Source: Podarcis muralis
Lineage: Eukaryota
Length of the DNA: 64,000 bases
Assembly (NCBI RefSeq): GCF_964188315.1
Contig: NC_135658.1
Coordinates: 42,718,001 to 42,782,000 of the forward strand
Reading direction: 5' to 3'
Part shown: piece by piece, positions 1 through 64,000 of the stretch
Position numbering within the stretch: position 1 is the stretch's first letter
Layout of the letters: each line of letters begins with the position of its first letter
Notes under the pieces: generated by a model
What the model was told of the DNA's origin: nothing
Database searches by the model: none
Seen by the model: only the letters and a program-made list of their open reading frames with translations
Translations under genes and position numbers: made by a program

Positions 1-554
1 GCACTTTATTCTGCTTTGTCCAGTTAGCTGCCATTCCTTGTCTCTGGGAAGTTCTGAACACTTTCAGCCGAATCCCACGTATGTAAGTCCAAATTTCTTC
101 AGTGGAATTTACTTGCATAAACCTTTTCCCAATGATGGGGAGGGTGAGGAAATGCAAAACATTTGTACGTGCTTTTCATAAATATAGATTTATAAAGAAT
201 TTCTTTAAATAGGAAAACAGGACATTTCACCACAGTGTGGAAGACTATGATCAACCAGCTGTGCAGGTGCTAACTGTTGATGAGCAACTTCCAAAGTCCC
301 TGTTTTCCATTCTTAAGGTTATTGTGCAGATCCAAACTGACTTGTTCTCAGTGGCTCCAACTGAGATGTATGGGTCAACCTGTATGGGATGCCACTGAGA
401 GGGTGGTGAGTCGTAGGACCTATTCCAGATGCTGGAATCACCAGAGGCAAGAGTTTCTGCAATATACATGCCTGCCCATCATAATATGAGCATTTCACCC
501 ATAAAGGAACAATGCTGGCTTCTCATTTGATTATACTGGCATAGGCACACACAC

Positions 555-695
555 CTGGCGGATACAGTATACTTCTGAATACCAGTTGCTGGAAACCACA
601 GGAGATGAGAGTGCTGCTGTGCTCAGATCCTGCTTGTGGGCTTCCCATAGGCATCTGGTTGGCCTGATCCAGAAGGCCTCTTCTTCTGTTCTTCT
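555..695 (+). mobile_element. CR1-like LINE 3' tail
   Basis: cttctgaataccagttgctggaaacc...ggcatctggttggcctgatccagaaggcctcttcttctgttc; homologous to 6300-6416 and 37440-37612. Confidence 0.6.
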
Positions 696-1183
696 GCATG
701 CATTCAGCATGATCTAAGCTCTTGTCAAGTCAGAGGAATGTGTCGGTACAACCATTCATACTCACACACCATATATATTGCTCCATGACACTCTGACTTG
801 CCAGGGGCTTTTCACGAATCACTGGGTGAGTGGCATGGCATGGGTGTGGGCAGGGTGGCCCAAGGCATTTTGCCACCTAGGGCAAAAATGCTCCACTCCC
901 CTGCGCTGCAGTCAGCAAACTCAGTAAGGATTGTCAAGAAGAAAGTAATCTTGGCAGGAGCGGAAGTGTTCCGCAGAGCTTTGCTGCCAGTCCCTCTCTC
1001 TTCTTAGAGGCCAGGGAGACCAGTGGTAAATCTGGGTCACGGAACTGGGGTGTCATGCTTTGAGGGATGCTGCCTGAGGCAGCTGCCTCATGGGGCGGGC
1101 AAGGCTCTGAGTGGGGACTTACCAAACCAGACTACTGCTCTCCTCTCAGTCCTTTTTGGAAGGGACAGAGGATAGGAACTAAC

Positions 1184-1795
1184 TGTGATGGCAGGGGGAC
1201 TTGGGCTCGGACTTGGAACCAGAGGAGTCTCAGTCCGCACTGGATCCTTTGCCTCAGGCAGCATCTGAACCAAGTCTGGGGCCTGATTCTGAAGAGCCCC
1301 AGTCTGCACAGGTTCCCCCGCAACAAACATCAGCTGGGCCGAGTCAGGGGCCTGAGCCTGCCCTGGCTCCAGATTACCTCATTGCCTTCAGCCGGGCAAT
1401 CACTTACAGCTGCTTCACTACCAGTTGGGTCAAGAGAGGCTGAGGCGGCCTCTGGGTCTAGTAACCCACCAACATCTCCCGAGCTGCAGAGACTAAGGTC
1501 TGAGAGAAGGAGAGACCTGAGTACTTGCAGGAGGAGTGCTCGCCTTCAGGCGAGACAGGGAGGTGAGTCACTGGGGGATCAGGACCGGCCGTTACCCTGA
1601 CAAAGATAAAAGGCTGTTGGACCCCGCCCCAGGTTGCAGGAGCAACATAGCTGTTTGCCAGAACCTGCCTTAAACCCTTTGCCTGACCTTGCCTGGTTTC
1701 CTGCCTTGGGCCTGTCGGACTGACTCCTTGCAGAACCCTTGGATACGGGACCGGACCTGGACCATGTTGCTCGGGTTACCCCCAGGCCCAGCACA
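1184..1795 (+). mobile_element. Solo LTR (Gypsy- or BEL-like), 612 bp
   Basis: TGTGATGG...CCCAGCACA termini, perfect 5-bp TSD CTAAC (1179-1183 and 1796-1800), TATA/polyA-like GATAAAAG and GC box; highly similar second copy at 6417. Confidence 0.85.
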
Positions 1796-1824
1796 CTAAC
1801 CCAAGTTGAAAGCTGCTGCCTGGC

Positions 1825-2049
1825 TTTATTTATTTATTGCATTTATATATCTCAGTTTTCCTCCAAGGAGCTCAAGGATATGTTCATAGTTCTCTTCCCC
1901 ATTTTACCCTCACAAAATTCCTGTGCAGTGGATTTGGTTGAGAGTGAGTGGTTGGCCCAAGGTCATCCAGTGAACTCCATGGCCAAGCGGGGATTTGAAC
2001 TCTGATATTCCAGATCCAAATCCAACACTCTAACCACTAAACCACACTG
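1825..2049 (-). mobile_element. tRNA-derived SINE (Squam3/MIR-like)
   Basis: ggcccaaggtcatccagtgaactccatggc...ctctaaccactaaaccacactg, antisense to the 22791 copy. Confidence 0.7.
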
Positions 2050-2719
2050 CAGAAAGCTTTTAACTTAGCTGGTCCTGTCACTGTGCAGAGGACATTCCCC
2101 GCAAACCAGAGGCTTTTGGGATGTATTTTCACTTTATGCATTCTGTGCCTTTATCCATTCTCTCGCCTTCCCCCCAAAGCCCTGCTGCTGGTGTCGAGGA
2201 AAGGAGGAGGTAAGAGAAGCAGTAGTATCTAATATGAAATTATAATGTGGGTTTGCATAAAGTGTTCAAAATCTTTTTGTCCACTAGAGAGCAATAGTGG
2301 GATTTGGAAATGGATTGTACTGCTCAATAAAAACCCTTCTGTTGGGTAGAAACCAAGAGTGGAAAGCAGTTCCTTCTCCTTTTAAGTGGTAGAAAACAAA
2401 GCAAGATTTCCCATCCAACCAAGCTGGGTATTTCAAGGTCTCTTCATTTAAGCAGTAGGCAAACTCTGCACTGTAACAAAATGTTCCTGGGTTTAAACCG
2501 AATGCCCCAGAGAGAGGGGTGGGGGAAGAGGGTGTCATTGGGAAAGAAGTAGATAAGGAAAGTAATCTTCCTTCTTGACAACAGGCAATCATAAAAAATA
2601 TTTAACAGCTCACAGTTCCTTGTAAATAATATTTTATCAATGCAAAGCAGTTCCACTCCCGGGTTCCCTTCAAAACCTGTACATGAGAATGAGGGGAAAT
2701 GAGTGATGGTAGATAGCTA

Positions 2720-3078
2720 CCGGGACACGGGTGGCGCTGTGGGTAAAAGCCTCAGCGCCTAGGGCTTGCCGATCGAAAGGTCGGTGGTTCGAATCCCCGC
2801 GGTGGGGTGCGCTCCCGTTGTTCGGTCCCAGCGCCTGCCAACCTAGCAGTTCGAAAGCACCCAGTAGATAAATGTGCAAGTAGATAAATAGGGACCGCTT
2901 ACTGGCGGGAAGGTAAACAGTGTTTCCGTGTGCGGCTCTGGCTCGCCAGAGCAGCAATGTCAGGCTGGCCACGTGACCCGGAAGTGTCTGCGGACAGCAC
3001 TTGAGTGAGATGGGCGCACAACCCTAGAGTCTGGCAAGACTGGCCCGTACGGGCAGGGGTACCTTTACCTTTACCTTT
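2720..3078 (+). mobile_element. Sauria SINE, full length
   Basis: gggacacgggtggcgctgtggg head, ggttcgaatcc B-box, (ACCTTT)3 tail, 9-bp TSD AGATAGCTA (2711-2719 and 3079-3087). Confidence 0.9.
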
Positions 3079-3178
3079 AGATAGCTAGCAGGCAGTGGGA
3101 GGGTGCTAATAATTTGGCACATTGTAGTGGCAATAGACCTATAAGCAGTCAGAGGTGCATATGGGGACCAAGTATGAA

Positions 3179-3180
<2 letters not shown>

Positions 3181-3252
<72 letters not shown>
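3181..3252. repeat. Compound microsatellite (GT)n(GA)n
   Basis: Directly visible; a similar compound repeat lies at 47569-47627. Confidence 0.95.
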
Positions 3253-3255
<3 letters not shown>

Positions 3256-6139
3256 TGATCTAGTTGATGATGGGAAAACAGTGCAGAGAGTGTGTGCACA
3301 CATTCTGAACAAGGCATGTTTCTCAGATAGTGTGTGTATGTGGAGAAGATCCAGCATTTAATCGGAAGAGGCGCACAGTTTCACAAATATTGCCTTGAAT
3401 GGGTCAGTATAATTGGTAAAAAAACATTTATAAGCCCTATGGCACTTTAATTGTGAACCGTTTTATTGTGACTTCAGTAAAGGCTGAGCATTTCCACCTG
3501 CTCGGCTCCATTAAGAAGCTGTTCTATAGGCAGTTGCCTTCAGGTGCCTGCCAAAGGTATTATGCCAAAAGGAAAGTAACTGGGGAGCCCTCCAGACCGT
3601 TCTTTTATCGCGGATGTTTCTGCAACATGTTCTTGACACAATAATACTGTATTAGTGGTGGATTTAGTCTTCTTTAGGTTGTTCTGCAATGCTTCCCCAG
3701 TGCTGCTACATTATTTCTACCTGGAGGGGATATAGTGCAACAAAAGTGAGACAAAAATGAAATGGGGTAGTTGTGATATAAAAACTTACAGATTTCAGCA
3801 GCAAGTTAAATGAATATGGACTGATCAGAAACGTAGCAATGTGACCATCCCGAAACTTTGGCAGATTCAGACAGTATTGAAAGTGGGATCACAAATCATC
3901 ATGAATGTCCAATAACAAGGGTGCCCAGAAGGGGTCCTTGGTACTTCTTCAATGGTTACCCATCCAGGCACTGACCAGAGCCAGGCCTTCTTCAGCAAGA
4001 GTGTTGGCCTCATGTACCTTCAGACCTGGGAAATTTGTAAGTGAATGAACTATTACAAAGACACCTCAAAATTCCATTGTTTCTCATCCATTTCTCAGGT
4101 AGCTGGGGAAGATTACATAACAATATAGGTGTCTCCCCACTTACACTCGTGTGACTTGCGCATGGCGCCGTATACATGTGGCACCGGGAAATAATTAAAT
4201 AAATCAATTTAAACTGCAAAAAGGTGAGGACTGTGGGGAAATGGCTTGAAAAGAGTGAGAAAACTGAAGAAAAAAAATGGCCTGAAAAGAGTGGGGAAAC
4301 ATCTAGTAATCCAAAACATTTTGGGGTACCAGTCTACTTGTCTACTTCTGAATCACAGCCAGGCACTTTGAGGTAGCGATCTACCCCGTTTGTTGTTGCT
4401 TACACATTGTCCTTCAGTGACGAGGAAGACAGAGCCACCATTCTTGATAGTCTGGCGAATGCTGCTGGTTTTTTAAAAGGTTTTACAGGCTTTTTCTGTG
4501 GTGTTCCCCACTATATGCGATTTCACATATATGCCTGGTACCCAAGAACGTAACCCCATGCCTGTATGTTCAATCTTAAGCATTTATTTGCTGTCATAAG
4601 TTTGTTCTAATGTGTAATGGGGTTGAAAAGCCTTCAGCCATTTTAAAGGTTTGAAAGGTAGTAGACTCCCGCTGCTGCTACACCCGATAAGCAATTGATG
4701 TAAATAAAGTTTGGTACTCCTATGTGGACCATGTTTCTCATCCCCTTCTGAACTGCTTTCTGTTTCCATTGCCATCCAACTACTGGACATGAGTGGGGAT
4801 CCAGCAATGGATAGAGAGGGCTTTAGCCTTGTCTTAGGGATCATGGTATGCACATTCAAGACATTGCTGGTCTTCCCAGCTGTTGCATGTGTGTTATTTT
4901 CAGAAGCTCAGTAATCCCTGGGGGGGTCATGGGTGGAATTGTGTGAATATGCCGGGTAGCTGAGGTGCAGAGGCTCTGGGAGTCCCTAAGGCAAGAGCAT
5001 TTCAAAGAGATGATATCAATTTGCAGCCTAGCAGAATCTTGAAGAAAAGAGCAAAAGATTGGGTAAGAGTAGGCATGACTTTTTGAAGGCAAGATGATGA
5101 AGAAGAAAAAAGAGGTTGCAATCCTATAATACTTTCCTGGGAGAATGTCCCATTCAACTCAGTGAGACTTCTGAATATAGACAGTGCAAATCACCACTGG
5201 AATGCGTAGGTTCCTTCCAAAGGGCTGTAGGAATACACTGGATTTATGAATGGCCATGAGAATGCCTTAAATTAAACCAAGGGTGTGACCCATTTTGAGT
5301 TTTGTTTCCCAACAGCACCTGTCTCTCTCTTAACAATATCTATTTCCCTACTTCTGAACATATTTTTAGCAGATATGGCTCCGGCTGATTTGAAAGATGC
5401 TGCAGATTATAACGGTGCCTGGCCAAGACAGCCAGAATAGTTATGTTTGTCAAAGTTTCCATTATAAATCTCCTTTTTTTGAAAGGTTTATAACTTCTCG
5501 TTCTATTTGTAGCTCACAAATACCCTCTTAACTTCTTTCCCTCTCTCTTTCTCTTGCTGCGTTCCTGCCCACTGATGGTTATCAGTTAGGCTTGAAATAG
5601 GGTTTTCTGAAGTTATCAGGAATTGTTTAGATGTCGCCACCTTTACAATACATGGCCACCAGACAATGTCAAGTGTGCTTTTCTGCCAAGCAGACTGCAA
5701 TTGGCAGCAGGTTGGTCTCCCCAGCCATTAGGTGCGGTGAAGCCCATGCCTCAGGTGGCAGAAGTCCCAAATGATGAAACGAAATGCGCCCAAATGACCC
5801 TGTTCTTAGGTAACCCTGAAAGCACCCTGGTCAGGAGGCAGGTAAAGGCTTGGTTAGGCAAGCACCCCAGAACTAGCAGTAGAAGGTATTATGAGCTTCA
5901 TTTTCCTGAAGGTGTCTCTGCCTCAGAGAGACAGACGTCTTCCTTCTTCAGGAGGAAGTGGCACAAAGAAGGGGGTGCCCCCAATGCCCCCCCTCCACAG
6001 GAAGGAGACCTTTAAATGTCCAGTTTCTGAGTTCCAGAAAGTCCCCTTCCCCCCCTTTCTCTCCCCAGTCCAACCCACCTTCTTCAGTTCTAATCAATTT
6101 CTTCCCTCCCCTCTATTTAGTACTTTCCAGGTACCTATA

Positions 6140-6416
6140 CAAATTTGAACTAAATCATACAGTTGAACTATGGAGCTCATTTGCACAAGAGGCAGTGATA
6201 ACCACCAGATAGGATGGCTTTAGAAGAGGATTAGACAAATTCATGAGGCTATCCACAGCTACTAGACATGACTGCTTATGTCTTACTGTCAGAGGAAGTG
6301 TGCTTCTGAATACCACTTGCTGAGAACTGGTGGTGGGGAAAGTGTTGTGGTGCTCAGGTTCTGATGGCAGGTGTCCCTTGGGCATCTCATTGACTACTGT
6401 GAGAACAGGATGCTGG
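6140..6416 (+). mobile_element. CR1-like LINE 3' fragment interrupted by the LTR
   Basis: ggatggctttagaagaggattagacaaattcatg (degenerate DGFKRGLDKFM) then ...actgtgagaacaggatgctgg cut at 6416; same family tail at 555-695 and 37440-37612. Confidence 0.65.
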
Positions 6417-9400
6417 TGTAATGGCCTGGGACTTGGACTCAGACTTAGAACCAGAGGAGTCTCAGTCCGCACCAGATCCTTTGCCTCAGGCGGCATCTGG
6501 ACCAAGTCTGGGGCCTGATTCTGAAGAGACCCAGTCTGCACAGGTTCCCCTGCAACAAGCACCAGCAGGGCCAAGTCAGGGCCCTGAGCCTGCCCTGGCT
6601 CCAGATGCGGGAATTACCTATTTCCCTTCAGCTGGGCCATCACTTACAGCTGCTCCACTACCAGTTGGGTCAGGAGAGGCTGAGGTGGCCTCTGGGTCTA
6701 GTAACCAACCAACATCTCCCGAGCTGCAGAGACTAAGGTCTGAGAGAAGGAGAGACCTGAGTACTTGCAGGAGGAGTGCTCGCCTTTGGGAGAGACAGGG
6801 AGGTGAGTCACTGGGGGATCAGGACCAGCCGTTACCCCGTCAAAGATAAAAGGCTGTTGGACCCCGCCCCAGGTTGCGGGAGCAACAATTTTTTTTTTTT
6901 ATAATTTTTTATTAGAGATTTTTCTTATGGTTACAAAGATAAAACAAAACATGACAATACATTAAAACATAACAAACAAATAATAACAAGTATACTTTCA
7001 AATCTTATTTTCTTAAACCTTACTTCCCTGACTTCCTCATGCTTCCCCTTTCTGTGTTCCAATTTCTAATCAATTACTCAGCAAATCTTCTCGTATTTTA
7101 ACTTAATTTACTCATTTTTCTCCTTGTCTTAACCATTACCGCTATCAACCATTTATTTCACTAATCCATCATCCTTCTAAACTTCATAAATTTTGCAATA
7201 TTTCTTTAAATAGTCCTTAAATTTTCTCCACTCCTCCTCCGCTGCTTCTCTTCCCTGGTTTCGGATTCTGCTCGTCATCTCTGCTAGGACCATGTAGTCT
7301 ATCACCTTCATCTGCCATTCTTCCAAGGTGGGTAGATCTTGTGTCTTCCAGTACTTAGCGATGAGTATTCTTGCTGCTGTTGTAGCGTACATAAAAAAAG
7401 TCATATCCTTCTTTAACACCCCCTGGCCGACTATGCCCAAGAGAAAGGCCTCTGGTTTCTTTGGGAAGGTATATTTAAATACCTTTTTCAGTTCGTTATA
7501 TATCATTTCCCAGAATGCCTTAATCTTCGGGCACGTCCACCAGAGATGAAAGAACGTACCTTCATTTTCTTTACATTTCCAACATTTATTGTCAGGCAAA
7601 TGGTAAATCTTTGCAAGCTTGACTGGGGTCATGTACCACCTATAGATCATTTTCATAATATTTTCTCTTAGGGCGTTACACGCCGTGAACTTCATCCCGG
7701 TGGTCCACAACTTTTCCCAGTCAGCAAACATAATGTTATGCCCTATGTCCTGAGCCCATTTAATCATACTTGATTTGACCGTTTCATCCTGTGTATTCCA
7801 TTTCAACAGCAAGATGTACATTTTTGACAGATTTTTCTTACTGGGTTCTAACAATTCAGTTTCTAATTTTGATTTTTCCACCTGGAAGCCAATCTTACTA
7901 TCCATCTTAAAGGCCTCGTTTATTTGATGATAATGAAGCCAATCTCTCACTTTCTCTTTTAATTTCTAAAAACTCTGCAATTTCAGTTTATCCCCTTCCT
8001 TCTCCAAGATTTCCCAATATTTTGGCCACTTAGGCTCCATGTTTAACTTTTTAACTGCCTTAGCTTCCATTGGTGACAACCACCTTGGGGTTTTATTTTA
8101 TTGTTTTATTTTCCAACAAATCTTTATATCTGGTCCATACATTAAATAGTGCTTTTCTGACAATATGGTTTTTAAATCCTTTATGCGCTTTGACCTTGTC
8201 GTACCATAAATATGCATGCCACCCAAACGTATTATTGAAACCTTCCAAATCCAAGACATCTGTATTCTCAAGAAGTAGCCAATCCCTTAGCCAGCAAAAC
8301 GCTGCCGCTTCATAGTAAAGTTTAAAGTCTGGCAGGGCAAGTCCCCCCCTTTCCTTTGTATCTGTTAAGATCTTAAATTTTATTCTGGGCTTCTTGCCCT
8401 GCCAGACAAATTTAGATATATCTTTCTGCCACTTCTTAAAACAGTCCATCTTGTCTAGTATTTGCAATGCTTGGAACAAAAACAACATTCTTGGCAATAC
8501 ATTCATTTTTATAACTGCAATTCGACCCAACAAGGAAAGCTTCAAATTTGACCAAGTCTCTAGATCTCTTTTTACTTCTGTCCAAATTTTTTCATAATTG
8601 TCCTTAAATATGTTCACATTCTTCGTTGTCATATTTATCCCCAAATACTTCACTTTCTTAACCACAGTTAACCCTGTCACATTCTGAAACCTTTCTTTTT
8701 CAAACAATGTCATATTTTCCCCCAATACCTTAGTAAAAACTTAGTAAAAATTATTCAATTTAAATCCCGCCAGTTGACCAAACTCTTGAATTAATTCCAA
8801 AACCCTTTTCGTACTAGCTTCTGGCTCCTGCAGTGTAAGTACCAAGTCATCTGCAAATGCTCTCAATTTATATTGTTTTGCTCCGACCTGAATCCCTTTA
8901 ACCAACAGGTCTCCTCTGATCATATTTAGCAGAACCTCCAGGACTGAAATAAAAAGTAATGGAGAGATTGGGCACCCCTGACGTGTCCCTTTTTCTATCT
9001 TGAACTCTTCTGTAACAACGTTATTTACAATATTTTCGCTTTCTGCTCCGAGTATATGGCACCTATACCATTTTCAAACCCTTGGCCTACCCCCATCCCC
9101 CGGAGGTTCTTCATCATAAAACTCCAAGAAATGTTGTCGAAGGCTTTCTCAGCGTCTACAAATATCAACACTGCTTTGGTGTTTATATTCACCTCCAACT
9201 TTTCTAAAATGTCAATTATATTCCTTACATTATTCGACAAATGTCTTTTTGGGAGAAAGCCTGCTTGGTCCCCATGAATCTCCTCCATCAACACTCTTTT
9301 CAATCTCTTTGCTAAAATGTCCGCAAAAATTTTGTAATCCACATTCAATAATGAGATGGGACGGTAGTTCTTAAGTTGGGTCTTTTCAGTCTCTGTCTTT

Positions 9401-10098
9401 GGTATAAGTGTGATATAAGCCTCTCTCCACGTATCAGGTGCCTTTTTCCCTTCCATGATTTCATTACAAACTTCCTTCAAAGGTTTTATTAAGCATTCCT
9501 TCAAAACTTTATAATACTTGGAAGTCAATCCGTCCAGTCCTGGAGATTTGCCCAGCGTCATATTTTGAATGGCATCTTCTATTTCTTGTTCCGATATATC
9601 CTGATTCAACATTCTCTTACTTTCCTGAGAGATCTTTTTCAGTCCATTTTTCTCAAGGAATTGCTCTATTTCAGTTTCTTTCTGCGGCCCTTGTGAATAA
9701 AGTTGTCTAAAGTAGCTCTGAAAACAGTTTCTAATTTCCACTGGGTTACAAATATTCTTTCCATTCACTTCTAAACTTGTAACCGTGTTGAGTTTTTGTC
9801 TTTTCTTTATTTGCCAAGCCAATAACTTACCACATTTGTCTGCAGATTCAAAAATCTTTTGTCTCATTTGTTTAATTTTCCATTCTACTTCTTGATTCAT
9901 CATTTCCATAAACTGTGTTTGATATAATTTAATTTCTTTTAGAATCTCTTGCGATTTCGGTTTCGATCTTAGTTTCCTTTCCCCTTCTTTTATTTTTTCC
10001 AAAAATTTTTCTTTCTTCTCATTTTGACTTCTTTTTTTCAGAACAACATTGCGGGAGCAACATTGCTGTTTGCCAGAACCTGCCTGAGACCCTGCGCC
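6417..10098 (+). mobile_element. Second copy of the same LTR, split by an L1 (LTR parts 6417-6887 and 10049-10098), 3' end missing
   Basis: Starts TGTAATGG, colinear with 1184-1690; homology resumes after the L1 (gctgtttgccagaacctgcct) then stops near 10098. Confidence 0.85.
6888..10048 (-). mobile_element. 5'-truncated L1-clade LINE (ORF2 RT and C-terminal CCHC; endonuclease absent), frameshifted
   Basis: ORF pieces 9025-10002, 8741-8923, 8093-8725, 7177-7950 give YRPISLLNVDYK, DAEKAFD, AFADD, CWKC..HLWWTC; AATAAA and poly(A) at the 6888 end; 14-bp TSD TTGCGGGAGCAACA (6874-6887 and 10049-10062). Confidence 0.95.
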
Positions 10099-12888
10099 TG
10101 TGTAGTTACCATTGATTTCAGGGGTTTATGATGAGTGTGCATCCCCCTCCTCTCTCTCAAATCATTTCTGTTTCTCTTTGAAGTTCTTGGCTTAATTCTG
10201 AATTCCGTACTTGCATAGCTCAGGCTCAGCAATGGCATTTGGGTCTCAACAGCTGATCATCAGACAGCTTTAGAATCAGTGCTACAATAGTTCAGAGTGG
10301 GGTGGCATTCCACATTAGGAGCATAGGAAAATCCATGGGCAGGATCCCCAATTCAGCCCACAAACCAAACAGCCAACTCCAAGTTGCTCCTAATAAAAGA
10401 TTTAAGAAGGTTTAAGGTGGCCCTTAATCTTCATTCTCCATAAAAAACAAAGCCATGCTATGCTCTCTCCGCAGTAATATTATTATGTGGGTTCCTTATC
10501 CAGTCTTCAGTAAGTGGCTGGAAGCAGGGAAGCAGAAAGAAGGTCCAGCTCTTTCTTTTGCTCCGCGAGAGTGAACATAAACCATGGATTCTCCCCTTCC
10601 CTCAGATCTCATAGATCTCTCTGCTGCCACCTTAAATGAAGAGAATGCAGCCTGGTAGCAATGGATTGGGTTTGAATTTTGCTTTGCTTTTTGAAATAAT
10701 ATGAGATCTGAAACAGAGCCATTCTTCAAAATTCACAGGTATCTGAATTTTGCAATGCAGTTCTCCAACCAACTAGTGTTTTAAAATATGCCTTATATTG
10801 GGTCAAATTGTGCCTAAAATGAAAATCTTTGTAAAAATAACATACAAAAATGCATTGCATCATGAGAAAATGCTTGCAAAAAGGAGTGCACCAGTCAAAA
10901 CTGCATACATAAATGTGCTTATTAGAAAAAATATATATGCACTAAGGATTTGAAGAATTTTAAAAAAAGAAAATCCACAAACTGGTGCAGAAATAATGGG
11001 GAAAATGAGAAACCAAGAGAATGAACATTTACAGAGCCTTCCATCCCTAGCCAACAGTCTGGAATAATCTGGAGTTGGACTGGACACTGGGGCTTGATTG
11101 AAGCAGCCTCTCTGGGAGGAGTTACAGTGCTGGGAGTACCAGCTTCCAAATGTCTGTGTCTGTCCTTGAATTCTTCATGTGAAGCAAAATGGTCAGCACA
11201 GCCGTTGAGGTGTCAGGGCTCACCTTGCTTCCCAGTGTTGTGCATCACTGCTGGAGGGAAAGGCAGTGGGGAGTTCAGAGTGGTGTGGTTGCCCTATTGG
11301 GTGTACTGGATTGGCTCCACCTCTGTGTACCAGGTCCTCTCCAAGTCACATCCCAGAGTGGAGATATGTATATCCTCTGCATCATTTTCATTTTCGAAAA
11401 GGAGTAGCTGTACAAGTCTCATAAAGGCCTAGGGCATTGCAACCAATTCTAGGCCAAAGGTGAGGTACCTGTGGCCCACAAGTTGTTGCTGGAGTGCAAT
11501 TCCCATCAACAACAGTAAGTGTGGCCAATGGTCAGGGATGATGGGAGCAGATGCCTAGAGGACCACAGATTCCCCATTAGGAGTGCTACATCTGGATTTT
11601 TAGGCACTGAGTTTATAGGCACTTTGTTGGTGAGCTGAAAACAGAGTCCCCAGATTGTCTATAAATCTCCCTGTGCTCCCTATCTTAGCATTGCACCCCT
11701 GGAGACATTTTGGACATATGTAGGATTCACAGTACTTAGCTTGGGAAAGGGAGAAAGGGAGCAGCACTAACAAAAGTGCAGAGTGGAGAATGAGAAAGGG
11801 AAGAATCAGACTGCAGTCTGATTCTTGAAAGAAACATTGTGCTTTAAAAAATAAAATAAAACCAGTGATGTTGCTTGCGGGCAAAGGGTTTTACTATGTT
11901 GCGTTCAGTGGTGTCTTGAACTAAGACAACTGAAGATCCTTTGTCCCTTGTGAAGACAGGCCACTGATCAAAGCAACAGGGTGTAAACTTTACAGAACTA
12001 GCATATTCCAAGCATCTGGATGAGGTCTGGCTCTGCCTATACCTTTTTTAAATTGTTGTTGATATAAGATGTGTTTGTGCAGCACACCTGATCTTCACAA
12101 GATCCCCGTGCACAGGGGCTGCAGCCAAAGATGCTGTAGGGCTAGCATGGGCTGCACATTTGCACCACAACTTTCTGATGTCTATACTAGGGTGTTCCAG
12201 TGGGGAAGGCACACATGTTTTGGGGAGTGTCTGCCTGAATGTTACAAACAGGAGTGCGACTCACGCAAGAACACAAACACTTCCAGTGTGGAATCTGCAT
12301 ATCTTTCAATATCTTGTGTTGAATCCACAGTTGGGTGAGCAGACCACTCAAGCAATGGCTCGTTCCTGTCACTTCCTCAACCTTTCACCTTGCAAGAAGC
12401 CTCATTGGACAAATGGGGGACCTTCCTGACAGGACTTCAGTGAGAGGAGAGGAGAGAATTTTTAGAAGTCTCACATGAGTGGAAAAAGTCACCCTTCCAT
12501 AGCAGTCACTTCCATCACAGCCCATGCTATTCAGGATGGTCTCCCAAACCTATGGTGAGACTTTTGGGTGGATATAATAAAGGACAGGAAAGACCCATAG
12601 TTGTCTTCTGCTCTCTGTCTTTAGGTCTACCCTGAATATAATGATATGTCAATGAGCCTGTGCTTGGGATATACCTTATAATTATACTGATATGTTTTCC
12701 AATTCATTTCTGCTTGTATGCTATGAAATGCTAGAGCTGTTTAGCAAAATGGCAGAAAGGTTTGACGACATGGTCTCTGTACATAAGGATTTTTACCATA
12801 ATAAATTGCTGTGTTAACGCAGAAAACTAACTAGGCTGACTTGCTGGAATTTCCTCCTACCAAATACAAGGCCTTTCTAGTAGTTACG

Positions 12889-13221
12889 TGTCAGGGAACT
12901 GCCATCGGAAGGACAGGAGGTGCAAAGGCTCACTGAGGTTGAGAGAGACATAGCAGCTGAAGAGGGAACCAGTAGGGGGAGAGGAGGAACTCCAAGGGAA
13001 AGTGAGTCGGAGGGATGGCTCAGAGACGCTTCCAGCGAAAACAGTGGGGAGGTCTCAGGACCTCCTATAGGGACACCCACTCCTCGCCGGAAACTGTCAC
13101 GCCGAGAGTCCAGAAGATGTGTTTCCGTTAAGGAGCTTTTATGTTGGAAACGATTCCGAAAGCAACCACTTTCGGATTCTGCTAGCGACTGACGCAGCCA
13201 TGCCGGAGGGGCTCCGTCACA
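12889..13221 (+). mobile_element. LTR-like element (TGT...ACA), unrelated to the 1184 family, no TSD
   Basis: TGTCAGGG...CCGTCACA imperfect inverted termini, CpG-rich, open frame 12920-13192. Confidence 0.45.
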
Positions 13222-13429
13222 GGCAGAGGTTTGAAAACCTGATCAAACTCTGAGGGACTTGCATTTTACGCACAAGCAGCTCATCATCCCATCACATTAC
13301 GATTTTTGAAGGTCAGAATATGGGGCCACAATTCATCCACTGTGTGAAGCTTTATTACGTAGCGTTTTAAATTTTTCCATCTTGGCTATGTTGAGAGCAG
13401 ACACAAATCAGAGAAGTTGTAGTCCAAAC

Positions 13430-13435
13430 TTTATT
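13430..13435 (-). terminator. Candidate GJA5 polyadenylation signal (AATAAA), implying a 3'UTR of about 3.2 kb
   Basis: Minus strand tgtcctAATAAAgtttggactacaacttctctgatttgtgtctg with a downstream GU-rich element in unique sequence; other AATAAA at 15901-15906 and 15710-15715 are alternatives. Confidence 0.35.
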
Positions 13436-14559
13436 AGGACAAAACAAAGCATAGTTTTGAAACTTCTTTAAAAGAGAACATGCATCTTCCCACCCTCCTT
13501 CTTGAAATATGGAGAAATCAGGGGCCATAACGGAAGCAAATGTTAATTAAGCACAGGATTTTGTTTCTCATCCACCCTTCTATCATAAATACATCATTGC
13601 GCTTGTTCTCTCTGCCCAATATAAGGTGATGGGATGCAACATTAATTCAGTAAACACATTTTTTTGAAAGGGCGGCAGAACACATTACTATTTGGAAACT
13701 AGATCCTCCTGAAAGAGGATGACAAAAATTCCCTTATCTGAGTTTTGTGATAAACAAACTGATCCCCTTTATTCCTGGGTGTCGTCTGAGCAGTTTACAA
13801 GGTTAGTGGTGTTTGCTATCTTGAACATCTAGTCTAAACTGTAAGGTGTTGGTGTGGGATGGAACTGAGTATTTTTCTAGTTTCTTTAAGAATAAGTGTC
13901 AGCCATGCTTGATACTCCATCAGTAGATAATATTCCCACTCTTAAGAGGTCACATGAGGGCAAAGTTGAAGTGAACTTGCAAGACAGTGAAGGCTTTGCC
14001 TGAGTGAATCATGTTTATGGGTCTTGTGAGGCTCCTCAGGGGCCTTTGGCGTCCCAAGTGTATGAAACTGGTCCTGGTCACTCATGGAGCATGAAGACTA
14101 GACACAACCACTCCAGGAAACCTAGGAGAAGCTATAAGGAAACATATCATTCTAATTAACTCATGAGAAGTTAATTTCCTGTAGCTCTGATTTGACTTTC
14201 ATCAGTGCTAAAGGCTCTAGAAATTGCTTGGGCCCGATTCCTGACCGCTGCACCTGTAAGGTGGGTGCCTCATGATTCCCTTGCCCTCCTTCTCCAGCTG
14301 CCAAAACTATGTGGCGTTTCTAGTTCTCACCTGCTTCTGCCAGTGCTTCCTGCTCAGCTAATTGAGTACAGAAATGGTTTAGAGCTCTCTAGAAATGATG
14401 TTGAAATTCTGGCGGCCATGTATCCTACTTCACTGAGAATAGTCATCTGTATGAAGGTCTGCCAGAGGACAACCTTCTGTTTGAAGGCCTGTCTGGTCCA
14501 AGCAGTGGAGGTTGGTTCATTAGGGCAAATGGGGCTAGCCTTCTTACTTATATCCAGTC

Positions 14560-14700
14560 CAGGGGGTGGCCCTTCCTGTCAGCTTCTTTCGTCTTAGGCT
14601 CAGTGTTGCCCTTGTAGAACTCAGCAGGGAGGAGCATCTAGAATTAGTTGACTCTGCCTGTCATTGGCTCTGGCTCCACCTACTGAGGGGCTCCCTGCCT
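14560..14700 (-). repeat. Unclassified old dispersed repeat; opposite-orientation copy at 44320-44430
   Basis: Minus strand gtaggtggagccagagccaatgacaggcagagtcaactaattctag...agggcaacactgag matches gtaggtggagccacagccagtgactggctgagccaagtaattctag...agggcaacactgag. Confidence 0.6.
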
Positions 14701-16104
14701 TCACCCTACCATTTCCAATGTTGACCCACCACCACCACTGGATCCAAGTCCAGTTTAAGGCTAAAAAAACCAAAAGAAGGGAGAGCAGGTGCCCTGAAGG
14801 TGGCTGTGATAGTTAACATTTCAACAGAAAACCAAGCAGGCACACAGACTTCCCCACTAAGGTGAGATGTAGCTCTAGTCCACACTTCTGTTTGTCCTGC
14901 CACTTTCCCCCAGGGAAACCTGCTGTTTACCGCTGAATTAGAGCAAACATCAATTGGGTTTTCTGCAGATTGATGTTTGCTCCAATTCAGTGGTGAAGAG
15001 CGGGTTTTCTCGGGGCAAACGGAAAATTGCTTGGACCAGTGTTTAGATAGCATGAGAAAACCTCTTGGACCTGTGCTTCCTAGGCATGGGACAAGCAGAA
15101 GTGTGGATGAACCCAAACTGTACTACTACCAATTAAAGGAATCCGTTCTAAATTTGCATCTCTCTATAAATTAACATACACAAATTTTATGTGAATTCAC
15201 ATCCTCTTGGCTCCTGTTTCTTGGTGAAACATTTCCTCTCCTTTGTGCATACAAGAGGCCATTCTAGTTGGAATGGTCCTCTTAACCCTTGCATTCTCTA
15301 CTTTTGATCCTGAGTGTATTCTTGCCTGATCATTTTTAAAAAAACAAACAAACACACACATCACCGCTAAATTTAAAAGTAAGAATGGATTAAAAAGAGT
15401 ACAAAATTTTAAAAACTACAAAATATGAATGTGCTTCCCCACACTGGGTTGCTTCTCATTGAAGTATTATTTTCCATGGGAAATATTGTTTCCATTGAGT
15501 AAATATTTCTGTTGAAACAACTCTAATAAGTCTATTCAGTTACTGTCATACAGAGCTAGTCTTTATCTAGGAGGCTATTCAAATTCTAAAGTAGTTATAT
15601 ACAGACATATCAAAAATTCAAGTAGAATTCATTGCACATTTACTTGGCATAAGTAGGGCAAGCTGGAATAGTATGTGGGGTCCAGTGGAAAGATGAGAAG
15701 GAAAGACCACTTTATTTTTCACTTTTCCAGGAAAAGGGAAGCTGCCCCATGGTGTGCTTGCAAAATGTCTGAAAATGATGCTAGAAGGGAAGTGGAGAAG
15801 TGGAAGAGCAGAAGCCCATAGTCATCAGGTCAGTGCTGCATATAAGAAACCAGCCTCATCTGGGAAGTAAAGGTTTAGCTCAGCAAGTCAGTGTCTCTGC
15901 TTTATTTGAGAGGAGAGAAATAGTGGATGTCACAATCAATGGCACCTCCCTATTAAATAGCAGAGTGTTAGGGTCTGCTAGTTTAGGAATTTGTCCAAAA
16001 TAGCAACTGAAGCCACTGCAAATTGAAACCATCATAAATCCAATCAAGAAATCCAGGGATTTATAGTGATATAGAGATTTATGAAAGGGCTTGGGACTTC
16101 CACT

Positions 16105-16348
16105 AAAGATGTCACCTTCTCGGTAGTGCCACCTGCCCTGTGGAATGCCCTTCCATCAGATGTCGAGGAAATAAACAACTATCTGACTTCTAGAAGCCAT
16201 CTGAAGGCAGCCCTGTTTAGGGAAGTTTTTAATGTTTGAAGTTTTATTCCATTTTTAGTGTGCTGTTGGGAGCCGCCCAGAGTGGCTGGGGAAACCCAGC
16301 CAGATGGGCAGGGTATAAATAATAAAATGATTATTTTTATTATTATCA
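16105..16348 (+). mobile_element. L2 LINE 3' end lying antisense in the GJA5 3'UTR region
   Basis: ctgtggaatgcccttcc...gagccgcccagagtggctggggaaacccagccagatggg...ataaataataaa; sibling copies at 22520-22670 (+) and 60593-60785 (-). Confidence 0.7.
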
Positions 16349-16679
16349 CTCCTGCATTCTTTGGAAAAATCAGAATGAATATACTGGTTTAAGCGTAGAG
16401 TGAGATCCACTCAAAGTATACATCAGCTTCAGTCCTTTCGCTAGTAACCAAAGCTTATTTTAGTATTTGTTTTGAAATAGTTCACTCTCCTTTCTGACTG
16501 TTAGTTAACAAACTCAAATAATGAAATAAGCTTTGACATAAGCTTTTTGCAATATGCCAGGCCATTCACTTAATGAGTTGAACTGGCTGATTGGACGATT
16601 GGACCCCAGACTGCCAGGGTTTCAAAATCTACACTGCAAGTTTTTGTCACATCAGAGAGTCTTCCCTTCAGAACACAAT

Positions 16680-17789
16680 TCACACGGACAGGTCATCAGA
16701 GCGAGCTTTACTGCTGGCGCGGCTGGTTTTGCTGAGCCTACGTTTGTCATGGAAGTAGCCATTGGGAACCAGGGTGGGTGTGGAGCTATTGGCGGCCTCC
16801 GAAGCCTGAGAATAGTTAACTTGGATAAATGGCGCTTCCCTGTCTGCGTCGTCTTGGTTGTGAACCCTCTCCGTTGCAAAATTGGCAGTGTTCTGCTGAG
16901 AGGCCATTTTGTTGCTGAAGGGACTGATAAATTTTCCACCAGGGTTGGCCAAACACTGATTAAAATCTGGAGGAGGGGTACAGCTTTGGATCATCTTTGC
17001 TTGGGGGTCTGTTTCCAGTTTGCTGGCGACTGGGCTGGGGCTGCGTTTGTAAGAAGGGGAGAACTTCTGCTTGGCTTTCTTCCATCCCAAGTGATATAGT
17101 TCAGCCAGGCTTAAGAACAGGGAGAGTGCTGCTACGGCCAGCATGAAAATGATAAAGATGTTCTTCTCAGTTGGCCGAGAGACGTAGCAGTTGACTGGAT
17201 GGGGGCAAGGCTTCCGTTGACAGATATAGAGCGTCTCAAGGAAGATTCCATACAGCATGTACTGCCCAATGATGAATGCTACCTCCATGGTGGTACGGAT
17301 TAAAATGCTGCAGACGTAGGTGTTCAACAAAGTGCCTTGAAGAATGATCCTCCCACTTGGCTCATCCCAGCAGGACAGCTCCGCCTTCTCGGGCGCTTGG
17401 TACTCCTGCTGGTGGAAAGAATCTCCCTTGCTCTGAATTGCTGTCGCCGCTTCTTTGGCCTCCTTTAGCTTCCTCTTCTCCTCCATGCGCACTGTGTGCA
17501 TTGCATGTCCCATGTACAGCAGGGAAGGGGTGGAGACAAAGATGATCTGAAGGACCCAGTACCTGATGTGGGAGATGGGGAAAGCTTTGTCGTAGCAGAC
17601 GTTCTCGCAACCCGGTTGCCGGGTGTCACACATGAAGTCGGACTGTTCATCTCCCCACGAAGACTCTGCGGCTGTGCCCAGGACAAGCATCCGGAAGATA
17701 AAGAGCACGGTCAGCCAGACTTTCCCCACCACTGTGGAATGCTTGTGGACTTCCTCCAGGAATTCTCCTAGGAAGCTCCAGTCACCCAT
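16680..17789 (-). CDS. GJA5: Gap junction alpha-5 protein (connexin 40), 369 aa, single coding exon
   Basis: ORF starts [49 protein letters not shown], has all six extracellular cysteines ([12 protein letters not shown]; [12 protein letters not shown]), the Cx40-type [10 protein letters not shown] and MASQQNT motifs, and ends [14 protein letters not shown]. Confidence 0.97.
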
Positions 17790-17814
17790 TTTGGCTCAGC
17801 AGAGAGACTGGTCT

Positions 17815-17850
17815 CTGAGGGAGAGAGAGAGGAGAGAGAGTGTGTGTGTG
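17815..17850 (-). promoter_or_regulatory. Splice acceptor of the GJA5 coding exon (exon begins 17814, 25 nt before ATG)
   Basis: Minus strand reads ...acacacacactctctctcctctctctctccctcAG|agaccagtctctctgctgagccaaaATG. Confidence 0.75.
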
Positions 17851-18126
17851 TCTTGCTGAAATAATCTTATTTATGCATAAAAGTACTTCTGTACTTCCAT
17901 ATCATCTCATATCAGGGCAGTGTACAATGTTATAACATATAACACCATTTTTAAAAATGCAAATGCAAATGCAATGGAAGAGAAATAATTGCCAATAAAT
18001 AGTACTTCCTTTGTAGATAGAGTGGCATTTGAAAGGCTCCAAAACTGCTACAAAAGCAACTGTGGAAGCAGATAAAGGCAACTTTTTTTTTTTGTAGATA
18101 AAGCATTATACCACTTCATTATAGTA

Positions 18127-18335
18127 CAGTGGTACCTCGGGTTACATACGCTTCAGGTTATGGACTCCGCTAATGCAGAAATAGTACCTCAGGTTAAGAA
18201 CTTCACTTCAGGATGAGAACAGAAATCATGCTCTGGCGGTGTGGCAGCAGCAGGAGGCCCCATTAGCTAAAGTGGTGCTTCAGGTTAAGAATGGACCTCC
18301 GGAACGAATTAAGTACTTAACCCAAGGTACCACTG
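18127..18335. mobile_element. Tc1/mariner (Tigger-like) MITE
   Basis: TIR CAGTGGTACC...GGTACCACTG with TA TSD. Confidence 0.85.
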
Positions 18336-20002
18336 TACTATACTGAAGTAGGATGACTAAGTCAAAGTACTTCTGGAAAGTTGAAAAATGTGTCACTTGG
18401 TCTCAGCATCACCAATTCATATTTTGCCCCACTGTGTTGTTTTAGTTGTTTAATCTAGCAAAGAAATTGATTAACAATATCATAATCCTAAACACGTCTA
18501 CTTAGAAACAAGTCACATTGAATCCAGGAGGGAGTACTCCCCCCCAAAAGTAGGCAGTGGATTGCAGCCTAAAGCTTGCAGTTCTGCTTCTTTTATACAT
18601 CAAAGCACCTCTGTAAGCATATCACAAGTACTCTCAGCCACCTTGCATGGGACCACTCGTGCCTAAGTCTTTGGTCATACACCCATGCCTGTCTACCATG
18701 AACTCACTGTGTGATGACCTCATTTAACCTAGTAGCCAAACTCTCCAGTGTTTCCATTCACCACGCCTCTACTTGCGTATCTATTTCCCTTCCTCAAAAC
18801 AGTCCCATTGTAAGTTGGGCAGCAGAACACAACTTTGAGTGAGCGAATGCTGTTCATTTGAGAGCGGGTGTCTACACATCTGGATGTTGCGGTCGACATC
18901 CCTATGGCACTGTTTCTTTGAGATCACCCAGCTATAAAAACCTTTTGTTACTTTCTTTCAGAGGAGGGAAGTTTTCCCTTCCTTGTTTTCATGGCCATAA
19001 CTTCCTTTTGCTTGTGGTATCACATGCACTGAATGAGAGGGAAGACAGAGACACCGTACTCCATTACTCTTTGCTCCAGACAAAGCAGCGTCCTTGACAA
19101 GCAAAGAATAGCGAAGCAGTTTAAAGAACTCCCTTTTACGAGGTGGGCAGACCATTCCACCCATGTAAGCTTCTGCTTCAGAGAACTCTCTTTGTATGAA
19201 CTTCTGTTATTTGCTGCGGGGAGGCCAAGAATCCTTCACTTAAAACACACACACACACACACACAGAAAGCTTGGAGGCCTAGCTAAAATTGGATCTGCA
19301 GGGATATAAATAGCAGACCTCAACAGCTAGCACTATGTTTTCCCACAAGAAAGGTGACCAAAGACTGTTAGCCCTGCAGAAGAGGGTTAGTGATTAAATG
19401 TATTTTTTTAAATGCATGGCCGTTTCCCTACCATATGGTACATGGAAGTCTGTTGGCTGGTGCAAATTTGAATGAAAATCTGTATGGCCAATATAAGTTT
19501 GGGAAACTTGACTTTTGGACCCTTTCCACATAGACCCTTTCCACATAGATCTCTACTAGGAAATGAAATCCCCTTGCAATGGGGAAAAGGGCCTATATGA
19601 GTCTGCCTTCAGGGCCTTCTCTGTAAAATGCTTCTTGTGATGGGTGCTGAACTTGTGATGGGTGAAATTAAGATATTACAATATTCACTGCACAAAAGGA
19701 ATGCTTGAAGCTAAGCCCATCTAGTATGGATATTCTTTAACAAGGAGGTCTGTTCAAAAGGAAAACATTGATGCCGTTTGCTTTTGGTGCCTTTTAGATG
19801 TTATAGCAGTGGCTTTGGAATAGTTTTTCCGTAGCTTCATCCCATGGTGTGGTTGTAACATTTAACGGTATGGCACGGTGCAATCAGGGCCAATTGTGTT
19901 GGTTCCTGATTCTGGTTCAGCTACGATCATATATGAAGGACTTGCACAAATGGCCCCACCTATGCAGTTCTGAGCTTTTAAACATTATGACAACCATTCT
20001 CA

Positions 20003-20130
20003 TCCTTTGGTCCACATATGTTGTTGGACTACAACTCCCATCATCCCTAGCTAGCAGGACCAGCGGGCAGGGATGATGGGACTTGTAGTCCAACAACATA
20101 TGGGGACTCAAGGCTGAAAAAGGCTGCATT
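20003..20130. mobile_element. Palindromic MITE of an abundant family (siblings near 11450, 35100, 44630, 51960, 56385)
   Basis: 34-bp inverted arms 20015-20048 and 20069-20102 (ggactacaactcccatcatccct). Confidence 0.7.
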
Positions 20131-22790
20131 ATCGCCACACTGTGGGATGAACCTCATGGAAGAATAATTTCATATTTGAAGTTGACCACTGAAAGGGCTC
20201 TTACTGTGTTGGCACCCATGCTAGAAATTTATCCCAAGGCAACTTTGCCTAGTGCCTTTAAACTTTGAAGTATCAAGAAAAGGTTTCTCCAGTGTGAAAT
20301 TGTTTTTGTAAGTGCCTTGAGAGCTTCTGCCCCAAAGTGGGACATAAATCTCTCAAATAGACACATACATTTTAATTAAAATAAAAAGTGAATCTCAGGG
20401 ATGACTTACAGCAAGGCAATCTAAAATCAATGCAGCATTCAACATTATGTTGCTGCTTTTAAAAACTGTACCAAATAAACGAGATACTTAACAATAATCA
20501 ATCTAGAACTCACACTACAAAGGGAGAGGGGGAAAAAGAGGCTAGTTGTCTCTGAGATGCTCTGAAATTTCAGAGAGTCTTCTGACTCATCATTAAAGTG
20601 CTGTAAGAGTCTCTGTTGTTTTGCTACACGTTGCTCTCTGAAACCACAGAGATTATTGTAAAACAATTGAATTGGAAAGTATACTCCAAAAGCTTCCCTC
20701 CATGTTTATGAATGCTGTGAATATACTGAGTTGAAGGACTGCAAGGAAATGATAATGCTAAGTGGCGTTATCATACCTTGGGTGTGAGTGTGCTGAATGC
20801 TGCTGCACAGATGGGTGTTTTACTTCGTATCTTTATCAGCGAGTTCAAAGCTGATTGAACTGGCATGTAACAAAGCATGTAAATCTTATGTCTGGTACTA
20901 AATTGGGAGGTGTTGGATACGCCAGCGAGGACAGCCAAATAATACGGATGAACCCAGGAAGATTAAGAAATACTGTATTGTCATAGTCTGAGTGCGGTGG
21001 AAAGAGAAGACTACAGCTTCATTTTTGAGGCTGTATTGTGGTGCAGTCAGTAAAAGGGAGATTGCTTTTATTTGTTTATTTAAGGAGACGCAGGGAACAA
21101 CATGGATAAATGCCTCGTAGCAAAAACTTAGCATGATACTGGTCTAAAGAAGGACATCATACAGCTTTCTCAGCATTATATGGAACATCTGAATTTTGCA
21201 CAGATGCATCACAAGCTGTATTTCTTGAATTCCATGGTGCTTGGCTCCACTGTTTACTCTACCCCCTTCCAGTCTCTTTTCATGTACGTGTGTGTATGTG
21301 TGTATGAGAGAGAATATCTAACTGCGGGTAACACTCCATGCATCACAGTGGGCTTTAGTTCACAAAAGCTTCTGCCATAACTTCTGTGTGACTTTTTAAG
21401 GCACCATGTGTTCGCTGGCTTGCTGAATCAATGGTTTTTAGTTTATCTTTTTTACTAGAACCTCAAGATTCATCAATTGGAGCTTGTGGTTTGGGTGCAA
21501 AACAGTGGCTCAAGAGGCCAGGTAAATTACCTATGAGTGCAATGGCCTGTATATACGTAAGTACAAATCTAGTTCACTACAGATCAGGGATTCTAACTAC
21601 CTAATTTAGGGTGGGGTAGGTAAGGTATTGTAACTTGTGACTGGGAGACAGGAAATCCTTACATTGCAAATTATCCAGCAATCTACCAATAGATCCTGGC
21701 CTTCCTTTCTCCCACACCTGTTCTAGTAGACAAATGGACAGATGTTTCTTACTGACATGCGACAATATGTCCACATTCTAACCTACATACAAATTAGCTA
21801 GAAAGGGGAAACATAACATAATCCAGAGGGGGCTGGGTTTTTAATTTTTATGGGAGCAAATTAATCAAACACATTTTTGAGCAGTTTTGTTTTTTCAGTA
21901 GATATTCACTCAATATTTAAATATCGGGGCTTTTTATTTTTTAAAATCTCCTTTTAAAAGGAGGGGAAATCAATTTACTACTTTTTCTTTCTCTTTTTGG
22001 ATCTCTGATGAGATCTTTTGATCTATTCTTGATCCCCACTGCTCCCGTAACTGCTCATCCGTTCTATTTCTTTCAAGTGCCGTGATGACACAAAGGAGAC
22101 AAGGACAGTGGAAGAGGGTATGTGAAATCAGCCTACAGGCCAAAGAGAAAGGAGCTGGAAGAGGAATGATTGCCTATGCTGGTATGCTTCAGATTCCTTC
22201 CAACCGAGTACTGACATTCCCAAGGGCAAAGTACAGGGATAAAATAAAATGTATGTGATAAAAATAATGCATAACTTGCTTGCAACAGTGAGAATACTTT
22301 GCATAGTTCCCAAGAGACTGTGGATTCAGAATCTCACCATTCTGAACTCTGAACCCTTAGGAATTGTCTCACCATTGGAAAATCCAGAGAGAAGACACAG
22401 GGGCAGCTGAGACTGTTCAGTTTGGTGTCTGATTGGTTTTATATATAGTGCATCACCCAGAATTTGCTAATATAGGGACTGCTACAAAGAGGAGCCATGT
22501 AATATTATTTGTGCTAGAACCATAAGCAAGGAAAGAAACAACTATCTGATTTTTCAAAGACATCTGAAAGCAGCCCTCTATAGGGAAGTTTAAAACGTTT
22601 GATGTCTTAGTGTGTTTTAATTTGTTGGAAGCTGCCTCGAGTGACTGGGGGAACCCTGCCAGATGGGCTGCATCACCACCACCACCATATCTGGACAGGC
22701 AAACATACTCCTCTGCTGCTGCAGCCTCTGGTGCAACGTAAAATGTTGAGGACCAAGCATGAAATAGCCTGATCAAGCATGTGCAGTTGA

Positions 22791-23015
22791 GAGCCAGTGT
22801 GGTGTAGTGGTTAGAGTGCTGGACTAGGACCTGGGAGACCAGGGTTCGAATCCCCACTCAGCCATGAAACTCACTGGGTGACCTTGGGCCAGCCGCTCAA
22901 TCTCAGCCTAACCTACCTCACAGGGTTGTTGTGAGGAGAAAATGAGGAGGAGAAGTATGCAGGCCACCTTGAGCTCCACGGAGGGAAGGTGGAGTATAAA
23001 TGTAATAATAAACAA
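22791..23015 (+). mobile_element. tRNA-derived SINE (Squam3/MIR-like)
   Basis: agccagtgtggtgtagtggttagagtg A-box, gggttcgaatccc B-box, core ctcactgggtgaccttgggcc, A-rich tail. Confidence 0.8.
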
Positions 23016-24026
23016 ACATGCAAACAAACACCTCCCATGTGCTGGTTAGGGTTTTGTACAAAGGCTGAGGGGAAAGAGTTCAAATACTCAATGCCATACA
23101 GCAGTTGTGACCCTACCACTACCTAATGTACCTCACAGAACAATTCTAGTACTTGTGGTCTGTTAACTGGAATGAAATTGGACACATTCCAAGTGAAAGC
23201 ACAAGTTTGTGATGATAGTATTTGGGGATCAGTCCTGATGGAATGGTACTTTTTATTTTCCCTTACTGAACAGCTGAGGGTAAAGAGGGCCTCGATTTTT
23301 CCAGAGACCTAACATACATGGACTGACATGCAAATATCTACACATAGATACATTAAATAGGAGTGGGATAATACATCACACACACTCACAAACCAGATAT
23401 CTAGTTTCACATGGGGCATGCACTACATAATCATCATATGTAGTGATGATTGGCAGAGATATTGGCAGTGATGATTGGCAGAGATATTGAGGAATTCCAA
23501 ACAAAAAATAAATTAAAAAGTGGGAAATCAAAAGAGCTGTTTCAGCTGAATTCAGATCATGGGCAAGTTGGCTGGTTTTGCACAGCTTGCCTCTAGTAAT
23601 AACCACTTCAAAAGAATAACAATGCAATTGTACTTGGTGGTCTAACACAGCTTGGTCCAAGAGCATTTGGTTTCTCTGGTCTATTCATCTTCCCATAACA
23701 CCCTGACTGTGATGAGGCCAGCTCCAGCATTCTTATAACTTAAGTAAAGAAGAAACTTCTGTTAGCAAGACCACTCATCTGTCTCTAACCATAGGTAGCC
23801 CTTGATCTCTAATTCTATGTACAGGTTCTTCTAAGTCCCATTAAATAAAGTAGGACATAGTCTCAAGTCAAAATGCCTCAGAACAGTCTGTTGGTTTCTA
23901 GAGGTTATGGCAATTAGAAGAAAGCTCTTGTCCTGTCTTCTACTTCCAAATCATGTGACTTTTTTTTTTTGGTTCCCCTCCCTAAAATTAGTGTATTGTC
24001 AGACTTCATCACCCCCACTAAAATAT

Positions 24027-24928
24027 ACTTTTTATATAATATTTTTATTAGTTTTCAATTACAGTCCAATAATAGCCTCATTATTTTTTAAAAAAACCCA
24101 ATTTATAATGCAATTGTTAATATCAAATCGTTCAAATACTGAATTATATAATTTAGCTAAAGAGCCACCCCCCCCCCGCAAGCTAGATTTGATGGTTTGA
24201 TGATTTTCATTACTCCTGCTTTCCAAAATCTTATTAATTTCAATTCCATCTGTAATCATTTTATTCACTTCATAAATAATAAAGGATGGGGACGAGTCAG
24301 CTCTAAGTCTTCATAATAAATCTTTTGCAAAATAGAGCTTCCCTTCCTTTTTCCTTTTTCAACACACACAATTCCGTTTGATGCTATAGTCCATATTTAT
24401 AATCCAATTTATTCCATACTTGCTTGTATAAATATAATTTGAACTAACATTCAGAGGACGGTTGCCGAATCATAAATTTAGAGAAGAAAACTTTAAATAA
24501 AGAAACCGTAGGTTCCCCTCCCCCACCGTCTTTTGCACCATATGAAGTCTTATCTCAAGTTCACACCTTAAAGTCCTTGCAGTTGGTTTGTTCCACAGTT
24601 TGTGATCTCATCTCTTCTAGCATGCACCTGTACTTTAGTCCAATTAAGCTCTAATTAACAGGCAAACCTCTGTTTCTTAATGGTGGCGCTGGAGGGTTTT
24701 TGCCAGGCAAAGTGCTTTTATACTCAGCGCCTCCCTGCCCCCCACATTCCATGCCAGAGCGAGAGCCAGGTACGGTACCAAGACAAACTGCAAGTGAAGC
24801 CCATTCCCCCCTTTCCTTGGGGGGAATTTGCAAGGATAATTACCCTCAATCATCCTTGTTTTTCCTTCGTCAACAATCTCCTGCTGTCTTGGAGGCTGCC
24901 TCTGTTAAGTCAGAACAGACCTGGAAGC
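24027..24928 (-). mobile_element. Putative non-coding L1-like retroelement of about 900 bp
   Basis: Minus strand begins GGCTTCCAGG and ends AATAAAAATATTATATAAAAA; degraded TSD cacccccactaaaatat / cacccctaaaatat. Confidence 0.4.
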
Positions 24929-25611
24929 CACCCCTAAAATATTCTTATTTAGATCAGGCTGTTTAGCAGCACACTTACCTGGGAGTAAGCTCCAATTAAT
25001 GCAAGGGAACTGCTTCTGAGTAGAGTATGTATAAGATAGTGCTGTCAGTTTTACTATGCATGTAATGAAGAGCAAATATTCTACAAAATGCGCACATACA
25101 AAAAAGAAACAATGTAAAGCTTCCAACTAAATCTAGCAAGAAGAATCCAGCCATATGACAGCAAAGTTCATCTCTAGTGGTTATAGGTTTCTGCAGTTAT
25201 CAGATAGCCTTCTCAGCAACAAGAATCCGTTTAAATTAAATAACGTCAAACTCTCTCTAGACATTAAAGCTTTCTTTGGTTATCAGATATCAGTGTTATA
25301 TGAAAAAGCTGAACAGGAAAGCATAAACGGCTTACTGTTTAGGAGGGAATAAAAACTAACAAGGACAGCATTCATAAGGACGTGAACTTTCTCACATTAG
25401 ATGGACACTATTAAACAAGGAAAAATACTCCAAAAGTATATAAATAACCCAGCACATGTCGTCCTTTTTCTGTAAACAGAGAGAAGGTGGCTGCCTCACA
25501 TCAGATTTCTGATGGTTCTTACTATTGCTTGTTTTAAATTTAAAGAAAACCAGTTCCAAATTATTACTCCCTGAGCTTCCCGCAGTTTGTCACATTGACC
25601 ATTTTACTCAC

Positions 25612-25935
25612 CTGAATGGCCTCTTGCCTTTAAACGACTCGTTGTTCGGTTACTTCGTGTAGAGTCTTACCACGGACTTTTGAACCATCTTCCCACCGCT
25701 TTTTCTTTCCTCCTTTCCTTCACCTGTGGTTTCTCACACCCCCTTTGTATCTCCTTCCTCTATGTATACCCGCTTCCCTCCTCACCCTTTGTCTTTCTCA
25801 CCCCTCCCCTAGTCACTGTTCTAGAAAAAGGAGTCATTTTATAGGTTTCCTCCACCCCTTGTCCGCTTTCCTCCGAGGTCTTCCCCTTGTCTCTGCAGGC
25901 CTGTGATGCTGACTGTTGCTCTTCTCACTTGTCAG
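25612..25935 (-). promoter_or_regulatory. Candidate GJA5 promoter and non-coding exon 1
   Basis: Repeat-free purine-rich block; TATAAAA at 25843-25837 next to AP-1-like TGACTC; T-box half-sites GGTGTGA (25740-25734) and AGGTGAA; Nkx-like CAAGTG near 25930; perfect donor CAG|GTGAGT at 25612/25611 and second donor GTG|GTAAGA at 25671/25670. Confidence 0.55.
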
Positions 25936-26676
25936 GAGAGACAAGCGCTGCACACCAAGCGCTCTTCAAATAACAGGTCACTATCAAGCTTTCCTTGAAA
26001 GTCAGGAACAGTGATGCCCCTTCTGCAACTAGAGCTCTCTGAAGGCAGTTCTACCCGTTCAAGAAGGGAAAGGGTTAGGGTTGAGGGGCGGAGGCAAGCT
26101 GTCCCTTGTTGATTCTGGAAAGTGCAACCAATCAATGCATAATTCCTAATGTTCTGAGATTCCCTTATTCTGACAAGAATACTTTCCAGCAAGCCTGGTT
26201 GGCGGGGGGGGGGGGAAGCAGAGGAAATACGCGTGCACATAAATCAACATTTGTGCATGGGTCAAAAGTTAAAAATAGAAGGAGCGGGTTCTGGACCGTG
26301 TTTGCAACACGAACAGCCTATTGAGAAGAACGTAGAGAGTGACCCAGCATCAATATCAAATCTTCAGAGGAGAGCAAGAGCTTTGCTACAGGTGATAGTG
26401 CCAACTGAGGAATGTTACCTGTAGTAAACAGGTTTTACTTCGGCTTGGTGTGTGCTAGGAAGAGTGAACCACACTTCATAGGTCTCCCCTCAGTGTGTGG
26501 CATGCCCTCCATTTTGGATGAAATATTGTCCTTTGTTGACTTTGAGACTCCCATCCTGTCCTCTTTTTCAGTTCTGTCTGTCAAATTTTCAAATGGTGAG
26601 ATATTCCCCACAGGGTGGGAAATGTGAGGAGTATGTCTGAAGTTATTCTCAAATGTGTGGCTTCTAATAAAACATA

Positions 26677-26883
26677 CAGTGGTACCTCGGGTTAAGTACT
26701 TAATTTGTTCCAGAGGTCCGTTCTTAACCTGAAACTGTTCTTAACCTGAAGCACTCCTGCTGCTGCTGTGCTGCCGGAGCACGATTTCTGTTCTCATCCT
26801 GAAGCAAAGTTCTTAACCTGAAGCACTATTTCTGGGTTAGTGGAGTCTGTAACCTGAAGCGTATGTAACCCGAGGTACCACTG
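26677..26883. mobile_element. Tc1/mariner MITE, same family, inverted relative to 18127
   Basis: TA|CAGTGGTACCTCGGG...CCCGAGGTACCACTG|TA. Confidence 0.85.
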
Positions 26884-26936
26884 TACATTGTTCTGCTATT
26901 ATGAGAGTTATGTTCTCTGCCTAAAATGAGAAGGCA

Positions 26937-27352
26937 GCCAGAGGAGATCGTCACAGCAGCCATGAAATCCTGAGCCACCCCAGAGCCAGTCGCCTCAGTG
27001 TGGATGTTGAAGTCCCCTAGAACCAGCAGTCTGGGAGTCCTCAACATTGCCTCCGAGACCGCAGTGAAGTGGGTGGTAAACCAGCAGAATCCCTAATCTG
27101 TCCCGATTGCACAACACCAGAAACACACACTCTAGATCCCTCCCCCACCTGACTGGATAGAGAGCCTGGAGAGACAGAGAGAATTTCTATAGACCACAGC
27201 AACTTCCCCTCTCTGACCCTCAAGTCTGGCCTGATGCTGTACCATGTACACAGGTGGGCACAGCTGAGTGGGACCAACTCTTCATCCACCCAGGTCTCGG
27301 TGATACAAGCAAGATTGGCCTCCTCATCCACAGTCATGGATAAAGGAGGCAT
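26937..27352 (-). mobile_element. L2-type LINE endonuclease fragment
   Basis: Minus ORFs contain APE motifs LACITETW and LVLGDFNIH. Confidence 0.75.
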
Positions 27353-29820
27353 TTATATGGCAGCTTCCAACAGTGAGATATGCATAAAATGGCTCACAAC
27401 ATAATAAATTGGTGTATTATTTAATGCAAAACACTGAAAGGGAGAGGTTGGGGGAAGAAAGCAATATTGTTGCTGTGTGAAACGGCCAGTTGTAGCTACA
27501 TTAGCCATGCATCTCAACTGGCACTCCTCAACTGCGAACCTGCACACCGCATTCTCTTGGAATTGCAACACTGAATTTTTTTAATTCTTCACTTCAACTA
27601 TGTCTGACATTATGAAATTACACTCAGGTTCTTACACACCTCTACACAAATCAATCAATGTGGTGCTTAAAAGGTGTGTGTGTGTGTGTGTGTGTGTGTA
27701 AGTGTGTGTAAAGGGTGTCTGTGTCGTAGAATGGTGAAAAGGTATCTTTAGGCAATATGCAGAAAAAGACTGGAATATTTTTTTTCTTGCTGTGGTTTGT
27801 TTGTGTGAGTTGGAATAGGGAATATGGTGTGGTACTTTACCCTTTCCCTACCTGCCAATTTCCTGCTCCAGATCTCTCCCCAAGCATCTTTTACTATCAA
27901 AACTCCAAGTCTGTGTTTATGCTTGGAGACCCCATTGCAGAGGCTAATGGGGAAAAGTTTGGAGTGGGGAAAACAGTGGGTGATAAAAGAGTTAAGCACC
28001 TTCTCCACTTTTTGATCAGCTTCAATTTGGCCGGAGAAAGCTAACTTTCTTGTGAAGCTCTCTCCTACTCCATATCTATTGTTAACAATGTGCAGTTTGT
28101 CCCTTTGCGGCAAGGAAAGAAATGGATTGTCTCAAGGAGGATGTCTTTTACAAATGCAAATAATACTTAAATATGCATTTGGTTTTTAGGCTCAGGGAAG
28201 AACCTGTGGAGTCATGACACATGTTTATTCAAAAGCCCATGTATAATGCAAGAGTATGAGCTCTTTTTGACTTGCAGATAAAGGCAGAGCAGCAAAGCAA
28301 AGCATGAACATTCATTGCATTATTCTACACATTTAGTTTGATAGACTGGCCCAGACCATTCAGTCATTGCTATAGGGAGAGAGAAAGCCCCTGTAATGGA
28401 TTTTATGATGATGTAATGACAGCAAGGAGGAGACACATTAGGTGCAGATTGCCTAAACCGTGGTGCTGTCATGTAATATGTACAAACATTCCAACTGTCT
28501 TGGGGAAAGTTCACAGTAATAGCTTGCAGCTTCAGTTTGGCTGGAGAAAGCTCTCGTCCATCCTAGGGCTGGACAGGAGGGCGTAGGCGGGGAGACTGCA
28601 GTTTAGAAAGCTGAAAGTGGAGAGTTTTCAGGAGGCAGATGGGCTAAGGAGTAAGCCTAGGGTCCAGATGGGGCTGAGCTGAAGAAGGGAAGGAACTGAA
28701 CCGAAAAAACAAGAACCTCAGAAGAGAGTAGGGGGGAGAAGATGAAGTCTGCAAAAAAGTCAGGGAACTGAGGAAGCAACTGTAGAAAAACATTCCAAGG
28801 CCTAAATATAGAAAGAGCTATGGGGAGGGCAGGGGGAGATGGAGGGAAGGGAGAGATGAATCTGCTGGCCAGGCTCTATAATGTAAAGAACACATATATA
28901 TATTGGAGAATGGCAGTGGTAGAACATCTTACATGCAGAAAGCGTCAGGTTCAATCCCTGGCATTGCCAGGGAAGGCTGAGAGAGTTCTGTACTTGAAAC
29001 CCTGAAGAGCTACTGCCAATTAGTGTATTATTTATATATTTCATTAAAAAATTATACACTGCTTGATTGTAAAAACAACAACAACAACCTCAAAGCAGTT
29101 TAGCGTAGATTGGCCAATAAACTTTATACTGTTTCTTACTATTTGTTCAAAAGGGAGGTCTCTGGAACCTCTGAAGACAGGATTATTATACAAAGAGAGC
29201 TGCCAAGATTGTTGCAAAGACAAAATAGGAACTTCCCTTTCATGCTGCCCTGAGCAGATTGCAGGAATAGTAGCAGACATTTGTGACAGACTGATAATAC
29301 CGCACAACAATAAATGCATTGCACTTTCCATTAGTGCTCAAAACTCTTCCTTCTGTGCGTTACTTTAGCATTTCCTACAACAGCTCTGTAAGGCAGGCAA
29401 GTATTATTATGCCCATATTAGAGATGGAAAGATAAGGAAGTTGAGAATGAGGACCGAACTACAGGTGTGCCAGTCTTGCTATTCATGCAGTTGCCCCATT
29501 CACAAATAAAACAGGGCTGTCTTCCTTTTCACAGTAAATAAATCATGCAGGAGAGGGATGTCTGTTACTCCATATTTCTACCTTTCTGAAGAGTAAGCTA
29601 TGAATGGAAGAAAGTGGCTGGCGCAGTGAACTAAGGGAAGGGAACGTGTGAAGAAAGGGTATTCACTACCCATCTCCTTTGGAGAAGAGCTATAGCTCAG
29701 TGGTGGGTCACATGTTTTGCATGTGTAAGGTTCAAGGTTGAGTCCCTGGCATCTCCAGGAAAGGCTGAAACCATGGAAAGCCATCGCTAATTGGTCTATA
29801 GACAGTATTGAGCTAGAAGG

Positions 29821-30040
29821 GAAGCGGGTGGTGCTGTGGTCTAAACCACTGAGCCTCTTGGGCTTGCTGATCGGAAGGTCGGTGGTTCAATCCCTGCGAC
29901 AGGATGAGCTTCCGTTGCTCTGTCCCAGCTTCTGCCAACCTAGCAGTTCGAAAGCACACCAGTGCAAGTAGATCAGGGGTCAGCAAACTTTTTCAGCAGG
30001 GGGCCGGTCCACTGTCCCTCAGACCTTGTGGGGGGCCGGA

Positions 30041-30075
<35 letters not shown>

Positions 30076-30777
30076 GGGGGGGGGGAAATGAACAAATTCC
30101 CACAAATAACCCAGAGGTGCATTTTAAATAAAAGGACACATTCTACTCAGGTAAGCCACCCCCCCATGACTCTCCCCTCCCTTCTCCACAGCACCGGATG
30201 AGCCCCGGTGGCTGCTTACCTGTGTCTTGAGAGTGGAAGGGGCTGGCAGCAGGGGGACGATGAGCAGCGCATGAAAGGGCTCCAGAGAGGGGCTGGCAGC
30301 AACAAAGCCCAAATTGAGCCTGCTTACAATGGCAGCCGCTCGAGCGCTAACGCTGCTGTTGCTGGCACCAACAAAGCCTAGTCCCCTTCCTCTTGGCTCT
30401 AGGTAGGGCGGGGAGAAGCCAGGAGGAGGGAGGAAGGAGGCGCTGCTGAACGCATGTGCTGGCACAGCCTGAACAATCAGCTCCACGCCAATCCACACGG
30501 TGATCCATGTGGCCTTAGTCTGCCTGCCCATGGAGTAGATAAATAGGTACCGCTGCAGCAGGAAGGTACACGGTGTTTCTGTGCACTCTGGATTCCCTTA
30601 TGGTGTTCCGTTGCGCCAGAAGTGGTTTAGTCATACTGGCCACATGACCTAGAAAGCTGTCTGCAGACAAATGCTGGCTCCCTCGTCCTGAAAGTGAGAT
30701 AAGCGCCACAACCCCATAGTCCCCTTTGACTGGACTTAACCATCCAGGGGGTCCTTTCCCTTTCCCTTTCCCCTAAC
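29821..30777 (+). mobile_element. Sauria SINE split by a hAT MITE and itself inserted in an older tRNA SINE
   Basis: SINE halves 29821-29973 and 30533-30777; TSD TGAGCTAGA(A/T)GG at 29809-29820 and 30778-30789. Confidence 0.85.
29974..30532. mobile_element. Non-autonomous hAT element with GC-rich interior
   Basis: Starts CAGGGGTCAGCAAAC, degenerate right TIR gtctgcctgcccatg, 8-bp TSD AAGTAGAT/GAGTAGAT; contains (CTAT)n. Confidence 0.75.
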
Positions 30778-31084
30778 TGAGCTAGATGGGCCAAATGATC
30801 AGTCTTAGTGTAAGGCAACTTTTTATATTCTACTGTTAAAGGAAGATCTCCCCCGGCCCTCTTCATGCTATTTGTGTGAACAGTGCAGACACATAGAAAT
30901 AAAGCTGTGTCTGCCAGATTGTCCTATCTAACTTGCTTCTGAGTTGGCAGTTTAAGCTACTCCCTTTGTCTCATCCAAGTTGGTGGCCAAGAAGTACCGG
31001 TATTTGATTATATTTGTCTTGATCTTCTAACATTCAGCTTCATTGGATAATGATGAGCTCTAGCCTTGAGATGGAGGAAAAAAA

Positions 31085-31400
31085 TTCTCTATCTGCTCTC
31101 CCCAAGCTGAGCTTTTTCCATGTCTTTTATTTGCCTTGTCTCTAAGCTAAAAAGCCCCCAATGCCGTAACCTGTCCCCATAGGAGAGTTGCTTCATTCCC
31201 TTGACCATTCAGGTTTCCATTTTCTGTTCCTTTTCCCACTCTACAATATCTATTTTCCAATATATGGGATTTGCCTTTTTCACAGTTCGTGCACACAGAG
31301 TTGACATTGCCATTGAGCTTTCCTCTATGACTTCAAGGTCTCGTTCCTAGTCAGGCACCTCCAGTTCAGAACCCATGAGCACCTACCTAAAATTAAGATT
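31085..31400 (-). mobile_element. Degenerate CR1 internal fragment
   Basis: ctaagctaaaaagcccc...cccttgaccatt...tccactctacaatatc resembles CR1 RT antisense. Confidence 0.4.
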
Positions 31401-31429
31401 TATTTCCAGCTAGATTTATTTCCCTGTGA

Positions 31430-31640
31430 ACAAAAATGGAAAGATGAAGAAGTTCCCACCACAGAAGAATGGAATAAGCAAAGTGATGGGCTATGCTGAA
31501 TCGGAAAAGTTGACAGCTAAAATAAGAGAACTGCTTTATGGAAGAATGGAAACCTTTTCCAGACTCTTTAAAGAAATATTACAATAGGGTGAATTTGTGA
31601 GCAGGATTTGAACTATGAGCAACAGAAAGAACGAGAGATT
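31430..31640 (+). mobile_element. Degenerate L1 ORF2 C-terminal fragment
   Basis: gaagaatggaataagcaaagtgatgggctatgctgaatcggaaaagttgacagc, similar to 54630-54700. Confidence 0.5.
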
Positions 31641-31646
31641 ATTGTA

Positions 31647-31877
31647 CAGTGGTACCTTGGGTTACAGACTCATCAGGTTACATATGCTTCAGGTTACAGA
31701 CTCCACTAACCCAGAAGTAGTACCTTGGGTTAAGAACTTTGCTTCAGGATGAGAACAGAAATCGCGTGGTGGCGGCGTGGCAGCAGCGGGAGGCCCCATT
31801 TGCTCCAGGTTAAGAACAGTTTCAGGTTAAGAATGGACCTCCAGAATGAATTAAGTATGTAACCAGAGGTACCACTG
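31647..31877. mobile_element. Tc1/mariner MITE, same family
   Basis: TA|CAGTGGTACC...GGTACCACTG|TA. Confidence 0.85.
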
Positions 31878-31982
31878 TATTATGGTTATGATATAAAAGA
31901 GGGAGGATAAGGAGCAGCATAATAAGGGTAGAAGTTTAAAAAAATGGGGTGGGAAGTTGATAAAACAAAAGAAAAAATATTA

Positions 31983-32231
31983 CTGTATTGGCCTGAATAT
32001 AAGCTGCACCCGCAAATAAGCTGCACCTTTAAAATTCGGTGGCTTGGGGGAGGCTTGTGAGTGGTGGGCAGGCAGCACACCGTTGCCCCATGCTCCTGGG
32101 TTGCTCTCGGGGCGGGGGGGGGGAGCCACGCTGCTTTACTGGTTGAATAAGGTCCCAAATATAAGCCACACTTAAACTTTTCATGATTGGAATTTGGGGA
32201 GAAAGTGCGGGTTATATATGGGCCATTACGG
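31983..32231. mobile_element. Second Tc1/mariner-type MITE family
   Basis: TA|CTGTATTGGCCTGAATATAAGC ... GTTATATATGGGCCATTACGG|TA imperfect TIR. Confidence 0.7.
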
Positions 32232-35200
32232 TATGTGATGGAATTTTATGTGAAAATTGTGTAAATCAGAGAAAGAGAGAGAGAAAGATTTATATATTTT
32301 TTGCCCCGACATGCATCACTTTGTGATCATTTTACTACTCATTCACTCAGTTTGGAGAGGCCCATTAACATGTGGGTATAAGACAGCTGTTTGTCTCTAC
32401 TGAAAATGAATTTTATTCATTGCTGAGGACTGCAGTAGCTATGAGGCTATCCACATTTGGAAAACACAAATGATCTCTGGCCTTCTATACCCCTCAGACT
32501 GGGTAGTTCACGATCAGCCTGAAGTTCTCCAAGCGATTTCCTACTGGACAGCTCAGCTGACCTGAACAGCTGAGAGAACTGAGAAGTGGGGAGTCTTGCT
32601 AAAATGAACAAATTAAGGTGAGAATATTGTGCACAAAGGGCTTGCCCTTCCATGTGCTTGCATGCATAATTCTTTCCTGTTTCTTCACCCATTCAGCCGA
32701 AGTTAGAAGCCAGGAAGAAATACAGATTTTTATTTTTTTCAAAGAAAACAAACCCACTCGCAAATGTATTTTAGCACAAAATGAATAGTTTAAGGATAAG
32801 CTCTGTAAGACAGATGTAAACACAAAGACTATGAGGCTGAAAGCATTAAAATTAAATTATTCAACTGTACAGAGATTTTTCTTTTTTTAAATGTGAATTT
32901 TGATTGTCTTTCCTTCATAGCTCTCAGCTCTGACTTAAAAAATGTCAAAATCAGGGAAATACTCAAAATTTAAATTTTACCTCAAATGGTGACATGTGAA
33001 ATTCAGAAATGAAATCTGAGATCATTCAATTTTCAGGAGTATGGTCGATTTCATTAACGAATATGATGAAAATAAAGTTTCTATATTCTGTTCCATGTGA
33101 CCTATGCTATCAACTATTGATTGCTACAGCCTGTCCAGTGTCATATTTAACACTGATTTCATGTCGGCTGCTGCATTTCAGATGCTGTCAAGTGATGACA
33201 GCTTCTGCACATCAGCCATCAAAAAATGCTAACTACTACTGCATGTCAACTGTCACAGATTGTCCACTTATGTGCATTGAACCTTATGCAGCATTTTAAT
33301 TTAATTTTATGCATGCTTATACTCCAGTAACTGTTTGAGGCATTTGATTCTAAATAGAGATAATAGAAGCATTCTTTTGCATAGATCACTTCTGGAGATT
33401 AAATCCTATAACTGTAGATTCGTCGTCATTATCTTCGTATTATTCTCCACTTATATACCTTAACAGCCTTCCTCTCCCACAGCCACAAGAAATCAAGGCA
33501 ATCAGTCCACTCAGAGGTACAACTGGCAAAAGGGGAAATAAGACCATCCTATTTGCATAATGGGTAAGAAACAAAAATTCTAGTTTGCAAAGTGGTAAAC
33601 CAAAGGAAATTATCTTTCCTAAAGTAAGGACTTCCCCGATGTGAACTTTGTATTAGCTATTGCAAAAAAAATCAGTACTTGTAGCTATTTTGCACATTCT
33701 TTATGCTTTTTTCCCTTGTTATCCGCCAACATTCATTCAATTAAAGCTGCAATTCTGTGCACAGTTGAATGTAAACTTCACTAAATGCATTGTGACTTAC
33801 TACCAAGTCAGAGAGGAATTCCTTTCTCCCCACCATCCCAGAGCAGAAAGTGTGATTTGGGATGATGTGTGATTTGCACAGCACATCATCTTGGATCAAT
33901 AAAATCTGCTCAAACCTCATTAAACAAAATAATTTCAGTGTAAGACCCCAAAAAGAACCCACAAAATATACTCCCCCCCCACTCATTTTATCAGATTTTC
34001 GATAGACAGAGGTAGGGGCACAAAAATAGACGGATGAAGAGGTTTCTACTAATAATTTAGCTTTGGGGTTGATCTTTGGACTTGCAGGAACATACCTTCT
34101 CTGCTTGTATATCCAGGAGGGATCCTTGTCTGATGGAGGACTCTTCAGATTGGATAAACAAATCTCAGAAGAGTGTCAGAGCAGCACGTCTTCTTATCAG
34201 GCAGCTGCCAGGAGGGTCCCAAAAAACCTGAAGGAAGCAGGCTGTAGGGTCTCCTAGCTTCTGAGTGCCGTGTGACATGCCCCAGCAGCTGTCGGGCTCC
34301 TATAGAGTCATCGTGGTGGATTGGGTTATAAATGTGGTCCCAAGAAGGCTTTATTGTAAGCAGTGACTTGGCTCTAGCCGAGCACTTCCTCTGCCTCCCA
34401 GCCTCTCTATTTTTAATGAAGGAATCTGGGGCTATCGCAAAGGAAGTCAAATTGTTTTAGGAAAACAATAGCAAAGTAACTAAACGTTTATTGGTTTCCT
34501 CCCTTGGGGTCTGCGATGGAGTTGTCAATTGGACTGAAAAGATGGACGTACTGTTTGTTTAAAAGACTTAATTCACTGGACTAAATCAATCTAGCTTATG
34601 TCATTTTTTATTTTTTTTAAAGAGCGAGATCGTAGACTGATATGGAAGTGAAGCAGCAGCTTAAAAGTGCAAGTAAGATTTGATCGTTAAGCTATGCTTT
34701 TTAGAGTTTATGGTTATGAAAGGATTGGCTTGTATCCAACAAAGTTGTTCCATTAGCACAAGGACTTCTGCCTGTGGAATTGGACTTCTTCTCCCTCTCC
34801 AGCTCCAGGGGGTTGGGGGAACCACCCCCAAAAAGGCTGGGGGTATGTTGGAGAGCAAAGCGAGAGGAGAAGAAGACAAGAAGGAGTCCTGTTGTGCAGG
34901 CAGAAGTCCTTGTGCCAATGGGATGACTTCATTGGAACCAACCTGTTGCCTCTAGACCTAAGTGTCCAACTCTCCCTAATACTTACTGTCCCTGCAATGT
35001 TTCCCCACTTGAGTCATTCTATGTTAAGTCTAGGCTTGGAACCCAAATACCTGATGCCACCAGCTTTGCCAGCCTTCCCACATCTTAAGACAAACTTGGA
35101 CAACCTGATGACCTCCAGATGTTTTGGACTATGATTCTTATCACCCCTAGCCAGTCCAACTGTGCTGGCTAGCTGGGGCTGGCAGGAGTTGTAGTCAAGA

Positions 35201-36800
35201 ACATCTGGAGGGCACCAGTTTGGCCAAGGCCATTTTAAGATCTTTAGAAGAGGCTCTAAGGAGTACCTTCAGAGCAGGGGTGGGAAAACTTTAGGCATCT
35301 TGGATTTAGGGTGATTTTTACTCAAACCTCAAGATGTACCAACCATAGCCAGATACACTTTCCTAGAGTTAAGGAACAGGATGTGTTGAAAATGTGCTCA
35401 GCCCAGGAATTTGTTTTCACTATCAGAAGAGAGCCCACAGTCCTGCCACCTTTTGCTAAACAATTGGGAGCCAGAATGCTTGCTGATCTACTGCACATCA
35501 CTTGGAGATCTACTAGTTGATCCCAATCTACCTTCTGCCCATCCATTTGTTTGCTATATGATTGTTCTGGGATACCCTAGACAAGAGCAGATTTTATTGC
35601 TAGATATGTCTTGCGCAACTTGCAATGGTGTGTTGCATAAAGGTACCCAGAGAAAATATTAACGGGTTTAGATGTGGAACACAGGAATAAGATGTATATG
35701 TTTTTATTGTGCCTAAACCCTCTTTATGGAAATGCCTCATTTGTAGATGATCCCCCATTACATTTTTTTAAATAAAAAAATTACTGAACAAAAACTTTAA
35801 CAAGTGAACTTCTGAAACGTCTATTTGTGATTGGGAATAGTTTTGCATTGGCAAATTGACAGATTTGTGTAAAAGGGAACCTCCTGTTTGCAAACAAGCG
35901 TTCTGTCTATTGTGACAGCGAGTAGACTGCGCCGAAGTGCTGTGCCCTCAATAAATTGTTACCAGTCAGAGTATATCATGGGAGTCCTGGAAACGGCTGT
36001 TTCCACAAAGCTGCCAGCTGAGAAGCCACCGGCACTTTGGGATGCTAAACCTTACAGGGCTCGCTTCTGGAACATCTGGTGCAGGAGTCTTTTTCGAGAC
36101 TACCTGCCAGCCTGCCCATTTGCTACATAAATGAACATCACCTTCAGAGCCAGGAGTGCCAGGAGCAACAAGAGCTTCCACTAGATTAATATTATTCAGT
36201 TTAGATGATGAGGGACAATTGGAAGTGAATGGAATTGTCTGCACACATAAGAAAAATACAGGCCTTTGCTGCCATAAAGCAGTTCCTGGCATCATTGGGA
36301 TTCACTTTGCATCTCTGTCATCATCATCAGCAAACTCTCTTGATTTTGGGCCCACTAGATGTCCCTAAGTGTCGTATTGACTAGAATGGAGGCACCAACC
36401 CCTTCCCACCCATGTGATCTGGTATCTGCCCACTCCTTGCAGTGAATGGATTTTGGAAATGTTAGTTTCACATTCTTGATCTCTCTCTCTTTTTTTGTGT
36501 TGCTCACGCATAGGGCATTCAACTTGCCCTTGACACCACATTGTCCAGCTAGCTTTGCCATCCAATGACTGCAGGTTGAGCATGGTTGTCAGCAAGGATT
36601 CCCTCCACATGCACATGCTTTGACCCTGCCAGTCCCAACGGGCACAAGCCCCACCACTGATGAGAAAGATCGCCACACTCCAAGTGCCCTTAAATGAGTA
36701 ATGTGTCCCTGGGGCTTCAAGACAGACATGGAGTGCCTATATTTTAACACCATCCAATCAAGCGCAGCAAAGATACAAAGTTGTGATACGAAAGTTCACA

Positions 36801-36889
36801 AAGAAGAAGAAGAAGAAGATGAAGAAGATGAAGAAGATGAAGAAGAAGAAGAAGAAGAAGAAGAAGAAGAAGAAGAAGAAGAAGAAGAG
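36801..36889. repeat. (GAA)n microsatellite with GAT interruptions
   Basis: Directly visible. Confidence 0.95.
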
Positions 36890-37123
36890 TTTGGATTTGA
36901 TATCCTGCTTTATCACTACCTGAAGGAGTCTCAAAGCGGTTAACATTCTCCTTTCCCTTCCTCCCCCACAACAAACACTCTGTGAGGTGAGTGGGGCTGA
37001 GAGACTTCAGAGAAGTGTGACTGGCCCAAGGTCACCCAGCAGCTGCATGTGGAGGAGCGGGGAAGCGAACCCGGTTCACCAGATTACGAGTCCACCGCTC
37101 TTAACCACTACACCACACTGGCT
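36890..37123 (-). mobile_element. tRNA-derived SINE (Squam3-like) with a (CTT)n tail
   Basis: Reverse complement of the 22791 head (taaccactacaccacactggct); tail merges with (GAA)n at 36801-36889. Confidence 0.8.
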
Positions 37124-37439
37124 GCTATGCAAACTCACACTTTCCCTCAGGATGGGATGGGTGCTTTGTTTCAGTGTTCTTGAATGGCTTGGTTGGTTGA
37201 CCTGCTTGCTTTGCTAGCCACCCTTGAAGCCCCAGGTGACTCGGCGGCTCCATTTCTCACTTCTTGCCCTCAGACCCTTCTTTGTGCCTTTGACTGAACG
37301 TTGGAACGCTGAATGTTGGAAGATTCAGGACTTCTTCATGCAACACATAATTAAAACTCTGGAGTTCGCTCCCAAAGGAAGCAGTGATGGCCACCAACTT
37401 GGAAGAAGATGGTGGCTGTGCCCTGCCTCCACAGTTGGC

Positions 37440-37612
37440 GGCAATAATGCTTCTGAGTATCAGTTGCTGGAAACCCCAGGAGGAGAGAGTGCTTTTGTGC
37501 TCTTGCTTGCTGGTCTCCTGCAGGTGCCTGGCTGGACACTGTGAGAACAGAATGCTGGGCTCAATGGGCTACTGGCCTGATCCAGCTTGCTCCGAGCTCA
37601 GTCTGCATGTTT
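37440..37612 (+). mobile_element. CR1-like LINE 3' tail
   Basis: cttctgagtatcagttgctggaaacc...actgtgagaacagaatgctgg...ggcctgatccagc. Confidence 0.6.
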
Positions 37613-40594
37613 GAAACTATCTTACTGTATTTTGTACCCAAGAGTATTGTAGCTGTGTTCTCTTTGCTGCTGCAAGGAATAAGGCATGAATCAGACCTTT
37701 GGATTGAGTAAGTAAAGCTTTTAAACTTACTTAACAGTGTATGGTCTGTTCATTGCCAGAGGGTTAGAGAGGGGGGGCAAGTGCTGCAAGCACACTAAAT
37801 GGGATATGAAAAGGGGTCTAACAATCTATATTCCCACATTACGCTACTGCTTAACTCTGTGACCATTTAAAACTTTGCTGGGGACTCTCTCCCTCTGGAG
37901 AGTGTGTTAAGCCCTATGTTTTGAATCCAGGCATCCTGCCAATTTTTTCTTTGGTTAATTACTCACATGTGGGTCACAGATCCTATTTTCCTCCCACACA
38001 AAAGGTGCAGAGGAAAGTGAACCAAGTGAAAACCAAATGTCATGTAACAGCTGATTGGGTAATGTGCGGAATTAGATATGATATATGTAATTGACACATC
38101 AGAATCCTGCCATTCCTTCTCACCTCCTTCAGGCCTTTAAACTCAGCTCCTTGGAGCTTGCATCATGTTAATACTTTACCTCATGTGATGAAAAGTATCT
38201 CTATTTACTTTTCACCACAGGCCTTGACATGTCCTGAAAAGGTTTCAGCAGAGCCAGGACAAAAATATTTCTGGGGGGAAAATGGGACCAATGAGCTTGC
38301 CATGTACACCTGCTGTAACTGGACCGGTGTTCCAGGGAAAGTGTAGGTAATTTTCCTACTTGGGACATAAATATATATATTTAATGGTTCTCATAAATGC
38401 GCTCATGTAAAATGGGTGGTTTGTGTATGTGTGTGTGCCATTATCACACAATACTTAAAGGAGGCTGTTAGCAATCCAGTTCCTCTCTGGGTTACAACTT
38501 AGAGGAGGATTTCTTTATATTTATTACTTATATTTATAAAACTTTAAATATATTTACAGAAATATACAAATATTTACAATTATTTTGTGATGTCTACCTG
38601 TACATCTATCTGTATTGATATAATAATGTAGTAATTATCCATCTATATTCTTTTATTTGTTATTAGAATTTGAATGCCACATTTCAGTGTTCAAATGTCC
38701 CCAAACCACTCACATCAAAAGCACAGAACAACACAACACAATCCATTCATTCATTCTGGCCTTAATCCAAGCGAGAGTTAGGCGTTCTTAAAGTCCATGC
38801 AACTTAGGTTGCCTTCAGTCAACCTACTTATGGTGCACTCACCCTGTTTTGTTTGCACAAAGTTTGCAGGAGGTTCAACAATGTTGGCTTTTTGTAACTG
38901 AGCATTTGTTCTGAATTGTCTGCAGAGAGAGTAAATGACATTTTGTCAAGCAAATGCTACCCATACCGTCCAGTGAATTTTCCTGTCACTTACCTTATTG
39001 TAAAACGACCGGATTGTGGGAAGTGTGTTTATTGTTCCAAATCAGCTTTAATTGTACAATTTGAATTTGCTAGGGATGACTGAATCATACCTGAAAATGG
39101 CCTGGAAGCATCCTGCCACTATCTGCGCCCACCCACCCCCAATCCAACTCCTGTGTACAGTATTGGTATCAACAGTATCAATCAGTATCACAATCTCCCC
39201 AGTATCAACAACAGGGGAGATTGTGGGAAAAGTGGGATTTGCCTGTTAGAAACTATTAAAGAAAAAGAAGTGTTAACAGAATGGGTAGGGTGGATAAAAT
39301 TGTGACTTTCACAGATTAGGAGGGTGAGGAAAAGCCCAGAGCCTGCCTTGAGGCATGATTTGGGGTATCTGCCTATTTGAGAGTGATGCATCAGTCCTGC
39401 ATGTGATCCTCATATGGGCTAAGCAAAGCTTTTCGGAAAATTATTTTGTAAAGCAAAATAATTGTAAAGCAAAAAGAAATTAAACGGTTTTTCCAAAATC
39501 AAAGGGAACCAAAGACTGGTTAGCACAATGCACCCAGTATTTGCAAGCTTTGTTATAATGCCAAGTATACCACGGGATGTTACAACAGAAATGGCAGTTA
39601 ACATAAATTAGACATGGTTTAAGAGGCAGACGGAAAAATTTTCAGAGGAGCTTGAAAAGTGATGCCTCAAACTGTTTTCAAAGGCCTGTATTTGTTTTCC
39701 CCCTACATCTGAAAAGAAAAGAGGGCAGACATGGAGGAAAATTGATTCTAAAATGTGGGTTGTTGTTTTTAAAATAAAAATAAAAATAAATGAGGAATTA
39801 TAATTTGACTAGCATTTGGCAATCGTTCCTTGAGCTTTCAGATGAAGGACCTAGGAGTATATTGATATATGATGGCCATGAGCACTTTTAAATCCGACTA
39901 ATTTCCATGAGAGCATGTACTTAGACTCAGAGGTGTAGTAGTCTGGGGTCAATGGGTTGGGGTTTGCTGACCTCTTACTATTTCTGCAGCCTCTTCCAGA
40001 GCCATCCAATCAGCATGCAGACTTTTCAGCAGCTGAGAAGAAGCCCTCTCACCCCTTGTGCTGACTGAAGCCAATCAGAGCGGAAGCAGATGAGTCAGCC
40101 ACGGAGGATTGGCTCCTAGGTTCACTCTGCAAAAGGTGTGTGGGAAGAACACCAAGAAGCAGTTGTCCTGTAAGAATCCTAAGCTAAGCATTTAGGAACA
40201 CTGGAAACACGGGGTGCTTCAGGAGAAGGGTGCGCAAGGTCCGCTATATGCCATGGAGCTTTGAGGGGAAACGCAGCTTAAGTCACTCCAAAATAAAATA
40301 TTGCAGCACTCTGATTAATTGGCCTGTTTATGTGCACAGGAAATAGTAGATCTAGCTGAAAGGACACTCCTGGAGAACTGCTTTGATGGTTGCAATGCAT
40401 CCCTAGTTATTATTATTGTATAATTACAGGATTATTGTGTTATCTTAGAAGGAGACAAGGCAGTAAGGGTGTGTGGCTGCGATGGGGCAATGGTTAACAT
40501 GAAGAGCCCCTGCACATCTGAATTTGCCACTACGCTACCACTTATACCTCTGATTTAAATAAATAGGAATAAAAAGTTCTTAAGTCAACCATAC

Positions 40595-40608
40595 TGTGTG
40601 TGTGTGTG

Positions 40609-40644
<36 letters not shown>
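40595..40644. repeat. (TG)8 CGCG (CA)15 palindromic microsatellite
   Basis: Directly visible. Confidence 0.95.
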
Positions 40645-40647
<3 letters not shown>

Positions 40648-41924
40648 TGGAAATGGCTCCATTCTTTGGCACATATTTCCTGATTATTTTATTGAGCCTG
40701 TCAGCTGGGGGAGGGCTCTCAATGTGCCCTGTTGACTTGTCCCCAAATTGGTAAAACTGCTGAGCACTTTCATAGTAAGCAGTGCTGTGTGTCCTGTGTG
40801 TGGGTGTGGGTATGTCTTGGAATAGCGTGCTGATCTTGAAGTTGTTTGCTAAATGTTGGCTCTTCATTAACTATATAACTTGCAAAACTTTTTAGCATGT
40901 CTCTTCTTCCATTAAAAACTCATGAATGCTTCTTTGCGCTTGCAGAATTGAGCTGGAATTTACATTCATTCAGAAGTTCACAAGCGAGAATTCTGTATAT
41001 CTTCTTGAAAGTCATCATACCCTTGGCTAAAAAAAAAAAGAAATAAATAGAAAAGAAAAATGAACCTTGCCTGTTTTTGCTTCTTTCAGAAAAGGAAATT
41101 CATTAGTCATGTGTTCTAGACATATTCTGGGAGTGATATCAAACACACATTCTTACCAATGTTATTTTCTGCTGGTTTGAAAAGAAGCAAAGCACAGTGG
41201 TGACTTCAAACTTTACATTTAACATCATTATTTTATTATTTTATTTTCTAAAAAGACAATCAATGATGCAGGCAAATAATTAAATTCTAAACCATATTTC
41301 AGCTGAGCTATTGGGCTTGCAAAATGGGCTGGGGGTCAGTTAGCACATATATTGACCTTCAAGCCATCTCAGAAAAGGGCACCTTCAAGGGCATCTTAGA
41401 AAAGTTCTCTTCTGTAAGCTCTCCATATCTTTGGTTCCCATATGGAAGACGGACATGTTATGCTTGCATTGTTGACAGCATAATGTATAACAAGTTGCAG
41501 GGTTCCCACGGCAGGAGGTGGTGATTGCTGAACAATAGGAGTGCAATAAAGAATAGTCCTTCTAATCAATATCCTGCCCAGACACTGAGTCAAGTGGCAG
41601 TCCTGGCCTATCTAAAACATCTGTAGCGTTTGTTAGTTTTTCATTTGTTTAGTGATAACGTTCATTTTCCTGAGGCAATAAAACTCAGGGACTATCACCT
41701 CTGTGTGTTTTTCTCTCTACAGCTTGTTTCAGCTGATTCTGTCCCAGCTTCTACTGAGAGATCACAGTAATTTGCTCTCCGACACTTTGAGCTGAATGCG
41801 ATGCGATTTACAATATTGGCTATCTTCAGACATTTACCAAAACAGGTCAGGTGAAGTGGTAGAGAGGAATGTACTAGCCCTGCCACCCAGTAGCTGATGG
41901 TGTGGTGGCATGCTGTCACTCACC

Positions 41925-42497
41925 TGACCTCCAGCTGGCTGGCTACATCACTGTCCTTATGGGGAGGCAGAGGGGAAGTAGTGAGGTTGGCATGGTGCAA
42001 ACACGGCCTGGTGCTCCTGCGGCCTCGGACCCTCGTACCTACAGGACTGCCTCTCCTAGTATGCCCCATGGAGGACCTTAAGGTCCACAAATAACAGCAC
42101 TTTGTAGGTCCCAAGCCGCAAGGAGGTTAGATTGGTCTCAACTAGGGCCAGGACCTTTTCAGCACTGGCCCTGACTTCGTGGAACGCTCTGTCACAAGAG
42201 ACTAGGGCCCTGCGGGGCTTGACATCTTTCCACAGGGCCTGCAAGACAGAGCTGTCCTGTCTGGCCTTTGGTTTGGACTCGGTCTGACCCTTATGTTTCC
42301 CTCCCCTTATGGGCTACCATTAAAATGAGGCTGCATTTTAAATTGTATTTTAACCTGTATTTTAATAAACTGGTTCTTGTTTTGTTTTGTTTTGCCCCGC
42401 CCCATTATGTTTTATTGTAATTTTATTGGTGTTAGCTGCCCTGAGCCTGGCTCTGGCCAGTGAGGGAGGGATATAAATAAAATTTTATTATTATTAT
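41925..42497 (+). mobile_element. L2 LINE 3' end
   Basis: Degenerate RT C-terminus (gacctcgtacctacaggactgcctctcc...ccaggaccttttcagcactggcc...tggaacgctct) and tail gctgccctgagcc...ataaataaaattttattattatt. Confidence 0.7.
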
Positions 42498-45112
42498 CTG
42501 TTTGTGCTGGGCCAATCCTCCCACTGTCTCACTCGTCTACCTCCCAATAAGCAGCAGCAATGCGACGGACTGAATATCAGGCGAGGAATGCCATTCCACT
42601 CTGCCATCCCCTACTCCCTGCTCCATCATCACTCCCATTGCTCTCAATTCCTGGAGGAAAAGCAAAGAGCCTTGTGCGTTCACTTATGCATGCATTTGGA
42701 TTTCTGGGAAACCAGGGTTCTAAAACATGCAAGGAAGTTCTATGAGCAAAAAAGGTTCCCCGCTTTGCATAGCTGCCCTCCACAGGCTGAGGGTGATGGG
42801 AATGACAACGAGGGGGGCAGAGCTAGCTTTGTCACCCCCACTGCCCCATCCCCAAGTGTTTTCATAACTTCTAGAAGTAACACCTGACTTGGGATTTGGT
42901 TACACAATTAGAACCGGTCTGAGTAAGATTGCCCAGAAGTACCTATCTATCACCATGATAGATAGCCTGCTGAACTTTAAAACAACACAACAACAACATC
43001 ATAAAAAGTTATAACCCACTTTTCACCACCTGGCTCCCAAAGCAGCTCACAACAGTTGTGCTTCTCAGTTATGTGAAGATGGCTTCTGGCTGCACCAATT
43101 TTGAGATCAACCGCAGCTTGATGGTGCAAGTGAAATTCTGCCTAGGCTAGCTATTGGTGTAAACATTCCTTTTTAGTTTGTGATTATATGTCAAAGCTTG
43201 AGCCAGGCTTAATCCTAGGTGGGACTGTGGTCTTCCTTCCGCTACCCCACTCACTCTGAGCTGATGCACTTTGATAGCATCATGCACTGTCTGAGAAATG
43301 TGGATTTCAAGGGCTGTGGGGGTCATGAGAACAGGCCCCTGCTCTCCTCGCCCTGCGAAGGTTGATGTTCGAGCCCCACAGGCCACTGCTTTGATGCATG
43401 CCACTGCCACGCTGAAATTATCTGCTGCTAAAAAAGGCAAGAACGCAGACATGAAAAATCTAATGAATTTTATCCTGAGCAAAATGTTTCCATGAGACTG
43501 CAGAAGCCCGTTACAGAGGGCATTGCGAACTACTTGGTTTCCAGTAGAAAGCTAAGAAAAACAACATTCATTTAAATGGCTTGACAAAATGCTGCGTTTC
43601 TGTTTGGTCAGATCCTGCTCTCATCACCCTGCCTGAAGGATTGAGGACAAAAATGACCATATGTCATTTTTGATGGGGGTGGGAGGGAGCAGCTGTGCCA
43701 AGTGGTTTTTGGCAACTCGGTCTAGACCAGCTTCTTTTCAAGCTGCAGGAAATCTGCACAAATTGGGCAGGTTGTGCAAAGCACTTTCTGTCTGTAGTAT
43801 TGTTTCATGCTCAATGGATTGTAACATTGGCACGGTGATCTTCTGCTCTCATTGATCTATAACCCAAAGCTGCAGCATGTCAATCACTTCCAAATACACA
43901 ATAAAAGGATGCCCCACAGAATTAGGATGTCAGGGGTTGAATCATGGAAAATGCACTGGTTTTTGTAAGTTTGACTTCCTGTTACATCCAGACCTTGATG
44001 TTTCTTTCTGCTTTCCTTCTTGAGGAGACATCAAGACGTGTTGAGCTTTTAGTCATCCCACCAAACATCCTGAGTTATCCTTGCCCTTGTGTCAATGTAT
44101 GTGTTGAGGGGCAGCTGTCTCCAGGTTGAGAAGGAAGGTCTGAAGGGTGCTTGAAAGTGTGGTTGGTTGGAGGAATTTAAGAGTCCTCCTCACAGTCAGG
44201 AATCCTGATTGTGCAAGGTCTTTGACCACAGGGAGGACTGAAACAGCTTAAAACACCTAACCATTGCAGGGGGCCTGTGCCAACTCAAGCAGGTAGAGCA
44301 GAAGGCAGGGAGACTAGCGGTAGGTGGAGCCACAGCCAGTGACTGGCTGAGCCAAGTAATTCTAGCATTGTCCCCATCCTTCCTGTTGAAGAAGGAGGGC
44401 AACACTGAGGAGCACGGTGACAGGCACTGCCACCCTTAGTCTAGATGCAAGCAAGAAGGCAAGTGGGGGCTGGCTGGCTAAGGGCAGACCGAAGTTGGGG
44501 AGATTGTGATCCATTCACCTTAAAGGAACAGCCTCCACTGCTTGCAATCCTGCGCAAGTCCTTCCCGCTCAGTGCAGAAAGGTCAGTCTGTTGCCTCTCC
44601 ATGGATGCAATTTAAGAATAGTTGAATACGGATGCTTGAATGGAACAGGTGTGGGAAACCTCTGGCCCTGCAGATGCTGCTGAACTGTAATGCCCACCAG
44701 CCCCAACAAGCATGGCCAATGGCCAGGGATGACGAGAATTAAAGCTCAGCAATATCTGGTGGGCCAAAGGTTCCCCCACAGCTGCTCTAAACAGCTCTAT
44801 TCTTTTGGGTGAAGAGGGTAGTCTTCTGCTTCCAGTCTTCAGCTTCCTAGTCAACCATTGCTTCCTAGCATGGATTGTCCTATGAGTGCCATCGCAAGTG
44901 CCCCAGACTCTGAACTTTCATTAAAAAACAAACCAACTCTACGTCTCTTGCCATCCTAGAAGGAATGTTTTGGGGCAAAATGTGCAAGTAGCTCAAAAGA
45001 GATTTCTGTGAGTCTCCCCGTATCTGCGGGAAGGCCTGACGGGGCTTCTCGCATGTGGAAACTGTTACATAGAAACTGAAAAAGTAGATTTTCTTGGGCT
45101 GGAGCTGGATAA

Positions 45113-45160
45113 AAACAAACAAACAAACAAACAAACAAACAAACAAACAAACAAACAAAC
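45113..45160. repeat. (AAAC)n microsatellite
   Basis: Directly visible. Confidence 0.95.
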
Positions 45161-45224
45161 ATGTCCCTAACTAGTGCCAATGATTGACTGTGGAATCTTC
45201 TGCATGCACGACATGTGTCCACTA

Positions 45225-45461
45225 CAGTGGTACCTCGGGTTAAGAACTTAATTCGTTCTGGAGGTCCATTCTTAACCTGAAACTGTTCTTAACCTGAAGC
45301 ACCACTTTAGCTAATGGGGCCTCCCGCTGCCGCTGTGGCTGCGCGATTTCTGTTCTCATCCTGAAGCAAAGTTCTTAACCCGAGGTACTATTTCTGGGTT
45401 AGCAGAGTCTGTAACCTGAAGCGTCTGTAACCTGAAGCGTCTGTAACCTGAGGTACCTCTG
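45225..45461. mobile_element. Tc1/mariner MITE, same family
   Basis: TA|CAGTGGTACCTCGGG...GAGGTACCTCTG|TA. Confidence 0.85.
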
Positions 45462-45528
45462 TACTACCAAAGAGCTATGTTTTCCCCACCAGGGCAGGAA
45501 GCTTCTGCAGAGAAATCCTCAAAACATT

Positions 45529-45566
45529 GTATCTGAAGAAGTGTGCATGCACACGAAAGCTCATAC
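45529..45566 (+). ncRNA. Minimal type-I hammerhead ribozyme (Penelope-like element), copy 1
   Basis: GUAU-CUGAAGA-A-GUGUGC-AU-GCACAC-GAAA-GC-UC/AUAC: core boxes CUGANGA and GAAA, 6-bp helix II, helix I GUAU:AUAC, predicted cleavage after C45562. Confidence 0.8.
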
Positions 45567-45623
45567 CAAGAACTAACTTAGTTGGTCTTTAAGGTGCTAC
45601 TGGAAGGAATTTTTTGTCAAAAC
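45529..45623 (+). mobile_element. Penelope-like retroelement terminal-repeat fragment
   Basis: 87 nt identical to 48430-48516; hammerhead followed by ...taaggtgctactgga, recognised from memory as typical of squamate Penelope-like termini. Confidence 0.65.
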
Positions 45624-45760
45624 ATCCTGTTTGCTTGACTTCTAGAAAACAACTACCATGAAATCTTCATCCTGCCATCATCTCTCCTACGATAATAATG
45701 GGACTGAGACCATTGAAAGGAGAGGTTGGAACTGCTCCCTGGAGAAGTCCCTTGCAAAAT

Positions 45761-45967
45761 CAGTGGTACCTTGGGTTAAGAACTTAATTCGTTCTGGAGG
45801 TCCATTCTTAACCTGAAACTGTTCTTAACCTGAAGCACCACTTTAGATAATGGGGCCTCCCGCTGCGATTTCTGTTCTCATCTTGAAGCAAAGTTCTTAA
45901 CCCGAGGTACTATTTCTGGGTTGGCGGAGTCTGTAACCTGAAGCGTCTGTAACTCGAGGTACCACTG
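45761..45967. mobile_element. Tc1/mariner MITE, same family, TSD decayed
   Basis: CAGTGGTACC...GGTACCACTG, colinear with 45225. Confidence 0.8.
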
Positions 45968-46480
45968 TGTATCACTGAGCTGCAGAATATCCCCAGGCTG
46001 GCAGGGAGCATGTGCCCAGCTTAGTCCTCATCAACAACACCTCCTCGTTGACTTTTAACACTTCCTTATCACTTGCTGGTTCACCTCCCAGAGGTTCTGA
46101 TTAAATGCCATCCCCAGTGGAATCTCCTGACCCAGTCTCTTGAGAATGCAACAGCTTTAGAGGTGGAACTGAAGCTTCCTAGCCTGGAAAGGGAATGATC
46201 CCTGTGGGTGGTTGGGAGCAATATGATCCATCTTCCTGTACCGCAGGATACTTAAAGTATCGTTGTCTTTATATCCACTTTTTAACTTCCAGTGATGGAC
46301 ACAGACAACTTCCCTAGGCATTTTGTTTCATCGTACAGCTATATTTCTTGTCTCCCACTAACTGTATTCACATCAACCGGGAGGGTTTGGCTTTGTTACT
46401 TTCACATTCTCCTACTTTACCCTTCATGCTCTACTCTTGTAAATCTCTTCATACTCTTTGGCATAAAATAATCGCCCCCT

Positions 46481-46880
46481 CATAGAATCATAGACTTGTA
46501 GAGCTAGAAGGGACCCTGAGGGTCATCTAGTCTAACCCCCTGCAAGGCAGGTATCTCAACCAAATCACCCATGACAGATGGCCATCCAACCTCTGCTTAA
46601 AACCTCCCAAGGAAGGAGAGTCCACAACCTCCCAAGGGAGACTGTTCCACTGTCAAACAGCTCTTCCTGTCAGGAAGTTCTTTCTGGTGTTTCATTGGAA
46701 TCTTCTTTCTTGTAACTTGAATCCATTGGTTTGGTTCCTACCCTCCAGAGCAAGAGAAAATAAGCTTGCTCCATCTTCCCTGTGACAGCCCTTGAGATAT
46801 TTGAAGATGGCTATCATATCTCCTCTCAGTCTCCTCTTTCCCAGACTAAACATACCCAGTTCCCTCAACTGTTCCTCATA
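46481..46880 (-). mobile_element. CR1 LINE 3' end
   Basis: Minus ORF YEEQLRELGMFSLGKRRLRGDMIAIFKYLKGCH (CR1 ORF2 C-terminus) and (ATTCTATG)-type tail catagaatcatag. Confidence 0.85.
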
Positions 46881-47571
46881 ATGCACTTAAACTGCAGTGC
46901 TTTGCGCACTTTTCTGGGAGCAAGCCCCATTGAATATTTGCTCTGTGGGCAATGGCCTTCTGTTTTTTCCAAACCAAGTTTTTTCTCTCTAAAAAAAATA
47001 ATAATGCAACTTTTATGGTTCCAATGCCATTGAAACCCAGTGGTGAACTCTTATTAAACATACACAAATCCAATTGCAAATATCACCTCTTAAATCATAT
47101 CAAATTTGCAACACAGCCAGTAGTCTAAATCTTGGATGAATGGGCTTGCAGGGGGGGAAAGTCCTAACAGTACAATCCTGTGCTTTTATGTAAGGCCTAC
47201 TCTGAAGTAAATTCACTGGAACTTACTTTCAGGTAGCTGTGTATAGGATTGCAGCCAAAGTTAATTTAGGATAGACATGTAGATCTAAATACATGGCTGG
47301 ATTTATGTAAGGGAGCACATGGATTCCAATGGACATTCAGTAAACTGATCAAAGGACTTTGTAAGCCTTTGTACATTGCCTGTCATTCCAAAAATGTATG
47401 AGGGCTGTAAAAAGGGATGGCTCCCAATATGCTTAGTTATTAATCATCCTCCCAGATATAGGTGGCATATCAGGTTGCATTGACCCAGTAGAATATATGA
47501 TAGCACATTTGCTGGAACTATGAAGGCAAAGCTGATTTTAAGATATTTGTAAAAGGAGAACAGAACACTGT

Positions 47572-47631
<60 letters not shown>

Positions 47632-47939
47632 CTGGTCTCTTCAGCTGCTTGGCCTGAAAATGGAAAGCCCAAAGCATTTCGAATTCCTGGAGTCTTTTGT
47701 CGCTAATGCTTTGCAGGAGGCTTTACTGAGCACCAAGCATCTGGGAGAAATTACAGGAATGTTCTCTTGTCTGCATAGATTTAGGGGAATGGTGCCACTG
47801 GGTGGAAGGGTCAAGAAGAAGGTGGAAATGGACAAGAGAATGAAGGAAGCAGGAAGGAGAGAGACAACTGTCAGCAGAACGAAGAAATAAAGGAAGCGAA
47901 AGTAATTCAAATCACAGCAAACATAAGACAGATGTAAAA

Positions 47940-48092
47940 AGGGCTTTTTCAGGGGGAATTCACAGGAACTTGGTTCCGGCACCTCTCAGGTGAGTTCTGG
48001 AGCCTCTCAGGTGGGAGCCATTGCCATTCTAAGAGAAGGAGGTGGTGTTCACGGTGAATTCTGGAATCTCTTTTTCTAAAAAAACAGCAATG
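47940..48092. mobile_element. hAT-like MITE with related termini
   Basis: agggctttttcag...ttccggcacctctcaggtg...tttctaaaaaaacagcaatg. Confidence 0.55.
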
Positions 48093-48429
48093 GATGTAAG
48101 AGTGGTAAAAAGCAGTCAAGAGGCAAGAAAAGATAAGGAACCAAGAGTCAAAAAGATGAATTTTAATATAAGCCTAATTTTACAGATTAATTAAAAAGAA
48201 TCATGCCTGGCGTCCTTCCGAAATTCAAAGCAATTTAAGAGAAAAAGCAGATCATATTTGAATTCACTTAAAATATCTAAGTATTGTTCCATGTTCCCCA
48301 CTTCTCTCAGCGATGAAAAGTTTTCATGGTAGTCCTACAGGTTTTAATTCTTTTGTTGAAAAAGCACTGGCGGTGTTTTTCTAATATTGATTTACAAGCA
48401 TACAAGCAGAACATGGTGGAAACAAAGCA

Positions 48430-48467
48430 GTATCTGAAGAAGTGTGCATGCACACGAAAGCTCATAC
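48430..48467 (+). ncRNA. Minimal type-I hammerhead ribozyme (Penelope-like element), copy 2
   Basis: Identical to copy 1; predicted cleavage after C48463. Confidence 0.8.
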
Positions 48468-48560
48468 CAAGAACTAACTTAGTTGGTCTTTAAGGTGCTA
48501 CTGGAAGGAATTTTTTTTGTTTTGACTATGGCAGACCAACACGGCTACCTATCTGTAACT
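48430..48560 (+). mobile_element. Penelope-like retroelement terminal-repeat fragment (longer copy)
   Basis: Same 87 nt plus continuation gttttgactatggcagaccaacacggctacc. Confidence 0.65.
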
Positions 48561-48877
48561 AGTACTCCAACAGCAGGCTGCAAATTTGCTAATCTTGTAT
48601 TAGAGTCCAAAGAGCACCCAATATGTTTCATCTTTAGCCCAGTGACAGTTCTTTACATTATCTGTATTTCTGTATCTGTTTTTTCCTAAGTTCAATCTAC
48701 AAACAGGTTTTTAACTGTTTCTGTGCCACCTCCCACTAGCTGGGGGATGTCCTCTCCTCCAAACTCAAGGCTGGAGAGAGATTCCCCGCAATCAGATGGA
48801 CATCTGTTGTTTACTCCCATTGCTAACTGTCTGATGGGATTCTAAGAAGGAGGTAAATATATAAGTTCTTGTATAAC

Positions 48878-49051
48878 CAGTGCTTTTTTCTGGGGGGATG
48901 TAGGGGTACGCATACCCCTAAACATCTTGTGAATCTTTGTACTTTTGTCCATTTACTGTATTTATTTTTCCCAATTTGAACTATAAAATAGTGATTTTCT
49001 TGAGTCAAAATGAGAGTACCCTTAAACATTGTTAAAGAAAAAAAAGCACAG
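48878..49051. mobile_element. hAT MITE, 174 bp
   Basis: TIR CAGTGCTTTTTT / AAAAAAGCACAG with perfect 8-bp TSD TGTATAAC; inverted sibling at 57740-57914. Confidence 0.85.
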
Positions 49052-50098
49052 TGTATAACTATACATTTGTATTCAAGAAGACTTTAGTGGAGTGATAAAC
49101 ATTTCTTTGGTGGAGAGTGTGGATTTGATTCTGCATGATGTTTAATTTTTGATGATATCCCAGCAAGGAGTTTTATCATCACAACAATCTTGTGAAGTGG
49201 ATTAGGGTTCATCCACACTTTCGCTTGACCAGCTTTGATTGTACTGTGTACCTATTAATGCCCCTGGCTCCAAGAGCTTTTCTTGTTGTTCTGTAGCTGT
49301 GCCTTGCTAAATATTGACCTTATCCATGGAATTGGATCTTATCAGATGCTTTGCTTAACCAATCAATTCAGTGGGTAAGATCGGATTTTCACAAGGCAAC
49401 AAGAAAAGCTCTTGGACCCCAGGGGAATTAAATAGTAAACAATACAATCAAAATACGAGGGAAAGTTAAGTGTGGATGAGCCCTCAGACTCAGCAAAAGG
49501 GTCTTGCCCCAGGATCTTAGATACAAGCTTGTCTGTCTGCTGGCAGCTTTTAAAAAAATTATTATTATTTATTAAGGGTGGCCTGCCTTGGAGCAGGATG
49601 GGGGTGAGGGAAGCAAAACACAATGATGCAATAAACACTTTGGGTGTGGCGCAAAATTGTCAGGGACACAGGGCACTTGAGTCCTTTGGCTGATAGAGAA
49701 CCGGAGCAGTGGCTTGTAAGCAGCAGGTCTCTGTGAAACGGTTCCCAAAGACTTTGTGCCAATTTCAGCACACAATGTTATCACTAGGAGCCAGCACACG
49801 GCCAGGCCTGCTGTGTTCACACAGTTTGGCCACCGGGGATTCAGCAAGTCCTTACAGATCTCAGCTGTTCATACTCCGGCTTCCTGGTTCTTGATGGCAA
49901 AGGACTAAGGAAAACCCTTTCTTCTCTGGTAACCCTTAGGGACTTATCATTCCTTGCACAAAAGCTGCAATTATCACCAGAATGTGAAACTGAGTGCCCA
50001 TCTCCCACCTTTTGAATGCTTATACTCTTTTCATGATCATAACTTCTGTTGGTCATATTGGTTCAGTTAGTCGTTTAGTTGTTTGTATCTGTTCAGGT

Positions 50099-50416
50099 AA
50101 GGGGTGGCGCTGTGGGTTAAACCACAGAGCGTAGGGCTTGCCGATCAGAAGGTCAGAGGTTCGAATCCCCATGATGGGGTGAGCTCCCGTTGCTCGGTCC
50201 CAGCTCCTGCCAACCTAGCAGTTTGAAAGCACGTCAAAGTGCAAGTAGATAAATAGGTACCGCTCCAGCGGGAAGGTAAATGGCATTTCCGTGCACTGCT
50301 CTGGTTTGCCAGAAGCGGCTTAGTCATGCTGGCTCCCTCAGCCAATAAAGTGAGATGAGCGCTGCAACCCCAGAGATGTCCGTGACTGGACCTAATGGTC
50401 AGGGGTCCCTTTACCT
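50099..50416 (+). mobile_element. Sauria SINE with an internal microhomology deletion
   Basis: 13-bp TSD TATCTGTTCAGGT (50086-50098 and 50417-50429); lacks the ccacatgacccggaagctgtacgccgg segment seen in the 57307 copy. Confidence 0.9.
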
Positions 50417-51592
50417 TATCTGTTCAGGTGGCATTCTCAGCCCGCTGGCCTCAAGAGTCTTAAAGAGAAATTCGCCCTTTTCTTGAGATTCCCCTTACCT
50501 ATTTATGGTTTTATTCCTGTGATTCAGTTTCTTAAAATTTATTTATTGTAACCTGCCCAAAAACCTTTATGTTATGAGGTGGCATATGAAGGACACAAAT
50601 TAATAAACAAGCAATACAGCATTTTAAATACTGTTTGTTTTAAAGTTTGCCCTTCTTTTTCTGTTTTGCTGGTCTATTATGTTAAAGACCCACTGCCTCC
50701 TTGAGCTTGGGCCCTGATACAGATCAGGTGTTTCACCCTGACATGGTAACAAAGGAAGCTGAGTTAAACCATGGGCCCATCTAGCTTGGTATTGTCTACA
50801 CTGGCAGGCAGCAGCGCTCTGGGATTTCAAGCAGGGAATCATTCCCATCCCTCCCTGGAGGATGGCTTTCTGCATCCAAGCAGAGTATTGATCACTGAGC
50901 TACAGCCCTTCCCCAATTTGCAGCAGCAGCAGTAGGTTTTTTAAAAGCCACCAAGAGCACAGCTGTAGAGCTAATACACCTTCTAGTTCAGCCCTTTCTT
51001 TTTGATAAGAGGTAGGTAGGAGTTATTTATAGCGTGTTCCTCTCCTCTTTAGTCCACCACCTTTGAGAACTGGAATGTAGGTTTTTCTTTCTAAAAAAGA
51101 AATAACAACTGAACTGCAAGGTGTTAATCTTTGGGGATTAGTTGCTGATGGAGACTTTCCACATAAGGACCCAAGTGCTGTCACGCTTCTGTCTATATCC
51201 TGAGGGCATGGACAAAGTATTCAGCACCCTTCTGAGGATGTGAAGACAAGCATTATCCAGGATTTGATACCAATGCAAGAGAAAGGCATGCAAAAATGGC
51301 ACCAAAGGTTTTTTGTATCACACCAACACCTCCAGAGTCCACCTAGCCTTCCTTTTTAAAAATAGCACAGAGATGCTATGTTGTGTCATCTTGTCTTTGA
51401 GGAAGACGGTTAAGTATCCGGTACCAAATGAAGTCCTTTCTGAGCATCCCTGGTGTTACTAGTTTTCAGCACAGAAGTACAACGCAATGGTAAAGAGACT
51501 CTGAGTGCCTCCAGATGACTTATCTAATTGAACATTCATCCTGGGACTCAGCTATACAGCTGCAAATAAAGGGTTTTAAACGTATTGCAAAG

Positions 51593-51624
51593 TGCAATAT
51601 GCAAATGTGACACTAGATGGCAAC
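51593..51624 (+). promoter_or_regulatory. Candidate CTCF site with upstream module
   Basis: TGCAATATG-caaat-gtgACACTAGATGGCAAC versus core consensus CCACYAGRKGGCRS; overlaps octamer ATGCAAAT (51599-51606). Confidence 0.55.
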
Positions 51625-53299
51625 AGTGATCTATGCAAAATTCATTTTATTTTTCAAAACTTTTTTTTTAAAAAGCATTTTCACAGCGTTTTTTAATATG
51701 TGTGTAGATTCCACCCTGATTTGCTTGTACAAAGCTTATAGGGAGGTTAGATTATATCCTGTCTTTATTGCACATTCATTCTGATCTCTTGGCAGGGAGG
51801 TTATACGACAATCAACATGCCTCCTGGTTTGCTTGTGGGGTTTTCTGTTAATCCCATGGATCATTTGTTCATTCTGTGCTTCTCAGTGCATTACCTAGTC
51901 CCTTTGCTGTTTATTTTTTTCAGTTAGTACATCTGCTTTAGCAGAGATGTATCTTGCAAATATCCAAGTCTTGTTGGATTCCAACTCCCATCAGCCACAG
52001 CCAACCTGGTCCAAATCCAAGGATCATGGGAGTTGTAGTCAAACAACTTACAGAGGAGAACAGATTCCCCATACCTACACTATTCCCAGAATTCCTGTTA
52101 ATTACAGTGAGTGATCTGAGTTGCAGTCCACAGGCCCCTTTATAAGTATGAATTTGTCAGAGTTGAAGATATGGGAGCTGAGTCACAAAATGCAGTTGTG
52201 AAATCCAATATGTTAGATTCCTTTGCTTTTCCAGTCAATGGGGTTGCAGTCACTGTAGCCTGCATCTCCAAGTATGGGCAACACAAGACTACCACTGTAG
52301 CAGTAAAGGGCTGTGCTGCTCGCACCTTTTTTGACCCACCACACAGCCAGCAACATTCCCATGGAAAGGCCTCCTTCCATGATTCAGAGAATGTCTGGCC
52401 AGTTGTTCTGGGAAATTAATTGCTTGTGAATGGCCTGGATCCCATGTTAGGAAAACAGACCTTACAGGCTCAACTGCTTCCAAGCCCGAGAACCTTTTAT
52501 TTTTATTTTTTAAAATAAATTGCTGGAGCATGAGAGGCTTCCGTTCTTTGCTGGCATATTTTGCACTGTGCCCAGAGAAACAATCATATCAGGCTCAGGA
52601 AGGCTAGTGCCTGGAAGGGCAGGGAAACAGGAACTGCCCCCACGGATGTCCTCCCTGGAGGGAGTCAGCCACTTTTCTGGGAACAAAACATCGTGGTGAA
52701 AAAAAAGTGGACGCCAGTTTCAGCTCAAGGTTCACAGCAAGGCACCTACTTCATTCTGTCAGGACCAGGAAAACGGAGACAGCTCCAAAGCTTTCTCTTG
52801 GGAGCCAAGCTAGGATCTCACATGTGGAGTCCTGGCTGTGGCAGGGAGTTCAGGCAACTGTCATAAGGCTATATTGCAAACCCCAGAATCTGAGGAAGAA
52901 GAAGACTGAGGTGTACATCCCATAAATTTAAAGCAAATTGTTTTCTTCAAAGAATCCTCAGAACTGTAGTTTAGCCCTCACAGAGCTAGTTCTCAGCATC
53001 TTCACAAACTACAGTGTCTAGGATTCTTTGGGGCAAGTCATGGGTGTTAAATGTGCTTTAAATGCATATCACCTTTGACTAGGTGGAAACAATATGTGTT
53101 TAGCTCACAACTGCTAGCCAAGTGGGCCTTCTTTGGCTTCTTTCATTCCAATGCTATCTGGGTGAATTGAAGGGTGTAATGCTAATGGAGGTGGCAGAAA
53201 CAAATGCGAACTCAGTCAAAATGCTATCTTCAAAAATGTATCCGGAATATTTGCCCGGCTTTGCACTATGGAAGAAAAAGCATGGATCTTGGGCACTAT

Positions 53300-53303
<4 letters not shown>

Positions 53304-53361
<58 letters not shown>
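53304..53361. repeat. (TTG)n microsatellite
   Basis: Directly visible. Confidence 0.95.
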
Positions 53362-54012
53362 GACATAGCCTTTCCTATGCTGCAGGCCATTTGGTTCACT
53401 TGGGATCTACCACTAGAAGAACACTTTACATTTTTAATGCTATAATTTAAATTCCTGATCAATTCATTCATTCCGTTTTCAAACCACCCGTCGTGAGTGA
53501 AGATCCCAGGGTGCACTCGAAGGAAACCACAAATGGACGTCATCAAAACTCTAAACAGTCATTCAAACCAGCAATATTCTCATCATCCAATCACTGCATC
53601 CTTACAGCAGCAGGCATAATGAGAGGACATGACCTGGAACACATCAATATTACCTGGGTGGAAAGTTGCATCTTGAGTTGATGCTTGGAAGTTCAGCAAC
53701 AGGGGTGGCAACCACATCTCTAGGGCTACAGCTGGGAATTGCAGAAAGGGACAATCTCATGTCCCTGCAAAATGGGCTCCATCCAGTGGAGGAGCCACAA
53801 GAAGGGTCTGTCTGTTACCAGCTCAGACCATTGGTCCATCCAGACCTTTTGCAGTGACAGCCACATCCTTCTGCAGAGTTATGCCCTAATTCCCCAGGTG
53901 AGCTTCTTTATTAAATGCTGAGGATACCAGTAAAAAACAAAAATAAAGCATTCATTAAAATCTACTGAGTAGAAAGTTTAGGGTCAGTTCAACTGTTAAT
54001 TTACTGTGTCCA

Positions 54013-54208
54013 ATTTATTTCATTAAGTATTTTTTGCATTGCTCCAAGGTAGCATATATGGTTCTCCCTCTCCCCATTTTAATCCTCAATAGAACCCTGT
54101 GAGGGACATTAGGCTGAGTAACGGTGACTGGCCCAAGGTCACCCAGTAAGCACTTGAACCCTGGTTTCCCAGGTCTTAGTCCTGCCCTCTAACCACTACA
54201 TCACACTG
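54013..54208 (-). mobile_element. tRNA-derived SINE (Squam3/MIR-like)
   Basis: gactggcccaaggtcacccag...ctctaaccactacatcacactg. Confidence 0.7.
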
Positions 54209-54592
54209 TTCTGTATTCACAAGAATGTACTTGTGAGATCACGGCTCTAGAGGAGAGAGATCATAAAACAGTGCATTGAAATGCATGTAAGTGTTTATGT
54301 TTGCTTTGGAACAGAAAAAAAACCACACCGTTCAAGAAAGTTCGCCATTCACCTCACTAAAAAGCTACAATCACACAACGGAATTCAGTCCACAGTAAAT
54401 GGTGGGGGGAAAGCACCAATAATACTGTGTATGTGGGGATTATTGCTTGTTATTATGGTATGCATTTTCTGCTTTTATATTGTAAACTACCCTGTAATCT
54501 TGGGTGAAATCTAAATCTTCATCACCGCCACTGCATGAATCCTTAGGATACTCCTCATAGGAAAGAAGAAGGTAGTTTAATAACCACCTAAA

Positions 54593-55027
54593 CTAGGAAA
54601 TAGCATAAGGATGGAAGAACGAGGAAATCCCAATGAAAGAACAGTGGCAAGAAAAATTGATGAGCTATGCAGAACTGGCTAAATTGACATATAAATTGCG
54701 GGACAAGGACAACTGTGACTTTAAGGAAGAATGGGAGCTTTTTACAAATTATCTAAAAAGACAATAAAATGAACTGGACTCCTTGGCAGGTTTTGAGTAA
54801 ACATACACAAATTTATTGGTCGATAACAGGGTAGATAGATAATGTAAGGATATGTATAATTTCATAACATGCAGAGAACAATATGTGCTGAGAAATCAGA
54901 GAGAGGAGCTGAGGAAAGTCTCTGGGGAGAGGAGAGAGGGTTTGAAGGGGAGATGAGAAAAAATGGGGGAAATAATGAATATGATATGTTTTGATAGTTT
55001 GTATGTTGATAATTTTTTTTATTAAAA
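54593..55027 (+). mobile_element. Short 5'-truncated L1-like insertion
   Basis: EQWQEKLMSYAELAKLTYKLR resembles the L1 ORF2 C-terminus at 7177-7330; 14-bp TSD AATAACCACCTAAA (54579-54592 and 55028-55041). Confidence 0.75.
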
Positions 55028-57306
55028 AATAACCACCTAAATTAGGACAAAGGGAATAGGCTCAGGTTACATCCTAAAGTTACTATCAATCCTAAATAAA
55101 CCATATTCATGTGCGAATACAGCACCCCCTTGTGGAATTAACCAAAGGCCTGCAGTCAAACAGCTAGCGATTTCAAAGCAGTATGCAGTCCGTTATCTCT
55201 ACTTTCTCTTCCTCAGGTTCCTTTTCATGGTCAAAGTCATCCCTTTAGTGTTCTTCTTTCCCCCTCATTTTGGTGGACAATGCTCAAGTGCCAACCCTCC
55301 TTTCCTAAGCGTCCCTGGTTGCTCCCCCTGGCCAGCAGCCCTTTCAGACCCATTCCCCTTTCTTCCTATCCCAAACGCCTTCCCTAGGCCCTCTGATATG
55401 GCCTGCCCTAATCCTAGACTGCATACACACCATACATTTAAAACAAATGTTCACCCACCCTCCCGGCAAATCCTGAGAATTATAGTTTACTTCTCACATT
55501 CCCAGCACCCTTAAAAACCTTCAGTTCCTAGGATTTTGGGGCATGTGTATGTGTACGTGCCTAAAATGTATGGGGCTGACATTAACTCACTTTTACTCAT
55601 GAGTATACCCATTGAAATTAATGGACCTACGTTATGGCTATTCCTTTCAATGGATCTACTCTGAGGAAAAGGAAAAGTTAGTTGAATATACTGCATGGTA
55701 GGTATCCAGGCAGCTCTAGAGATCAGGGTAGTTCAGGCAATGGGAACCACAAATCATTTCTGAGGATAAGAGCAGCTGAGCCAATGGCTGCCACAGAATG
55801 AATCACCATTACCTTCACCGCAAAACCCTTTAGCGATTTACAATACAGATAATTTGCAAAATAAAACAAAAGAAAACAAAAATGATACTCTCTAGCCTTA
55901 GCCAGGATCCAAAGGGAGAAACACGGATACACAGTATATACAAAGAAAAATATTTTATTGGTGTGACTAGTTTTAAAGGAACTTTAAAAGTGCATAAATC
56001 TTACGAAGTTCTCCTTCAGGAACGCGTGTCCATGGTTAAAATAACATAAGATGGATAGCTAATATAAACTGATATAAACTCAGTTATAACAAGCGTCGAG
56101 AAAAAGCCGATATCTCGATAAGAGGAAACCTTAGCCGAATTGTTCAGGCGATGGCACAAGGCTTAAGCTGTTGAGTGTTTTTGTGAACAAACTACAAAAC
56201 CATACTGAGTCAGGCGAACCCTTAAAAAGTTAAGCACAATTTGTGCTACTTCATTTGAGTACAAGAGGAGGCTCTGCCCCCCCTCCAAGTAGGTTGCCAT
56301 GTCGTTGTGACTTGCATTTTACCTCCATTATATTAAAAATCACCCAGCTTTTTACAAAATGTTTTGCTTGGTCTCGATCTGTAAGGAACATCTGGCCCTC
56401 CAGATGTGGACTCCAACTCCCATCAGCACCAAGCTGGACAGAGATGATGGTAGTTATCATCCAACACCTGTAGGGTCCTTGGTCTGGATCCTAATAGCGG
56501 GGTAATCTTAGTTGTGGCTTCTAGAGCCATTGTGATCTGGTAGCTGCAGCAAGGACCAAGGAGCAGAGATGGTGGGGTGTGTGGGTACAGCTGAATTTCA
56601 TTGATTCATTTGAACTAACCAGTTCAGTTTACAGCCACACACACCTACGACACTCAATGTTGGAAGGTCCTCTGAAAACGTGCACAGCCATATGGAGAAG
56701 TCAAGAGGTACGGGTAACATTCGATATTCGTCTGCTGTAGTCCTTACACTAACTTTGTTAAAGTGACTTAGAAACTCAGGATTTCCAACCATATGAGCCA
56801 ACTGGGGTTTTCTAGTAATGTAGCACAGTTTTTCTTGCAGGGGACTCCTCAGTGTCTAGCCTTAGTGTTTAGTGGATGGCCTGTAGGTTTGCTATGTTCA
56901 GCACATTAGCAGGAAACATGAAAGCTGATTTTGAGCTAAGCAGATCAAGAGATGATAACTTTGTTGCAGGGGTCGTTCAGTCCCACAATCTGCAGCTGTG
57001 TCCTATCTATCTGACAGGAACGCGCCCTCATGCATGAACTGCTCTGCTCAACAAAAGGGCCCTGCCTTACCCTGACACCATTGTGTAGGAAATCCCCTTG
57101 AAACAAAAAACTCGTTCTCCTCTCTGCTGTTCCATGCACTGGACTCCAAGGAAAGGTCTGGGTTGCAAAGGCAGCTTGATTTCTCTGTGTTGCTGCAAGG
57201 AAAAGTGTGATGCTTTATTTCCAAAATGAGTGGTGGCCGAGGTTCAAGTTGACGTGGAACAGCTTCCATAGGTTACTAGATTTGTCTTCTTTTACATACA
57301 TACATA

Positions 57307-57653
57307 GGGACGCGGGTGGTGCTGTGGTCTAAACCACAGAGCCTAGGGCTTGCCGATCAGAAGGTGGGCGGTTCAAATCCCCGCGATGGGGTGAGCTCCC
57401 GCTGCTTGGTCCCTGCTCCTGCCAACCTAGCAGTTTGAAAGCACGTCAAAGTGCAAGTAGATAAATAGGTACCGCTCCGGCGGGAAGCTAACAGTGTTTC
57501 CGTGCACTGCTCTGGTTCGCCAGAAGCAGCTTAGTCATGCTGGCCACATGACCCGGAAGCTGTACGCCGGCTCCCTCGGCCAGTAAAGTGAGATAAGCGC
57601 TGCAACCCCAGAGTCGGTCACGAATGGACCGAATGGTCAGGGGTCCCTTTACC

Positions 57654-57657
<4 letters not shown>
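57307..57657 (+). mobile_element. Sauria SINE, full length, flanked by (TACA)n
   Basis: gggacgcgggtggtgctgtggtc head, ggggtccctttaccttt tail; TACATACATAC at both ends. Confidence 0.9.
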
Positions 57658-57685
<28 letters not shown>

Positions 57686-57739
57686 CATACATGTGTGTGT
57701 GTATGTATGTATATATATATCTGCATGTACACACACACA

Positions 57740-57907
57740 CAGAGTGGTTTTTCCCCTAAAAAATGTTTAGGGGTACTCTCATTTTGACTCAAGAAAATCA
57801 CCATTTTATAGTTCAAATTGGGAAAAATAAACACAGTAAATGGACAAAAGTACGACAATTCACAAAATGTTTAGGGGTATGCATACCCCTGCGTCCCCCC
57901 AGAAAGA

Positions 57908-57914
<7 letters not shown>
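57740..57914. mobile_element. hAT MITE, sibling of 48878
   Basis: ggggtactctcattttgactcaagaaaatcac...ggacaaaagtac is the reverse complement of 48930-49020. Confidence 0.8.
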
Positions 57915-57947
<33 letters not shown>

Positions 57948-60579
57948 CTTCAGGCTGTGTGCCTCTGAGTACCTGCAGAAATCCCCCCTAGGAAAAGTTT
58001 CTTCCCCCCCCCCCCTGAACATGGGAAAAGGGTATTTCACTTGTGAAAGAAATGCAGCTTTGACTTTCCTGTCTGCTGTCAAAGTAGCCTTTGACTTACT
58101 CTTAGCCTGCCTCCTAGCTTGCCTGCCTGGGGCAGTGATGGGGCAGTTACATAGCCACAGAGGTAGCCATAGCTTAGGAAAGCAGAAAATCACTTGAACG
58201 TGAGGGGCAGCCTATGCATTGGGCTGTCTTCATTGCATGGCAGCTAGAAGATCAACACTCACAGGCGTGGGCATGCAGTCTTGCTGAATGCACCCTGCAA
58301 AAGGGTAGCAGCTACTTCTGTGCCCTTCCTGTTGAGTGGATAATGCACAGTCACTAACACACAGTGTTTTCAGCACACATGCATGAACACCATCTTCCTA
58401 TAGACATAAAAATGTAAGATTGCCATCACCCTCTGCCATTTCTGTGGCTTCCATCAGATGGCCATGCTTACTGTATTGTGAGGGATGGCAGCTAGGCAAA
58501 GAAGGAAGCAGTGCTGGTGGCTGGTGGCCTAGGTGAGCTGCTTAACACGGGGGGGGGGGGGGAGAGATGGGGCTCCATTAAATGCACCTGCAGTGAGGTT
58601 TCATCAAGGGGGTGAGATGCTTCACACAGTGGCTTAGCAAGCTGCTGTGTGAAAGCGGGTGGAGCTTGGGGCAATTTGTGAGGGGAGTGGGGAGCTATGG
58701 GTGAATAAGGTTCAAAGGGTGGTTGGTTAGGTGTGGGTGAAAGGTGGTGGGGAAAGGTGCAGGCAGGTTTGGCAAGGGGAGCAAGCAGGGGCAACAGACC
58801 CTAATACTACAAAACAATGCAGCTGCCTCCTAGCTGGATCATACTATCAAATCCCTCCACCTAATCATGTATGTGAAAAAAAGGAAGGGGAAGAATGAGT
58901 ATGAACATGGGAATCCCGTAGCTATTTCTGCAATCATAGCTGCAGTCTAGTCCATCGGCTTTGACCCATAGTAACCACATTGAGCAGATGTGGTTTAAGA
59001 TGGGGATAACTTCCCCAGCACTCAAATGGATATTTCACTGCAGGCTAATGTTGAGCTCTGCAAACTGCACCTTGGCCTGTGCTATGCTATCAGTGCTTGT
59101 GGCGCATCCCTAGTTCACTTTGCTCCTATTCAGCACTCACAAACTTTTTTTTTTTAAATGATGTGCCCTCCCTCTCCCTTTTTGGTCTTTCCCGTCTTTT
59201 GTTCTCCATGTCACCGAATGTCATTCACTTTCTAAAGATGTCTGGCTTGGAGCTTACAGACTGCAGGGCAGCTAAAGCCCACCCATCAGTGCTGATCCAG
59301 TCACATCTGCTCAGTCGTGCGACAAGGTTGGGGCTTTTAGAGCAGGGAGAAGCTAAAGTTCACCTTTTTTGCTGCTGAACGCCAAGCAACAAGAGGAGCC
59401 CAGTTCTTCGGCGGAACCTTTCACTGTGGCAAGTTGCCTTCTTGATGGCATTGATTTATATGGATTTTCTTTTGACTTCTAGGTAGCTGATATCGCAGCA
59501 GTTGGAATGTGAGGCAGTCAGCACCCAAGGGCCAGCTTCCATGTCTTTTAAGGGGTGTCTTTCTCCCAATGTATGGTACTCAAGAGAGATGCCTATATGA
59601 ACCCTGATGTCATGGCCATTTTACCAACATACATCTATCTATATGGAGTGGTTTTTTATTGGTAAAAATAGCCATAGCACCCTGTTTCACATGTGCATCC
59701 CTCTGTATGGGTACCACATTGGCTGGGGAGGGTATAGAAAACTGAAGATGCAAAGATGTCCTGACTTGGAACAGGCAATTTGGACAGACACAAGTTGTAT
59801 TTACAAATCCCATTAACTCTTAGCAGGCCTTTTCAAACATCCTTGTTACTAAAAGGATGTTACTGAAGAACGATGTAAACAGCCTTGGCTCTTGAGTGAC
59901 CAATTTGCATTCCTGGAGACTGGATAAGCCCTAGAAGTTAGAGCTAATCTTGTCAGCATAAGATTTTTTGCAACAAAAATACTTCACAGCGTTTTGCTCA
60001 AGGTATATACAGAACACAGGAGGCAGAAAATGTGTTCAGAAATTGCATCCTATTCATTGTTGCGGAAGCTCTTAAAAGAGGAGGAAGAAGAAGGAATATT
60101 TCTGAATGCTGTGATCCTGTTACAGAGTACTTTTTGAGGTTTTATCTAAATTATCTTATAGAAAGTTTAGTGTGCCTTTATTTCCCTGTGCTACAGATGT
60201 ATGAGTTATGGTGTGTGGATATGTTGGTTAGCCAAGATGAGACACTTTGATGCCAGGTGGAATGATAACAGATTATCCCAAAAATTATGCAAAATATCAG
60301 TTGATTTATGTTAAGTTTAAATGATTCTGAAATGAAAAATTAACTTGCATTGTGAATGAGTCTTATGAGGTGGAAGCAGCTATTATAGAGAAATGCTAAA
60401 CAATATGTCTAAAGCCATAGTCATAATGCATATCAAAAAGACAGAATACTGATTGCCAAATAGAAAATAAAATCTCCCTGGGTATTCAGATCTTATCTGC
60501 TATTAAATGATGGTTTATATGCTACCCATTTGACATGGGAAAGTTCATCACAATTTTAGTAGTGGTAGTAGTAGTAGTA

Positions 60580-60592
<13 letters not shown>

Positions 60593-60646
<54 letters not shown>

Positions 60647-60785
60647 GTACCCTGGCCATCTGACTGGGTTGTCCCAACTACTCTGGGTGGCTTCCAACAA
60701 AATATAAAGGAAGACAATAAAACAGCAAACATTACAAGCTTCCTGAAACCAGGCTGCCTTCAGAGGTCTACAAAAAGTCATATGA
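60593..60785 (-). mobile_element. L2 3' end whose tail is a (TAG)n(TAA)n(TAAA)n microsatellite
   Basis: ccatctgactgggttgtccc..ctctgggtggcttccaac is the reverse complement of the 16270-16310 L2 tail. Confidence 0.65.
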
Positions 60786-61708
60786 TTATCTCTCTAAATA
60801 ATAATCTATATATATTGTGAGAAATGGAGCTGTTCTTTCAGTTAGTGGGATGTAATCCAACTTAATTTTGCTCTGAGCAGATCCGTATAATTTAATGAAC
60901 CTAAAATAGTCATGTCCATCAATTTTAGTGGGTCTGCTCTGACTATTGGATACAACGCAATGAATCTGATAAAAGGTTTAAGTGCGTATTAATATTCTTA
61001 TCCTGTGAAGCACTGTGGCTGCACACTGTGTTGTCTTTGCAAACTGATACACAGCAATACAGCTATGATTCACATAGGTTCATAAATCCCAGTGGTGATC
61101 AATAAGAAGCTCTTAGGGCCAGGTGACAGTGGCTTCCAGTCCTGGAGCAAAGTTTCCCCTTGATCATGTGCCCCATTATCACTGCCATGCCAATGCTTTC
61201 AGCAAGATCCCAACACCCTACAGATGCAGCGTGAAAAAGGTGGACTGTCTGTAACTTGTGGCATCCCATTGTAAAGTAACCCACAAGCAGGAACAATTTT
61301 GTAACCAACTTTTAGGGAAATTAGGGAATTTCAGAGCATTTTGCAATGGCAATGCATGATTTTCTACCAGCTGCTCTGGTGACCTGTTCTGTTCACTGGT
61401 ATAAGCCTAATAGGGATTTTAAAGGCAGTATCAAATGTTAGTCGTACTTAGAGTAGACCCATTCAAAGCAATGCGCTTGAGTCCGCTGATCTCAGTGGCT
61501 TTACTCTGAACAAGACTAAGTGGGCCATCACCCAGTGTGTATAACCCAGAACCACCAAAGTCAATAAAACAAATGCTGTTGACTTCAGTGGGATATGGCC
61601 TGTGCCCTAAATCAGCAAACCTCAAACAACTAAATCTGGAATTGTTGTTACCTCCTCTTCATGCAGATCATTGGGGAGATCATGGAATGTTTTAAAAGTC
61701 AGCAGGAA

Positions 61709-61860
61709 TAATAGAATCATAGAATTGTTGAGTTGGAAGGCACAACAAGGGTCATCTAAGGCAGACCCTGGCAATTCAGAATCTTTTTGCCCAACATGGG
61801 GCTTGAAACCGCAATCCTGAGATTAAGAGTTTCAGGTTTTTATTGACTGAGATATCCTGT
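61709..61860 (-). mobile_element. CR1 3' tail fragment about 85 bp upstream of the GJA8 acceptor
   Basis: taatagaatcatagaattgttgagttggaagg...gggtcatcta, homologous to 46481-46550. Confidence 0.6.
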
Positions 61861-61920
61861 CTTCTTTTGAAATGCGACATGTGCTGAATATATTAAAACC
61901 CTTCTTTATATAATGCAACT

Positions 61921-61945
61921 TAATCATTGTCTTCCTCTTAAACAG
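61921..61945 (+). promoter_or_regulatory. Splice acceptor of the GJA8 coding exon (exon begins 61946, 6 nt before ATG)
   Basis: cattgtcttcctcttaaacAG|ccagaaATG; connexin alpha genes have a non-coding exon 1 and a coding exon 2. Confidence 0.75.
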
Positions 61946-61951
61946 CCAGAA

Positions 61952-63217
61952 ATGGGTGACTGGAGTTTCTTGGGGAACATTTTAGAAGAGGTGAATGAAC
62001 AATCCACGGTCATTGGGAGAGTCTGGCTGACTGTCCTCTTCATTTTTCGGATCCTAATCCTTGGGACTGCTGCAGAATTTGTATGGGGAGACGAACAGTC
62101 AGATTTTGTGTGCAACACCCAGCAGCCAGGTTGTGAAAATGTGTGCTACGACGAGGCCTTCCCCATCTCCCACATCCGACTGTGGGTCCTGCAGATCATC
62201 TTTGTCTCCACTCCCTCGCTGGTTTATTTGGGCCATGCTGCGCATCATGTAAGGATGGAAGAGAAAAGGAAAGAGCGGGAAGAAGCAGAGAGGGCTCAGC
62301 AAGCTGCGGCACACGAAGAAAACTCACCCCTTGATCCAGACCGGAAGAGCCCTATAACCACGAGAGAAGCAAGCTCCAAGGGGACCAAAAAGTTCCACCT
62401 CGAGGGAACGCTCCTGAGAACCTATATTTGCCACATCTTTTTCAAAACCCTTTTTGAGGTGGGGTTCATAGTGGGCCAGTACTTCTTATATGGCTTCCGA
62501 ATTCTTCCGCTTTACCGCTGTGGCAGATGGCCTTGCCCCAACCTCGTGGACTGTTTTGTGTCCAGGCCTACCGAAAAGACTGTTTTCATTGTGTTTATGC
62601 TGGCTGTGGCATCAGTCTCTCTCTTCCTCAATCTTGTGGAGATCAGCCACTTAGGCTTTAAGAAGATCCTGGGTGCTTTCAGGAGGCCAGTGGAGCAAGA
62701 GCCTCAGGAGACCCCAGAGAAACCCCTTCATTCTATCGCGGTTTCGTCTATCCAGAAGGTCAAAGGCTACAAGTTGCTGGAGGAAGAGGAGAAGCCGACG
62801 TTCCACTATTTCCCTTTGACCGAAGTGGGAGTAGAAACCACCCCAGTTCCCCCCTCATTCAACGACTTTGAGGAGAAGATCAGCATGGAACGCCTGAAAG
62901 ACCTTTCCAGGGCCTTGGGGGAGCACCTGCCTTCCTACGCTCATGCGGATGAACAGGAGGAGGAGAAAGTTGAAGCAGGAGAGGAGCCGGAACAGGAAGT
63001 GGCTGAGGCGGCGGCCCAGGAACAGAGGGTGGAACTGGTGACTGAGGAAGCCCCAGAGAAAGGAGAAGATGACAAGCATATGGAGGAGGAACAAGAGCCA
63101 GAGCCGCCGGGAGAGGACTTGCCTTTACCATCCGCTGATTTTAACACTGACACAAGACCCCTCAGCAGGTTAAGCAAAGCCAGTAGTCGTGCCAGGTCAG
63201 ATGATCTGACTGTATGA
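61952..63217 (+). CDS. GJA8: Gap junction alpha-8 protein (connexin 50), 421 aa, single coding exon
   Basis: [78 protein letters not shown]; KGYKLLEEE and HYFPLTEVG motifs, Glu-rich tail, ends [20 protein letters not shown]; divergent from GJA5 as in other amniotes. Start placed at the family-conserved Met, 13 codons into the listed ORF. Confidence 0.97.
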
Positions 63218-64000
63218 GGGTACTGGCTCGAGTGGCTCTGAAGAAGCCACAGAAATCCATATATATCTCAGATGTCTCAAAACAAAGTGCTAAACCAGTC
63301 ATTTTAATATTATTTCTTATCAGTGTTTTTGGCTAGAAAGGTGCTATCAACGCTAACTGCCTTGTCAGTCCTGTTTGTCCTACACATGGAGCTAGCTGTC
63401 CTACAGTGACCCATTTAACCAAAGAATCCCTCTTCCTTCACATACAAATGCCTCACATACAAACTCACTATATACAGCACTGACATCCAAGTGGGAAAGC
63501 CTTCGTAAAGCAACGAAGACAGACATAACAACTGCGATCACAATCTGTTTTTATGCTCCTCTTTTCTCCGGGGATGCGGGAAGCCTCTTTCTTCATTTGG
63601 TTATCATAAGATATTGATAAACTGTTAACTTGGGTATTTCTTTGTTCGGTGTTTGCTTTGGCCACAACAGTTTTGGTTCTTCCTTCCTTGTTGAGCCTTG
63701 AGCGCTAGTTATTTTCCTCACAAAAAGGGATACCCGCAATTAGTATTGTTAAATGAGATCCATTAATCCCCCTGTGAAAGAACAAAAGCTGCAGTGTTTG
63801 CCTGTGGAGATAAATGTGGTTTACTTATACTTGTATCCCCTGGTCCAGTTCAGACACTTAACGTTTTGTCCCTGCAATACATCCCAACCCATCATTGCAA
63901 AGAATTTATGACTCTTCAGATACAACAGTGCCTCCTAGGAGCAATTTATGTGGTTGTGTCATGCTGCTGTATTTTTAAAAAACTGGTTCTGAGGGACATG

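Follow-up and report, generated by a model that had tools for sequence, protein, structure and literature searches.

The window, by which we refer to the whole stretch of 64,000 nucleotides of Podarcis muralis DNA that was analyzed (assembly GCF_964188315.1, contig NC_135658.1, positions 42,718,001 to 42,782,000 of the forward strand), contains two copies of a repeat of about 620 bp that presents the form of a solo LTR, with TG..CA ends and a 5-bp target duplication. Copy 1 is complete. Copy 2 starts at 6417 with TGTAATGG (the family start being TGTGATGG), is interrupted by an antisense LINE from 6888 onwards and lacks the greater part of its U5. The features considered below, numbered from the first letter of the window, are:

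1184..1795, plus strand: copy 1, a complete solo LTR (TGTG..CACA) flanked by a 5-bp target duplication of its own, CTAAC; its frame is broken
1529..1546, plus strand: RRSARL of copy 1
6417..6888, plus strand: solo LTR copy 2, U3 and the beginning of R, 92% identical to copy 1
6421..6849, plus strand: frame of 142 codons, homologue of a gag-pol/integrase C-terminal tail that is read through in the sister element L097
6769..6786, plus strand: RRSARL, an HMGN-like motif and candidate acidic-patch anchor, with six residues identical in three families
6845..6852, plus strand: GATAAAAG, a presumed TATA-like box that contains the stop codon; a GATAAA box is found at the equivalent place in sister LTRs
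6876..6885, plus strand: GCGGGAGCAA, predicted R start and self-priming target, with a 10-nt complement past the 5' LTR of L097
6888..10048, minus strand: LINE with reverse transcriptase fragments (RVT_1, E 1.9e-16), inserted in copy 2
10063..10100, plus strand: short copy 2 remnant beyond the LINE (blastn of 10049-10100 against copy 1)

The frame described for copy 2 in the first-pass annotation was found in full on recount: 142 codons, opened by an ATG at LTR base 5 (6421) and closed by a TAA (6847-6849) that falls within GATAAAAG. It encodes an acidic, Pro-rich linker (102 aa with 15 D/E and no K/R), followed by a basic segment. RRSARL was verified at 6769-6786 and 1529-1546, as were the 78 nt that are the same in both copies. 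For copy 1, a single frameshift had been counted; the 8-nt gap near 1374 was confirmed, but when counting from the LTR start at 1184 there is a second break near the ATG, and the frame ends at 1600, three codons short.

The LINE in copy 2 is flanked by a 14-nt target duplication (6874-6887 and 10049-10062), and its insertion (window 6888-10048, minus strand) hit the predicted R start. We also considered whether copies 1 and 2 could be the two LTRs of a single element. This was rejected, given that copy 1 is flanked by a separate target duplication and that the sequence separating the copies contains no gag/pol. Elsewhere, the window contains two intact connexin frames, at 16680-17795 (minus) and 61871-63217 (plus), which are presumably GJA5-like and GJA8-like, and a dispersed repeat family (2730-3074, 29810-30761, 50086-50420 and 57298-57658) that we take to be Sauria-SINE-like.

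The LTR family of the window

A search of the genome (1.5 Gb) for this family gave 2166 first-look candidates, of which 40 were scored and 30 fetched, while 16 further loci came from a pattern that combined the 16 initial bases with a purine run. Where both ends were located, members are about 585-635 bp long, start with TGTGATGG and end with CAGCACA. An exact 5-bp target duplication flanks 15 of the 30 loci and 6 of the 16, in addition to copy 1. For the alignment of 44 copies used below, L033, L044 and L046, being truncated or rearranged, were left out. The window frame is the only one of the six frames without a stop common to half the copies, and its openness exceeds what chance would give.

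No gag or pol was found in the window or within 1.5 kb of 46 window-family loci (of about 2000 candidates), and the three junction patterns used to look for a full-length member returned nothing, 16 solo or chance matches and nothing, respectively. For the peptide itself, a search for longer homologues found none, the ESM Atlas search gave no usable match, and Pfam returned no family for the frame at E up to 1 or up to 5, the HMGN model included. In four raw-read runs, possibly from a different species, 30 reads fitted partly, with zero depth over 6444-6715; in the same runs, a sister-like integrase showed low cover, mostly on one strand. We base no conclusion on either result.

A sister element that reads through into its LTR

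The integrase-core search returned chiefly endogenous retroviruses and Copia elements; among 20 stretches fetched around integrase matches, one carried a 70%-identical LTR segment. This element, L097, is 5.7 kb long; its two 677-bp LTRs are identical to each other, and it is flanked by a 5-bp target duplication. Its single frame of 1545 aa comprises gag, protease, RT, RNase H, integrase, SH3, chromodomain and an LTR-coded tail; it spans the polypurine tract as ...GPGRGDG-VMAWDS..., continues at its end through ...SPRRSARLKAKRGG... ahead of the TATA-like box and terminates with ...LVSPRRSARLKAKRGGASGGRDRPRP, the GATAAA box following immediately. The part of the frame that lies in the LTR is homologous to the window frame. 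One of the options raised in the first-pass annotation, namely that the peptide terminates an ORF which extends into the 3' LTR, is what this full-length sister shows.

In the integrase tree, L097 is placed in a clade with Anolis and Leptobrachium (frog) proteins, with a support of 96/93, and the same protein is annotated in Podarcis muralis (P0003). Its chromodomain, located upstream of the polypurine tract, can be aligned with that of HP1, and its aromatic residues occupy what we take to be the positions of the methyl-lysine cage. Directly after the 5' LTR, 10 nt are complementary to the LTR sequence GCGGGAGCAA, a target that is retained in the window copy, and a self-priming site rather than a tRNA primer site is predicted from this match. 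Self-priming is expected in the Tf1/sushi group (PMC6317226).

Among the 28 chromovirus loci obtained by the chromodomain search (after exclusion of L129 and L130, which are cellular chromodomains), the coding frame agrees with that of the LTR in 19; in the other nine, it is shifted within the G-rich stretch that precedes the LTR, owing to decay or assembly error. Many sister copies present identical LTR pairs about 5 kb apart, which points to recent movement of the sister family. At the L087/L097 locus, the young chromovirus is nested in an endogenous retrovirus, within its env gene. Of the matches to integrase and to the chromodomain, a large share lies on the 30-Mb contig C20, which, as a guess, is possibly a sex-limited chromosome.

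Considering these data, the window frame is almost certainly a U3-coded integrase tail that stems from a Tf1/sushi chromovirus, and we hold with the same high confidence that the window family once had the read-through of its sister. As U3 is copied into both LTRs, the tail is found in every solo LTR. As a further consequence of the integrase tail being coded in the LTR, thousands of lizard solo LTRs resemble acidic protein-coding genes and enter gene models. The gene models P0197, P0036 and P0037 (the first two labelled Podarcis muralis by their source) start at the LTR ATG and run on into other sequence, and are probably annotation artefacts.

Constraint between families and decay within the window family

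A third family with RRSARL (L226-L255), consisting of solo LTRs with 2309 first-look candidates and 20 of 30 frames open, bridges the window family and the sister family. Between the three families, the dN/dS of the tail is 0.26, 0.36 and 0.43, and that of the basic core is 0.24, 0.12 and 0.22. Single pairs of window family and sister, analyzed without L144, gave dN/dS values of 0.19-0.22 (Fisher p below 1e-8). Amino-acid identity between families is 0.91 for the motif, 0.79 for the basic core and 0.45 for the linker. It should be considered that protein-guided alignment favors a result of constraint, and we thus repeated the comparison with DNA-only alignments. A third-position excess was found in 12 of 12 pairs that include the window family (p 2e-6 to 1e-3) and was weak in the four pairs of sister and third family (p 0.03-0.08). 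In the cleanest pairs, the gaps within the frame are 18, 18 and 3 nt; those past the stop are -10, -8, -12, 1 and 24, and do not follow multiples of three. The tail is, therefore, under coding constraint between the three related LTR families, and the LTR identity and coding frame proposed in the first-pass annotation are both supported, with conservation at the codon level between families.

Within the window family, the picture is different. The 190 non-CpG changes found in single copies comprise 51 synonymous, 133 non-synonymous and 6 stop changes, for an expected synonymous share of 0.245-0.305 (p 0.3-0.6). The tail thus decays neutrally within this family, and the window copies are decaying relics. 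Changes common to several copies are silent more often (27 of 65 cases, p 0.002-0.04), as expected if selection acted during replication of the element.

Two observations had been made on the window copies alone, and both lose their weight at this scale. The 6 synonymous and 6 non-synonymous differences reported over 56 codons became 6 and 7 when recounted from 1201/6433, and such two-copy statistics are noise. The 78-nt identity carries no weight either: the divergence of this block is 0.085 as compared to 0.087 for the rest of the ORF in the 44 copies. Identity over the block is found in 2 of 946 copy pairs, and an identical run of 80 or more has a P of about 0.04 at the divergence of copies 1 and 2. 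The 78-nt identity is due to chance.

These data also bear on the second option of the first-pass annotation, a separate product, here understood as a chromatin peptide of 142 aa that solo LTRs would start at an ATG of their own and that host or element would preserve. In its favor, 24 of the 44 frames are open, and the Podarcis muralis gene model P0197 starts with the ORF. However, the proportion of open frames depends on the selection of copies, with 19 of 30 among those chosen by likeness to copy 2 and 5 of 13 among those chosen by the LTR start only, regardless of the ORF body. RRSARL is intact in 25 of the 44 copies, with losses mostly at the CpG of the last arginine codon, and the codon of the anchor arginine is intact in just 29. 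Moreover, the ATG at base 5 belongs to the terminal TGTGATGG, and the predicted promoter is located downstream of it, such that the peptide is not expected from solo copies. Together with the neutral decay, this makes a separate product, or selection on these copies, highly improbable. Read-through in the sister, constraint between families and neutral decay within the window family instead argue for an integrase tail over a separate or host-selected peptide.

The RRSARL motif as a candidate nucleosome anchor

To our knowledge, little is known of the ways in which Gypsy elements of vertebrates find and select chromatin. Our literature searches, at the level of titles and abstract openings, found no description of an acidic-patch tether or of an HMGN-like motif on a retrotransposon integrase, nor was the tail described in the vertebrate chromovirus, squamate Gypsy or Podarcis literature that was found, although Repbase, Dfam and subscription journals may note the read-through. 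If the motif binds, target choice could be tested through a short sequence, and clades with and without the motif are available in the Podarcis genome for comparison.

RRSARL is present in all three families, that is, RRSxR with its three arginines. The full octapeptide RRSARLSA is absent, with RRSARLWE in copy 2 and LRA, LQA or LKA in other copies and families. The residues of the HMGN motif that are essential were taken from PMC12487698 and PMC13347269. In these sources, RRSAR of HMGN2 and RRSSR of Dsup are located on the acidic patch by cryo-EM (PMC12487698), the final SA is lacking in Dsup (RRSSRLTS) and Dot5 (RRSARIAT), which bind all the same (PMC12487698, PMC13347269), and binding of yeast Dot5 through RRSARIAT requires its three arginines (PMC13347269). 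Given the Dot5 and Dsup precedents, the missing final SA does not exclude binding.

The first-pass annotation had made its reading depend on conservation of the motif in related families. RRSARL is kept in three families and is absent from two other lizard LTR clades, the tails of which are of like layout, acidic and then basic, which counts in part against that reading; across the lizard clades, the common features are an acidic linker, [S/T]P and a basic end. Proteins from Rhineura, Crotalus and Vipera likewise present acidic-then-basic tails without RRSARL. Frames of this layout were seen in several groups of loci. In a second chromovirus clade (L159-L188), the frame of 15 of the 30 loci extends to one shared stop within the LTR, and the tail contains acidic tracts and RRRLPRRE.RRRL..KKFRKRP, with no RRSARL. 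Two LTR-like families, L011:2113-2619/L189-L208 (solo, 2079 first-look candidates) and L052 (minus strand, from 629), have an acidic-then-basic frame in the same phase. In L090 and L092, which are of Copia type, RRSQR is found in pol between integrase and RT, a similar motif in a different superfamily.

This distribution can also be read as that of an integrase tail in which the basic end serves as a nuclear localization signal or a general DNA/RNA-binding helix, with the HMGN match being incidental. The clades indeed share the acidic linker, [S/T]P and the Arg/Lys-rich end rather than RRSARL; the helix LQRLR.ERRR.L equals the motif in protein conservation, with many silent changes; and nuclear localization signals at the C-terminus of the Ty1 integrase have been reported, as seen from reference titles in PMC3605345. 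However, the three residues that precede the motif differ between families while its six residues are constant, and exact RRSARL recurs in two other chromovirus proteins. Specifically, among 80 other chromodomain tails, retrieved with a query that itself carries RRSARL, two (P0029 and P0149) have exact RRSARL after the chromodomain, as compared to 0.005 expected from shuffles, and in the integrase tree P0029 is distant from the lizard element. No enrichment was seen for the looser R[RK]SxR (2 of 80, 1.2 expected). We consider this reading to be rather unlikely.

The motif could also be conserved as DNA, with the tail being coding but RRSARL fixed because its DNA serves as a promoter element in U3, some 60-75 nt ahead of the TATA-like box. 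In this respect, 17 of the 18 motif nucleotides are identical across the three families, and the families agree in five of the six motif codons as compared to 16 of the 40 conserved positions outside the motif (binomial p 0.04), such that some constraint on the motif at the DNA level may exist. In addition, a genome-wide pattern for two silent changes returned one copy and no family. Yet, the codon test is marginal and post hoc, with a stricter count of 4 of 6 codons giving a Fisher p of 0.38, and the sole family-level change, in the Leu codon, is silent. As a promoter element would also leave P0029 and P0149 unexplained, we regard this explanation as distinctly improbable.

We thus lean, if only slightly, towards the reading that the window frame is the relic of a Gypsy chromovirus gag-pol tail, the RRSARL of which would anchor the integrase on the nucleosome acidic patch. 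For the motif taken by itself, a candidate role as anchor on H2A-H2B, judged from its sequence, appears about evenly balanced. In the mechanism we propose, the chromodomain on the integration complex would read the methylated H3 tail, and the arginines of RRSAR, which an acidic and flexible linker of 75-100 residues carries at its end, would dock on H2A-H2B. Such docking would tether the complex to chromatin and bias the place or the time of integration. The combined action of the two contacts is, in our estimation, a matter of even chances. More speculatively, phosphorylation of the motif Ser and of nearby SP sites could turn docking off. That a residue at the integrase C-terminus can matter for targeting is known from Tal1 and EVD, where a single R/K change switches targeting (PMC11735389). 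The broadest form of our proposal is put forward tentatively and may well be wrong: a two-point nucleosome reader on the lizard integrase, combining the chromodomain with an LTR-coded anchor that mimics HMGN, would steer integration, and RRSARL would have been reached independently in unrelated chromoviruses.

When compared to known systems, the sister element agrees with the Tf1/sushi (V-clade) chromoviruses in domain order, C-terminal chromodomain, predicted self-priming and 5-bp target duplication (PMC6317226). It differs in its tail, with 110-140 residues, acidic and then basic, past the chromodomain and within the 3' LTR, while the window family differs in being known from solo LTRs alone. 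In plant CRM elements, a targeting module is also coded in the 3' LTR (PMC3059260, PMC3605345). In CRM group A, however, the CR motif replaces the chromodomain, whereas the lizard element keeps an HP1-like chromodomain upstream of the polypurine tract and its LTR adds a second, short linear motif. With HMGN, Dsup and Dot5, the tail shares the RRSAR core with three arginines in a low-complexity setting. Unlike HMGN, which is a stand-alone cellular gene, the window frame is part of an LTR and belongs to a retrotransposon polyprotein; it has 6 of the 8 residues of RRSARLSA and no Pfam HMGN match, and its binding is putative. Finally, foamy virus Gag tethers the integration complex via the acidic patch, loss of this anchor redistributes integration sites, and p12 of MLV has been suggested to act similarly (PMC9040877 and PMC12125541). 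The foamy virus and MLV anchors lie in Gag and are unrelated in sequence, whereas the lizard candidate is located on the integrase, in tandem with a chromodomain.

What the first reader, a model, noticed from the sequence alone, without database searches (positions are those of the whole stretch)
45529..45566. Complete minimal hammerhead ribozyme hidden in a Penelope-like fragment between GJA5 and GJA8
Seen: GTAT CTGAAGA A GTGTGC AT GCACAC GAAA GC TC ATAC. This maps onto a type-I hammerhead: C3-A9 = CUGAAGA, one extra A, helix II GUGUGC:GCACAC, G12-A15.1 = GAAA, U16.1-C17 cleavage site (after 45562), helix I GUAU:AUAC (extendable to UUGUAU:AUACCAA with a bulge). Helix III is reduced to the palindrome AGCU, and helix II is also a palindrome. 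Established: Penelope-like retroelements carry minimal hammerheads with vestigial palindromic helix III that cleave as dimers. Inference: this is a potentially active self-cleaving RNA on the GJA8 sense strand that no ORF track shows.
Basis: partly seen in the sequence, partly recalled or inferred. Interest (0 to 1): 0.85.

Follow-up and report, generated by a model that had tools for sequence, protein, structure and literature searches.

The report
Penelope-type minimal hammerhead in short retroposon
The motif is a real minimal hammerhead ribozyme of the well-known Penelope-retrotransposon type, but this copy is one of roughly ten thousand in the lizard genome and sits in DNA that was not transcribed in the samples checked, so it is ordinary.

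Summary
The sequence is exactly as described at 45529-45566 (+). An identical copy lies at 48430-48467. A structural descriptor finds only these two sites in the window, against 0.005 expected per shuffled window.

The motif has every conserved hammerhead core base. It also has four traits published for Penelope-like-element (PLE) minimal hammerheads:
- one unpaired base between A9 and G10.1
- a G10.1-C11.1 pair opening a 6-bp helix II
- a 4-bp helix I
- a palindromic GC at 15.2/16.2

It shares its architecture with the experimentally tested Anolis Poseidon hammerhead.

Copy 1 is a discrete 89-nt insertion with a 9-nt target-site duplication. Copy 2 carries about 46 extra 3' bases, which may be a PLE "tail". 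No RT or GIY-YIG ORF lies beside or between the copies.

DNA depth suggests about 10^4 copies in the genome. The scan holds 90 other hammerhead/Penelope notes on this genome.

In two stranded RNA-seq runs the unique flanks have zero depth. Reads on the element come equally from both strands, and no read ends pile up at the predicted cut.

Verdict: a solo, recently inserted PLE-derived unit with an intact but probably idle, dimer- or protein-dependent ribozyme. It is a new member of a known kind and of low interest.

The parts
45529..45566 (+). Minimal type-I hammerhead motif, copy 1 (the finding). Helix I is 45529-32 paired with 45563-66. The core C3-A9 is 45533-39, with an unpaired A at 45540. 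Helix II is 45541-46 paired with 45549-54, loop 45547-48. G12-A15.1 is 45555-58, the G15.2/C16.2 palindrome is 45559-60, and U16.1-C17 is 45561-62. The predicted cut is after 45562.
   Evidence: architecture compared
45528..45616 (+). Inserted unit of copy 1, 89 nt with edges uncertain by 1 nt. It runs from the hammerhead at its 5' edge to a T6 run (45610-15) plus G.
   Evidence: It is 100% identical to 48430-48516 over 87 nt. It is bounded by a target-site duplication.
45519..45527 (.). Left copy of the 9-nt target-site duplication TCAAAACAT. The 5' junction reads ...CATT|GTAT.
   Evidence: Random 87-nt intervals in the window give a flanking repeat of at least 8 nt in 0.03% of trials.
45617..45625 (.). 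Right copy of the 9-nt target-site duplication TCAAAACAT.
48430..48467 (+). Identical hammerhead motif, copy 2. The predicted cut is after 48463.
48430..48566 (+). Longer unit of copy 2, about 137 nt. The 3' end is approximate, and no target-site duplication longer than 4 nt was found.
   Evidence: The high-copy DNA/RNA depth ends before 48601, and a unique contig starts at 48537.
48521..48566 (+). A 3' extension present in copy 2 only, about 46 nt. It contains the AC-rich GACCAACACGG at 48534-44. It is a candidate PLE 'tail', meaning the stretch between two alternative reverse-transcription start sites. This is an inference.
   Evidence: compared with the Poseidon_Ac data. Its fold is not exceptional.

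Best explanation
The motif is the hammerhead ribozyme module of a short, very abundant retroposon derived from a Penelope-like element (PLE). In effect it is a solo pseudo-LTR fragment, or a non-autonomous unit, copied by a PLE reverse transcriptase/endonuclease.

The likely history of copy 1 is as follows. An RNA that began at the first base of helix I was reverse transcribed from an internal start site just after the T-run. It was inserted at an AT-rich target (..CATT|) and produced a 9-nt target-site duplication. Copy 2 is the same unit primed about 46 nt further 3', in an AC-rich stretch (the 'tail' form).

The ribozyme core is intact, but helix III is only the palindrome AGCU. Cleavage after C17 would therefore need either two copies pairing AGCU with AGCU (a double hammerhead) or the element's own protein. 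Both conditions are reported for this class.

Both sides of the scissile bond are present in every inserted copy, so the template RNAs were uncleaved when copied.

At this locus the element is a passive, recently inserted, untranscribed passenger between GJA5 and GJA8. It has no evident role for those genes.

Shown here: the motif, the identical second copy, the target-site duplication, the high copy number, and the lack of local RNA and of cut-site read ends. Inferred: mobilisation by a PLE, the tail interpretation, and the dimer or protein dependence.
For: The motif is exact, occurs twice in the window, and is far above chance.

It shows class-specific traits that were not part of my descriptor. 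These are an unpaired base between positions 9 and 10.1, a G10.1-C11.1 pair, a 6-bp helix II, a 4-bp helix I and a palindromic 15.2/16.2. Cervera & de la Pena 2014 list them as the hallmarks of PLE minimal hammerheads, which they also found in reptiles.

The layout matches the Anolis Poseidon_Ac hammerhead: CUGAGGA, U, a 6-bp helix II, GAAA, CG, UC. That ribozyme's cleavage was confirmed with C3G and G8C mutants.

In Poseidon_Ac, reverse transcription starts in an AC-rich stretch (..CAACAC..) 83-88 nt 3' of the cut, and the endonuclease prefers ATT. Here CAACAC lies 74-79 nt 3' of the cut in copy 2, and the 5' junction of copy 1 is ..CATT|.

Copy 1 has an exact 9-nt target-site duplication, with P of about 3e-4.

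The two copies are 100% identical over 87 nt but have unrelated flanks.

DNA word depth on the element is about 0.36-2.0 million, against about 17-140 in unique DNA.

All sampled 31-mers of the unit occur in runs of 7 organism labels.

RNA depth is zero in all unique bins. Reads on the element come about equally from both strands in a library that is clearly stranded on the neighbouring CR1 fragment. No positions show piled read ends.

The literature reports low, dimer- or protein-dependent activity for this class. For Poseidon_Ac it also reports no RNA-seq read ends at the cut site.
Against: No RT or GIY-YIG ORF lies next to or between the copies, so the Penelope link was not shown directly.

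There is no Rfam hammerhead hit, even at E<=10.

Only two identical copies could be read, so covariation in helices I and II could not be tested.

Copy 2 has no recognisable target-site duplication.

The shared, fixed 5' edge is not what random 5' truncation of a PLE would give.

The 'tail' here is about 46 nt, against the published 30-40 nt. Its fold is unremarkable.

The tissues of the two RNA runs are unknown. Lens or heart transcription of the locus is therefore not excluded.
Confidence: 0.8

Rival explanations
1. The unit is a monomer of a non-LTR 'retrozyme'. That is a tandem-repeat, circular-RNA-forming hammerhead element, rather than a fragment of a PLE pseudo-LTR. In this reading the dispersed 89-137-nt copies are dead offspring of tandem master arrays. 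Their transcripts self-cleave as dimers, circularise and are reverse transcribed.
For: The unit length (89-137 nt) lies within the range reported for vertebrate retrozyme families (51-972 bp), though below the reptile average of 176 bp. Dispersed monomers are common in such families. Some genomic contigs elsewhere show a hammerhead followed 25-37 nt later by another hammerhead start (table 5c). A fixed 5' edge next to the reverse-transcription start would follow from one round of copying on a unit-length circle.
Against: There is no tandem arrangement at this locus. The two copies are 2,901 bp apart, with single-copy DNA, a SINE and a CR1 fragment between them. No read ends occur at the cut site. 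The 2026 preprint argues that retrozymes are themselves non-autonomous PLE derivatives, so this is more a sub-case than a true rival.
Confidence: 0.12
2. The hammerhead is functionally engaged at this locus. It would act either as a cis-acting cleavage device in a GJA8-sense transcript or as a long-range dimer between the two identical copies 2.9 kb apart.
For: Both copies are on the GJA8 sense strand and are intact. AGCU and helix II are palindromes, so two copies can pair.
Against: RNA depth is zero in every unique bin between and around the copies in two RNA-seq runs. Copy 1 is an independent insertion with its own target-site duplication. The same unit occurs about 10^4 times in the genome. 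The double-hammerhead pairing is energetically no better than two monomers, and an inactive helix-II duplex is favoured by about 18 kcal/mol.
Confidence: 0.03
3. The hammerhead-like string is incidental. In this reading the element's template strand is the minus strand. Its fixed 3' end would be the complement of GTATCTG..., with variable 5' truncation at the T-run or tail side. The + strand motif would then never be part of the element's RNA.
For: Both copies share exactly the same edge at G45529/G48430 and differ at the other end. That is the pattern expected of a 5'-truncated retroelement read on the minus strand. RNA reads show no strand preference. The monomer fold is not exceptional, with z = -0.26.
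Against: A 38-nt string meeting all core and class-specific hammerhead constraints is expected 0.005 times per window by chance. Its layout relative to an AC-rich stretch and an ATT target mirrors Poseidon_Ac on the + strand. Alternative 3' ends are a documented PLE property, the tail. The minus-strand 3' end has no known LINE or SINE tail signature.
Confidence: 0.05

Closest known systems
Minimal hammerhead ribozymes of Penelope-like elements (Cervera & de la Pena 2014, PMC4209133; Lunse, Weinberg & Breaker 2017, cited in PMC6765202)
   Same: It is type I and has the full CUGANGA...GAAA...UH core. It has one unpaired base between 9 and 10.1, a G10.1-C11.1 pair, a long helix II (6 bp) and a short helix I (4 bp). 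Helix III is reduced to A15.1-U16.1 around a palindromic dinucleotide. It occurs mostly as solo copies spread through the genome. The class was reported in reptiles.
   Different: This particular sequence family was not found in any text I could search. No compensatory variation could be examined. No PLE ORF is adjacent.
Poseidon_Ac (PAc) hammerhead of Anolis carolinensis (Mob DNA 2024, PMC11167929)
   Same: It is also a squamate PLE with the same module order: core, one unpaired base, a 6-bp helix II, GAAA, a 2-nt palindrome, then UC. An AC-rich ..CAACAC.. stretch lies about 75-90 nt 3' of the cut, where PAc starts reverse transcription. Genomic copies have alternative 3' ends (the tail). The target is AT-rich with ATT. 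No RNA-seq read ends occur at the cut site.
   Different: Outside the core the primary sequence is unrelated. In PAc the ORF start codon opens stem II and continues for 847 codons. Here an ATG in loop II (45547) opens only 9 codons, so the unit is non-coding. The helix II loop is 2-4 nt here and 7 nt in PAc. The palindrome is GC here and CG in PAc.
Non-LTR retrozymes of animals (Cervera & de la Pena 2020, PMC7229834; Li et al. 2026 preprint)
   Same: These are short non-coding units carrying one type-I hammerhead with a weak helix III. They are related to PLE pseudo-LTRs, absent from birds and mammals, present in reptiles, and have frequent dispersed monomers.
   Different: Retrozymes are defined by tandem repeats and circular RNA. 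This locus has single dispersed copies, and no circular RNA evidence was obtained.
Schistosome Sm-alpha/Sj-alpha SINE-like hammerhead retroposons and newt satellite 2
   Same: They are high-copy short retroposed or satellite units. Their type-I hammerhead has a helix III too short to work as a monomer.
   Different: Those have canonical loop-loop tertiary contacts and a 2-bp helix III with a loop. Sm-alpha has a Pol III promoter. None of these features was identified here.

Membership tests
Hammerhead ribozyme (catalytic core) | C3 U4 G5 A6 N7 G8 A9 box | tested here: met
   CTGAAGA at 45533-39 and at 48434-40
Hammerhead ribozyme (catalytic core) | G12 A13 A14, A15.1-U16.1 and a non-G base at position 17 | tested here: met
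   GAA at 45555-57, A at 45558, U at 45561 and C at 45562
Hammerhead ribozyme (catalytic core) | Three helices around the core, with a stable helix III in cis | tested here: not met
   Helix I (4 bp) and helix II (6 bp) are present. Helix III is only A15.1-U16.1 enclosing GC, which cannot close as a hairpin. It would need AGCU:AGCU pairing in trans.
Hammerhead ribozyme (catalytic core) | Match to a curated Rfam hammerhead covariance model | tested here: not met
   No hit at the gathering score on the window. No hit at E<=10 on 45300-45800.
Hammerhead ribozyme (catalytic core) | Mg2+-dependent self-cleavage after position 17 | not testable with these tools
   The only indirect evidence is that no read ends pile up at 45563 or 48464 in two RNA-seq runs (table 6). 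This is weak evidence.
PLE minimal hammerhead (Cervera & de la Pena 2014) | [quoted passage not shown] | tested here: met
   A at 45540; criterion
PLE minimal hammerhead (Cervera & de la Pena 2014) | G10.1-C11.1 pair, long helix II (6-8 bp) and short helix I (4-5 bp) | tested here: met
   G45541-C45554; helix II is 6 bp and helix I is 4 bp; criteria
PLE minimal hammerhead (Cervera & de la Pena 2014) | Palindromic 15.2-16.2 / loop 3, allowing a dimeric helix III | tested here: met
   GC at 45559-60 makes AGCU self-complementary. The double-hammerhead pairing can be drawn but scores only -11.1 kcal/mol.
PLE minimal hammerhead (Cervera & de la Pena 2014) | Family-wide compensatory changes in helices I and II | not testable with these tools
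   Only two identical copies are in the window. Public metagenome and viral scans gave only chance hits.
Penelope-like element (insertion) | Pseudo-LTRs flanking one ORF with telomerase-like RT and GIY-YIG endonuclease | tested here: not met
   No such ORF lies between or beside the copies. The only RT in the window is an L1-like RVT_1 at 9025-10002 (-). The interval is single-copy DNA plus a SINE and a CR1 fragment. This is therefore a solo fragment, as is the case for most copies reported in the literature.
Penelope-like element (insertion) | Optional 30-40-bp tail, internal reverse-transcription start in an AC-rich stretch, and an AT-rich (ATT) target | tested here: inconclusive
   Copy 2 is about 46 nt longer at the 3' end than copy 1 and carries GACCAACACGG. 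The 5' junction of copy 1 is CATT|G. This is only an analogy with PAc. The fold of the extension is unremarkable.
Non-LTR retrozyme | Head-to-tail tandem repeats, each with a type-I hammerhead, and circular RNA | tested here: not met
   The copies are dispersed, 2,901 bp apart. Tandem-like joints are seen only in contigs from elsewhere in the genome (table 5c). Circular RNA was not tested.

The most novel reading that the evidence does not exclude
The family may be a dedicated SINE-like parasite of Penelope elements, 89-137 nt long. Its RNA would always begin at the first base of helix I and be primed at one of two internal sites. It has reached about 10^4 copies. In it the hammerhead would be kept as a folding or recognition module for the PLE protein, and cleavage would be incidental. 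Every inserted copy spans the scissile bond, which fits this reading.
Probability: 0.2. Interest if true: 0.4.

Novelty: new member of a known kind. Interest (0 to 1): 0.15.

Why it matters
It matters little for this locus. The motif is a correct example of a ribozyme class that has been catalogued in metazoan genomes, reptiles included, since 2014. A close squamate counterpart has already been tested biochemically.

Its modest value is as a clean, dated example:
- It is an 89-nt insertion with a perfect target-site duplication.
- It retains both sides of the scissile bond.
- It starts exactly at helix I.

This fits the published view that uncleaved RNA is the substrate for PLE insertion. It also points to a very abundant non-autonomous derivative in this lizard lineage. 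The family could serve for a genome-wide covariation test of what the PLE hammerhead is conserved for.

Tried and rejected
- **Rfam scans.** Neither the gathering-threshold scan nor the permissive scan gave a hammerhead hit.
- **Folding statistics.** The monomer, the tail and the whole unit all have z-scores between -0.26 and +1.14. This gives no thermodynamic support, although a 38-nt minimal hammerhead is not expected to stand out.
- **An older, diverged copy of the same family as the target of copy 1** (PLEs tend to insert into PLEs). A by-eye resemblance of the flanks did not survive a local-alignment test. The score was 14, against a shuffle mean of 15. Rejected.
- **More diverged copies in the window.** blastn with word size 7, nhmmer and a relaxed descriptor found none.
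- **A target-site duplication for copy 2.** Nothing longer than 4 nt was found.
- **Family members in public metagenome and viral contigs.** I used a pattern that left helix II free. It gave four chance hits without helix II pairing or homology, and none in the viral contigs.
- **A PLE ORF between the two copies.** The 2,901-bp spacing resembles a PLE unit length. Pfam found nothing on ten ORFs, and the DNA depth shows single-copy sequence. The spacing is a coincidence.
- **Full-text search for the sequence strings.** No paper matched.
- **Literature not available.** Lunse et al. 2017 is not held. No supplements are held for Cervera 2014.

Full report
**Observation.** In standard hammerhead numbering the assignment is:
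- C3-A9 = 45533-39
- an extra A at 45540
- helix II = 45541-46 paired with 45549-54, opened by G10.1-C11.1
- G12-A14 = 45555-57
- A15.1 = 45558
- G15.2/C16.2 = 45559-60
- U16.1 = 45561
- C17 = 45562
- helix I = 45529-32 paired with 45563-66

The predicted cut is after 45562. A descriptor I wrote for minimal type-I hammerheads hits only this site and an identical one at 48430-48467 on the same strand. In 400 dinucleotide-preserving shuffles of the window it hits 0.005 times per window. It never hits when the helix III filler must be palindromic.

One detail does not hold. The proposed extension of helix I uses two flank bases of copy 1 that copy 2 lacks.

**What surrounds it.** The two sites share a 100% identical 87-nt direct repeat, 45529-45615 and 48430-48516. 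The repeat begins exactly at the first base of helix I, and the flanks are unrelated.

Copy 1 is bounded by an exact 9-nt duplication, TCAAAACAT, at 45519-27 and 45617-25. Random 87-nt intervals of this window show a flanking repeat of at least 8 nt in 0.03% of trials. Copy 1 is therefore a discrete 89-nt insertion with a target-site duplication.

Copy 2 continues for about 46 nt past the T-run (48521 to about 48566) and includes GACCAACACGG. It has no recognisable target-site duplication.

No other copies, intact or decayed, are in the window.

Between the copies lie a SINE (45761-45968), a CR1-like fragment (about 46421-46965, minus strand), microsatellites and single-copy DNA. Ten ORFs from this interval have no RT or GIY-YIG signal. 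The PLE-like spacing of 2,901 bp is therefore a coincidence.

Cx40/GJA5 lies at 16680-17789 (-) and Cx50/GJA8 at 61913-63217 (+).

**Abundance and expression.** I laid two RNA-seq runs (raw reads) and two DNA runs (contigs) of the same species on 45440-48700.
- *DNA depth.* Word depth on the element is about 0.36-2.0 million, against about 17-140 on unique stretches. The tool warns that this is not a copy number. As an order of magnitude it means about 10^4 copies.
- *Agreement with the family.* No high-share alternative letter was listed inside either copy, so the copies match the family majority. The caveat is that 278 rows were not shown.
- *RNA on unique DNA.* Every unique bin has depth 0 (45985-46420, 46966-47183, 47293-47837, 48165-48382, 48601-48700). 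The locus is not transcribed in those samples.
- *RNA on the element.* Reads fall about equally in both directions (73/56, 154/156, 204/220). The neighbouring CR1 fragment is 4- to 23-fold biased across its bins, so the library is stranded. The element reads therefore come from copies passively embedded in other transcripts.
- *Read ends.* The tool found no place where many molecules begin or end, so nothing piles up at 45563 or 48464.
- *Other species.* All eight sampled 31-mers of the 137-nt unit are held by runs of seven organism labels.
- *Earlier notes.* The scan's notebook holds 90 notes on hammerhead/Penelope motifs in this same genome.

**Comparison with what is known.** Cervera & de la Pena (2014) defined minimal hammerheads in the pseudo-LTRs of Penelope-like elements. 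[quoted passage not shown] They found such motifs mostly as solo copies, also in turtle and snakes. In vitro activity was very low and seen only in dimers. The present motif meets all four traits.

The Repbase Poseidon_Ac consensus from Anolis is printed in the supplement of the 2024 Mobile DNA paper. It gives a squamate hammerhead with the same module order: CUGAGGA, U, a 6-bp helix II, GAAA, CG, UC. The cut is 26 nt after the start codon, as the paper states. That paper reports the following:
- The ribozyme cleaves only when the PLE protein is present.
- Ribozyme mutants do not affect insertion.
- No RNA-seq reads end at the cut.
- Reverse transcription starts internally in an AC-rich stem-loop, which by my count lies 83-88 nt 3' of the cut.
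- Genomic copies end at two alternative sites separated by the 30-40-bp "tail".
- The endonuclease prefers ATT.

Here CAACAC lies 74-79 nt 3' of the cut. The two copies end about 46 nt apart, and the 5' junction of copy 1 is CATT|G. These parallels are analogies, not tests, and primary sequence outside the core is unrelated. An ATG in loop II (45547) opens only nine codons, so the unit is non-coding.

**Mechanism.**
- The monomer cannot close helix III. Its minimum free energy is -6.8 kcal/mol, with z = -0.26.
- The double-hammerhead pairing has AGCU:AGCU and helix I in trans, with helix II hairpins kept. It scores -11.1 kcal/mol, no better than two monomers (-13.6).
- A duplex through the 14-nt palindrome of helix II scores about -29 to -30.6 kcal/mol and is catalytically meaningless.
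- Nearest-neighbour energies ignore tertiary contacts and proteins. Even so, they agree with the weak, assisted activity reported for the class.
- Every inserted copy contains both sides of the scissile bond, so the template RNA was uncleaved at that site when it was copied.

**Verdict.** The best-supported explanation (0.8) is a solo, recently inserted, non-coding PLE-derived unit. Its hammerhead is intact but idle at this locus.

The rivals are:
- a retrozyme monomer (0.12), which is a sub-case since retrozymes are argued to derive from PLE pseudo-LTRs
- a locus-specific or two-copy cis device (0.03)
- a minus-strand element with an incidental motif (0.05)

The direct link to a PLE ORF and covariation in the helices could not be tested with the data available.

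This is a new member of a known kind, found many times in this genome. It deserves low interest.

Noticed in passing
window 45225-45462 and 45761-45968: Two copies of a SINE, 97-98% identical, bracket the 297-bp segment that holds hammerhead copy 1. This SINE has by far the highest DNA and RNA depth in the stretch, roughly 10 to 15 times the hammerhead unit. Contigs from elsewhere in the genome join a SINE end directly to a SINE start (table 5: 45463 to 45761), so SINE dimers are common in this genome.
   Followed up: partly
window 46421-46965 (-): A CR1-like LINE 3' fragment. The ORF at 46692-46886 has the typical ...LGMFSLGKRRLRGDMI..YLKG... tail but no Pfam hit. RNA reads on it are strongly strand-biased (up to 1994 against 173). 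That bias showed the RNA libraries are stranded.
   Followed up: partly
window 45529-45561, as seen in DNA contigs from elsewhere in the genome (table 5c): Some contigs show the hammerhead followed, after only 25-37 other letters, by another hammerhead start ('goes back' joints from 45558/45561 to 45528/45529). One spacer itself looks like a decayed hammerhead. Compact tandem or dimeric arrangements of this unit therefore exist at other loci.
   Followed up: no
window 45547-45576 (+): An ATG in the helix II loop opens a 9-codon frame (MHTKAHTKN, then stop). In Anolis Poseidon_Ac the PLE ORF starts at stem II of its hammerhead. This may be a vestige of that arrangement in a non-coding derivative.
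   Followed up: partly
window 48510-48518 and 45610-45615: The T-run of the unit is length-polymorphic. It is T6 in copy 1 and T8 in copy 2, and indels appear in family reads at 48510-11 (table 4). Copy 1 ends right after this run, which would also act as a Pol III terminator. The possibility of Pol III transcription was not examined further.
   Followed up: no
window 7177-10002 (-): Three consecutive ORFs (257, 210 and 325 aa) of an L1-like LINE. RVT_1 scores 1.5e-16 on 9025-10002. This is the only reverse transcriptase in the window, and it is not of the Penelope type.
   Followed up: partly
window 45113-45160 and about 47540-47600: A (CAAA)n microsatellite lies just upstream of the SINE, and a (CT)n(CA)n run lies between the two hammerhead copies.
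   Followed up: no
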